Source of the DNA: Rhizodiscina lignyota
Lineage: Eukaryota
DNA length: 64,000 nt
Assembly: GCA_010015805.1 (NCBI GenBank)
Contig: ML978123.1
Coordinates: forward strand, 2,604,001-2,668,000
Reading direction: 5' to 3'
Positions 1 to 64,000 of the stretch are shown here, piece by piece (position 1 is the stretch's first letter; each line of letters starts with the position of its first letter). The notes below the pieces were generated by a model. That model was not told where the DNA came from. It did not search any database and saw only the letters and a program-made list of their open reading frames with translations. Made by a program: the position numbers and the translations under genes.

Positions 1-596
1 GACTCTCTAATCGAGCGCGGTGGTAGCTCCCATACGTGCTGAATCTGTAAGACCTCCATATCACGGTCTGACATGGTCATGATCGAGCTCTGGGGCTGAT
101 CCGGCTCATCGTCAATCGGCACTTCAGCGCCAATATATTCACTCCGTCCAAGGTAGCTCGCGCCAGTAGGAGAGAAGTTGTTCGTATTTCTCCGCGATAG
201 CGATGGCTCGATTGGGATTGGGGCCGCCGTTTCTGTGTCAGTGAACACAACAGACACGCCCTCCACACTTGGTGGATCCTTGATGCCATTTGAGTTCCCC
301 GCAGAGCCCATACTCCCATTCAGCGTCGCGATCCCAGGAAGACTTGTCATATGCCCTCCGCTATGACCATTCGCCGTAGCCATGCTAGCCCTCCGCGCGC
401 CATCACGAGGCGGGCTTGGTGAGAAAGCGCTATATCGCTTCCTCTTGCGCTCGCGGGGTATGCAATCGTCGTAGCCATCCTTGATGCAGTTCGAGCACCG
501 CTGCCCATTCACGGCGTCGAGATCGCATCGAATCTTCTTCTTGTGACAGATGACACACGCCTTAGAAGCACGCGGCCGGGATGCGTCGGCAGGCAT
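1..596 (-). CDS. Zn(II)2Cys6 fungal transcription factor, 5' part; gene runs off the left window edge
   Basis: Manual minus-strand translation from ATG at 596: MPADASRPRASKACVICHKKKIRCDLDAVNGQRCSNCIKDGYDDCIPRERKRKR. This is a six-Cys binuclear cluster followed by a basic NLS-like stretch. Absent from the ORF track. Confidence 0.9.
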   Translation of the reverse strand, partial: MPADASRPRASKACVICHKKKIRCDLDAVNGQRCSNCIKDGYDDCIPRERKRKRYSAFSPSPPRDGARRASMATANGHSGGHMTSLPGIATLNGSMGSAGNSNGIKDPPSVEGVSVVFTDTETAAPIPIEPSLSRRNTNNFSPTGASYLGRSEYIGAEVPIDDEPDQPQSSIMTMSDRDMEVLQIQHVWELPPRSIRE

Positions 597-1240
597 GGTA
601 CTTTTTGGTTTCCACTCCTTGAGTAAACAATCACGGCTCCTTCTGGCGCTCTGTGCTGTCCTTCGGCTGCTTACCGCCTTGCTGGGCCCTTCTCTGGTGC
701 TTGCCGGCACAGTACGGCAATGGGGGACTGTGCGAAAGATGGCGAAGGGGGCTGATCCGTACGATTGAGGCGACTCAACGCTCCTCCTGCCCCGATGTCT
801 GACAAGAAGCGCAATCTTTGAGGATGTCAGCAGTCTCCTGGCGTGCGAAAAGCAGCTCTTTTCGGAGGGTTGAGGCTGTTTTTCGTGCTTGACAGCAGTT
901 GGCCCAGGCTCGGTTTGCGGGGTTGGGCCGACCAGGGTTCCCCATCAGGAGCTAGATCACGAGCGGCTTAGTGGCTGAGATTGTTACCGGAGGGTATTCG
1001 TGTCCTTGGTGTGGCGCATGCGTGCATTTAATAACTGGAAAAGCCTCCATTTGAGCGTCGCTTCGTTCACCTTCTTTCATCAAGACGCATAGTGTAAGGT
1101 GTAGAGCTGGCATAGATAATCAATCCATATTGCGGTATATGCCCGCAATCCACTAAGAGCTTTTCTCCGCTCATGTTGAATGTTACCATTCCCATGATCC
1201 ACCCAGAGTGAAAGAAGGAGAAAACAGAAATATATACAGA

Positions 1241-3418
1241 TTAGAGTTTGGCCAAAACCTGCTGCGTGCCAGATCCACTTCCCATTACAATCTCCTCGTT
1301 CCGCCAGTCAGGGTTGAAGGTGATCTTGTTCAGGGGATTGTGCCGATGTACTCTGTCATACATGTCCTCATACACGCGCCCATCGTACCTGCCGAGAGAG
1401 CTCTCGAGGAGATAGTCGGGCATAGACCAGCTGTCTACCAACTTGATGGCATGTGGTCGGATCTTGTCAGTCATCAAGTGCAGGACCACATCTGGGATCC
1501 TATCCAGGGAAGCTGAAGTAACAGCGTTGGTGGCTGCAAAACTATGAGAGTCGGAATCGATGGTGTTGAGTGCGAAGAGTCGATATAGGTCGTGCATGAC
1601 AGTATTAGTTGGTGAAGAGAGTGGTGACTTCATCACTGCATCGTAAAAGTGTGAGATGAGGAAGGTTTGGGAGTATGCTGGACACATGTCAGTCACTGTT
1701 GAAGCCATTATTTCGATAGATGGGTTCCTCACCGTTGCTAAGCTTGTGGAGTTGGATCATCAGGTTATTCCACTTGCCCTTATTCACTATGCGAGCTTCG
1801 TATGCAAGATAGCTAAGGTGCGCTGCTCGCCACCGGAAAGCCTCAACGATTGCTTGGTCGTCCACCTGGCCAAATCGAACGATGTCGACGGGGACCTTGG
1901 AAGACCTCGACTTGAGATAGTGTTTGAAGAGGTCATCTGTCGAGTCCTTTGATGCCGCATTCGGATTCTTGACTACTGTTTCCATCTTCTTAATCAAGTA
2001 GCTTGCTACCTGCTGTGTGATCATCCAGTTGTCTCCCTCCACCGTCGGCTTCGAGAGGTAATCGTTGTTGAGAGGCAGGATTCCGCTGTATCCTCCAAAC
2101 CCGTGACCGCCCATTGACCTTCGACAGACTTCAATTCCGTCAGCCGCAAACGACGTGCACAAGCTCTTCAATCCGGACGAGGCGCTATGAAGCTCTGCAA
2201 GCTTGCTAAAATCTCCGCTTTCGATGCTCTTTCGCGTTCCCCAGTAAATGTTGTACATTGCTTCACCAGTGTAGTGCAGCGCGAACGTTGTTGCCAGTAA
2301 TGGCAGTAAACGAATCATGACGGTTGGGTAGTCCAAGACAGCAAGTTCCGGAACAGCAGCAGGATTTGGAGCATCCCTATCCTTGAATTGACGGCGCACT
2401 GCACCATATCTAATCGCTATTGTGCACGCTCTCGCGAGGATGAGTCGGGAGTGCATGATGATGTTGGCGCGGACATAAGTCAATGTGCCGTATACAACTG
2501 CGGGATGTCCACTTTTGGTGAGGACTCCCGTGTCCGGGTCGACTCTGTTGTATCGTGCCAGCATGGCGCTGTGCGGCACTCTGTAGTTGTCGAAGAGCAT
2601 ATATCCATTGTCCATGGAGGTGTAGCCATATTTCGGACCAATGTCACCAACAACAATGCCATCGAAGGGTTGATGTGTCTTCATATCGCGGATCTGGACA
2701 ATGAATGGATGTGGACCATGGTTAACATATGTAGTAGGGGACGACGCTTTAGGGAGCAGAAGTTGCGCTACAACAATTGCGTAGTTTGCGGTGCGGCCCA
2801 TCGATCCGTTCCACCATTTCGATGCTGTCAGTGTCGGACTGTGGATGATGAATTCCTTCGTCTTCGGATCCCACTTGGCCAGAGCCTCAACACCTCTGAC
2901 ATTACTTCCATGGCCGAGCTCGGTTTGCGCGTAACATCCTATGATCTCGTAATTATCGACTAGCGGCATCAATTTCGCTTTCTGCTCGTCACTGGCCTGC
3001 TCTCGGATGGTCTGTTGGAACATTGAGTTGTGCAGGTGATATGGTGACACTTCATCCACTAGGTATTCTGCCATCCTGAAATCGAGATCATCCCAGCCAT
3101 GTTTCAAGGTCAGCCTTCGGAGGGCCTTTGCTCTCGCAAGACCAACATGGTAGCGGTCCTGGATTGGGTCAATTGATAAACCTGAACAACATCGCCAGCA
3201 TATCTTACTGGTCTTGACAGATTCAGATTCTGCTTCTTTGAGAATAACGGCTCGCCCTCGAGAATCTTCGTCACCCTCTTTTGGCGTTCATAGAAGTCAT
3301 CGCGTGACAGAAGATGTTTTGCGAGCTCTTCTACATTGATCTTTGAGCGTGCTCGTTCGTCTACCAGAGTTTGTACACCATCGTAAAGAGGCTTCAGGTT
3401 GTCTGTGAAGTCTGGCAT
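1241..3418 (-). CDS. Peroxisomal acyl-CoA oxidase (POX/AoxA family), spliced
   Basis: ORFs 3110-3418, 1689-3107 and 1241-1732 join across short introns. ACOX motifs GCYAQTELGHGSNV, KWWNG, CRRSMGGHGF and TVEGDN are present. The C-terminus is PTS1 -AKL. Confidence 0.93.
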
Positions 3419-3502
3419 CGCGAGTCCGATCTATCGTTTCTAGAGTCTTTGTAATGATCAATGAAGCTGCGAAACTCATTGTATGTATATTCTTTTCCTT
3501 CG

Positions 3503-3508
3503 CCGAGG
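3503..3508 (-). promoter_or_regulatory. CCTCGG (FarA/FarB-type fatty-acid response) motif upstream of the acyl-CoA oxidase
   Basis: CCGAGG on the + strand, about 85 bp upstream of the ACOX start. CCTCGG is the known Aspergillus FarA/FarB site. A 6-mer can also occur by chance. Confidence 0.45.
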
Positions 3509-4601
3509 CTTGTATGCACTCCAGGGTCCACAGTACGGAGCCGTTGATGCCGCGCAGTCCCCACATCCCCGGGGCAGCTCGGCAAATTGCCAAATAGGGC
3601 ATCACGGCGAAGTTTATTAGTGGTCTGACGGTTGCCTGACGAGAATTTTGAGGTTGTTCAACCCCAATTGCTGTGTATGGGCCTAGTTAGAGGTGATTCT
3701 GTGTAAGATGAAGGTCGGAGATGCCGATTGTGAGATCTTTGAGCGAGGAACGGTTGTGGCGCTCGGGAAAAGGGGAAACTGCAGCGATTGATGCAACGTT
3801 TGAACTTCTTCAACTTCACTTTAACTACATCACATTGCAATCCTGTGCAGCGACTTCATGTCTATTCGTTCTATTCTAGCGGGGACAAGCTCAGATACGA
3901 ACAGACAATCCAACAAAGCGTGATCGGCTCTGCAACTCGCCCTTCTCATCACGCCTCGCTCGCTATTCCCCAAAAGTTTCAGATCAGAAATACGGCGACT
4001 TCTGTACAGAGATGCAAGCCCCGGCGCATCATGTGAGCTCTCATAAATTGAAAGATAGACGATGCTGCCCGCCGTTCCATTGTGCTGGATATCGCGCAAT
4101 TTCACAACTCGGCCGAATCACTATTCAAGATAGCACAACTTGCCAGAGTCTAGATACCACAGGATGACAGCCGTAGGAGTTCGATCTAGCGAGAATTACC
4201 GCAAGGCATTTTCCGGTTCATTGCAAGTCGCTGTCTTTTCCGTTTTGCTATCAAGAGCATGCCAGTGACCATGGAGCGGCGATTTTCTCTGGATGGATTG
4301 TTGATCTGGAAATCTCGCAAATTAATCTAGCTCCCGGAGCTGACGATGTCAGAGCTTCCAGAAGCCATACAGCGGAATAAGCTCTTTCTACTCGAAGAAA
4401 GCCAATCGCCGCGAAGTGCCGAATATGTCCGTGTTGGCATTTCGGTCCACGGTTATCGAGATTGGCGGGGAACGTGGGGACAAGCATGTGTAACGGCAGA
4501 TCGGCTTGAGGCTCAATAATTATTTCGTGACCGGTACTAGAGAGCGTTGCCGTGAAGCCAAGTACATGTCGTAGGCTAACAAGTTCTATCACCTGAGAAA
4601 C

Positions 4602-6549
4602 ATGCCTTCGAGCGCCGCAGAAGCAATGGCACCGGATGCCGACCGAACCTTCTTTGTCCCACGCCACTCAGGAAGAAATATTCTGCCCTGTAGCGTAAGC
4701 TATTGCTCCCGAGCGACTTCGGAAGTATACTGACGTGCTGTACGGAGTAGCCACTGTTCAATCGCTTGTTGAGACACGCTGGCCGGAGACCGAATGCGTG
4801 TGCTATTCGAGATGATCGCGCCGGCTATGAAAAGACATACCTTCAACTACTCTCCGACGTCCTCTCTATTCGTGAAGAATTACGGCAGACCCTAGGTCCG
4901 GAGATTGTGCGGGCTCTCGACAATGATGAGGAAGTATACATCGCAGTTCTCGCCGCTGGCAGCTACGAGTTCACCGTCGCGATGCTGGGTGCAATGGCGC
5001 TTGGAGCGGCAGTTGTCCCTTTGACTGTGGTATTACCTGTTGAGGAAGCGGCATATTTCATTCGAAAATCAGAGGCGGCCGCAGTCCTAGTACAGTCGTC
5101 AGTTCTGAAGCTTGGAACTGCGTTGCAAGAGTTGATGGTATCCACAACCGATCCTTCATTCCGCTCGATACCCATCCAGAATAGCATCGATGCTTGTCCG
5201 CTGCAGATTTCCGATATCCTCATTTCCACAAATCCATACCTCTCGGAGAACGCTCCGGGGGTTGTCATATTCACATCAGGTACTACTGGACCACCAAAAG
5301 GTTCTGTCATGCGAAGAGCATTTGTATCCGACAATGCACAGGCGACAGCCGACCACTACCACATCACGGAAGAGGATGTGATCTTACATATCCTGCCGGT
5401 ACACCACGCGACGGGCATGGGCATCATGTTCTTCCCATTCTTAATCTCCGGTGCCTGCATAGAGTTCCGAGCTGGTGGATTCGACGAAGTATGGATGTGG
5501 GACAGATGGCGAGAAGGCGTCCGCAATCCTGCTAAGCGCATTACATTCTTTTCTGGAGTACCAACTATCTTCATGAGGATGAGAAGGCACTATCAGAGAT
5601 ACCTTAGCAAGCTACCACCGGCAGAGCTCTCAGAGTATATCGCTGCCGCAAGGCAGTTCCGCGCAGTTTTGTGCGGCACTTCGGCGCTCCCACAGCCCAT
5701 CAGTCAATTCTGGACCAGTCTCATGAAGGAGAGGATAGTTCAGCGCTACGGTGCGACGGAGTTCGGTGCTGTCTTCAAGGTTCATCTTGGAGACAAGGAC
5801 GTGCCTGAGGGCTCAGTGGGAGAGCTTACTCCTGGCCTGGACCTGAAGCTGTCAGAAGGAGACGAAGGAGAGGTGCTGGTAAAGAGTCCAGTAAGCCTCT
5901 GCATTATCTACAGGGGAGAGTATGCATGCTGACTTGAGCAGTATATGTTCTCAAAATACCTGAGAGATCCAGCAGCAACAGCGAAAGCGCATGACGCTAG
6001 TGGCTATTACAAGACCGGAGACAGTAAGTGCCACGTTCCGCTCTGTTATAACTCTTCTAACGCCCGACAGTTGCTCGAAAAGAAGGCAAATACTATTTCA
6101 TCATGGGCCGTGCATCATTAGATATCATAAAGAGCGGCGGATATAAGATCTCCGCGTTGGACATTGAGCGCGAAATCCTCGGCCTACCTTATGTATCTGA
6201 AGTCATGGTGGTCGGCGTACCGGATGAGGAGTTCGGACAACGCGTTGCCGCCCTCATCGGGCTCCAAGAAGAGCAGATCACGGATGAATTTCTCAGCACA
6301 CATGGCTCCAACGAGCATGTCTTGACAATTAACGACTTAAGGCGGGATCTGCGCTCTCGTCTGGCTGGCTACAAGCTGCCAACGCTTCTGAGGGTCGTAG
6401 AAGGCGAATTGCCAAAGACCGCGACCGGAAAGGTTATGAAGAAGATTTTGGGGCCGAAATTCTTCCCAGAGGATTATGACGATGTTAAAGAAGTTCAGGT
6501 GTGGAGAGCACCAAGCAAGGTGGAGAAGGTGATTGCGGCGAAGCTGTAG
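4602..6549 (+). CDS. AMP-binding acyl-CoA synthetase/ligase (malonyl-CoA synthetase-like), peroxisomal, spliced
   Basis: Probable ATG at 4602. Motifs IFTSGTTGPPKG, RYGATE, YYKTGD, IIKSGGYKIS and LPKTATGK are present. Ends in -AKL (PTS1). Confidence 0.9.
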
Positions 6550-7047
6550 AAAGGGACGCTTCAGCATTAGAAATACCAACATACCCATTCATGAAACTAC
6601 ATTCACAATTGGAAACTCTGCTTGGACTCCTTATTTCTTTCAGCAGCTCTGTGCATGTTAGAGAAAAATGTCCATTCTTTCAAGTTATATGACATGATCA
6701 TGACAGTTGCTTTTCGGTAGTGGCTGCACTACTAGTAATTTTCAATCTCAAGATGCACACTTTTTTTGGTACGACAGCGAAACCATCACACCCCTGTTAA
6801 AATTCGAGGACCTACTTAGTTAACACATCAGGCATTCGGAGGAGGATAACAGAGGGCTACTGAAATGCAGTGTCGAATCGCATATTCCGTTAATGACTTC
6901 TGGCGAAGCCGCGAGACCGCAAGACGATAACATGTGCGCACCGTGCAAATATATCAAACCCAAGATCATGGAGCAAAATATATCGCTCTGCTGGATTATC
7001 ATTGTTATTTGAGTTGCCGGAGGAAGATGTCTGTAAACAAACAAAGA

Positions 7048-8983
7048 CTAGTTGGTCCTCGTTTTCTGAATCCAGTCAACGGCCTCTAGCAGATACGGGA
7101 CCTGAGTACTGTCAGCTCCAAGCAGAACTTCGGGTTGGCGGCGTGTCTCACAAATTTTTGCGGATTCTCAGTTGCAGGGAAGTGGCCAAGGTCTTTCATT
7201 GCCTTGAAATTCGCCCCTTTGATCTTATCTGCGGTCGCCTTGCTCATCGCGGGAGTTGTGCTCCAATCTGAGTTGCAGTAGTTAGTATTGCATTAGCCAG
7301 TGAGAGAAGCCATGTGATAGAATCACCGTATTCGCCAGTTAGGAAGAATCTGAATTTTATTCACATATTAGCATCCGCTTCTGGCACGACAACGGAATTT
7401 GTTGTGACATACATTGGACATTTCTTCACATCAATACTCGCTACTCGGTCGCGCGCATCCTACAACATGTTAGCAATGTCCGACAATCGACTAGTCGGAA
7501 CAATTCACGTACAAATCCTCCGAAGTAAAAGTCGAGCTGTTTACGGTGCAATAATGTTAGCATATCTGTTCAAACAGGGCGCACCTGGTCACGAACATCA
7601 CCATGGAAGATCCTGAAAACACGTCAGCTAGTCAATAAAGCATACTATCCTAATATAGCATACCCATAAGCTTGACCACTATACATGTGCCAAACCAATT
7701 GCCTGTTCACATAAGGGCTCTGAGGCGCCATCATGCCGTATATCCAATCTGGGTTGAAAAGCGACTGGTTCACCACCGGCGACTTGTCGTTGAATTGGCG
7801 ATCCATTGTCAAGTAATCGCAGCCCTGAAGCGGGATTGTGCCGCCGGCTCCAACCTCATCGGCGCGAATTGCAACCGCGACGCAGACCTATCAAACCTTT
7901 GAGCTCCGTATAGTGTTTGGTTATAACATCTTTAGGCATACCTGTCCTGCCATGGAAGCGCCACAGATGATTGGTTTGTCAAGCTTGAGCGCCTTAACCA
8001 TCTCCCTGATAGTGCCGACATATGCATCTTCGTTGTTCGTATGGTTACCTGGGAGGTAGTTGCTTCCAGGGAATGATCGGCCATGTCCAGGTAAATCTGT
8101 AATATTCAGTTTGATGTAAGCTCCAGTTCAGATGCTTGAACTCCTACCGAAAGCAATCATCGTGCACTTCTGCATCATCTCCGGGTTATTCTAGCTGTAT
8201 TAGTCTCCCGTCACGATCGATTCGGATGACTGTCCACTCACCATAACACCATGATACTGCCTGCTGTCGCTACCTGCAGTGTGCAAGAAGACGATCTGCT
8301 GAGGCCCATTGCCGCTCATTTCGTAGAAGACCTTCGTGCGGCCCCAGACTGGCGCATTGATATATATGTATTTTCCAGTGATGTGGTCCTCATTCATTTC
8401 AGGTTGTTCGTATTGTTTGATCTACAACACACAAAACGTAAGAGTGGCTTGGATCTCGATGCCAACTGCGAGGTAACTCACCGGCCCGTGCTCTCCTTCG
8501 CGGAGAAGCTCCAGGAGACGCGTTGCGAGATGTCCGTACTGAGCAAACTTAGTCTGGTTCCCGCTGATGCCTAACCGAATGTCAATATATTTCCTAGATG
8601 TCTTGCTCTACCCCAAACTCACCGACGCCCTCTTGCTTGATATTCATGCCCTGCAGACCAACGAAGCTCGTATACGGTGCTTTCGGGTTCGCTTCGAAGA
8701 ATTTCTCCCATTGCTCAGGTTTGGCGCTCAGAACGAAATCTGCTTTATCTGGGGATCCGGTGGATGCTGAAGTCTTGCCATGCGGAGCTACCGACACGAG
8801 CACCGCATCATTTCCGCCAGCTGACTGCACTCCCATCGTTACCGGTTCTACGATCGCATCAGTTTTTATGTAAGCTTGCCATTGAGCGTCGTTATCGAGA
8901 ATTTTCTGCAGGGAATTGACCGACTTGGACATCGCCTTGGGGAGGCTCGTCCAGGTGGACGCGGCACCATTAGCAGACGGCAT
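7048..8983 (-). CDS. Alpha/beta-fold hydrolase, multi-exon
   Basis: Exons carry FLHTAGSDSRQY, DLPGHGRS, the nucleophile elbow GASMAG (~7945-7960) and LGHFPATENP. Last exon reads VPYLLEAVDWIQKTRTN* with TAG at 7048-7050. Confidence 0.85.
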
Positions 8984-9772
8984 TGTTCACTGATTTGATG
9001 AGAGTTGACAGTGAAATATTTGGAGACTTGGCAAGGAAACTATAAGAATATAAAAAAAGATTGGGTATCAGGAGACCTCGATATTATTATCTGAACTGTC
9101 TATGAAGCGGTCCGCTCCCCTCCGCAGCAAACTTCATCATGATTGCCGGGATCAACTTCTCGGGAACCGAGTGAAAGGAACAAATCTGGACAATCATCTC
9201 TCCCGTGGAAATTGTCCTGTTCGTAAGCCGAAAATTGAAGCTCCTGACCCCGCAAATAGCTCTGGTTGGCCATGCATGGTGACGCCGTCGCTGACTTCAG
9301 GGAGAGGAGGGGAAACGGGATCTGGACGGATGGAAGGAGGGCTAGCTTGTGATTGATAGGTTGTCGTTACTCAAGCTATGAGATGGTTGGCTCTTCTTGC
9401 CTGCGGGAGGTGTTCCAGACCTCAGTGGATACCATGGAATTACCTAGGTACAAAAGTAGTCCTAAAAGCCAAGCAGCAGCCATACATACCGAAGCGGCGA
9501 TGCACGGTTCACCGTCCTAAGAAACCCCTAACCCTAGAGCTAAATAACCTATCAGGAGAGGTGCATCATTAACGTTCGTTCAATTGTGGGGCTATTTCAG
9601 GCCATAGCTACATTTGCAGGTGTTAAGTTATGTTCAGTAACCAATCCTCGAGGGTGAGCATTTCATCTGCTCAGAAAAGTGCCGCCTTTGACACCAGCCC
9701 GCTCATAATGATCCATAACCATAGCAAAGTTGAAGTAAACCCATCAACTCCTTGTCGTTGTAAAGCAACTGA

Positions 9773-9796
9773 CATCATCATCATCATCATCATCAT
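9773..9796. repeat. (CAT)8 microsatellite immediately 3' of the FEN1 stop codon
   Basis: Eight perfect CAT units read directly. Confidence 0.9.
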
Positions 9797-9799
9797 TGC

Positions 9800-11196
9800 T
9801 CAACCAGTACCTCTCGGCTTCGCCTTAGCTTCCTTCTTGTCCTTGGCTGCCTGCTTCTGCTGTTTCTTCTTTGTAGCCAACTGCTCTTCAGCCTTTCGCT
9901 TCAGATTCGCCTTTTCTTCCTCAGTCTTCTCCTTTGGCTTGAAGAAACTCTCCATACGACTTTGCTGCTGCGCCTTCAGGTTCTTCTGCAACCTGGCAGC
10001 GCCACTTCTAACTCGGTCTTCGTTGAAGCCCTTGTCCTCGACCAAGTATTTGACAAGACTCTCAACATCAGGGGCTTCCCATTTGAAGTCACATTCTGGG
10101 TCGTCGGCTGCTCTCACGTCGGGCTCGAGGAAAAGCAGTCGTGCATCGGCGTACGGCCAGTCTGATATCGCCCGGAGCACGTTAGCTGGGCTAGACACTT
10201 TAGAATATGCATGACTATATACTCACCTGAAGGTATGGTGTACTTAGAAGAGGACTCCATGAACTTGACAACGCCCTCTAGGTTCTTGTAGTCGCGGATG
10301 AGCTTCAGAGCAGTAGACGGGCCAATGCCTTTGATAGGATCGACGTAGTCGCAGCCAAGGAGAATACAGAGGTCGATGAACTGCTCAAGCTCCATCTCAA
10401 GGCCCTCAAGGACCTTGTCAAGGAATATCTCCTGGATCGGTTCCTTACGTTGTTCGCTGAACGTGAGATGACGGAGGAGAACGGGAGAGTTGAAGGTCAG
10501 AGTATCCATGTCTTCACTGGCTGCAGCATAAACCTTTCCTGCCCTTGCAAGCGCTGCACACTGAGCTTCTGCTTCCGTTGGTGCGATGATGTATGGTATG
10601 CCCATGAGTTTCAATAGCTTCTGGCACTCGGCATTGTGTTCCCTCGTAACTCTGACTGTTCGCCTCGAGAACTTCTCCACCTCTTCCGCGGTACCTGTCT
10701 CTTTAGCCTCCTCTTGTTGCTCAAGCGCCTCGGATTTGCGCTGGAAGCGTTTCGCCAGTTCACCAGACTTGAGCTTAGGAGGGGCACCATCGAAGACGAA
10801 GAGGGGTTTGATGCCGTTATCAACCATACGTAGTGTGCGGTAGAACATGCCCATGAGATGTGAGGTAGTCTCGCCCGTTTCGGACATGAGTTGCTGGCCA
10901 TCGGATCGGACTGCGATGAGGAACGAGTAAATGCTCATGGAACTTTCAAATGTTAGAGGAGGTTCGGCGATATGAAACGCAGCTAATCTTACGCGTCCTA
11001 TATTATGTCAGTATCAACTTAAAAACAATAGGCAGTTAAATATACAATTGCAACCTTCCGGCCGAACTGATTCTTGATCTCGCCCTCCTTGATCGCATCG
11101 GTGGGACAGTTCTCTTTGATCAGCTGGTACAAGTCTGAGTAGTATTAGGTATTTTCCGCGCGGTTTTACAGTCGATCACTTACGTTTGATACCCAT
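9800..11196 (-). CDS. FEN1: Flap endonuclease 1 (Rad27/FEN1), spliced
   Basis: Start MGIK at 11196. Motifs [28 protein letters not shown] and LLGCDY..IKGIGP, plus a C-terminal PIP box QSRMESFF. Confidence 0.97.
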
Positions 11197-11499
11197 TTTG
11201 CCTGCCTACTGTCCACCGACTGTGTTTCTTGGGTTTTGCGAAGATCAATGGGAAAGTTAGATATCGAAATGTCGCGCGGCGGTGGTGACGTTAATTAAGT
11301 CGCGTCAGGCACGCGCCACACGTGCTCACGCTATCCTACATGTAGTCAAGGCTCCCGGCGAACCCCAACATAGTTGGTGACAATACTTCAATTTGACATC
11401 AAGGACACTTTCTTGGGACAGTGTTTTATATGTCTGATTCACTACACAATCCATCCTAACACTCTATCTATGTCATTCACATATCATCTCAGTCCGCCG

Positions 11500-12960
11500 C
11501 TAGAAGCTGACCCGAAAATACCCAGCCCAGTAGCTGAACAAGCGCGAAATATGAACCGGCCTCTGCAATGACGTCCTTGAAACACTGTGAGCGCAATTAT
11601 CTATGGGCCCAGCAGCTCGGATACTCACCGGCCACTCCATGCTCATCTTCTGGATCTGCACTGTTCTTTCGGATCGTGGTACCTGAATGATGAGGCTTGT
11701 ATGGCACAGTCCCACATACTCGCCTGTGGTATTGGTAACATCACACAGCAGATTGAGATTCGAAACTGCTGAGAGAAGAACATCTGGCATTGTGAGCCGC
11801 TGGAAACTAGTATTACAGAACGACCTACCATAGAAGTAATACCCACTGCCATTCCGCTGTTGGTACCAAGTCAGATCAATGTCTATGTTCATCGGGCCAT
11901 TTGCATTGAACATATTGACAAGCCCGTAACCTTCGTAGTACGCTTCATCAAAGGAGAACTTGGGATCGTAAACCATCAACCAGAGGACAGGCTCAGGCAG
12001 CGCAGAACCATTTGGATGAGTTGTGTTGACTGGGATTTGATCAGCTTCGAAGTAAGTGCTTGACAGCGTATACTGACATGTGAAGTAAGCCTGCAAGGTT
12101 AGGTAATTGTTCGCACCAGGCGAAACGATGTATTCCTGGGGCTGGAACGATATGTACCTGTGGCTGAGCGTTCCATTGGGTCCATCATGTAATTCTTGAA
12201 CTCCGGGTACCCAGTTGTCGCTGCAGTTGCAACCATTCGCTTTAATCGAGGCGTCCAAGTGCTGTGCGGTGTAGTCGCTGCAGTGCGGGCCTTCAGGGTC
12301 ATACTGATTGATAAAGCAATTCCGAGGAGCAGAGACGAGATTTGCCTGATTCGTGGCGTTCATGTCTTGCAGTAATGCAAATGCAGGATAAGGAGGGTGT
12401 AGCTGTAGAGAAACTTAAGAAGTGATATCGATCTAGCCGGCAAGACCACTTACCATTGGCTCGCGCCGCGTCTCAATCACTTCGAGAGTAAGCTGCTGAT
12501 GCCACCGCTTCTCGTACATCGTCGTGAACAAGATAAAAGAGAAGAGCACAACGAATACTGTATTTGCTAGATTGCGCTTGTACTCTGCGTTTCCTGTAAT
12601 AGTTGGCATTAGCCTGCGTGAAGGTAAGTACGACGAATGCCACTTACTGCTCCGGATTACATCGTACATCCACTTTCCTGCTATGCCGGCGAAGTAGACT
12701 GCAGCGAGAGATGCAATAACAATCAAGAAGCTTTTGGAGGGAAACACGATTGCTAGAGCTCCGAGGAGGAGATAAGTCGCGAAACATATTAGTGCCCATA
12801 CAACCGTGCTCTTCCTTGGTTTAATATCCGCATCCGATTTAATTGAATCCTCCAGAAAATGATATACGTCGTGAGACGAAGTAGATACATATCGGGAAAT
12901 GAGAAAAATCTTTTGGGCGGCCCACGAGCCAATATACTGAGAAAGCGTGAAGGACGGCAT
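11500..12960 (-). CDS. Uncharacterised multi-pass membrane protein, probably spliced; boundaries approximate
   Basis: Collinear ORFs 12433-12960 (hydrophobic TM-like segments) and 11500-12363 (Cys/Asn-rich, extracellular-like, several N-glycosylation sequons). No family recognised. Confidence 0.45.
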
Positions 12961-14172
12961 ATAACAGGTGAGAACGGGATGATCGGCAGTCTAGCTGTAG
13001 AGATGGAGTGAAATAGAGTAGGATGGATAGCATCACCGGTAGTTTAAATACAACGACTTTGGATAAACGATTTTCGTACGCTACTCGTGCTCTAGTTGGA
13101 ATGTTCCTTACTTGAAAGATCGTCGTAGGCATCTACCACGTCCTTATTCTTCCGGTCAGTGGAGAGAAACTCTATTACAGTGAGGCAAGAGGCCTTCGCT
13201 CGACATGGTTGAAGGGAGAGCCAGAGTCTGGGGAACGGTAGGATGACATAGCAATATCATTCTTCCAGGTGGGCCATGGTTGTGACTCAAAGAAGTTGAC
13301 AAGTACACCGTAGGCTCACCATGCAGTAAGGATTTAGAGCCACTTTCAGCGCACTAAATGTTGGTCTTTCAGCTGGGTCGCGCTCTTCTACACCCTCTCG
13401 AGAGAAAAACTCTCCAACCGAGGCCACGTATTGAAGATAGAATGCAGAACCGTTTGCCTGGTGCTAGCCGTCCCCACTCGCTGCATAGTAGATCCAGGAA
13501 GGCAGCTGATTACAAGTGCAGATTTTTCCTTGCTCTTTAGGTGCGAGTGTTTCATGATCGTGCTGAGAAGAGGGAAGCAATCCATGCCGAACGCCAACAC
13601 ACCCGTACCGTATCGGATCCTTTGGATTGGGGCCAGATTCAACTCTATTGTCCATGGAAGTAGCAAAGAAAAAGGCTGCTTGCCTTGTGGCCTCAGGTCG
13701 AGAGTATGACAGGAAAATGAGGCTGAGGAAGAGTTTGGATGAGAGTCAAGGGGGAGGTTCCGGCACCAAGGGCATAATATACCCGTGGCCTAATTGGGAA
13801 TAGCTCAGCCTTGCTTGAAGTTCAGGGATCATGAATCATTGCGATGGAAGCTTCAAAGCCGCTCATCCAACTCGGGTTCAGAATTGCTGCCGTGACGGTG
13901 CTCGTAACTAAAGTTCTAACTATGTGGGAAAGGGGAATCCGGCTTTGCTCGGCGACCTCCTTTGCTAATGTAGGTATATTGAGCTGGTACGGCAACAGTT
14001 CATTCTCTTCAGCATCCACCAAGGTCCTCAGAGCCTCGGCATCTTGACCTCCTAGTCCAATTCGTCCCGACAGCTGCGTGTAGAACCTTTTCACAGGACG
14101 CCATAGACATCTTTTTCCTTTCTCTATCTCTCTATCAACCGTGCTACACGTCTCTGTCCGCTCTTTTTCACA

Positions 14173-15639
14173 ATGTTCAAGCCAGCTTGCCGACATGCAG
14201 CGCGTCAATTGCGATCCGCGCCCCGCAACGCCGCTATCCTCTCCCAAAGTCGCCTCCTGCACGCCAAAGCCACATTCGATTGGAGAGACCCATTCAATGC
14301 CTCAAGTCTTTTCACAGAGGAGGAATTGGCCGTATCTGAGACTGCAGAATCATACTCTCAAGAGCGGCTGCAACCACGAGTACTAGGTATGCCCTCACGC
14401 GACACCTACTCTCCAATCGAAGGGATAAAAAGGACGAAAGCTGACCCATGTATTTGAATAGATGCCTTCCGCAATGAAGACTACGACAAGAACATCCTCA
14501 AGGAAATGGGCGAGCTCGGCCTCCTCGGTGCTACAATCAAAGGGCATGGCTGCGCCGGAGTGAGCAGCGTTGCCGCTGGCCTGATCACACGTGCCGTCGA
14601 ACGCGTCGATTCAGGGTACCGAAGTGCGATGTCTGTACAATCATCGCTATGTATGGGACCAATAGACGAGTGGGGAACGGAAGAGCAGAAGGACAGGTTC
14701 CTTCCAGGCATGGCAAAGGGACAGATAATTGGGTGCTTTGGCCTAACGGAACCGAACCACGGTAGCGACCCTGGGAGCATGGAGACGGTGGCAAAGAAGA
14801 GGGCGGATGGAAAAGGTTATAGTCTCAGTGGGAGCAAGACGTGGATCACGAATAGCCCGATTGCGGACTTGTTGCTTGTGTGGGCAAAGCTAGCGGACAC
14901 GGGCAAGATTAAGGGTTTCCTGGTTGAGAGGGAAAAGTGCCCGCCTGGTACACTAGAGACACCACCGATCAAGAACAAGAATGGATTGAGAGCGAGTATT
15001 ACGGGTATGATTCTGTTAGACGACTGCCCCGTACCAGAGGAGAACATGTTACCAGAGGTCGAAGGCCTGAAAGGACCGTTTAGCTGTCTTAACTCAGCAA
15101 GATTCGGCATCGCATGGGGAACAATGGGGGCTCTGGAAGACTGCCTGGCAAGAGCCACAGATTACGCTCTGGGAAGGAAACAGTTCAAGGGCAACCCGAT
15201 TGCGAAATACCAACTCGTACAGAAGAAGCTGGCAGATGCAGCAACAGATGCAGCATATGGTATCATGGCGTCATATCAAGTGGGAAGGCTGATAGATGAG
15301 GGTAAGGCTGCACCCGAGATGATCAGTATGATCAAGAGGCAGAACTGTGACCGAGCATTGATTGGTGCGAGAGCGTAAGTGCAAGGGCAGAAGCATCACT
15401 ACGAGGCAGCGAATTGACTTGGTTACAGATTACAAGAAGTCTTTGGTGGCAACGCAGCCAGTGATGAATACCACATTGGTCGGCACGTCTCGAATCTGTT
15501 TGTCACACAAACATACGAAGGCCAGAGCGATATACATTGTAAGTCAGAAGTTCTTGCAGAAGCCTCGCCTGAGAAACTAACAACAAGAACAGCTTTGATA
15601 CTGGGACGTGCGATCACCGGACTGCAAGCATTCTGCTAA
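14173..15639 (+). CDS. GCDH: Mitochondrial glutaryl-CoA dehydrogenase, spliced
   Basis: Arg-rich transit peptide. Motifs [37 protein letters not shown] and TYEGQSDIH. Ends [13 protein letters not shown]. Confidence 0.93.
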
Positions 15640-15847
15640 AGAGGACAAAGTTTGAGAGTGCAAAAAGCATTAGCACATGTACATTGTCATTTTAGGTGCA
15701 CTCAAAATCCATTATCATTGTAATGGCTGAGCATATACCTCTTAGCATAGATGTTGGTATCATTTCTCCATGTCCTGTCGATACGACCGTTAATCCAAAC
15801 TCCCTGACACCGATCTGCGAGATATACACGCCCGGGTCTCTTCATCA

Positions 15848-17674
15848 TTACTCGGGCTGAAAAGGCAGTTTGAACCCCCATTTCTCAGGATCGAACCAAG
15901 TCTTCACAATTTCATTTCGTACCTCATTCGCCCTCTTTTGCGCACTCTCCATCGTGTCACCCTTTGCGTCAACATAAATCTTGATCTTCGGCTCGGTTCC
16001 AGATCCTCTCATTGTGAATCTAGTATTGTGCTCCAGCTCCACGGTAATCATTTCACTGTCCTTCGATACTGGCAGGTCAGGAACATGGTTGTGTCCGGCG
16101 GTATCGAATCCTTCTGTGAGATCTCTCCAGCGGTGTATCTTGAAATGACCAAGATAACTAGGGTACTTATGGGGAACTCCCAGTTTCCGTATCGAAGCGA
16201 AGACTTCCTTCGTGACTTCTGCTGATGGCGAGATCAAGTACGTGTTCCCGTCTGCAAAGTACCCATATGTCTGGTACATGCTCTGCAGCTTCTGGAACGG
16301 CGTCATCCCTTGTTTGCGCCACCTTTCCACTGCCGTGAGGAATATCGCTGCTGCGACGATGCCATCTTTATCATGAACGACAGCCGGTGACATGTACCCA
16401 AGCGCCTCTTCATATCCGTATCGCACGTCGTAGCCTTCTGCCTCGAGCTCCAGAGCCTTATTGCCGATCCATTTGAAACCCGTGAGTGTCTCCACATGGT
16501 GCACGCCTTCGGCCTTTGCGCAAAAAGATATCATCTGACTGCTGACCGTGGACGAAATTAACGTGAGATTGCTCCTCGGATGATTCTCATCACTGGGGTA
16601 TGTCTCGTATACATGCGCCGCCAGTAGGACGCCTATTTGGTTCCCGGTGAATTGATGCCATTTGCCTTCCACTTTCTCTGCGGCTGCGAAGCGGTCTGCG
16701 TCCGGGTCATTAGCAAGAATCAGAGTGACACCGGCGTGATCTGCTGTGTGGATCGCTAGATCGAGTGCGCCTTTCTCTTCCGGATTTGGGAATTTGACAG
16801 TGGGGAAATTCGGATCGGTTGCTGCTTGTTCTGCAACCACTGACATGCCTGTGCTCAAAACTTTAGCTTAGCTCCAATAGTGTAGAGCGGAAGAAGATGT
16901 ACCCGGAATCTCCATCTCTGAAATTACGTGCTCTAGGAACGGCAATCCGACTCCATGGAGCGGAGTATAGACGAAGCGGACCTTGGAATGCCTGAAATCA
17001 GGCTGATGGTGGATTGTTGCCGCAGCGGCAACGGCCTGGTAATAAGCATCTCTTGTTTGTCCCAGTTCGCCTTCGACAAGGAAGGTGTTTTCAATTATAG
17101 AATCGTCCCACGAAAGTGGCTCGAGATTCTGTTCAATCGCCGCAGCAATACCAGTATCGTGAGGCGGGATTATTTGGCAGCCATTTGACCACCACACTTT
17201 GTATCCGTTGTCTTGCGCCGGATTGTGGCTTGCAGTGAGCATTACTCCTGCCGCAGCATTTAGGTAGTTGACTCCAAACGGGACGAGAGGAGTATGGACA
17301 GGCAGAGTGTAGCAGTAGACTCTGATGCCTTTTGCTACGAATGCCGTGATCGCTAGTCTCATGAATTTCTCCGCATTGTGTCGTGCATCTCTTCCAATGA
17401 CTACCCCCCTCTTTTTGACATCTGGCACATTTGCCAGAAGATATTCGGCCAGACCCTGCGAAGTCTGGATGATTGTTAACGAGTTGATGAATCCAAATCC
17501 GGCTTGCATCTTTGCACGAAGGCCAGCAGTGCCAAACGTCATGCGGTTGCGTAAGCGGAGCTCCAGTTCGCCTTTGTTATTGGCGTTTAGAAGTTGATAA
17601 ATTTCATCCTGCGTGTCTGGGTCCTTGTCGAGACGGAGCCACTCCTTGGCCAGCTCCTCTATCGGCACAGCCAT
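15848..17674 (-). CDS. Phosphoglucomutase/phosphopentomutase (PGM2/Prm15-like alpha-D-phosphohexomutase)
   Basis: Motifs FGTAGLR, TASHNP (phospho-Ser loop), NDPDADR, GYEEALG and RGSGTEPK. One intron near 16860-16900. Confidence 0.93.
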
Positions 17675-18906
17675 CTCTTGATAAAAGCACGAGCAACGCT
17701 AAGCGATTTAAAGGAGAGTGAAAGTAGGGAATTGCCCAGAATATCCGGTCTATATCAATTGCCTGGATATGCAGACGTGAAGTTGGAAGAAGGTTGGACC
17801 GCTCCCTCCAAATCAACCAATGATGTAAGGAGTTTATGCCGTTCAAGCTTAATCAGCGCTTCGCGACGCGTGACGTTTGTCGAAGTTGTTGTTTGTGATC
17901 AAGTTGCTTGCCACGTCCTACTTACTTCAGCTACTCTTATAGATGAGTAAAGGGCATCTTAGCCAAGGAATGTATCATGTCATCAGGTTCTTGGTGTTTT
18001 GCAAACGTTGAAGCCGTACCCAGCTGTCATCCGACTCCATGCCCCCACGATCTCCCCACGAAGTCCGAGCCCGATCCGGGTGAAGCCGGGGCCGGTTCCT
18101 GTTTTTTGCCTCACGCAAGATCCTCGATATAGACCCCCAGATCCCCAGTTGATTGAAAATGTCGGGAGACTCACAGGTTTCTTCTCGGAGCCGCAGTGCC
18201 GCAGGTCACCACCACGAGCAAAGAGCAGATGACAATGAGGATACTGGTTGACGCGACGAAACTGTTGAGATCACACGCCTTGGAATCCCCCTCGAAATAC
18301 TCGACATCTCCCAGACACATCAAAATTGTTCATAAAAGGCCGGTTTCGAAACTATTCCATGGCTAGAGATCCATGAAAGCTGCATTTTAGCTTCGCTGCC
18401 ACATTCCGGATATCCTGAAAGTCCGCTATCGCATCACCACTGCCATGGTCCAGGAACCAGGAACGAGCGCGACAGTGAAAGATGCGCTTACATCTCGACC
18501 TGCCTCTTCAGGTCTCTCATCGCCTATGGATCCACGACTCGATGTACGTCCGCTGTACGGAGATTGAATAGGGCCTATGGCGATTACTCTCCGCTCTCCA
18601 ATCCCAGCGTCGTATTCCACCCCACGTGCTAATATGCAGATGCTGTTCCTGAAGCGGTTGCAACGTCCCGCATGGTGCCCCGCTTGCTAATTCGAAGTAT
18701 CCATTTCGACTCTACACGTTCCTGCAGACGCAGGATGGAGTGGATTAAGAAACGACCGGAATCATGGTAGCAGTAAGCAGACTAGAAAAGCTTGTCATAC
18801 TCAAGCATTTGTTTAAATATCGCTGTGTTTGTCTGTTGAATGGCCGTCAAGGGCCAACAAAACTTCAGAGGAAACCCCAGTTGACTTTCGTTTCAATCTC
18901 CTCAAT

Positions 18907-20106
18907 ATGTCTCGTCTTGTGTACTCTGCCACTCTGGCACTGTTCTCTTTGGGATCTACGCTTGCTTATTCGTACGGTTCTTCTCAATCTCAGCTCGCTG
19001 AACTTGCTCTGGAAAAGGTCCTTACCGACGCATCGCCAATATTCGGTGTCTATCAGGATGGCAAGAAGCCCACATCTACTTGGATGAAGAACTACCCGGA
19101 CGACACTCCCATTGTTCACATGAATATTCCCGGAGTACACGACACTCAGACATGGAACTATTCTCTCGCTACCCAGCAGGCTCTCGACCACATCACAGCA
19201 CTTGACGGAGAGCAAATGTTTCCCCCAGAATTCTTCCGTTGCCAGGAGAAGCCAATCATCTCTATGTTGAACGATGGTATCCGTGCTTTTGACCTCCGCT
19301 ATGCGTTTGATATAACGAACAGCACGCTGGTCTTCTACCATAGCCAAGCTCTTCAATCCGAGACCGCCACGCTCGAGGATGTGCTCTTTGGATATTACCA
19401 GTGGCTGGACGACCATCCGTCGGAGGCAGTCTTTGTGTCCCTGATGTACGAAGGCTCGACCGCGATCCACGCCCAAAACGATGCCGCCGTGCAACATGAG
19501 CTCGTCCGTACTCTTACTACCGATGCAGCGATGAAGTATCTCAACCCAGTCAAGGACCATCTCGGAACTCTCGGTGCAGCCCGCGGTAAGATCACGCTCT
19601 TCCGTCGCTTCGATCTGGACCAGCTCCCAGCGTCGTACACTGCTGAGATGCCGGGCCTGCACTTCAGCCCTTCCAACTGGACGGACAACGACCCGCACAT
19701 CGAACTCGTGTACAACACGAAAGAGCACCTCACCGCGTACATCGAAGACTTCTACGACACCAACGCTCCCATAGGCAGTCCCGCGTCTCTCAGCATCCAC
19801 TGGAAATACAACGCCACGACGGCCAATTTCTTGCGCGCCGCACATGCGACTGGGGCTAAGAAGGATAGCTTGTTCTGGAGCTTCTGCTCGAGCGAGTATA
19901 CCTCCAATATCCCGCCCGAGACGCCGAAGATCCAGGCGCTGGGCAATGGAACCTTGACGCCGCTGGGAGGGGTGAACCAGCAGCTAATTCCGTTCTTCAA
20001 GAGCATGAAGGGGAAGAGGCTGGGCATTGCGATGTTTGACTTTTATGATCAGCCCAGCGATCTTGTGCAGACATTCTTGGATATCCAAGCTCCCTCTCAT
20101 TATTAA
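18907..20106 (+). CDS. Secreted PI-specific phospholipase C X-domain / PLC-like phosphodiesterase
   Basis: Signal peptide MSRLVYSATLALFSLG. Motifs WM..., NIPGVHDT, LNDGIRAFDLR, WLDDHPSEAVFV and LGAARGKITLFRRF. Single exon. Confidence 0.88.
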   Translation: MSRLVYSATLALFSLGSTLAYSYGSSQSQLAELALEKVLTDASPIFGVYQDGKKPTSTWMKNYPDDTPIVHMNIPGVHDTQTWNYSLATQQALDHITALDGEQMFPPEFFRCQEKPIISMLNDGIRAFDLRYAFDITNSTLVFYHSQALQSETATLEDVLFGYYQWLDDHPSEAVFVSLMYEGSTAIHAQNDAAVQHELVRTLTTDAAMKYLNPVKDHLGTLGAARGKITLFRRFDLDQLPASYTAEMPGLHFSPSNWTDNDPHIELVYNTKEHLTAYIEDFYDTNAPIGSPASLSIHWKYNATTANFLRAAHATGAKKDSLFWSFCSSEYTSNIPPETPKIQALGNGTLTPLGGVNQQLIPFFKSMKGKRLGIAMFDFYDQPSDLVQTFLDIQAPSHY

Positions 20107-20559
20107 AAAGCTCATGCTATGGGCAGGGTGTGAGCGCTTAAGCTATCGCTCCAATTGAATACGCTTCTGCTATAAATTTACGCATTGCTCTCTCACAATT
20201 CAACATGGTGTTACGCTCCATGCGAGCATTGGTACATACACCGCTATGACGGAGAGTGTTAGCTAGCGCCCTTACCGTGTATATATACCACAAAAAGATT
20301 CCTTGCTCAATCAGCGCTTTTCCATCGTGATTGACACGGTATTCGGGTTATGTAAGTACCTTAATGTTAAACCACAGGGACCACGAGAGTTAGCGCTCAC
20401 AAAGATAAGGCGTACCCACTCCCAATAAGCCAAACGACCCCAATAGTGTAAAGGACGCTCTCTTAACTATTCCAGCACAATTCGACTGTTCTCTGTTACA
20501 GCCACGTCACGTTCGTTTAGACGAACTTTCACGAGCGCCAATGTGCTCTTCTGGGATCG

Positions 20560-20576
20560 ACGCGTTCGAAACGCGT
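20560..20576. promoter_or_regulatory. Paired MCB elements (ACGCGT x2) upstream of the Whi5/Nrm1-like gene
   Basis: ACGCGT at 20560-20565 and 20571-20576, with further TCGCGT near 20790 and 20993. Confidence 0.55.
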
Positions 20577-21137
20577 CATAAGCGTCTGAGCCACTCCTAC
20601 TCCGTCAAGCTGGCAGAGAGAACAGCGCAAGTCATTGCTGGCATGCAAGAGGCAGCAACGAGATACCAAAAGGCGGGAAGAAGCGGAGTGGGTGGGCGGT
20701 TGGTGGTGATTGAAAATTTGCCGCGCACATCACGCCTTTCCACACACGAACCCATGTGACTGCGCAGCAGTCGGGCCAAACCTAAATGAGTCGCGTCACT
20801 TAGGCCCCACTCAACGCTTCACGCTTCCAACCTGCTTTGTCTTCCATCACTGCCCTCTCTGCATCTTGACACTCCCGGTCTTCTCTATCGCGATATTCTA
20901 CGGCCGCGGCCTCTCTAGTTCCAAGAAATTCAGGTATATCGGCGTCGCCAGCAGGATCCGCGAATCCCAGAAAGCGGTCACCTGCTGGGACTCGCGTCGT
21001 TGCGATCGCGATCTTTGCCGGCCGCCGCCCACCCTCACTCACCACCGAATTCCATTGTCACATCAATTGCGCTATCTTACGGAATTTGGCACGATTTGAT
21101 CCATCGTTGGACGATATTTTCGAATTCGAGCTTCACG

Positions 21138-22828
21138 ATGGAAGCCATTCAAGCATCGGCCCCTGCGCCGCCACCAGGTGCTTCGCGTGACGCGAACGCT
21201 TCATCTCGGGAGCCTGCATCGCAGTACCCCGCTGGTTCGAGCGCGTCTCCTACGCCCAAAGTAATGGGTACGTCGCGTCCCTTGCGCATGTGCAAGTCTG
21301 GGTTGTTTCTGTATTGACTTTTACGCGTAGCCGCGCCGCAGCAGGTGTCTCAATTGACGCCGCCACCCCAATCTCCCGCGAAGAGAAAACAGAACGCCCC
21401 AGCAATAGCAGGAGCAGGGTCGCAAGAATCGGTGCTCTCGGATTTCTCGATGGGCGGTAGTATCGCTACTGCTCCTGGCCTCCAATCATCGAGTAGCAAC
21501 CTCTCGAACTCGACAATCCCGGAATCAGAATTCACCTCGCCTGCATCCTCGGTGGGCATGAGGCAGGAAATCCTGAACGCGCAAAGAGAAGCAGCAATGG
21601 CTGCAGCGGCACAACTGAACAACGTTCAAGCCTTTCCGTTACAAGGGCCTCGAACGCCTGACGCAGACACTGAAGTGAAGGACGGCACACTCATGGCAAG
21701 TAGCGTAACAAGTCCGATGGCAATCGATACTCCTTACCTCCATCAAGCATCGAAGAGAACCGCGAGTGGCACGATAAAGCCAACAGCGCCGAGCACCGTT
21801 GCATATGCGGGCATCACCGCAGGAAGAAGCAGTCCGCCGAAGCCGTCGCAATTGGGTCACTCACGCTCGCAGAGTAGTGTGGACGGGCTAAACAAGGCTA
21901 AAATCGCCGAGGTTCGTCTGCACATTCTACGTTTACATTCCTGAACCGTATAGTCGGTAGGCTAACACACGACACGTAGATCTCAGCACAGCTCAAGACC
22001 CGTCTGTCCTATGCCATGGTCAAGGTACAAAATGGCTGGGAAAAGCGCTCAATTGAAGACTTGGAAAATCAAATTACATCACCCTCGCAACTCTCGAATT
22101 CAAGGAAGACACCATCAACTCCAACTCCGACTGGCTTCGGCCACTTTTCTCGTCCGAGTACCTCCAGCATTGGGGGCCCCATGCGCAACTATGACGCAAC
22201 ATATTCCGCGAAGACCCAACGCTACGCACACTCTCCCGACGTGTCTGGCCGTAACAGCCCTCCTGGACCCGGTCCTGCGTTGCTGAGACGAACGACCAGC
22301 TCCTCATCCAGTGACGCTCCGATCAGCAGCTCTCCACGCACGTACGCGGCATTCTTCGCAAGGCACGGTGGTAACACAATTCCCGCATCCAGTGCCATGC
22401 GCACTCATGCTCATACCGCGTCTACTTCCACAATCACAAGCACAACACCTTCTCTAGGTCCTCCAGTGGACCTCGTCCCCAGTTCTACTCGTCCTGGCCG
22501 CTCAGGCTCCGCTTCTCACCCGCGCCGCTCGCACAGCCATCGTGCTCCACCGAACCTGTCCGGCTCTAGCCGCAAGATGCCGTATGCATCGCCCTCAAAG
22601 TCGCAGATGCTCACTAGCCCTACGACACCGACGTCAGGCCCTCTAGGTGGGTTGAGAGCTGGCGTTACACCCAGACCACTTCGAATGCCGAGCCAGCAGG
22701 CAGAGAAGGATGCCGTTGATACCCTACTGTTCATGAGTAGCCCGAACAACTCGTCGAACATGAAGCACATCCCGGGAAGCCAGGGAAGTCCGTTGAGAAG
22801 CGAATTCCCTCCAGGATTGCCGCGATAA
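21138..22828 (+). CDS. Whi5/Nrm1-family G1/S transcriptional repressor, spliced
   Basis: GTB motif LKTRLSYAMVKVQNGWEKRSIEDLE at ~21990-22065. Many SP/TP CDK sites and a C-terminal AEKDAVDTLLFMSSP segment. Confidence 0.85.
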
Positions 22829-24083
22829 ACTCAAACATCACTTGCACCACATGGATCACACTGATCCATCTAACGGTTGATGACTACTGGAAATACCTCT
22901 TATGTTGAAGTTGGGTTGGCGGAGAATCCCCCGAGACTTGTTTGAGCATCTTTCTTGATTCATCTGATTCTTGCATGGCGACAGCGGCCTATTGTGCCTT
23001 TGCTTCTTGCTCATCTAACGACTTTGCATGTGTTTTGTGTTTTGCATCAGGAGTATCACTGCATCGGCAGGGTCTCGACGGCGTTGATTTTGAAATATCT
23101 GGATTGATATCATGAACTCGGCCCCGATTAAGGTGTATACCTAGTGGAGCTGATAGAACGATGCCAGGGCGAGAGCCCTTGAGCTACCTAAATGAAGCTT
23201 CTGCTCAATAATCCGACATCGCTGCTGTAAGTGATGTTGTCATACGATTGCCTTCCCTTCGTGCAGTGTGGCGCTACAACCTACGGGTTGTGCTCGACTG
23301 GATGCTTCTTCAAAATGGGAAGCCATAATACTCGAGTAAACCTTCCTTCCTGGACGTCGTGTGTTCGTGCGATACAATACCAACGGCTGTATACGGCTTC
23401 TGATTAATTGAACGCTTGCTTCGTGTTCAATATAATCATGTTTGCATGGGTCTTTCTTAGACATCCTGCCTCCGCACAGAGTAGTGTGAGAATCGACAGG
23501 CTAAAGAGCTCAACCACGGCCACGTGCAATCAGTCTGACAAGACATACCGTGAGGTCCGCGGAACACGCATCAGCTGGCCAGATCACCAGGCGACTAAAA
23601 CTCAAACACCACGCTGACCCTTAATATGCATTTGCTGACTTGCGTTAGACTAAGCTTTCGGAATGCTCTCGCTCGGCTTGAAGAGTAAAACCCGATATTG
23701 CTGAGGCCTTTCTACCTGCATAGGAACCCTTGAGGTTATCTTTGGAAGATGGATAGTGGACCGTTTGTGTGTAGATAGTGATAACATCGTCGATCATCCA
23801 ATCTGGATGTGATGATATTTCTCCAGTCCGTTCACTACGTATGAATGGATTCCGTTGATATTTACATTGATGCTTACCAAACACCCGGGTTGTGGGCTTT
23901 GAAGCTTCTGGCTTAATTGAATTGATACTCCATACACAAGCAGGAATAGGCATCTGTTTGCAGAAGATAGTGGCAATCGCGAGTGTGTTTTCGTCATCGT
24001 CGTGTTGGGCTTGGAAACAAAACTCCGACGCTATGCAATTAAGCAAATGGCGGTCTTCAATGCGCTGCTATCGTCATTATCAA

Positions 24084-27000
24084 TCAACGCTTCATCTTCT
24101 TAGGCTTTCCGCCCTGCTGCCCATCATTCTTCCTCTTCCTCCCTTCCCGTTTCCAGTACTCCTCCCTCTCCCTCTTCTCCCTTTCAGCCCTCTTCTCCTC
24201 GTTCTCTGCCACCTTCTTCCGGTACACCGCCCTCCTTTCCTCCTGCTTCTTGGCCCTCTTTTCAACTTTCTCGTTCCGCACCGTCATTACCTGCTGCATC
24301 AGCCTGCGCCGGGCCTTCTCTTCTTTCCCGCCCAGCCCCACACCCAACATCCGCTTCTGCGTGTACGTCGGGTTCTTCTGCGGGCGGGTGGATACAGGCT
24401 GCGACTTAAACGGCAGGTCGGCAGCGAGCTTGTGCGGGATGCGTAGGGGGTTGAAGTGCCGCGTGGCGCGCTCGATCGGGCGGTAGTTCGAATCGCGGTT
24501 CTTAGGGGTTGGTATGTTTTCGGCGGCACGGACTTGGCCGGTGAGGCGCATGGGCTTCCAGGCTCCGTCGGCTTGGTCGCCGGCTTGTACTTCTTCATCT
24601 TCCCAAATGTCGCTCTCATCATCTTTATCGTTTGATGATTTAGTTTTGGTGGTGGCGGCCGTGATGTTGAGCAGATTGGTGACAGGGTTGTAGAATCTGT
24701 GCGGCCGGACCGGATACCACGCCCTTAGGAAGATAATGTCGCTCCTCAAGACCTTGTCCTCGAACGTCGCTCTGAAACACCCCTCCGGCTTGCTCAGAGC
24801 CCTCTTGATCTGACCTCTGATTCCAGACACGGTTCTTACGCCCGCACCTTCGAACTTCGCAATCTCCAGTGAGGACGAGAACATGTCCTTGACAAAGGCC
24901 GTATTCTTAAAAATCTTATAAGGATGGCCGGTGAGCTTGAGTTTCTTGACGATCTCAGTAGCCTCGTCGACACTAAGAACGACGCCAGTCGCGGCGACCC
25001 GGAATCCTGGGTTGGAGTTTGAGAGCGATTGAACAGCGCAAAAGCCGGTGTTGGGCGCAATGAGCGGTCCGTAGAAGGAAGCAAAGCAATGCATATGCTC
25101 AGGGGTGTATTTCAGCATCCGGTTTCGCGTCCGCGAGTCCGATATCGAGTACACGGGCATGCTTTGGAAGCGTCTCCAACCCAGGCTGAAGATTAGCGGG
25201 TCGTTCGTCTTCAGGATTTTCTTGTGCCATCGGTGTCTCTTTATCCTGACTTGCAAGAACCCGAACCGGTCCTCGGTCGGCGTCAGGCCACCGATGATGA
25301 TTGGAAACTTTGGGTTGAAGCCAACGGAAAATTCGTATGGCACGTTAGAGAGCGTGATACGTGCGTATGTCCCAGCCTTGTAGCCCTCAACGCGTACTCT
25401 GGAAAGCGTGTCCATAGATTCGAACTCTGCACGATTAATGTCGAGCTGCTTCTGGATTTGGGCCTTTTGAGCATCGTACCACTCATCCTCGCCAAATTCT
25501 TCTTGCGCAGCGTCGCCACCCTCGCCCTGACCGCGCTCGTTTGTTTTATCATTAGCGAAGCCTTCCCGGTCCTCTTCCTCGAAGCGAAGTTTTAGTTCTT
25601 CCTTCTTACGGGCGTTTCGTTCGCGCTCTGCTTCCATTGCGTTGGCCTCGTCTTCCTCGTCGATCCCACTGTCTTTAAGACCAAATGTTTCTCCTGTTTC
25701 AAGATCTTCGAAGACCCCGTCGCCTTCGTCACCTTCTTCGGCCTCCTCACCATCGCCGAGTTCAACGGCATTTGCTCCGGACGAGAGGTTCGCCGAGGCA
25801 AATCTCTGTCGTAAATCTTCCAAGTTCTCTTCTTCCGTCCATTTTCGTTCTAGCACACGGTAATCATATTGTGGTATGGCCCTGTCCTCATAATCATCGG
25901 AAGCAGTATCATCCTTGGCCTTTCTGAAGAACTCATCTTCTTCAGCTTCGTTCTCCTCGTCCATATCAGTGGCACCAGCATTTTGATCACCGCGCCATCG
26001 ACGGAGGATCTGTGCCGGCGTGAGAGACTCATCGTACATAAGCCGTGCTAGTTCTGCCGTTCGATAAGGTCTTCGCCGCCCATGCATCTTTTGAGCGTTC
26101 TCGGCGAGTTTTTCCTTCCATCGAAGAGCGCCATCGTCATCGTCATCATCATCGTCATCCTCTTCCTCATGTTCTCCTTCTACCTCGTCATAGAACTCTT
26201 GATCTTCTTCAGTAGATGATATCGAGCCCAAATCGGAATCGCTATCAGCGAAAGCTATATCATCGGGTCCGGACCCTGATTTGGAGCTGCTGAGTCTTTG
26301 AGAAAGCTGATTCGGTCCATGGCCATCTGTCTCCAGAAAGCCATTGTCATCTTCATCATCACTTCCCAATTCGTCAGGCATTTCATCTTCATCCTCCTCT
26401 CCACTCTCGAAGCCTTCATCCTCAATGAAATCGTCGTCACCTGCTTCTCGTTCTACAATCCTAGCATCTCTCTGCGACTTTCTCCCCTGGTCCTGTACAT
26501 CGTCTAGCGCCTCACCGCCAGTGAACAATCGCACTCCACCATCTACTGCTCCGAGTAATCTCCTCTCGCCTTGCAACCCGACCATCATCTGCTCCCCAAA
26601 TCCTCTCTCTTCATTTCGATCAGCCGCTTGCTGATCAAAGGTATTCGTCTTAACATCGATATACACTGCATCTTTGTCCACCAAGACGCCGCCGACGTCG
26701 CTCATCGGCGCGAACAAGATCTTCTGTTTTTCACCCAGCCTTCTCCTCTTTGGCTTTCCAGTCGCCTTCACAATCGCCTGCTCCATGAACGGCGTCGGGC
26801 ACGGATCAGGTAGTGCTTCGATACCAGAGACGTCCAAATCTCCCACGCCCGGTATATGCACCCTCGCGCCACTCGCGGGGAAGTTTGTCCCTCGTATATA
26901 GCCGTAGAGAGCAACTGTGCGATCGCATTTTGAGTTGGCCTCGATTTCAGTCGGAGGCGTAAGGTCAAGGAAGCGGTCAGCTAGGCAGTATGGATGTGCG

Positions 27001-27807
27001 TTTCGCCATACTAGCGGTCGCGGATTCTTCATTACGCTCAAAAACCGCGAGAGATTCAATATCTCGCGATCAGGATAACGGCCATTGACCACGCCTGAGA
27101 GGTAGAAGAGTTTTGCGCCATGGTACAGCTCGCTCCAAAATCGATGCTTTAGCCGCTTCTTCTGTGCCCTCAGCGCATCCTGCTTCCTAAACAAATCCAA
27201 GTGCGTCAGTATGCCGAAGACATTGCCCGGCATTCCTGTAGCGGCAAGGACGTTCAGAAACTCCATTGTCTCCATCTCAAATCCATAATTGCCATCGATC
27301 ATCAACAGCACGATGTCCACAATCTTTGAGATGTCAATCATTGAGGCGAGCGAGTCTGAAGGGCATTCGATGAAAGTCAGTCGCCGCCGCTTGGAGGTGA
27401 CGACTGTGAGAGGGCCGCGCGGCGAGGAGAGTGTCTGCTTCGTGTAGCGGCGTAGGAGAGACTTGATCAAGGTCGTTTTACCAACGCCTGGAGGGCCGAC
27501 GACGGCGACCACGATGGGAGGCGCCTCCTCGGGGAGACGATCGACGAGAGGGACGTGGAGGCGCTTTTCTTTGACCTGCGGTTCATCAGTATCAAAAACG
27601 CCTAATTCAGGCAATTAACCAAGCATACATCGTGAGAACGAGCGGCCTGTCTGTTCAATCGTCCTGGATGTGCGTATGCGAAAGCCTTCGGATTAGGGCC
27701 TGGGATATGTTAGCCTGGTTTTTAAAGATATGGATGGATCACTGACCTCCAGAAGACTGCTTCTTCTCTTTGCCCCTCCTATGGGGCCTATTCATCTGTT
27801 CTGCCAT
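24084..27807 (-). CDS. BMS1: Ribosome biogenesis GTPase Bms1
   Basis: Start MAEQMNRPHR at 27807 with two short 5' introns. P-loop [47 protein letters not shown] and an acidic linker. Confidence 0.97.
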
Positions 27808-28204
27808 GCTGCTCGGAGATACGCCGCCAGATAAGGTGCTGAACTTTTCGAGTTCTTTTTTTGGTGGAGACCATCGAAATCGCGAAATCTTGGCACGGCC
27901 TTTCCTATTTTGTGTTAGCTGTTCGACAAGCCTAGATCTAATCTTATCGCATCTCCAACCCCCTGCATGAAAGTTCCGCTGATCTCTCATCTCACAAACA
28001 CCACTGCGGAATACTTAAAACCTGGAATTCTTTCGTAAACAGAGCAATATCTCAATATCCGGTACAGGCTCTGGTGAGAATGCGAAATAGATCTTGTCGA
28101 AGAGTTCTCAGCTGATGGCATTTTAGTATTACCATTCTTGGGTTCAATTGTCCCGACACGTCCAAACGCGTGAACCCAGCAACGTCGAAGGTGTTTCGTC
28201 GAAC

Positions 28205-30041
28205 ATGGATCGCATCTCTGCCTTGCCGAATGAGCTTCTGGCACAGATATTGACATATGTAAGGGCAGACGTACTGATGGGTCCTTTGCTCGCTAACATT
28301 GCGACCACCAGATCGTGTTTCCTTGCGACCTAAAGGCTCTTTGCTTAGCTAGCAGGCAGCTCAGAGAACATGCCACACCGTCCCTTTATGAGCAAGCGAT
28401 CGTAAACATTGGCTCTGAAAGCCACCCAGATTCCTTTATCCGCGGCTTGAAGAGTTCCTCCGGGCAATATGTGCGGCATCTAGTCATTATTGACAATGTT
28501 GATCACCCCTGCGTACCAACATACCCCTCCGAGCCTTTCGATGATCTGGAGTTTGGGCAAGTCGGCACCCGCCGCCGTCGTCCCGAGAAATTTGGCCCTG
28601 TAGTTCGAAATATCATCCAGTGTCTTCACGATAATACTCTTAAAAGTTTCCGGTAAGCTTCCTTATCCGTCGTTATCTGCAAAATTCACCCTCTGGAGTA
28701 AAAGGAGAACGTTGCATTGTCCAGGAGATAACATACTTTCGCAGGTTTGCTTCCGCCGAAGTTCTAGATAGTTGGACCGCTCAACTACTTCACAAGAACC
28801 AGACGAAACTCGAGTTTGTGTCGTACAAGTTGAATTCGCCTGTTAGCAATTACTTTGCGAACAACAGTACACCTGATCTCCGATCCTTCGAGCTGATTGT
28901 GGGAAAGCGCTGCAGCCTTGACCGAGAACTTCCCGTTTTCGGCAAACTTAAGCACTTCGCGCTTATAGACCGCTCAGATGCTGTCCAACGGGACATGTAT
29001 TTCAATCGGCTCTTTGCACTCGGATTGAACTTCAAAGAGCTCGTTAGCATTCGCCTTGTCGGCATGGGCCTGGGAATGTTAACTCCCACTCTTGGAGTCG
29101 ATTCCCTTCCCTCAATGCGGAGCATTGTTCTCAGACACTGCACAGGGGAATCCCACTTCCTTCATGATATATCCAACATGGCAGCGAATAGCAAGTTACA
29201 GCTAAAGAGTTTTGAGCTCACAATGAGCAGCAGTAGGGCTTTGACGTCCCGCCACACTCGTGACGCCGCCAGGCGATTTTTGGAGTCATTCACTGGTCTA
29301 GAGTCTTTACTGCTATTCTTGGATACCCGAATCGGGGATGCCATTGCACACCATCGAGATAGTCTTCGGAAATTGGTACTTTTTGATCAAGGCTCAGATG
29401 ACAGAGACGAGACATACGATGTGCTCAACAATCGCTGGGAAAGATGCTTGAATACTTGTCCTCATCTCGAGCAACTTGGAATTTCCTACCCATTAGACTT
29501 GCACAGATGGCGTGACGAGCTTGACAAAATTTTCACCGTAAGTTGATCATTGTCCAAGTCATTGCTCACTTCACTTCACATCTGAGGCCCTGATCAGCTT
29601 GTACAAGTTGATTAATGTGGCGTTAAAAGCATCAATGCTCGACTGAGGCTAACATCAGTGCAGGGCATCTTAGGAGTCGCGCCAGAGTTGAAGACATTGT
29701 GCTTGCACAACACATCTAACAACGGCTGCCAAAAACCTGCATCGACAGCGTTCCGTCTTTCCCAGGAATTGGCTCCCCATCTGAAAGTAATATCTTTCGC
29801 CCCCGTGAGCAGCGGTGGCATGGCCAGACAAAAGCATTTTGTCAAGCATATGCAGAGACTACCTTGGAGTTCGACAGAGCAGCCAGTCGCTTTTCACTGC
29901 CCCGCAGCAGCAGTCAAATATGTCGAGCCTACGTCTGATATCTTGGAGTACGAGCCGTGGGATGAAAGAACAGAATATCATGCGCGTCGCATATTCGGAT
30001 ATCGCTCCTTCACTCCGTCTTCCTATGGTTGTCAATTGTGA
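28205..30041 (+). CDS. F-box-like / LRR-like protein, paralogue A, spliced
   Basis: MDRISALPNELLAQILTY|..DLKALCLASRQLREHATPSLY is an F-box-like N-terminus, followed by LxxLxL-type repeats. Introns near 28259, 28652 and 29538. Confidence 0.75.
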
Positions 30042-30676
30042 GCGGTTTCAGAGGTCCTTCCGGTCACGACTTTGGAAACATCGGCTGGCTGACGTCAAGT
30101 TATCATACGCTGTCTTCTCGGATCAACCTCTTCATTTTCAAAAGAATTCATTCCACAATCTTCAGTTTTCGGACTATCATGTAAAGTTATTCGATGACCA
30201 GCCTTACCTGCTATGTTAGCAGGGGCAAACAAAGCACAGGCCTGAATTCTAGGTAGCCTGACTTGTATTAATTACTCCGTACATACCTGTTCCTGTTCGC
30301 GTTTTCCATGACCAAATGAAAGCCCCGGAGACCAGCCGCTGAGCCAACTAATAAGAACTTCAACCACCCAAGTTTAGGTGGGGCCCACCCCAGACAGGGC
30401 ACCCATGCCTCGATGTCGGGTCGGTAAGCCACAACGCGTGATGCGCCCCTTTGACGCGACTTCTAAGATTCCCTGCTTCACATCCATTTGCATGCCACGC
30501 TCTGTTTGTATTCGTATGGGGAGACGCTGTTGCACGTCGGCTTCCCCGCTATTGATTGTACTCATCACTCGTTGCACCTATTAAAACCCCCCAGTAGTCG
30601 GCAGCTCCATTGGGCTCTCTCGACTGACTCTCGGTGCAATTGTGACTTTCAAGTCTTTATCTTCGGGCCGTTCAAC

Positions 30677-32563
30677 ATCGACCATATTTCTCAATTACCA
30701 AACGAGATAACTGAGGAGATTTTGAGTTATGTAAGTTATGTGTCCCTGGGTTATGACAACTCTGACATTAAACGCGAACGGACCAGATCCAGCTCGATTC
30801 CGACTTGAAAAGCCTGTGCCTAACGAATCGACGACTACGAGCCTTTGCTACTCCTAAAATATATTCACAGGCCATCATCCACATCAACAGAGAGGAGTTG
30901 TTCACCTCGTTTATTCACGGCGTAGGCAGCATCTCTGGGCGCCATGTACGAAGTCTCGTCATTCTCGACGACCCCTGCGGCCACACCATGCCCAAGAGTA
31001 CATTAGATGACTTCATGGGGCTTGACGGGCCTGTATTCGGTGAGCATTTGCTAGTATGCGATGCGGGAGAGATGCAGTTTCGTGTCAAAATGATACTGCA
31101 AAGCCTACACCGAGATACCCTCAGAGCTTTTCGGTATGTTCGATTCCTTTACCCAAAACTCCATAAATGCATCGTTTCTTAATACTTCTATGCAGATTCG
31201 CTTCATGGAGAGCACTGAATAACCCCAATCTCTCCTTGCTAGAGAATACGCAAGGGCGCCTTGAATATTTCTCGACTCCGTTGATGTGGTGGTCCCCTCG
31301 GTCGTATACCTCGCGTCCTGATAGTTGTCTACACTCGCTCGAGACGGTCATCAATGAACATACCCTTCCACCACCACTCCTGCATGTGCTGGATAATCTC
31401 CGCCACTTCTCACTCGTTGTATCTAGAGCAGCTCTTTATTCACACGATACATTTGTCGACAGTGCCATGCCTTTGGGTGGACTATTAGGTCGTGGATCAT
31501 TAGACTCTCTTACAAGTATTCAACTCATAGGGGTAAACCTAGTGGCTTTAGTCCATCCGTTAGGGACCGATCTCCTACCGGCTCTGCGCTCTTTAGTCAT
31601 TCGCCGCTGTCGTCACGTCATCCCCCTGCTCAACGACCTCGTCAACCTCGGCGTACACAACAACCTTCATCTGCAGAAATTTGAGCTCTCAATGGATGAA
31701 CCCATCCCTCGTCAACATCAACAGCAAAACAATCTCTCCGATGTGCTGGAAGATTTCTTTGAGTCATTTACGGGTTTGGAGGAGTTGATGCTTTATCTTG
31801 ATGCTCTCTCCATTCTTGATTCTATTAAGATACATGGCAAGACACTTCGGAGGCTCGCCATATTTGGGCAAGAGCCTGCGAATCCATCTGATGAAACTCT
31901 GAACTCCGACCATCTGAGGGAATACTTGGAGCCATTTCTTCAATGCTGTCCTCTTCTAGAACAACTAGGAATACCCTTGATGCTGTATAGGCATGAGATG
32001 ATTGGGGAGTGGTGCTTGGAAAGCATTGTTCGAGTAAGTGTTATACTCTCACAACACCCTTTGATCTTTCTACATTATGTATCCTGCTTGATTTCGAACG
32101 GCCAGGGGAACACAAGACCAGAGAATTCAATCGTGCTGACATAGAATAGAGCTTGCTGAATCTGACACCACATTTGACGACGCTGTACTTCAACGACAAC
32201 ACAAGTGCGACTACTCAAGTCGTTGCCTGGTATCGGCGGTTTGCCTCTCTGACATTTCGCTGTGTGCAAGAATATGGACTGGCCCCCAAGCTTGGGGTTA
32301 TCTCCTTTCGTGCATCGAATATGACGTGGCATGAATCTTCATTTCCACAGCAAATTTTTGTTCCGCAGAAGCAGAAGCGACCGTGGACACCCAAGGAACG
32401 TCTTGTCGCCTTCCCTTGCCCGCGGGAAATGGCCAAATACATTGAGCCGGCGTCCGAAATTCTCGACTATGAGCCGTGGGAAAGTCTTTCCGAGAGATGT
32501 GTGCGCACTCCATTTAGGTACCGCTCGCTCTCGCTACCAAAGTTTGCTTCAGACTCGGAATAG
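30677..32563 (+). CDS. F-box-like / LRR-like protein, paralogue B; ATC at the expected start, so possibly a pseudogene or non-AUG start
   Basis: IDHISQLPNEITEEILSY|..DLKSLCLTNRRLRAFATPKIY. Same intron positions as paralogue A and a similar C-terminus (KYIEPASEILDYEPW vs KYVEPTSDILEYEPW). Confidence 0.65.
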
Positions 32564-33178
32564 ATACGAGGGGGGTTTCCATACAGGAAAAATATTCGAC
32601 TTTCCAGACGACGATGATTCCAGTTGAGGTCTTCGCCGTTCTGAAAGACACCTGCCACGGACAGTTCTCTCCAATGCCAGCATATTCACGTATCATGTTG
32701 AGTAGTATTGCAACCCTGCAAGCGCCATAATAATGTCACGACAGTCAAGAAATAAATGCGTAAAATGGCATGAAAGCAGCGAATACGGAACAGAATCCCA
32801 CTGCCTTCCTCGATAGCCAAGTTCTGCATCTCGGGTAGCGCGTTGCTCCACAACTGCCATAAGACACCAACCACCTTCGCAGCAAGCCTTCAACGCGCGG
32901 ATCAGCTATACTTCAAAATGCATCGCGTAGCCTTTTGCTTATGCTCTCATGTGGGTTACTTATTTTTTTTATCCTTGAGGATTTCGTGATATTGAGTCAC
33001 TACTTCCTTGAATTTAGAGCATGGAACATAATTTCAAGTCCTGAGATATAGGGACTTTCCATATCCATTGTATTTGTTCGACTAGTTGCAGTCTGCTACA
33101 CCATTTGTACTTATGAATGCGCTCTGTCTTCGATACTTTGTCAATTATGTTCAAATGAAGGCCAAGATCTCCACAGTC

Positions 33179-34959
33179 TTATTCCTTGTTGTCGTCCTGG
33201 GAGTGGACCTCATGATCCTCTTTATCTTGAGGATGAACCTCGCGTTCGTGATGCATGGCTTCCAAAACACCTTTCTCAGCATCTGTCATAGCGCTAGTTC
33301 TGATGCTGTTTTGGCGGTGGCCCTCTCTCGCCTCCACAATCTTCGCGTCGAGAAGACTGTTGCCTGGTTTAGTCTTCCAAGGCCTGACGGCATTGTCATT
33401 GAATAATAGCTCGATTTCTTCGATTGTCTTGCCCGCAGTTCTGTTGAAAGTCATTATCAGTATCCCAATCTAATGTAGATGTCTGGGTTACTTACTCTGG
33501 GTAGGATACGTAGGCTTGCGCAGAAGCCGCGAAGCAGAGCACGCCGAAGATGATGAAGAGCTTCCACGATATGTTTTGGAAGGCGGGCGGAATGAACAGG
33601 CCGATTGCGAAGTTGAACAACCAATTCGCAATGCTGGCAAGAGCCATTCCTATCTGAAGATCAGCACCGCTGCCTTCCAGAGTTTGGGAGACTTCTGGAG
33701 CGAGCTGGAGACTTACCTGTCGCTCGGGTCTCCAAGGACCAGACTTCCGCAGCGTAAACCCATGCGATTGGCGCCAGTGTCAGCGAGTAGGCCAGAACAA
33801 GCAAGTAGCTGAACGCGATGACCGTGTACGCTGGAGACCCTGAAACCTCAACTCTGACACTGAGATTGTTGTTCAAACCATTCGGAAGATACGTTCCATA
33901 ATTTCCGAGGACTCCACCAACGACGAACATGCAAATGCCCATCGCAAGTGCGCCGTAGATCAGGAGTGGCCTGCGACCGGTCTTGTCGATGAAGAAGAAT
34001 GTTGCGGCTGTTCCGACAATGAAGATTGCGTACTGGATACCAGAAGAGATCAAGCCGGTATTACCAGTCAGTCCTGCCATATCGAAGATGTACACAACGT
34101 AATAAGTCATGACATTTGCCCCGCTGAGCTGCTGCCACGCCTGTACTGATGTACCTGCAAAGGTTCTTCTCCACATGCCGTTCTTGAAGAAGCGGCGCCA
34201 GCCTCCCTGCGCGCCGCGCTCCGCCGTCAAAACTGTCATGATTTCTTCCCATTCAGCGACGACGAGCGGATCGTCGATGTTGCCATGAGCTTGGATGTCG
34301 GCAAGGACGTGGACTGCTTCTTCCGTGCGGCCGACTTTGGCGAGCCACCTTGGAGACCGGGGGAGGAAGGGAATGCCGCACATCAGGAAGAAGGCCGGAA
34401 CGAATTGAATGCCCCAAGCAGTGCGGAAAGAAGCTGGTCCAGAGATAAAACTGCATCCGTAGCCGACAAAGTACATAATAAAGATGCCCCATTCAATGGC
34501 CCATTGCTGGATGACGACAATAGATCCTCGTCTTTCTTTCTTGGTGATTTCGACCAGGTAGACCGGAACCTGCGACGAGGTGATGCCGACGCAGATGCCG
34601 TTAATAAAGCGCCCAGCAACAAGCATGCCAATGCAGTTACAGGCGACCTGCAATGCGGTCCCTAAGAGCCACCACAGGCAGGCGAAGAAGATCGCATCTC
34701 GTCGTCCAATCTTGTCCGAGACGGGGCCAGCCATAATAGCTCCGATGACAGATCCGCCAGCAAGAGCAGCGCCAATGCCACCCTGGGTGATGCCATGAGG
34801 GTTATTGAAGTAGGCAACATACTGATTTGTGCCAATGATTGCGCTCATAGACGAGATATCAAAACCAAACAGCGCACCGCCAAGGGTGGCAATGCAAGCA
34901 AGGAAGTAAACATTATGGAGTTTAGGAAAGTGAATCGGTGCTTTGTCGTCTTTCCACAT
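33179..34959 (-). CDS. MFS sugar porter (high-affinity glucose transporter Hgt1-like), spliced
   Basis: Motifs LFGFDISSMS, DKIGRR, PRSPRWL, WQQLSGANVMTYY, DKTGRRPLL and AWVYAAEVW, with a hydrophobic multi-TM pattern. Confidence 0.93.
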
Positions 34960-36063
34960 CTTGCAAACGGCTTCTGAGTCGAAACTGAACCGTATAACAC
35001 ATATGAATTGAGAGGCTATTAGAAATTCTCCTACGACAGCAGCATTTCGCTTAAGTAGATGGCTCTCACAACTGGCATTGCATCAATGGGTGTCATTGGA
35101 GCACGAATTATCTCCCGAGATGGACCCAACCGTTGCAAACATGCGCAAGCCTTACGTTTTTGCTGAATCGCAGTCCCATAATTCGTTCATGGCTCGCGAG
35201 TCGTAGGGCACTCGATAAGAATGTACAATGATGATCACTGGAGAATCCCAGTTATTCCCAGCTCCACGAGAGCGAAAAGCGGGACGCGATCGTCACTACC
35301 ACGGGTCGTTTACTACGGACATGTGAGCTTTGAAAAATGCTTGTTCGTGATAAGCTCTCGCATTCGCGGCTGCGGCAAGGTTGCTGGAACGGAAATTCCG
35401 ACCATTATTTCGATCGGACGTCATTTGGGCGAGGGTGTTGTAGAGAACGGAGTCGCCTCCTCATATCGGCCTTCGTCCTTCGCTTCGTTTGCCACCATGC
35501 GGAGCCTCTACCCAATAGTAAATTAAATTCGGATGTCCCGAGGGCGAGGCTGTCGCGGGAGAAAGTGTCGGTATATTGCAGAAGTTATGGCAAACTTGGA
35601 TCTCGATATAGAGCAAGTGTGTTGTCATTATAGTAGAAGAACCGCGAGATGCATAAGGTGATTTACAATGTCGAGAATCAACATTGAAAGCATACGCTGG
35701 TCAGACAGTGCATTCGATTGAGTTACCGTGGCTCTTTGTCAAAGATCAAAGATCGTTGTTGAATGGTAACGCTAGGTTTAACGAGCGGTTTTCGGTGCCC
35801 AAACCGCACAATTGCTACGCGTTTGAACTTGGGAGGAGTTATCTCAACCCCCCTGTCGCACTTAACAACTTGAACTTGTACGTACTAAGGCAAGCAGCTT
35901 TTCATTCATCTCGACACTCCTGCAAAGAGTATGCTGTACACAAAGTTACCGGTCTGCATACACCCACATTTAGTTTAGGTCGTGCTGATGCAGTTTGTTA
36001 CGAAAGACCAAAAGGTAGACATGAAGCGCATCGCCATAACACTCCGTATTGACACTGCCTTCA

Positions 36064-39000
36064 TCATAGACCTCTCAGAAGCTCCTCGAGCGTTATTGGC
36101 TTCCTAACAGCATTGCTATAGCCCTCATTAAATGAGCACCACACATCCGTAGCATTTCCATTCCCACTCTTTCCATCTTTACTGTCTGGACGCTCTTGTT
36201 GAGAATTTTCCGCACCACCGGCTGGCGCGGTAGATTTGATGATTCGCCCAAAGAAGTCTCTCTTCGCAGCTTTTGCTTTTGGTTCCACATCTGCACGGTT
36301 AGCTTCGTTGCCTCCCTTCTCTTCCTCCTGCACATTATCAGCCTCTAGCAGTCCACCTCTTTTCCCTCTCGCGTCGTTCTCCCTTTTCTTCATTTCTCTT
36401 CTCCATTCTGCGTCTAGCACCTGTCTGACCGCGTACCTCACGCCTTCGCCGGCTTTGTCTCTTCGTTCATGCGTTTCAAACACGCCAAGCGTATCCAATG
36501 GAGGTTCCATTCTAAATACCCAGCCACCATTCCCTTGATGAGGTCTTGAAATAGCGTCGTTCTCAATCCTGGCGCGCTCATACTGAACGCCTGTGGCAAT
36601 CATCCCTTCAACGGCGCGAGATACGAGCACTTTCTCCGAGGCCTTTCGGACAGATGCAGTGCTTGTGGGACCGGTGGATGCAGGGCCAGATGACAGCTTC
36701 GAGCCAGTGTTCACGATCACGGGCTTCACATCTGGCGATAAGATCCGTAGGACATACGGCAGCAGCTCCATCGCTATGGTTTCAGGTGCCCGATACATTC
36801 GAGTGAGTCGAAGCGATAGTCCGGATTGGAAAGTACTGATGTACGCAGCATTTGCTTTCTGGGCTTCTGACGCTTGGAAAGCCGCCGAAGGGCCTGAGAA
36901 AGGCTTTGATTCTCCTTTCTCTTGGTCTGCTGCATCGTCCTTTGCTGCAGACTGGTATTTCTTGTAACTATTGCGACCGTCGACATTGCTGGAATAGAGA
37001 TTATGTCTCGTGGACGACGAAGCAAATAGGTTGTGGAATGCAATAGTCGCTTCTGACAAGTAAGGCCCCAGTTCCCACTCTTGAGATGAATAAAGCTGGG
37101 ATGTGAGAGCATCATGGAAGTGGAGCCAGTCGTGACAGGCATTCGGTTTGGACAGAAGAGTGTCATCTTGGTATGGATGAGTGGGATAGGATGTGAATAA
37201 ATCTGTGCATGCATTAGATTTCTTTATTAACGGCGGAGCAACGTATAGTTACGAAGTGTTCCACTTACCAGATAAGATACGGTCCACGTCGCCGCACGTC
37301 GCTATCATTTCACGCAACCGCTCCATAGCACGCCGCTTTTGTGCTTCGGCAACGCCTACAGGCGCTGAATTGCCGTCATTCGCCGCGCGATGGTCAACCG
37401 GTATATGCGTTTTCGGGAATCCAGCTCCTTCCAAAAAGACTCGCTCTGCGACTTCCCTTGCACCGCCTCTTCCTAGACTGCGAGCAGCTCCACCACCATG
37501 AGCGAGGTCACTGAGTACGTTTTCTTCAAACCATCTCCTCGTCAACCTCGCGCTGGAGTCTTGCGATGAGCGTAGCTTTCGTGCGACCCACTCAGCAACT
37601 ACTATAACACTGCGAATATCGCCTTCTCCGGTGCCAGTGCCCGACTGGCCCTCCTTGTGGTTGCTCACTCCCCATGTTGACTCACACAGTCGGCGAACCC
37701 CATCACCATCACAGGGAACATGCTCTTTCTCCAATATTGCCTGCAGCCGCGCCGCAACAACGTTGATCGGTGGTTTGCGCATATGGACAACCTCTGCGAA
37801 AGAGCTTTGGCGCAGCGGGCGCAAAGACGGATGATAAACATCATTGCAGATGAGAATCAGCGGACGCAGCATCCGAAATTTATCACCCTTCCTCTTCTTG
37901 TTGGTCGAATTCGTCCCATCCTTGGTGGGAAACGCTTTCGAGTTCCTCTGATCAAGCATCACCAAATCGATGAGAGCCTTGATGAAACCACCTTCGCCTC
38001 CCCCTCCACTGTTGCCGCTCACAACGCCGTCGACTTCATCGACTACGACACACACCGGTTTGCCAGCCTTGCGCACTTTGCCATCGCTCGTCTTCGTATC
38101 GATGCCCTTGACGTTTTCGGTCCCGACCATGTCTCTGATTCTTCCTCTCACAACATCCTTGCTACGCTCATCGCTTGCATTGATTTCTTGGACCTCATAG
38201 CCGGCTTGACGAGCACACACATGTGCCAACGTGGTCTTTCCCAAGCCAGGAGGGCCAGTAAGCAGGAGGATTTTGCGGTGTGCTCGTTCTTCGCCGCCCT
38301 CTCGATTGTCTTTGGAAGCCTTCGTATGGAGACGAGCCGAACCTGGAAATACGATCGAGTCCCAGCATTTGAGCCAACGAAGAACAGACCGATGAGTCCT
38401 ATCATCACCAACGAGATCTGTGAATTTGCGAGCGCGATACTTTTCGGTCCACATCAGAGTTCTGGCATTACTGCCATTCAGTGGCTTTTCTGCGTGTTCC
38501 GTTGACGGCCGGATATCACAGTGCGCGTTCTTCTCAGCTCGTGCTTGGTGATCGGCTACTTCTGCCGCGGCGTCGTCCATGAGCTGATGAATATCTATTC
38601 CATAGAAGCTCTTGCGAGCTCTACCAGCAATCGAAGTCGAGCGCGACGCGATCAGCTGTTCATACGATACTTTTGCCGCCTTGCTTCGTTCGGCGATGTA
38701 CATGTTCCTGCCATTCGAGGTTTTTATATAGAGCGGTGCATTCGAGTGCAACAGGGGCTTTTGAGATGGTGCAGAGCCGGTCGTGTCTAGTATGGAGTCC
38801 ACTGCGACGTAGTCATCATCGTCCTGGACTGTCCTTTGCTCCTGAACAGTTTCCGTCGTAATTGGAAATTCATTTTTGGAGACATTTGCCAATCGTTGCT
38901 CTCCCGGCTCACGCGGTTTTTCAAAGATACGTCTTCTCGCAAAACTGCCATGTCCTTCCTCCTCCTCCTCTTCGTCTGAGTCGTTAGCAGCAAACGCACC

Positions 39001-39644
39001 AATCTTCGTTTGAGCCTGACTGTTGTCTACCTCTTGCAATTCACCAAGTTCACGCGGCTTCTTAAAGATACGTCTTCTCGCAATGCCACCATGCCCTTGC
39101 TCTTCTTCATCTGAATCCTCGGCAGCAAATGGACCAATCCTTGGTTGGACCTGATTATTGTTCACCTCCTGCAAAGGGCTCCTTGGGGCGTCATCCCGCT
39201 TTCGCTTCTTGGAAACATCTTGTACAGGCGAAGAGATGGTAGGATACGCAATTGGCGAGGAATTGAGAAATGGCATGTTGGACAGAGGTGGTGACGAAGT
39301 AGGGGCACTTATTGGCAGCAAAGTATGCTCGATTCTCTCCAATCGTTGAACGTGTGCAGTTGAAGGTGAAGCTTCGCGAAGTCAGTTTGGTCCGTAAAAT
39401 TAATCAAGTTCAGACAAATACCAGTCGTATAATCGTCCTCACTCCTGAAAGCTTCGTTGATTTTCCAGATTCTATGCTGTATAACAATGCCCTTCTCGTT
39501 GTTCGCGGCTCTTGTTTCCTGGACCTGAACGTTCAAGGCCTCGATATCGTCCGACGCGCCTCCAAATGCCTCGTCTGCTTCTGAATGTAAATGGATTGCG
39601 GGATCAAAAGACGACAGAATGTCCGAGGGCAGTGAGCATGGCAT
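36064..39644 (-). CDS. CTF18: Chromosome transmission fidelity protein 18 (Ctf18, alternative RFC clamp-loader subunit), spliced
   Basis: Motifs WTEKYRARKFTDLVGD, Walker A GPPGLGKTT, EINASDERS, VDEVDG and RPLILICNDVY, plus the C-terminal FNEGYSNAVRKPIT. Start at 39644 is inferred. Confidence 0.95.
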
Positions 39645-40076
39645 CACCGCATATTGATTCTCAATGTAGTCATTTCTCGGGTTCAATAATGGTGATATGG
39701 GGATTGAAAGTTGGTTGATGTGTACCACTTAAGACGCGTCCGGGACCGCGAGGCGCGTTCTTGCCCTAAGACGTTTTAAGCTAGCGCGGTCTGTGCGGTG
39801 GCTTCATAAATGGCGGGGCTGCCGTCCAATGTCGTTGCCAGCTCCAGCCACCCGTAGCTCCTGAGTGAGCCACTGAGCTCCTGGAGCCCCAATCCTGATC
39901 GCATCCCAGCACTTGCCTTTCCCATCTTTCGTCGCAATGTGGCCGATGCCCTCTTCCTGCAATCGCATATGTACCGCCCATTTCGCATGGGCTATTCGCA
40001 GGACAAGATAGCTGGCCCCGTTGTATACGTGCGGGATTTCGCTTTCGAAGCTCCTCCATATCGACGAAACGTGGGC

Positions 40077-41837
40077 ATGGCTAGCAGCGGCAACATCGGT
40101 TTGCAGCCTCCTTGCAAGATGCGATCTTCCATAGCTAACAGTTCAGCAGCTGAAGTGAATGCGAAGAGCTTCTCAGAGTATGTCTTCCAGCCCTCGAACG
40201 TATGCGCGCCCGAGTGGAGGAGATCGTCCTGGACTCGAGCATCGCATGCACTCCCAGCGTCTTCTCGTACAAGCAAATGCTAAGTCTCTGCGTCAAAGGT
40301 TGCTCTCCGGGCCGCTTGTAGACATCTACGTAGGAAAGGACAAGAGGCATTGGGCCCTGCACAGGAACCTCCTCTGTTACCACTCCCAGTACTTTCAATC
40401 CGAGCTCGAGCCACCGCAATTGAACGACGGGTCACCGCAATCGAAGAAGAAGAGTCCTACCTCTTCAAAGGACGAGCTCCGCCTCGAATTCCTAGAGGAG
40501 GACCCTAAAGGATTCGAACTATTCATTAGGTGGATGTATCAGGGCAAGATAGATGATGTGGACAACATACTAGACGACCAGGAAAAGTACGAATACGCAG
40601 TGGCTTGTCATAAGCTCTACAACCTGTGCAGCAAGTTCGAAATGCCGGCGCTTAAGAATTTGGCAATCGACCAGTACCGGAAGGGGCTCCACACGACTGA
40701 GCTGGTTCCAGATGCAGAGGAGATCGATCAAATATACCGAGCTTCGCCAGTTGCGTCACCATTTCGACGATTGATGACGAAAATTGCAGCTCGCCAGATT
40801 ATGGACCCCGATACTGACAAGGACGCGGAAAGCTACAGGCGATGCTTTGAAAGTAATCCTGATTTCTGCATTGATCTCGTCAATGCGATTAAGGATGGAA
40901 GTGGAGGTTTCCTGTTCGAGGACCCGACTGCCGGCGATGAATGTGAGTATCACGATCACTCGAATGGTCCGCATTGCCACATAAAGAAGAAAGGCAGAGC
41001 AGGTAAATAATCCAGCATCTCCTCGGCTGTAAGCCCCACGTCAGCGTCGACGCAGCCCAGCACCCACAATGTTCTGAGATTGGAGTTCTAGAGTATTAGA
41101 TCAATAACCTCTTATCCGCCTCAGAACCAGCCTCGACTCTTCAAGCATCGGCCGGTGCGCCAAAATCTATCGGCGCGCTAAACTCCATCACTCCGTCGGG
41201 TAAAAAAGAGCAACAGCGGCCCTTTCGGCCGCCGTCCCAACCTCCCGATCCTCCTCCGACAGCAACCGACGCCTCCGCCGAACCAAAATCACTTAATCCG
41301 AGCGACATCCCCTCCTCGCCCGCACTTCGTCATCCCTCACCACCCACACCACCTCCGTCGCCACCAAAGCACCTCAGTCCTCCAGTCACGCCCCAGCGCA
41401 GTGTCAGCTTCGCCGCGACTCCTTCCTCGAGACCTCCCCCAACCCCCACGCCCGGTCGCACTATCCCAGCCAGCACCAGCAGTCTCCCAGGAATCCTTAA
41501 GCAGCAGCCTCCCACCCCCACCCCTCCCCCAAGGAGTGCAAGCAGTGCCATCATCACGGGACGGCCAGCGCCCTTCGCAACCCCAACCGGACAGCGGCTC
41601 CAGCGCGCAAGAGGAACAGGCTCTGCTCCAGCCAAATCCTATGCAGCTGCCGCCCAGCGAGGCCCTCCAAGGTCCCCCGCTGGATCTATGGGAGCTGTGG
41701 CAGGTAGCAGTCCAGCCATCTACACTACTCCACCGACCTCAGTCACCAGCAATACCAGCGCCTCCTCCACAGACAGAAACGGAAAGAGGGCGCCGCCAAA
41801 GCTCAGAAGAGGCCCGAAGTCTGGATCCGGCGCCTAG
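40077..41837 (+). CDS. BTB/POZ-domain protein with Pro/Ser-rich tail, spliced
   Basis: Motifs LVDIYVGKDKRHWALHRNLLCYHSQYF, LEEDPKGFELFIRWMY and LKNLAID. Short 5' exons and the 3' exon are inferred from GT..AG sites. Confidence 0.8.
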
Positions 41838-41944
41838 TGTCTCAGAGCGTCCAAGTATTATTGGCAAGAGGAAGAGATGGAGTTTTTGGTAGTTTGGACG
41901 GGATATCATTCCATATATGTGATATACTTGCTATCTATTTAAAT

Positions 41945-43290
41945 TTACGAGGCCATGTTTGGACGTTTGAAATGTACGTTGGGACCGACAATATACTGTA
42001 TATCTTGTATAGAGTCATGGTATATATTTCTCGAGCATCTCTTTCCACGTAGCTGAACCGTCGACTTGATCAGTGTGACCCCCGACATCCGCCCCACGCG
42101 CCGTGGGCCGCCGGTCAGCTTGTTGTACGGTATACAGGCGTATCGAGTGCGCAATATGGCTCCATGCGCATAATGTCCAGGCGTGAGTCCTACCTCGCTA
42201 GCATCTAAGTCGTAGTAGACCCAGATCATGATCCAGTGTCATTCCCCCAAAAGATTTTCCGAAGCACTCGTGCTTCCATATAGAGATTCTCCTTAGGGAA
42301 TGTATCAATTCTGGCGCTGAAGTCATCACCTTCGTTATCGTCTTCCAACTTTACCTGCTTTCCCGTAATATTGCCACTCGCGACGTCAGTGTTCTCTTTT
42401 GCCTTCTTCGTAGCCGGGGCCTTCATCTCTCGATGCGTTCCAAATTCTTAGAAAAACAATGAATGCTCTCAGAGCCTTATATTCTGACTCTGGGAAATAT
42501 TTTCGACCGCTTGTCACTGAGTAAATTTATTCTCATTTGGAGTATCTTTTCGGCCTCTTTGCCACGCGGAAGTTGTACCCCCGTCTGCCTTTTGGGCTTG
42601 CGGTGCCGCGCTTGTCTGCTGCAACCTCTTTCGTCTCCTTATTCTTCTGATCATTTCGAACTTCCCTTATCAGCATACTTTCCCCGACCTCTTGCCGCAA
42701 TGAGCACTGTGCGCCATAGTCATCGTATCGGCAATTGCCGCATACGTTCGAGAACCAGCCCTTAACGTAGATACATGACTTCGTACCATTAGCAGATGTA
42801 TCTTACAACCAAGAAGAACTTACAGCAAAGGGACCATGACCGTCAGGCGACCTCTCGACTGGCTGACAGAGAGTGCAGGGCTTTCCTTTAGCGCCGCTAT
42901 ATTTCATAAGTTAAATATATGCAATATAGTACGAGACCTCAGACAGCTAAATTATACTTACACAGCCTGAATTAAAACTGCCTCAAATGTTCGGGCGTAC
43001 GACTCTCGTTCTGCCGGAATTGTGCGGCCTTTCTTGAGCAAGACATCTGAATACTCCAGGTACCTTCTCGACAACAGCGCTCTTGCTTCCGCTATCCAAT
43101 TGATTCCTTTATTGAGCTCCGTACTATTAGCATCTTATACTGTAAATCCCGATACAGCTCAACTTACCTCACCGCCTGTTGTCGCAATCAAGAAATCATC
43201 CTCATCGGTTGTCGTAGCCTTAAGCTTGAGCCTCCGGTTGCTGTTAAAGTTGTGCAGTGCCATTATATAATTAATATGGCGAACGGCATC
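41945..43290 (-). pseudogene. Probable degraded multi-exon gene relic
   Basis: Protein-like fragments flanked by GT..AG-like sites (e.g. LNKGINWIAEARALLSRRYLEYSDVLLKK), but with an apparent frameshift near 42230 and in-frame stops. No family recognised. Confidence 0.3.
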
Positions 43291-43559
43291 ACAGAATCGC
43301 AACCAAAACAAGTGATAATCTGCGACATCGAAGGCTTATAAATTAAGGGACGAGAGAATGGGAGGCCCTCAAGGTACGAAAAGAAAGAACGCTATACAAA
43401 CTCGGACAACTGTGGAGAGCCGGTGCATTATTCTAATGCAAGACTAAAGGCCGTAAGAGAATATTTAGTTTGCAGGGCAAACTGTAACACCTTTGAAGGC
43501 AGCTGTAGGATATTACTACACGATGGTCACATCACCATCCAACGACCAGCGCGTCCCGG

Positions 43560-43750
43560 AATAACTTTTTACCGGACATTAAAAATGTCGACCCCTAAGA
43601 AAATATCGATAAAGGCTATTTTATATCCTAAGAAAACAGTTTAAATTTCTAAATTTTATTAGATAGATATTAAAATAAAGCCTCTTATAAGTACTATACA
43701 AAAAATTAAGCTCTAAAGCCTAGCCGTTGTAACGTTATCTAATAAAGTAT
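43560..43750. repeat. AT/TpA-rich island, possible RIP-mutated repeat or transposon remnant
   Basis: Abrupt drop in GC with many TpA dinucleotides (ttatatcctaagaaaacagtttaaatttctaaattttattagatagatattaaaataaag), unlike its roughly balanced-GC surroundings. Confidence 0.4.
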
Positions 43751-44845
43751 TCCGTGCTGAGCGTTAGGCGATGATGTGACCATCTTGTAGTAATATCCTA
43801 CAGCTAAGGACGGGAAGTCACTCATGCACTTCGAGGTAAGCGAGATTGTGTCCGAAAGCTTAGTTCTATGTTCTCGAGAGTGTATATGACATTAACGGGC
43901 CTTTCAAAATCTTCTATCTTTATTACTTACGCAGTGAGCTGAAGCGTGAGCCGCGTGTATGTGTAATTTGCGTTCGATTGTACGCGAAGGCAATACATTC
44001 TAACTGTTCTCGGTCTTGAAAGTTGCAGTCAACTCTTTGTCGTGCGCTCTCTAGAGTGGCCTTTCCGTATTCTCAACACAGCGTTGTGCTTCTTCCCGTT
44101 CTTCTTTTACTATTCCGATCCGCATGATTAAAGTACGGTTCCACGTCACATCGTCGTTCTTGCAGGAGCTTCGCAGGAGTGCTTGAGATGCTGCTCTTAG
44201 CCACAATGCTCTTTTCCGCCAACGTCACATGTGTATCTGTAGTCCATCTTCTAATAATTTATCCGCTTTTCTTCTGTTTGCTGCACAAGTGACCTTGGAG
44301 TCTATCTTCAACTCCAACCGACTCTCTTCTGTCTCTCCAATCTGATATCAAAGTCCGTAGTGCCAATATCATCCCTCAATCATCCCTTACCCTCACCTGA
44401 ATCCTCGGCTGTTTACATGGCAGCACTTACATATTGTTCGATCCCTGCCATCTCATAACGATATTATTTATTGCAAATGGAGTAGTATTTCGGTCTTCTC
44501 TAGAGTCTAAGACTCTGAGTTGGAGAATGGTCTAAGGGTCCTTGACCCTTGCACTCGTTCCCCTAGCCTCCGACTTTTCTAAACCCTGTCCACTCCGCTT
44601 CTTAACCGATGAATGATTGGCCAGACTAGAAATCCTCTTCGGCGAAAAAGTGTCATGCAATCGCCGCTGTTTCTTCAGGTATTATTCTCCGCATAAACCA
44701 GTGAGTACTCCGTATGTACTGCATTATCGAGGGAAGCGACCTCAACGAGTGAAACGAGTGATTAGTCTCCGGCAAATGTAGTAGGCAGTGCGATCTGTAA
44801 TCCTGCATCACCGCCCTCCAACGTGAGAGTAGCTACGGCTGGATG

Positions 44846-44851
44846 CCGAGG
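44846..44851. promoter_or_regulatory. FarA/FarB-type CCGAGG motif upstream of the thiolase; a second copy, CCTCGG, at 44403-44408
   Basis: Both hexamers read directly. The site is expected upstream of beta-oxidation genes. Confidence 0.5.
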
Positions 44852-45013
44852 TTCTTCATCGCCGTTAAGAGCCGTGCCGACGGATCTTCCCCACCAGCCA
44901 TAAAGCCTCCCCAGCTTTTCACCCAAGCACATTTTCGGCGGTCACCAATTCAAACTAGCATTCCAATTTCGTGATTTCTTCTTTAATCCTTTTCGGTACA
45001 ACACATTTACAAC

Positions 45014-46444
45014 ATGGCCTACGATCGTCTAAAGTCAATCGCCGCCCAGGTCACAGGACGCAGCGGACTCGCCGCGATGTAAGAGAACCCCACTCGCCAC
45101 AGAGCTCCGCACTCGTTCAGATGCTAAACACCATATACTTTTGCAGACAAAGCAAGAACCCCGACGATGTTGTGATCACTCTCGCAATCCGAACGCCGCT
45201 CACCAAGGCCAAGAAGGGAGGCTTTAAGGACACGCACCTTGATGCCCTGGCCGTAAAACTCCTCAAAGAAGTCGTCAAGCGCTCCAACATCGACCCACAA
45301 CTAGTTGAGGACGTGTGCTTGGGAAATGTGCGTACTGAAAGTGGTATGATCCATCCCGTTGCTTTGCGCGCTGACGAAAGGACGCATGTCAATAGGTCTC
45401 CGATGCTAAAGCTGCCTACTACGCTCGCGCCGCTGCCCTCGGCGCCGGTTTCCCCAATACCACTGCCGCGTCCTCCGTAAACAGATTCTGCTCGTCGGGC
45501 TTGAAGGCGGTACAAGATATTGCGAACCAGATCAGCATGGGAAGCATCGACTGTGGTGTTGCTATCGGTGCTGAGAGCATGAGCATGGGTGGTGACAGGC
45601 TGACTCGTCCCTTCGACGACGAGGTTCTCGAGAACCAAGAGGCAAGGGATTGCATGCAGCCTATGGGTCAGACATCAGAGAACGTTGGCAACGACTTCAA
45701 CATCACCCGCGAGATGCAAGACCGATATGCGGCGGAGTCTTACCACCGCGCAGAGGTTGCGCAGAAGAATGGCTGGTTCGACGACGAAATCGTTCCGATC
45801 AAGACGAAGGTAAAGGACCCGAAGACGGGTGAGGAGAAGGAGGTTGTTCTCACAAAGGACGAGGGCCCAAGATGGGGTACCACATACGAGGCGCTGAGCA
45901 AGATTCGTCCAGCTTTCATGCCCCACGGTGACAAGAGCACTGGTGGAAACTCCAGTCAGGTCACCGATGGTGCGGCAGCTGTGCTTCTTATGAAGAGGTC
46001 AATGGCACAGGAGCTGGGCCAGCCTATCCTTGCCAAGTTTGTCGGTGCCACTATTGCTGGTCTCGCCCCGAGAATCATGGGTATCGGTCCATCGATCGCA
46101 ATCCCCAAGCTTCTGACCAAGTTCAACATCTCGATCGACGATATCGATGTCATCGAATTGAACGAGGCTTTCGCCTCAATGGCAGTGTACTGCCTTAACG
46201 AGCTCAAGATTGATCACTCGAAGATGAACATTCGCGGTGGTGCTATTGCTCTGGGTCACCCGCTGGGTGCCACTGGTACCAGACAGATTGTCACAGGTCT
46301 CAGCGAGTGCAGGAGGCAGAACAAGAAGATCCTTTTGACGAGCATGTGCATTGGTACTGGGCAGGGGTAAGTTCTCCATCCTTGATAACACAAAGCAATC
46401 TAACGTTGCGTAGCATGGCTGGGCTTTTCGTCAATGAGCAGTAA
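45014..46444 (+). CDS. Peroxisomal 3-ketoacyl-CoA thiolase (Pot1/Fox3 family), spliced
   Basis: N-terminal PTS2-like RLKSIAAQV. Motifs NRFCSSGL (catalytic Cys), ELNEAFA, GGAIALGHPLGATG and SMCIGTGQG. Ends LFVNEQ*. Confidence 0.95.
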
Positions 46445-47348
46445 ATAGTGGTTCTCTCAATCAAAAATGTTGCGTGCACATAAATGGAAGAGACATTTCT
46501 TGATGCTCTAAGATACACATAGCGCCATTAGCAGCCCGCTTGCCACGTCCTTTCCCTCGTTTGTTGTTCTGTCAACACTTACCTGCTTCCCTGAAATATT
46601 CCGCTCAGGTCCGGTTTTCAGAGTGCCCCTGTAATACTCACCTTATTTTTATATGCATCTTCCTCACAATTACAGACAAAGTGAAATGTGAAGCATCGTC
46701 CGAATATTTTCAATTTCGTTTTGGAGGCAACGTTATTCTCGTGAACCCGGCGAAGAAATCCGGAACCGGCATATGCGCAAATTCCGCATGCATTGGATCT
46801 GCATTCAGGTTGCTCGAGCCCAGTCTTCTCGTTCTCGTTATTTCGCTCCAGGGGCGCGCGAAGATGCAGCATGGCTGACAGATGCAAGCCCACGCCGAGC
46901 GCGACCCCAACTCGACGTCACACGAAACCGAGCGCCGAGAAACTTCGCGACCTAGATCACACTCTAATCCATCCGATACTCGATGGCCACCATACCATTC
47001 TGTCCAGAGACCAATGATGCCTTCACGTAATTATTATTTTCCCTCACGAAACTCACCCTCCGATGTGCCGGTTGATAGAGCGATGTCCAAATCTGTCAAT
47101 CCAACGCGAAGGATGAACGAACTGCAGGACACCTGCATGATTGCAATGTTGAGATCGCGCCTCGCTCTTCCAAAGAGGCGCCATGCGTATTAAGAGGTGT
47201 TTAGCCAGATAAACGATATATTTGAAGGTATAAGTATCTCAAGCAACGGATAGAGCTTATGTTCCCCTCCAACGCTACATTGAAGGTCAAGAAAGCCTCA
47301 GCTCAGTTTCCCCCGATTTTCAAAGCCTCTCGTCAAAGAAACGAATAA

Positions 47349-48199
47349 ATGGCCTCCCCGCAGTCAAGCCGCCTGGACGGCAAGGTAGCGTTGGTCACTG
47401 GAAGCAGCCGTGGCATGGGACGACAGAATGCCATCGAGCTTGCCGCTCGCGGTGCGGATCTTGTTATCAACTATGTCCACGGCGCGGACGCTGCCAACGA
47501 CGTTGTCAAAGAGATCGAGAAATTGGGTCGCAAGGCAATTGCGATCCAGGCCGACATGTCCAAGCCTGCTGAGATTGCGGACCTCTTCGACCAGGCAGTC
47601 AAGCACTACAGCCAACTCAACATTGTCGTCTCGAACTCCGGCGTCGAATCATTCGAACATATCAGCAAAATCACGCCTGAAGAGTTCGATCGCGTCTTCC
47701 ATATCAACACCCGTGGGCAGCTGCTCGTGGCTCAGCAGGCGTACAAGCATTTGTCTACCGGCGGACATCTGATTATGCTATCTTCCATTTCTGCGAAGGC
47801 CAAAGGCGTCAAGAACCACGCAGTCTACTCCGGTAGTAAGGCTGCAGTGGAGGCGTTTGCTCGTTGCTTGGCCTCGGATATGGGAGACAAGAAGATTACC
47901 GTCAACGCCATTGCGCCTGGAGGCATCCAGACAGATATGGCGGCGGAGGCGGCCCGGATGTACCTCCCAGCTGATAAACAGGATCTCCCAGATGAAGAAG
48001 TCGTCAAGCTTATTGCGGGCCTTAGCCCCCTTGATCGAAGCAAGCCCCATAGTGTCAGCAATGTGACGAAGAATTTCGCTAATCAAGTACAGTGGGTTAT
48101 CCTCAGGACGTCGCTCGTGTCGTTGCGTTCCTCGCCTCTGACGATTCGGAGTGGGTCAACGGCCAGACTATTGAGATCTCAGGCGGTGCCATGATGTAG
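47349..48199 (+). CDS. Short-chain dehydrogenase/reductase of the hydroxynaphthalene reductase / Ver-1 family; one GC-AG intron (48040-48092)
   Basis: Motifs [35 protein letters not shown] and [18 protein letters not shown]. Splicing restores the C-terminus [27 protein letters not shown]. Confidence 0.88.
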
Positions 48200-49546
48200 C
48201 TTAAAATGACAGCTAATCGAAAATCGGGGTTTTTGGAAGGGAAGAAACCCGATGCATGTGACTGGAGGATTCATATGGACACTCTTTTAAAGGTTCTGAT
48301 TTTCAATTATTACCACTGTGCAACGCTCTTTTAGAATACATCAATACAATTTAACGGCCTCATCAATCTTCTCTGTATATATGGTGTAACCTCGTCTCCT
48401 TTTCACACCACGCTTTTCAAGCAAATTGAATCGAACTTTGTCAACCCACTTCAAGCAATACTTCTTGCGCACTATAAGACATCAGCAACGCACTCCAGTC
48501 ACCATCCACAGTAAGTTTGCACCAATTTATACAACTATCAAGGCAAAACAAAACAACAATGCTGTGCTATTCGAGCACCATTGTATGGGCCGTACATAAG
48601 AGCTCTCATATCGAACACTGGTGCTGGCAGAATCCGCGATGGTGCCTCTCTTGTGACTCAACAAGTCTTCGTTGTTAATATCAGCATATATTATTGGATT
48701 ATCGCGATGGTAGGTTCAAAGGCCAATACAATCCATATCTACAACTCCTCGTCATCTGTCAACCAGCACGACGCAAACGAATAACGGAAACGTTAGTTTT
48801 ATTGACTACATGAAATAAATTGTCTTCAGTCTTAATGGTGCCAAGTCAAGGGTAGCTGAAATCTTTTCACGGGACAATAAAGATATGTAGAGTATCAAGT
48901 TTGACAAGGTAGACAGGCAAGGCGGATGGCGCCTGTATAGAAATCGAGCCGAAGCTCAACCTTCACATGTAGGCCGAAAGCCGAGTGAGTTTACTTGGTT
49001 AAAATAATGAGATACCTACCTAGGCAAGCTGCAGTTGAGAGCGCGCAAATAGCCGAATTGAAGCTCAACTTCCAGGCGCAAGTCAGTAGCTCATTGAAAA
49101 TAATGAATCGAAGCAAAGCTCGGCCTATTCGTGTAAGCTGCAATTTGAACAACCCGCATATAAGCAAACTAAAGCTCGAGCTACGTGTATAAATAAGAAG
49201 TGAATAGCTACGAAACAGACAGCCAATCTCCGCACATAGTCTGACACTGGTGGCAGAGGGCTCTCTGATTTGCAGACAATTCCTCCACCCATAGTGCGAG
49301 GCCAGCGGAAGAAGGTGAACAGAATGAATACGCTAATCTCTGCGCATAGCGGGAAGGTCGCAGGAGAGATACGGCGGCTATTTGTCCCAGATTTCGGTAG
49401 CTCGTATTGCGAGTAAAGATGAAGCTGTTGGCATCCTTGTATCTAGCCCAAATCAGGAATAGTGCGGGATGAGGTCAAGACGCGCTTCTACGCGTTGGGA
49501 TCATCGCAAGTTGGGCAACTTCAAACAGTGCGAAGATGCACCCATT

Positions 49547-52422
49547 ATGGACGAAAGTGACCCATTCTATCCGTTTTCGGTGTCTGCAATCTGGACTACT
49601 CAAGCGACTGATCTCAACGAGGACGAACATCAGCCAGCGCTGTTTGCGCCATTCATAGCTGATAGTAAGAGGTTGATGCCTTTTTGCGCATTTTCAAGGT
49701 ACACTGACATCACATAGTACCGACAATCAAATTAGACAATCCCTACGCACCATCGAAGACCCTTAGTGAGGAGCTTGTGCTGCCGAAGCTCGAATCACTC
49801 GAATTACATGCCCCTGAAGACATAACTGCCTCGGACGGCTCGGTCTTTTCGTTTGGACCTGAGCAGGACCAGTTGGCCATCGATGATGAATATGATATAT
49901 GGGACGATATTCTGGAGGTTGAGGTGTCGGACCAAGGGAAGAAGCTGTACAGCTGGGAGGCTTTCGCGGACATAAACTATAAAGAGCCGGGGCCTGTGTA
50001 CATCTCTGAGGCCGGCCCCGACGCTTTCGACGCAGCGCTGCAGCATACTTGTCTTGCGACACCCGATAAACTTGGTCACGCATTAAGTGCCGATGTGCTA
50101 TTTCAGTCGCTTCTCGCCCTGGGCCTTGGGCGATCGTCACGCTTCTTCATGTTTAAGATAGAGCAGTCGAAGTTCGAGCAAGTTATCGAAGGAACTCGAA
50201 TGCCTGGCTATAGCCTGGAATCTTCGCAAGACTTCGTATTCGAAATGATGCGCAGTGGAAACGCAGTCAAATTCCTCCGACGATTTGCTGAGCGAGTTTA
50301 CGAAGCAACTTCACCGGCTCCTGGCCTCGTCGCGCTCGCTAGAGCGGTTGAGACCATCCTCTCTGCCTTTGAAGCCCATATTACCGAGCGCGCACCAACG
50401 TTAAGGAGCTTTCTACAGTTGGAATCCATCTTCGTTCAGGGTATCGAGGCGTTATGTAGCATCGAAGCTGCAGTGCGTGGTGTGGAACACGTCCGAACAG
50501 ATGAGGAACTGCTGTCTCTGCTCTTTACCTTCCACCGAGGAGTGGAGGAACAATCTAATGGCCTTCGATCTCTGTTTCGGCAAATATTTCGAGACGTTGC
50601 CCGACCTTGGCTTGAGAAGGCCGGGATGTGGGCTGGGCTTGGGCTACAGCAACAATACGCAACGGGCTCCGATGAACTGGAACCTGCCTTCGTCAAGACC
50701 CCTAAAGAACTTCCTGATAATGGGGTGCGTGCCAGTGCTGAAGTTAGATTTGAGCCAGCAAATCTCCCTTCACCTATTTCTGAAGACCTTGGGGAAAGAC
50801 TATTTGAGATTGGACGCAGCCTCCGTCTCTTACGTACCCATCACAGCGAACATCCGTTATGCGACTCGACTAAGCAGAACAACTCCCCGCCTAAGCTGGA
50901 TCTTGCCTTCAATTGGGATGACGTACATCGTATCACGACAGAGGCTGCAAGCTATGAACAAAGCTTGGCCACTGCTGTGCTGCACTATCAAGATGAAGCG
51001 CCAGGTCTGAGCCGGCAGCGCTCTGTTGCAACATCTATCATGAAAGACACGGCGCGTTCTACTGAGGGTGAATTTTCTCCTGTGACCTGGGATCAATTTG
51101 CAAACGACATTCTCGAAGGACCCTCAGCATACAATTCATCGGCTCCCACCGCCCTTCTACCAAACCAGCTTCACGAATTAACCTTGTCTGCGCTCAATAA
51201 TGAAATCACGGACCCTGATTATGCATTTCATCCAGAACTTTCCCTGGCACCAACGCTCTCGTTCTCCCCTCTGCTTACAGCACAAGCACGTCTCGTCTAT
51301 GCCGCTACTCTCCGATTATTCTTTCGCTCGCATCATCTCCGTGCGCATCTTGAGCTACAACATGAGTTCCATCTGCTGGGTAATGGTTCGTTTGTTACCA
51401 AAATCACCTCCGCCCTGTTCGACCCCGAACGCGCAACAGCCGAACGTAAGCGCGGCGTTATGCGGACAGGCGAGCAAATGGGTTTACGGCTAGGCACACG
51501 AAGTACATGGCCTCCAGCGAGCTCTGAGCTGCAACTAGCCTTGATGGGGATTTTATCAGATTGCTATGGGCAGTCAAAGATATCGACTTTGTTCGGCAAA
51601 TCCCAGCTCGAACGAAATGAAAGAGGAGATATACCGGGTAATCTCAGTTTCGCCGTTCGTCAACTGCCACCAGAGGAAGTAGAGAAGTGCATGGACCCGG
51701 ACTCGCTTTACGCGCTGGACTTCCTTCGCCTGCAATACTCACCGCCTTCTCCTCTAGGTGCTATTATCACACCGGCTAGCTTGGAAAGGTACGACGCTAT
51801 ATTCAAAGCTCTGCTTCGACTCCTTCGCATGCTTTTCGTCGTCGAACATCTACCACGCCGTGGCCTTTCCCTAACGCAGCAGAAATTCAGACTTGAGGTG
51901 ACACACTTCGTCTCCGCCAGCGCCAGGTATTTCTTTGATGCCGGTGTTAGAGATGCTTGGGCAGCATTCTCCAAGTATCTAGCTAGCGTGGAGAGACGCT
52001 TGGAGAAGGAAGACGAGACAGAGAGCTTGGGGCGTTTTGTCAGTGAGGGTTTGGACGACCTCAGGAAAGCGCATGAGCGGTGCTTGGACCAGATCATGTT
52101 TTCGCTCCTGCTAAGGAAGAGGCAGGTGCAGGTGATGGCGCTGCTCGAGGAGATTTTCGGCGTCGTCTTATCCTTCGCAAAGACGTGCGCTGCAGTTCCC
52201 GTGGATCGTATCACGGCAGAGGAGGAGCTTTCCAAACTCAGAGACACGTTCAAGAGCAAGGTCACAGTATTCCTGAACGTCTGCCGTGGTCTCATTGGAA
52301 AGAAAGGTTACGGCAAAGTAACAAACTGGGATGGGAACGGTTCTATGAGTGGGGAAGATAACACCATTGATAGGCTGCTGCTGGCGTTAGAGATGAATGG
52401 CTATTATGGGAGCCACTTGTGA
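49547..52422 (+). CDS. Gamma-tubulin complex component (Spc97/Spc98 family, GCP6/Alp16-like)
   Basis: GRIP-like motifs HLELQHEFHLLGNG, LDFLRLQYSPPSPLGAIIT...YDAIFKALLRL and LRKAHERCLDQI. One short 5' intron. ACGCGT at 49490-49495. Confidence 0.85.
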
Positions 52423-52738
52423 TGTTACTCGAGATACCCTCAAATGCAAGAATTGATGACTGGTTTTGTTCTTGAAATTATTATTTTTGGTTTTCAGTAT
52501 ATACAACTAACAGGTACAATAGATACAAATCAATAAATACAAAGATCAAACAAGCCGTGCCGTTCGCAATGCCATGCTTTTAAGCGAGTGTCTTCCAGAG
52601 TACAAACTCTTAGCCCAAAAAAAACCAGAAAGCTATGTGCAAGAAAAATCCCATATGTATAAGAAAAATCGCAGGTCATGTCATAACCAATTTCCATCCC
52701 GGTATGTACAACTCCCAACTCAAAACAGCTCAGCGTAT

Positions 52739-54715
52739 TTACTGGCCACCGCAGAGGAACGTGGCGAAGTTGACGTTGTTGTTCGCACCATCGCTGAAGT
52801 CCGTGTCCTGCAGACAGATGCTGCCATTGAAGCTCGCGAGCAGACCAAGCTCGGCAGAGGGACCGGCGCTGCCACCGCACGTGTTGTCGGGGAAGAAGCG
52901 GATCGTGCAGTCGGGGAGGTCGGTGAACTGGACGCTGTCGAGACCGCCTGCACCGCCGGCGTTCACAGGCTGGCAGCTACCGTCAGCGGGAACAGAGATC
53001 GGGGTGTTCGTGTTGATGACGCTGGCGTCAAGGTTCTGGCCGCAGTTGGTGTCAGAGAAGGACGTGAAGCTGATGGTCTGGACGGGAGCGGCCGGAGCGG
53101 GGGTGATGGTACCAGCATCAATCGTGGTCGCGGTGCTGGAAGAGCCGGAGGAGTCCGTTGTGGAAGAGCTGGAGGAGTCCGTTGGGGCAGAGCCGGCGAT
53201 GGTGACGCATGTGCTGAAGAGCTGGGTGGAGGTGGAGAGGATGGCCTTCTTGTTGGGGAGGTCATTCACGTTGCCGACACCGCCGAATGCATCGAGCTCA
53301 GCAGCAAGGCCGACATCGAAGTTCACACCGAGCTGAGCGTTAGGATCACCGCAGACACCGCCTTCGGAAGCAGCGTTGGCGGAGAGATCCATGGTGACCT
53401 CCGGAGCACTCAGGGACAAACCAGCAGCAGCACCCTTGCCGAAAGCCTCAACGTCGATAGCCAGGTCAATGCGAGGGCCGACAGAGCCGGAGACGGAGAC
53501 GCTGCCATCGAGGGTGGGTCCGATAGGAGTGAAGGTGGGGTTGAAGCCGTTGAAAGCGTTCTGGGTGGAGTCGAAGAGGTCGATTCTGGCAAGAGAACTA
53601 TCGGGAATACTCATATCCACACCAAACGAGAGGTCAACCTCGGCAGTAACCTCGGTGATTCCGACAACAGCGACAACGTTCAAGCTAGGGCCGATGCTGC
53701 CGATGGCCGGAATGCTGAAACCACCTGGGAGCGCGAGATGGTCAACAAGAGGGAAGGTGTCCGAGATAGCGTCGGTCAACTGCGCAGAGAGCTTGAAGTC
53801 AAGAGTGACGGATGCGCCAACGCCGCTAGGAGTGAGCGAAAGCTCAACCTTAGGGGTGTCGGTGTTACCACCGATATTAACATCAAAATTTAGAGTCCCA
53901 CGTGTAGCGCAGTTATTACAGTCAAGCTCAGCGCTAACGCTGTCGCTCAACTGCTTGCTGAAAATTTGGCCGGAAAAGTCGTGGCCGACACCAATCGGAA
54001 TGTTCTTGTCGATATTCGGAATCGGTAGAGATATGCCGAGAAAACGCCTCTCGAGCTCGCGCTTCTCCTTCTCTTGCTTCTCGAGCTCCTGCGCGTTTCC
54101 GATACCAGCACTGGAGAAGTGGAGGTTGAAGGTGTGAAGACCCTCCTCCCAAGTCACCTTCTCGGTCTTGAACGTTGCCGTATTGCCGTTGAACGAAACA
54201 CCAGTGGCCTTGAATGGCTGGCGCGGGTTGTCTCCACAGTTAGGGGCATTTGTGACCAGGAGAATGCTTCGTCCACCTTGGTTGACCCAACCGAAAGAGT
54301 TCTTCGCAGCGTTCATCAGCGGCTGGCTCTTGAAGGTGAATGCGACAGATTTGCCGTCGGCGCTGCAAGAAGTGCTCTTCAGCTGGCTGGAGAACTTCTC
54401 CATGGACAAGACACGATCGTTGTCACCACCGGCATAGGCCGTCAGATTGGCGTTGGGGTGATTGGGATCCTTGCCCCAGTACCAGCTGTCAGCGGAGACC
54501 AAGTCAACGCCAACTGGATCATCGCGTCTCGTAAGTCCCCTGAGTGCTGGCACGTTGTGCGAGACGGGTTGCAGCTCCGTGATGTCCGGACGAGGGGCGC
54601 GCTTGGTGACAATCTCCATAGTTTTCGTCTCGTGGACGGGCGTAGCTGCAACATTGCTAACAAAGCTAGACAGAGCTAGCGCAGAAACAGCAGAAGACAC
54701 AGCGTTAAAAAGCAT
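52739..54715 (-). CDS. Secreted 658-aa protein: signal peptide, dibasic sites, beta-rich core, Ser/Thr linker and small Cys-containing C-terminal domain
   Basis: Single long codon-biased ORF. Signal peptide MLFNAVSSAVSALALSSFVSNVAA, KR/RR sites, a DCNNC motif and an S/T-rich spacer. TATATAA about 200 bp upstream. Confidence 0.8.
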   Translation of the reverse strand: MLFNAVSSAVSALALSSFVSNVAATPVHETKTMEIVTKRAPRPDITELQPVSHNVPALRGLTRRDDPVGVDLVSADSWYWGKDPNHPNANLTAYAGGDNDRVLSMEKFSSQLKSTSCSADGKSVAFTFKSQPLMNAAKNSFGWVNQGGRSILLVTNAPNCGDNPRQPFKATGVSFNGNTATFKTEKVTWEEGLHTFNLHFSSAGIGNAQELEKQEKEKRELERRFLGISLPIPNIDKNIPIGVGHDFSGQIFSKQLSDSVSAELDCNNCATRGTLNFDVNIGGNTDTPKVELSLTPSGVGASVTLDFKLSAQLTDAISDTFPLVDHLALPGGFSIPAIGSIGPSLNVVAVVGITEVTAEVDLSFGVDMSIPDSSLARIDLFDSTQNAFNGFNPTFTPIGPTLDGSVSVSGSVGPRIDLAIDVEAFGKGAAAGLSLSAPEVTMDLSANAASEGGVCGDPNAQLGVNFDVGLAAELDAFGGVGNVNDLPNKKAILSTSTQLFSTCVTIAGSAPTDSSSSSTTDSSGSSSTATTIDAGTITPAPAAPVQTISFTSFSDTNCGQNLDASVINTNTPISVPADGSCQPVNAGGAGGLDSVQFTDLPDCTIRFFPDNTCGGSAGPSAELGLLASFNGSICLQDTDFSDGANNNVNFATFLCGGQ

Positions 54716-56511
54716 GATGGCGGCTCTGAATGATCGATGTAAAAATTGTTCGTAAATCCGAGGGAATGAATCTAGGAAACAACGAAAAAGGAAAAGACGA
54801 AAGGAAACAAGGAAATAAGGAAAACAACAGTTAGGAAATTCGTTTGTTTGCTTTGGATATTCTCTTGTTTGATGGAGAGAAAAACCAGTGGAGGAGGGAA
54901 CCTACATATCTTATATAGCTGAATACCAAGAAGGTGAGATGTCTTGGCTTGCAGGCTGCGAGCGAACATGCCGAACACAGTCTTCTCCACAAAGTCTTCG
55001 TCTAGAAATCGGCATTGTCTAGAATGGGCCAGGACGTAGCAGGGGCACAACCGCAGTGTCCGCACGTGGCGTCGTGGAGTTAAGGTGGCTGCATTGGCCA
55101 TAACCTAAACTTAGGGGCCTCCGGAAGCCACCCGAGAAGGCAAGGGTCGCAGATAAGAAATGAACTGTCCTGGAGTCAAAAATAACCTTAAGTGGTGTGT
55201 AGGCCAATGAGTGGCAAGCTTCACTGTGGTGGTGCAGATTTTGAGTCGAGATGCAGCTGAAAGCGCGGCATCAGCTCAGCACTAAATTTAACGGGTACCT
55301 GACTCGGCGCACCTCCGGTGCCACGTGATCCCACTATTCCCGTTCTATCACTGCTTCCCGATCTTGCTAATCTTGCCTTGCTCCCTCCCCAACCCAGATG
55401 AAGGCCGAAGAAGAACTTACCCATTTCGTCACTGTATCAAAGAAGGCTGGGACTGTGCAGAGGAAAGTGCCATCCCGGGTTGCTTCGAGGACAGGGTGCT
55501 GACCAAGCTTTCTACAAGCTCATGTCTGGCCGCGCTCTCGCGAGCTTCAACCACCACTCGTCCGCAGTTGCCCACCCCTCTCGCCAAGTCGCCAAGATTC
55601 TCGCCGATGATGTGGCTCGTCCTGCTGACCGCCTCTCCGCCTCTCCGCCTCTCGCTCTCAAGCGCAAGCGCCGGTGATTAGTCGGGATCGTAAGGCGGCC
55701 GCTCGTTCGTCGGAGCGAGCACCAGTTCCTACGACAGAACGACAGACTTGACTCTCCAAAGATCTCACCTGTTCTAACCTCTTCGGTAATTCCACCACTA
55801 GCACGGCAGCATTTGTGTCTGCGCCTCTCCGGTTTGAATGATGCATTTTTCCTAATATGGCACCGTGGGTCGGCCACAGAGCTACCCCTTCAACTGACAA
55901 TTTCCACGCGACGCGGAGTTCCATCTCACTCGAATCGCAGCAGCCAACGATTTCACTAGTATCATTGATCACCTATTCGATGCTCATGTCATCCTCGGTC
56001 GCGTGCGTTCCATATCGGGCAACCACTGGCTGGCTCCGTGTAAGACTTAGAATTTGTTATCCAGTCTTCAGCATCGCCCCTTTTGATGTCCTTCCACCAA
56101 AGTGACATTCAAGACCGTTACGACGGCCGCTCCCAGACCTTATCACGTCTTGGCTTGCAATATTTTGGGGCGCGTTGGACAAGCTACAGCATTTGCCAAG
56201 TCGTAGATTAGCGGGATATCGGCTGTCCATCATCCACGGACCACGGCACCACCAACTTCACCGATTCCGAATCGACGTGCCGCCAGTGAGGACAACGGCT
56301 GACTCCGGGGGCTTGTGCACGTTGGCAGCTCTTAATCGACGGCGTCAGTTTATTACGAATTACAGGCAGGTTCTCCAAGAGGCAAGAACGGCTCTTTCGC
56401 AAATGAGAAGTCCAACACTGTCTGGAATTCAATCTAAACGAAGGTGGTACGGATGTGAATAATACAATTATTTCCGCGTAGTCCCTCTTGTCAACTCTCA
56501 TCAAATGGAGC

Positions 56512-58192
56512 CTAGTTGTTACCCTTGCCAGCTGCTTCCTTTGCTGCGATCTGGTTGGTTACATGTCAGAGATATCCTGAATCGAGCGTTCCTCTTATGG
56601 GGATCGGCCTACCTGGGCTTCGGTGCTATACGAGGAAGAAAAATCAGCACTCCGTGTGATATTATCGCGGGTGGGGTAACTTACTGATGCGCTTCACGCT
56701 TGTTATTCTTGTTCGCGGCAGCTTCTTTCGCCGCGATCTAACCTGGTGATTAGAGCACTGTTGCGTTCGGGTAGTACGACGAAACATACCTGAGCTTCGG
56801 TGCTGTAAGACGGAAACCAGATTAGCATCTCCGCCTGCATACATCTGCAAGAGAGTATGACTTACTGATGCGCCTCAGGCTCGCGTTTCTCCCAAGATCC
56901 AAACTCATCGACCTCGCTGTCCCACGGGCCGAACTCATCAGGAGCAGGGACGTCGCGAACCTTGTTGTTGTTCTTGTTGGCAGCAGCTTCCTTAGCTGCG
57001 ATCTGAGCCTCCGTGCTTCATCGAGAACATCGATTAGTGCTGTTCACAGTACCTCTACACGACCAACTCACTGGTGGGCCTCGCGAGCCTGGTGCTTGTT
57101 GGCAGCAGCTTCCTTTGCTGCGATCTGGGCCTCCGTGCTTCACAGAGAGGAACAATTTAGTATAATTTAGGATATCCTCGTGCCGGAGGAAACTTACTGG
57201 TGGGCCTCGCGGGCCTGGTGCTTATTAGCAGCGGCTTCCTTTGCTGCGATCTGGTACCGAAGTAAGTAGGGTGTTAATAGTCGAAGACGGCCGACTGTAC
57301 CTGTGCTTCCGTGCTGCACAGAGAAGAGCGATTAGTACTGTTCAAGGTGTCCTTGCACCACAGGAAACTCACTGGTGGGCCTCGCGAGCCTTGTTGTGGT
57401 TGCCGGCAGCGGCTTCCTTTGCTGCGATCTGGTACAAAGGTAAGTAGGGTATTTATCCTCGAGGACGTTTGACAATACCTGAGCTTCCGTGCTAAACGAC
57501 ACGAATTAGCAAACTTTTCGAATTTGAATACAGGTCCGAAGAACATACTGGTGCGCTTCACGCTTGTCCACCCAAGAGCCGAACTCGTCAACCTCGCTGT
57601 CCCATGGTCCAAATTCATCCGGAGCAGGGGTATCGCGGCGCTGGTTGCCCTTTCCAGCTGCTTCCTTTGCCGCAATCTGGGCTTCGGTGTGATGCGCCTC
57701 ACGCTTGTCAACCCAAGAGCCGAACTCGTCAACCTCACTGTCCCACGGTCCAAATTCGTCTGGAGGAGGAGTGGCACGGCGTTGGTTGCCTTTGCCAGCC
57801 GCTTCCTTCGCCGCAATTTGGGCTTCGGTGTGATGCGCCTCTCGCTTATCGACCCAAGAGCCGAACTCGTCGACCTCGCTATCCCATGGTCCAAATTCAT
57901 CTGGAGGAGGGGTGGCCCGGCGTTGGTTGCCCTTTCCAGCCGCTTCCTTCGCCGCAATCTGGGCTTCGGTGTGATGCCTTTTATCAAACTCTACGTCGGG
58001 AATCATAGCCCTCTCAGCCGGAGAACCCTTGTGATGGATCAGCAAACATCTCCATGAAGGGGATTAACGGATGCGTACAACATAACGTCTCTCTACGTCT
58101 GTACTCGGAACTCCGAGAGCGCGTCCAGCGACAAGAGGACTAGAGGCCAAAAGGCCAAGAACGAAAGCCTGCGTAACAGAGACGGAATACAT
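56512..58192 (-). CDS. Kex2-processed repeat protein (KEP) / putative RiPP precursor; 12 exons, 353 aa
   Basis: Exons 58192-58079, 58027-57549, 57491-57479, 57428-57373, 57313-57301, 57250-57198, 57137-57072, 57015-56866, 56802-56790, 56737-56685, 56625-56613 and 56550-56512. All introns are GT-AG, total 1062 nt, open frame. Signal peptide, then 9x HHTEAQIAAKEAA and 4x PDEFGPWDSEVDEFGSW separated by KR/RR/AR/VR. Confidence 0.9.
57552..57976 (-). repeat. Three near-perfect 141-bp tandem coding repeats within precursor exon 2
   Basis: The 47-aa unit EAHHTEAQIAAKEAAGKGNQRR(A/D)TP(P/A)PDEFGPWDSEVDEFGSWVDKR occurs three times, differing mostly at synonymous sites. Confidence 0.95.
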
Positions 58193-58348
58193 GGCTGCTT
58201 TCGGAAAAGAATGTATACAACTGAAGAAGGATTCAAAAGACTGCCCAGCAGTGGAGTAGAATGCAAATGAAGAGAAGGAATGAGAGCAAATGAGAAGAAA
58301 TGTAAGCTTGAAGTGGCGTGATGAATAACAGCAGACGGCTGAATGGCC

Positions 58349-58355
58349 TTATATA
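58349..58355 (-). promoter_or_regulatory. TATA box of the precursor gene, within the divergent promoter
   Basis: TATATAA on the minus strand about 160 bp upstream of the ATG at 58192, followed by a pyrimidine-rich leader. Confidence 0.5.
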
Positions 58356-58832
58356 TGGTGGACAGGCGCACCGCAGATTCAGTGTGGCTCACCACTTACC
58401 AGTTCGCTAGAGACTACGCGGCGGGAGGAGGCTCGGTTAGTGATTGGATCTTCATTGAGGGATGAAGACTTGTCCGTTGAGTGTTTCCGAGCTGTTCTCA
58501 ATCGCACATCATCGCCGTGGTCCGTCTCCTACGTGGATACTGGTCCTTGCACCGTAACCGCCCGTTTTACACTTCTGATACAAGAAACATGGCGTTCTTG
58601 TCATTCCGTGGTTAGGCCGAAAAAATTGAGGTAAATATATCCGGAACTGTCTCAGGACGAAACTAAGGGGAATAGCATTCCTTTTTGCAATTTTGCTTGT
58701 GCATCGAGTCATTGTATGAGAGATATCGGCTGCTTCGCTGTATCCTCATTTTTCAGATTTTTCTCATTCGCAACTTCCTCAAGCATTCTCATTTCCAATT
58801 TCTTTAAAATACTACCATCGAATTCAGCTACA

Positions 58833-59723
58833 ATGAGTCACAAATATCAGTCTTTACCCTTCGAAGCTGAGAAGCACTATGCGACTCACTCCGATTCCTC
58901 ATCCACAATCGGCGATCCCGACGATCTAGATGCGAAATCAGACCTCGAGTTCGATGAGGTCGAGCTCGGCATCCAAAAACCCTCCCTCAGAGAAAGGCTC
59001 CGGCTATCATGGCTTTGGCCGATCCATGCCATTCTTTTCATGACCTCCTTCACGCTCTTCATGTTCTCAATCACTCTTCAACCATCGACATTACAGCATG
59101 TCGAACAATTCTCCGCCTGGTCACCGGCAGAGGACGCTGTCAGTTACGAAACAGTTCGATTTAACATCACGACGAAAGAAAATCGATTCGTCGGCTCTGG
59201 CCCCGCAGTCGATCAAGCCTGGAGAGAAATTTCATACGATGTTGGCGACCAATGGCTGTCTAAGACCGACCTCGCGAGGCTCGGCATGCCTGAGACTTCC
59301 GTGAAGGTAGACCACCCTCAGACAGGTGAGGAAGGTTACCGTGTAGGAATGGAGGTATTTCACCAGCTCCACTGCCTCAACCTTCTCCGAAGGGTGACGT
59401 ACAAAGAGTACTACGAGCCACTCGGGGGTGAGTTTGCGGGTGGGCGCAAGGAACTGCAGGAGCATACAGGTAAACACTTTCGTCCCCCCTTTGGTTGAAC
59501 AGCACTGAACAAGCGTATAGACCATTGCATCGAAGTACTCAGGCTAAACTTGCTCTGTAACGCGGACATTGGTGTCTTTACGCTCTACATGGTGCCCGGA
59601 GATCCATTGGCATGGCCCGAGCTCAACTCCAAACATGTATGCCGGAATTTCGATGGCGTGCGGCAGTGGGCACTTGACAACTCGGTGGGAAACATGGAAG
59701 CGGGCGACTTAGTGAACAGTTGA
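58833..59723 (+). CDS. UstYa/DUF3328-family oxidase 1 (exons 58833-59469, 59521-59723)
   Basis: N-terminal TM helix, GPAVDQAWREI, first HxxHC (VFHQLHCLNLLR), second HxxHC across the intron (HTDHCIEVLRLNLLCNADI), and HVCRNFDGVRQWA. Confidence 0.93.
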
Positions 59724-60753
59724 AGCCAAGGTCAAGCGACGATGTAACTGTACTCCGTAGAATAGGGAGAAATGGCACAATTTTATGAAACGTCGGCATC
59801 GCTTTAATCGATTCATGTTCCAACCAGCAACGGGGAAGACTGCTCGAGCCTTCAAGTGCCACCTTCTTGTTACAAACATTAGCTAATGGTTGCCGTGTAC
59901 ATGCTGTTTGTTTAAGCTCGACGCTTAAGGTTGATGTTAGTGATGACGCCTTTGTGGAGAAATGCTATTAGCCGTCGAAACGTCGCCCCACAGTCTGTGA
60001 CATCTCGCTTAGCGAAACTAGCCACATTAACCCCTTTTTCTCCCTTGCAACAACATCCCATAAATCTCGCTTTCGGGCCATTTTGTGAGGACTCGTTACA
60101 GAAGTCCGGTCTCTATCCGGAAAACCGGTCGACGGGTGAGACTCGATTGGCTCCTGTCCATCTCCATCAGCGTGAACCCCTCCGCTCTGAAACGATGTCT
60201 CGGCTCCTAGCGCTCGTCAAAAGGCGCCGTCCAGGTCCTTTGTTTGACATTGCAAGGTCGGGGACTGCCAGATCAGGATACAAAAAACAATTGTGAGCTA
60301 ATTAACCCGTTTGGCGCCTCCGAGTCAAGCGCGTCTCCGACTGGTCGTCTGTGAATTCCGACCAGCCGCCGTCTTTACAGCGCACACCATCGCACCTCAA
60401 ACAGCGCCATCGGGGCTCTTCTGACTGTGCTGTTAATGTGGATCTGACAGCGTCTGTTACAACTGACCGTGAGCAAAATTGAGTGCAAACATGTTTCTTG
60501 TCTCAGCAATACGGACTTTTAGTCGAGATAATGGCTCGGTAGTTATCTTCCACCAGAGCAGACGGCAGAAGGTGTGCACCCAACCACACGTTCACTGTTT
60601 TCCGCCCTGATACTTCCTTTCGCATACTATAGTAATTTGGTCTGAATTTCCGAGACTCTGAGAGTCCAGTCTTCTATTCAGCTTGACCGTTTTCTATCGT
60701 GCACTTCCATTCCACAGACCGAAAAGGAAGACGTTGTCGCTGCCGCCTTACGA

Positions 60754-61844
60754 ATGGATGAGAGCAGATATCCCATGTTGCCGCTCCGTCGGATTGACGA
60801 AGATGAAGAGGAAAAGCTTGGAGATAATTACTCAGACAGCACTAAGATATCGTCGAGATCCACATCACCACACGTTAAGTTTCTGTCACCGATACGAGAA
60901 AGCGAAGAGTCCAACCCAACTTGGTCGCACTTGAGAGAGGGCCAGCCAAGAAGATCAGAAGCCTGCTTGACGTGGGCGCGCTGGGTGGTTGTAGTGTGTC
61001 TGCAGTGCATTCTTATCGCAGCGGTCCTGCTTCCACGGAGTGCGGGTGTGAGAGAGCAGCAAGCGGAACTCCAGGGGAAGACTGTCGAGACCGGAGATGA
61101 CATCAATGGCTTATACAAGACGCGTAAGTCCTCTGAAGATACTGCTGAAGCTATGGAACTAACAGTCTTCATATTAACAGTATCACACTCGTACGAGTAC
61201 CTAACATTCGACGCTGAGAAGTTCGTTCCGAACATGACCACGAACGCCAATCGGATGGAAGTGAGGAGAAATTGGGATATGCTCATGCCGTGTAAGTATT
61301 TCATGAGCCATTGCTCTTCCCATCTCCTGTCTGCCATTCTTCTTTGACATCTCGTCCTGGTGTCTCAATCCGTTCCGACGCTAATTGAAATAAATAGTGG
61401 GAAGTGGTAGCGTCGCAATCCCGAACTATCGAGACCACCCTCTCCTCGGGAATCCCATTACAGATGACCCAATCCGCTCCGGCCCCTTGTTTGAGGCTTC
61501 CTGGACACACTCTTTACATTGTGTAAGTGCCTATCGTTCATCCTCTATCTCGCACCGCCGAACACATTACCAACACTGTGCAGCTATACTACGTTGTGGA
61601 CTCCTACCACCAACTCATCGTCAACGGCCGTAGTGATGTCGACAACCCATATCATGCCACCCATTGCTTCGAGTACTTGCGCACAAGCATTGTGTGCAAC
61701 CTCGACATGACGCTCGAAGGAGAGCAATCGACAGGGGCCGATAAAGAGAGGGGACAGCCGCATGTGTGCCGGAACCGTGAGGAAGCCGTCAAGTGGATCG
61801 AGGACAGGAGAGTGGATGACATGCAAGATATTGTCGGGCCATAA
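60754..61844 (+). CDS. UstYa/DUF3328-family oxidase 2, four exons
   Basis: TM helix, NWDMLMP..GSV, WTHSLHC, HATHCFEYLRTSIVCNLDMTLEG and HVCRNREEAVKW: two HxxHC motifs. Confidence 0.92.
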
Positions 61845-62387
61845 ATGCAAAGGTATCCCGCGAATGAGGACAATGCGTCTGCTGGTTTCAGATCGCCACT
61901 CGAGAAGAGCTGTGGCTGTCGTCAAGGAGACGATTGCCGAATTCTAGCGTTCCTTCGCAGAACATTGTGCTTAAGGCTGACAAGGCTTCTGCGGAAGTTG
62001 AACTGCTCCTCCACTGGGGGTGTGCGCGGGTGTTGCTGTTACTTCTGCCGAGCTCGAACCCCTTCTCGGCGATGTGGGTGGCTGGCTCGGAAGATGCTTC
62101 CAAGCTCAAATCACTTCGCAACAAACAATGCAGCTTGTGCAATAGTTGCATGTACTGAAATCAAATACAATTCCATCGCCTTACAGGCCGCAATAATTCT
62201 CTGACATTCATGGATGCCTCAGTCTGCGATCAGCTATGCCTATCATTGCAGTCAAAGAACAAACAACCAAGAGATAGAAAAGGCATATGATAACGACACA
62301 TCGATATATGTATCATGCATGTTGAAAAGCTCGCTAAAGTCTACAGGATATCCTACTTATTACATGAAACTGACCAAGCTCCAAACC

Positions 62388-64000
62388 TTAACTCCGGTTG
62401 ACAGCATGCTTACTCATTTGCCGTATCCTATGTCCATAGAAGTAAAACACATACGGTACGGGTACCAAAAGCGCACTGATGGCCCCCAAAATCGTCAGAG
62501 TCCAATGCACTCCCATATTCTCGTAGAACGGAATGCCCACGACCGTCATCCCGCCAGCAGCCCAGTACCGGATCAACGTCACGCTCGCGAGTGCAGAAGC
62601 GCTGTACACCTCATACACATCGATGATGTACATGTACGAGCTGATGAATATGCACAAGACGCCATATCCGAAAAGCACAGAGGCCAGGAGCGGTGACCAG
62701 ATAGAAATTGACGGGTAGCTCGTCCATCCCATCCAAAACAGTGACACCGGTATCGCGACTGCGCCGCCTAGCATCGCGAACCAAAGGCGGAATTCTGGTG
62801 GCAGTTTGCTGCCACCTTCTTCTTCGATCTTGCGCAAGTCGCGCTTCGCCCATCTGTAAATGATTGGGACTGGTCCCATGGAGGCGACGAGTCCCACGCC
62901 GATGCCGAGGAACAGGAGACCGGTGATACCGACCGAAGTGCCGTGGACGTCAGCAAAGATGTATTCGTAGCCGTCGAAGAATGTAAAGAGGACGATATAT
63001 ATGACCGTCAGATATAGCGCTACGAGCATTATAATCGGTTCGGTCGCGGTAAGGACAATTGGGCGATAGAGCGCTGTCCGGAGACGTGTGAGGAAAGTTT
63101 CGTCGCGGATCTCAACGGCTGCACGATATCTGTCATCCCCAGTGACTCGGCGCAGGTGGGCAGCGCGCCATTTGAGTAAGATCGGAGCATATGTTTCGGG
63201 TTGGAAGAGGAAGAGGAGGGCAAGAATAAGGCCAGCCATGAGGAGCGTGCTCCACTCAGTCCAACGCCAACTGACTACGTTGCTTTGCACAATGAAACCG
63301 CCCATGACCTTTTTGGGACGTCAGCTATGTTTACATCATCAAGAGGGAATGATTAGCTTACCGGTCCAACAACGGTCCCCTCAAATGCCATAGACGCAAA
63401 GAAGGGGAAAGCAATAATGCGTTGCATAGGCTTCCATAAGTCTGCAATACTGCCGCCTGCGCACACTAATGGAGTGCTGCCAAAAATGCCGGCGATGAAG
63501 CGGAAGGCGAGCTGAGCTCCAATGTTTGGTGCGAGTCCTGAAGCCATGATGAAGATAGAGAAGAGGAGCATTGTGACGATGTAAACTGGGTTGCGCCCGA
63601 CGGTCTCAGAAAATGGTCCTGCGAATAGTGCTCCAGCTCCGAAGCCAATGAGATAGATACCTGGTATCGTAAGTCAGTAAGGAGTGTTCGAATATATATT
63701 ACGGGGGCCCAAGCGGGCCACATACCTGTCGCCAGACTCTCCGTCACTTGGCTAACACCAAACTCAGCGGCAGCCTCGTGGACGGCGGTACTATCAATAC
63801 TGGCTGCAACGCTAACGACAAAGGCGACAGCTGCAACCATTATTGTTGCGAAGATTCTGATACCATAGCCCCAATTGTGTGGGTTCATAGGGTCGTCCGG
63901 TCCTTGATACCCTACAACGAACACCTGTTGGCTGACGCCAGGTAGCCCTTTACCCTCATGCGTCGTCCTCGAGCGTATGTCGATGCCAGTTAAAGAGTGT
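62388..64000 (-). CDS. MFS drug:H+ antiporter (DHA1-like); 5' end beyond the window
   Basis: Motifs GPDDPMNPHNW, SETVGRNP, WRWTEW, QPETYAP, PPEFRL and YIIDVYEVYSASALA, with a multi-TM pattern. Confidence 0.92.

Follow-up and report, generated by a model that had tools for sequence, protein, structure and literature searches.

The 64-kb stretch of the Rhizodiscina lignyota genome analysed here (the window) encodes a repeat protein beside two UstYa/DUF3328 oxidases and an MFS transporter, raising the question of what peptide, if any, these genes make, and whether they form a new cluster of the dikaritin type, as the first-pass annotation had proposed. Our analysis suggests that the window probably carries the Rhizodiscina lignyota copy of a widespread three-gene module, composed of a type G-3 Kex2-processed precursor (KEP) and two oxidases, Y1 and Y2, that modify its peptide. 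The module is probably a conserved one of filamentous ascomycetes, with Y1 and Y2 predicted to be paralogous, membrane-anchored, copper-dependent oxidases.

The proposed architecture of a repeat precursor, two PF11807 oxidases and an MFS transporter proved to be real, as judged from gene models and Pfam matches (Table 1). Joining the 12 precursor exons by coordinates yielded an open coding sequence of 1062 nt, with GT..AG borders in all 11 introns, an ATG at 58192 and a stop codon ending at 56512, the start coordinate of the first-pass annotation. This open spliced model and the tandem repeats detected by TRF (a 141-bp unit in 3.0 copies at 57552-57977 with 89% matches, inside exon 2, and a 126-bp unit in 2.3 copies at 56973-57253) bear out the repeat protein. 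Exon 2 contains three complete His-His (HH) cores, the opening codons of the next core, and three acidic elements, and each of the microexons encodes (H)TEAQ, the invariant core being rebuilt at every predicted splice. The encoded protein consists of a hydrophobic, signal-like N-terminus (judged by eye, and also hydrophobic in the homologues), a short propeptide, nine copies of the core HHTEAQIAAK and four copies of the acidic element DEFGPWDSEVDEFGSW; HH stands at the start of every core, and Tyr is absent after residue 38. The precursor is probably a secreted repeat protein from which a single invariant peptide, tipped with histidine, is released in numerous copies. Its earlier description as punctuated by dibasic sites applies to nine of the 13 predicted cut sites, which are KR or RR, but not to the other four, which are AR or VR.

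Table 1. Features of the precursor-oxidase locus in the window.
Feature	Position	Strand	Description
Precursor gene	56512..58192	-	12 exons, predicted spliced model, 353 aa
Precursor exon 2	57549..58027	-	Unbroken part; end of propeptide, repeats
Intron-bearing repeat region of precursor	56613..57491	-	Four 13-nt microexons, predicted
Precursor 13-nt microexons	57479-57491, 57301-57313, 56790-56802, 56613-56625	-	
Divergent intergenic region, precursor/Y1	58193..58832	.	640 bp, presumed shared promoter
Y1, UstYa/DUF3328 gene	58833..59723	+	2 exons (58833-59469, 59521-59723), 279 aa
Y2, UstYa/DUF3328 gene	60754..61844	+	Exons 60754-61123, 61181-61291, 61398-61522, 61584-61844; 288 aa
MFS transporter gene	62388..64000	-	Convergent with Y2; 5' end past the window

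The conserved unit of the precursor family is the decapeptide HHTEAQIAAK, which is new in this analysis. The exact sequence occurs in 120 of 140 units family-wide, and a core His is replaced by Tyr in only five of 223 units. Among the nine cores of the window gene, nine nucleotide positions are variable, all of them third codon positions, and pairwise comparison gave 154 synonymous and no non-synonymous codon differences. The four copies of the acidic element gave 40 synonymous and no non-synonymous pairwise differences; this purifying selection, and the presence of aromatic Trp and Phe as in known cross-linked cores, would fit the Trp-bearing DEFGPWDSxxDEFGSW as the true modified core, with the HH units as spacers or leaders. 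Such an exchange of roles is highly improbable, however, given that numerous family members, loci L005 and L011 among them, lack the element yet keep HHTEAQIAAK, Y1 and Y2, that L007 and L010 lack it and retain Y1 (their contigs stop before Y2 could appear), and that the Botrytis-group proteins also do without it. The strongly Lys-rich tails and the acidic spacers, such as DVEVEAR, of many homologues might instead suggest a polyprotein of cationic antimicrobial peptides, in which the spacers neutralise the Lys-rich peptides before cleavage. Against this, a typical window unit has two Lys and two Glu when the terminal RR is discounted, and therefore a net charge of about zero; conservation resides in the N-terminal decapeptide and not in charge, and the two oxidases would be left unexplained, making an antimicrobial polyprotein a very unlikely solution.

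The linkers ahead of the cores follow a strict rule. All 244 HH sites, in 54 proteins, are preceded by Arg and zero to five X-Ala/X-Pro dipeptides (none in 59 sites). A reversed dipeptide rule was satisfied by five of 185 non-empty linkers, and the same rule ahead of DEFGPW by two of 72, so that the N-terminal linkers of the acidic element obey no trimming rule, which also argues against its being the core. The STE13 signature is given as XA/XP following the cut site in the accessible text of Le Marquer 2019 (PMC6339444), and the Arg plus X-Ala/X-Pro runs read as a Kex2/Ste13 signature, trimming of which would expose an N-terminal His-His. Dibasic sites precede the core in 82 of 140 cases family-wide, with AR, ER, PR, TR, SR, NR or GR in the rest, and therefore Kex2 alone may not account for the cutting. 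Dipeptide linkers of strictly even length would be pointless in an uncut protein, and they weigh, together with synteny kept across classes, against a secreted repeat protein that stays uncut, whether helical or disordered and perhaps able to bind metal, and that was placed beside DUF3328 genes by chance; the Ala/Lys/Glu-rich repeats would form helices, and DUF3328 genes are numerous in ascomycetes, but we give this explanation very little weight.

The perfect signature across the family does favor a second class of product, namely secreted linear peptides that carry no modification and resemble alpha-pheromones or hormones, made by Kex2, Ste13 and Kex1 alone while the UstYa genes act elsewhere. 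According to Le Marquer 2019 (PMC6339444), the STE13 signature is missing from the known precursors of cyclic peptides, and KEPs of the kind seen here are suggested to give unmodified hormones. The absence of Tyr from the cores points in the same direction, as does core invariance across classes, which fits a conserved receptor. The evidence against linear hormones comes from the oxidases and their genomic association with the precursor.

Both oxidases matched PF11807 above the Pfam gathering cut-off of 25 bits, in agreement with the first-pass annotation: Y1 through its two exons (E 3.3e-29 and 1.6e-17; 102.7 and 64.5 bits) and Y2 through its last exon (E 1.2e-9; 38.8 bits). The two intact HxxHC motifs claimed for each enzyme are present in the spliced models, as HQLHC at 177 and HTDHC at 211 in Y1, whose second motif is split by the intron, and as HSLHC at 198 and HATHC at 226 in Y2. 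Ahead of the domain, a single stretch of 19 residues is strongly hydrophobic in each protein (Kyte-Doolittle mean 1.8 in Y1 and 2.5 in Y2), corresponding to putative helices at approximately residues 64-82 and 75-93, respectively. Orthologues of Y1 span 100% of exon 1, a public partial model is 100% identical to Y1, and orthologous exons of Y2 were found in loci L001, L005 and L011. Several Y1 orthologues bear the UniRef name 'Cyclochlorotine biosynthesis protein O', an automatic label.

Y1 and Y2 both lie within 4.3 kb of the precursor start codon. The head-to-head arrangement of precursor and Y1 was as described earlier, with the Y1 ATG at 58833 following the 640-bp gap. This layout is conserved in relatives: a Y1 orthologue is divergently upstream of the precursor in six of the seven metagenome loci with enough upstream DNA (five of six independent lineages), and in three of the four metagenome loci with 10-kb flanks Y2 comes after Y1, with gene order and orientation unchanged. 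The synteny holds with or without the DEFGPW element, and adjacent locus tags are found in the named genomes of Fonsecaea multimorphosa (Z520_07039/07040), Varicellaria rhodocarpa (MMC14_001557/001556) and Xylogone (902211/902212). Conservation of precursor, Y1 and Y2 as neighbors in metagenome loci, and the adjacent locus tags in named genomes, speak against linear hormones; locus L006, in which no UstYa relative was seen within 10 kb on either side of the precursor, would fit them. The second DUF3328 gene and the transporter reported after Y1 were upheld by Pfam (MFS_1, E 2.5e-12, for the transporter). An MFS exporter thus adjoins the module in the Rhizodiscina lignyota genome; it shares 27-37% identity with MFS genes near the module elsewhere, and because of this low identity it is not a conserved module member. 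Its reading frame is still open at 64000, and the cluster is therefore cut by the right edge of the window, as had been suspected. No tyrosinase, methyltransferase or peptidase genes were seen in the 64-kb window.

A search of 1.84 billion cluster representatives with the uninterrupted exon 2 stretch as query returned 29 precursor relatives at E<=1e-3, and for 23 of these the match reached E<=1e-10. Named members of the family come from Eurotiomycetes, Lecanoromycetes, Sordariomycetes and Leotiomycetes, in addition to the Dothideomycete of the window. The survey of Umemura 2020 (PMC7329392), in its accessible text, lists a KEP type G-3 (#6) with a di-histidine motif in 20 genera, and our named homologues cover nine of these: Botryotinia, Botrytis, Lachnellula, Trichoderma, Scytalidium, Talaromyces, Fonsecaea, Capronia and Cladophialophora. 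In the part of its Table S2 that we consulted, all eight species checked had a type-6 entry flagged for DUF3328. Because of the shared taxa, the HH motif and the single type-6 entry per species checked, the window precursor is most likely a member of G-3, with which it shares the predicted character of a secreted Kex2-site repeat protein with DUF3328 genes nearby. Contrary to the earlier claim, the kind of precursor is thus most likely not new, having been catalogued in 2020. The text of the survey gives no core sequence, processing rule, pair of conserved oxidase paralogues or product for G-3, and Rhizodiscina is not among its taxa. The claim of an undescribed product stands, in that literature searches turned up no paper describing one. 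According to the same text, DUF3328 occurs within 15 genes of 57 of the 64 G-3 KEPs (seven are without), whereas it is hardly ever found near the genes of pheromone KEPs. Modification by Y1 and Y2 is hence our preferred reading, with unmodified linear hormones as an unlikely alternative.

If the module works as we propose, the X-Ala/X-Pro dipeptides would be trimmed by a Ste13-type dipeptidyl aminopeptidase, freeing nine peptides that each start with His-His-Thr-Glu-Ala-Gln-Ile-Ala-Ala-Lys, followed by a tail that is rich in Ala and Lys but varies in sequence; the acidic spacers would also come free as peptides. In the lumen of the Golgi or endosome, the core would be oxidatively modified by Y1 and Y2, in all likelihood on the His-His terminus or close to it, and the modified product would then be exported. 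Candidate reaction types for the two enzymes include hydroxylation, halogenation, cross-linking and desaturation.

A weak relative from Sporothrix may extend this scheme. Its units start R-(E/A)P-HH-AGKKTGKK, with acidic DVEVE-type spacers between them, and it differs from the window family in lacking TEAQIAAK, so that the two have no more in common than the layout and a His-His start that is unmasked. In Umemura 2020 (PMC7329392), an HH motif is likewise listed for KEP type G-8 (#15), with DUF3328 near 45 of its 49 members, and Sporothrix species have type-15 entries flagged for DUF3328; we infer that the Sporothrix relative belongs to G-8. It is conceivable, although we hold this only tentatively, that G-3 and G-8 have in common a His-His at the N-terminus, exposed through Arg-directed cleavage together with trimming by Ste13 and modified by two binuclear-copper DUF3328 enzymes that always accompany the precursor, through non-Tyr chemistry (e.g., a histidine-derived cross-link or oxidation), yielding a signal or copper-binding peptide conserved across at least five Pezizomycotina classes. 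Processed like pheromones and tailored like dikaritins, such peptides would constitute a new class of fungal RiPPs.

To our knowledge, fungal repeat precursors beside DUF3328 oxidases number in the thousands, with products known for a handful, all Tyr-based or non-ribosomal. G-3, which the 2020 survey records from 20 genera, is among the most widespread precursor types, yet is without Tyr, and the start of its released peptide is now predicted precisely enough for testing. Modification of the His-His terminus by Y1 and Y2 would widen the known chemistry of the DUF3328 family, whose copper dependence has only lately been recognised, and would tie it to a peptide conserved enough for a hormone or metal carrier, as opposed to a lineage-specific toxin.

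Among characterised enzymes, CctR is described in the accessible text of PMC12435403 as an O2-dependent, dimeric protein with binuclear copper bound by an HxxHC(x)nHxxHC motif, a transmembrane-helix anchor and a catalytic domain in the lumen. Compared by described features, Y1 and Y2 resemble CctR, CctO, CctP2, AprY and ApnU in their N-terminal disordered region, putative single transmembrane helix and presumably lumenal HxxHC(x)nHxxHC domain; unlike CctR and other characterised DUF3328 enzymes, they would act on a His-His peptide of ribosomal origin. The locus resembles those of the dikaritins (ustiloxin with UstA/UstYa/UstYb, phomopsin and asperipin-2a) in its signal-like N-terminus, multi-core precursor, UstYa/DUF3328 oxidases and MFS gene, the last being often present in dikaritin clusters. 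The ustiloxin, phomopsin and asperipin-2a cores are cyclised through Tyr, whereas those of the window have none, which excludes Tyr-ether formation of the dikaritin kind; the STE13 signature, perfect here, is reported to be absent from dikaritin precursors. Of the label "dikaritin-type", the multi-core precursor and UstYa oxidases are retained, but the Tyr-free repeats and the STE13 signature do not agree with it, and membership of the dikaritins is doubtful. The processing layout, KR and X-Ala/X-Pro dipeptide runs followed by the mature peptide in many copies, is shared with the precursors of yeast alpha-factor and of alpha-type pheromones in ascomycetes, from which the window precursor differs in its unrelated peptide sequence and in the two adjoining UstYa genes, whose layout is conserved.

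The window contains a real, conserved RiPP-like module made up of a gene for a probably secreted repeat precursor and two neighbouring UstYa/DUF3328 oxidase genes, Y1 and Y2 (table below). Joining the 12 precursor exons by coordinates gave an open predicted coding sequence of 1062 nt (353 aa), with GT starts and AG ends in all 11 introns. A signal-like hydrophobic stretch opens its translation; after this and a short propeptide come nine HHTEAQIAAK cores, whose Ala/Lys/Asn tails vary, and an acidic Trp-bearing element in four copies, DEFGPWDSEVDEFGSW (hereafter DEFGPW element). Tandem Repeats Finder detected two DNA repeats across the gene, and since the 126-bp unit spans introns, whole exon-intron units must have been duplicated. 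Every splice in the predicted model, including those around the microexons, restores the identical decapeptide; this restoration and a homologue-like C-terminus constitute the support for the model. Among the nine cores, nucleotide differences fall at nine sites, every one a third codon position; pairwise codon comparison counts 154 synonymous differences and no non-synonymous one, and the four acidic elements show the same pattern (40 synonymous, 0 non-synonymous). The precursor's Pfam matches, Rpn9_C and DUF591, were dismissed as low-complexity noise, no single stretch passing alone.

Features of the module, its surroundings and related loci (window coordinates unless a locus is named)
Feature	Coordinates	Strand	Basis or remark
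Precursor gene	56512-58192	minus	stop-to-stop ORFs and minus-strand sequence
Four 13-nt microexons	56613-57491	minus	predicted gene model; each codes (H)TEAQ, inside repeat units
126-bp DNA repeat unit	56973-57253		2.3 copies, introns included
141-bp DNA repeat unit	57552-57977		3.0 copies
Y1	58833-59723	plus	2 exons, 279 aa; ATG 640 bp from precursor, opposite strand
Y2	60754-61844	plus	4 exons, 288 aa; next after Y1
MFS gene	62388 to beyond 64000	minus	convergent with Y2; MFS_1 by Pfam
DUF7029/DUF7223 gene	52739-54901	minus	large secreted-looking protein; directly downstream of precursor 3' end
Precursor copy at L006	L006:9407-10306	plus	about 11 HH cores
MBOAT_2 (PF13813) gene at L005	L005:3150-4208	minus	acyltransferase
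MBOAT_2 (PF13813) gene at L011	L011:13732-15567	plus	acyltransferase

Both oxidases match UstYa/PF11807 above the gathering score, and in each protein two HxxHC motifs come after a single strongly hydrophobic segment; in Y1 the second motif is assembled across the intron. The first-pass annotation was thus right about the repeat precursor, its head-to-head placement with a DUF3328 gene, the double motifs of both oxidases and the MFS transporter after the second. Exon 1 of Y1 matches a public Rhizodiscina lignyota model (P0037, 203 aa) at 100% identity over 64% of length; because orthologues span all of exon 1, the public model appears to be N-terminally truncated. The DUF7029/DUF7223 gene, whose product is Ser/Thr-rich in its C-terminal part, was rejected as a module member, having no counterpart beside the module in related loci. 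Further left, among the 14 of 51 listed ORFs that were scanned, lie housekeeping genes (gamma-tubulin complex, thiolase, SDR, AAA ATPase and sugar transporter).

Searching precursor exon 2 against 1.84 billion cluster representatives returned 29 matches at E<=1e-3 and 23 at E<=1e-10, of which 26 of the 29 were used, three long proteins (572-1602 aa, 29-41% identity) being left out. Word-index searches added nine longer relatives, and a spacer-only relative used as query added 39 more; none of the relatives from these two routes carries a precomputed Pfam domain. Named members come from Capronia, Fonsecaea, Cladophialophora, Talaromyces, Icmadophila, Varicellaria, Trichoderma, Botrytis/Botryotinia, Lachnellula, Ciborinia, Scytalidium and Xylogone. 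Together with R. lignyota, a Dothideomycete of the order Aulographales, the family spans five classes of Pezizomycotina, with class checked for three lineages. Public models of these relatives often run through introns or end early (e.g., P0012, P0015 and P0177).

The decapeptide is the constant part of the family: the exact core occurs in 120 of 140 family units. In a wider count of 223 units from 50 proteins, made with a search pattern that itself partly set core positions 3-7, His occupies position 1 in 219 units and position 2 in 222, the exceptions being Tyr (4 units and 1 unit, respectively). These five substitutions within the His-His pair (P0008, P0010 and others) are single-base changes, and Tyr is the residue used by known UstYa cyclases. 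Three Talaromyces-type relatives (P0031, P0032 and P0167) have one unit with an inserted Thr-rich and His-run segment, in which three or four consecutive His are followed by KGAK/DK repeats. The DEFGPW element is optional, with one half left in Trichoderma and none in the Botrytis group and several metagenome loci. In the alignment, propeptide columns between the signal peptide and the first core (ERRYVGS...A.K.VR..IP..E.R) are conserved across classes, with intron 1 at the same place within them; this stretch could be a leader-like recognition segment.

The sequence preceding the core follows a strict rule. At all 244 HH sites from 54 family proteins, as at all 140 sites of an earlier count, Arg is followed by zero to five dipeptides and then the core, each dipeptide ending in Ala or Pro (e.g., EA, EP, DP, SP, GP-EA, DA-EP-EA-EA-EA); repeats inside one protein are non-independent, but the rule is without exception in any lineage. 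No dipeptide separates Arg from the core at 59 of the 244 sites. As controls, the rule is satisfied by only 2 of 72 linkers before the DEFGPW element, and its reverse by 5 of 185 non-empty linkers. XA/XP dipeptides after a Kex2 site are the STE13 signature described for alpha-pheromone precursors (PMC6339444), and from the same arrangement here we infer that the released peptides would begin with a free His-His. The residue preceding the cleaved Arg is basic at only 82 of 140 sites (the others being AR, ER, PR, TR, SR, NR or GR), so Kex2 may not be the sole endoprotease. The initial description of the window protein as punctuated by dibasic sites holds for 9 of 13 predicted cut sites and fails for the other four.

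A scan of metagenome contigs yielded 11 precursor loci, the flanks of which were compared by tblastn with the window exon translations. A Y1 orthologue lies divergent and upstream of the precursor at six of the seven loci whose upstream DNA is long enough (L001, L005, L007, L008, L010 and L011; last-exon identity 66-82%), equivalent to five of six independent lineages because L007/L010 and L008/L009 are near-identical pairs. Y2 follows in the same order and orientation at three of the four loci with 10-kb flanks (L001, L005 and L011; 59-83% identity). The locus tags of precursor and Y1 orthologue are also adjacent in Fonsecaea multimorphosa, Varicellaria rhodocarpa and Xylogone; in Talaromyces stipitatus and in Trichoderma gracile the two lie on contigs of equal length, which we take to be one and the same contig. 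In Scytalidium lignicola, the precursor and a Y1-like match of only 48% identity are on contigs of different length. No UstYa relative was detected by tblastn within 10 kb of the L006 precursor, even at E<=10; this may be a second, unclustered copy, L006 and L005 being from one metagenome. Around it lie aldehyde dehydrogenase, SDR and HODM-like genes. Loci with and without the DEFGPW element alike have Y1 and Y2, which links the enzymes to the HH core.

Synteny of the proposed cluster extends to precursor, Y1 and Y2 and not to the transporter: MFS genes near the module elsewhere share only 27-37% identity with that of the window, arguing that a non-orthologous exporter was recruited repeatedly rather than conserved, and the MFS gene was rejected as a conserved module member. 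Pfam scans at L001, L005, L006 and L011 covered 59 of the 93 ORFs that reach 130 aa or more; those dropped were for the most part antisense or overlapping frames, among them the ones over the precursor. These scans revealed orthologous MBOAT_2 genes (53% identical) adjoining the module on opposite sides at L005 and L011, both with precursors lacking the DEFGPW element; no such gene was found in the 64-kb window or at L001. They may indicate lineage-specific acylation of the peptide. A GNAT gene at L001 likewise has no counterpart in the window.

Kex2 and Ste13 are late-Golgi enzymes. DUF3328 proteins, membrane-anchored dimers of the Golgi/endosome lumen, are O2-dependent binuclear-copper enzymes with HxxHC(x)nHxxHC as the copper site, and they catalyse hydroxylation, halogenation and cyclisation (PMC12435403). 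Given these locations, cleavage, trimming and oxidation could share compartments, in which the precursor would be cut, relieved of its dipeptides and oxidised. We consider it fairly probable that the module pairs a Kex2-processed precursor of type G-3 with Y1 and Y2 as oxidases of its peptide, the main doubt being whether and how the oxidases act on it.

Among the 7878 Kex2-processed repeat proteins (KEPs) sorted into types by Umemura 2020 (PMC7329392), type G-3 (#6) comprises 64 members from 59 strains and 20 genera, with a di-histidine (HH) motif and, in 57 of the 64, a DUF3328 gene within 15 genes. Its genus list includes 9 of the 14 genera of our named precursor matches, and Table S2 gives type-6 entries with a DUF3328 flag for Capronia epimyces, Talaromyces amestolkiae, T. 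stipitatus, Exophiala spinifera, E. xenobiotica, Fonsecaea multimorphosa, F. monophora and Verruconis gallopava. Rhizodiscina is absent from the survey. The case for assigning the window precursor to G-3 is strong but indirect, built on taxa, the HH motif and the type-6 entries of the species checked. The survey text consulted gives nothing further on G-3, and our literature search found neither later work on the type nor a study of its product, subscription papers and bioRxiv supplements lying outside its reach. The strings HHTEAQIAAK, HHTEAQ, DEFGPWD and DEFGSW retrieved only one unrelated immunology paper and occur nowhere in the supplements of PMC7329392 and PMC6339444; the accessible text of a Trichoderma (PMC7099791) and a lichen (PMC12048977) RiPP paper does not treat the family. 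The cluster was originally proposed as new, but since G-3 is already catalogued, without a described product, it would be a further member and not a new type.

A weak relative from Sporothrix stenoceras (P0176) has units starting R-(E/A)P-HH-AGKKTGKK, with acidic DVEVE-type spacers between them; its layout and unmasked His-His start resemble those of the window family, but the peptide is different. Sporothrix being a G-8 genus, P0176 probably belongs to Umemura's HH type G-8 (#15). The comparison suggests the unmasked His-His as the common feature, and possibly the modified one. Ustiloxin, phomopsin and asperipin-2a use Tyr, whereas the window cores have none, and the precursors of all three lack the STE13 signature, as far as the available text of Le Marquer (PMC6339444) goes, whereas the window family has it. 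The proposed dikaritin-type affiliation is accordingly unproven; with its STE13 signature and DUF3328 neighbours, the family joins pheromone-type processing to dikaritin-type enzymes.
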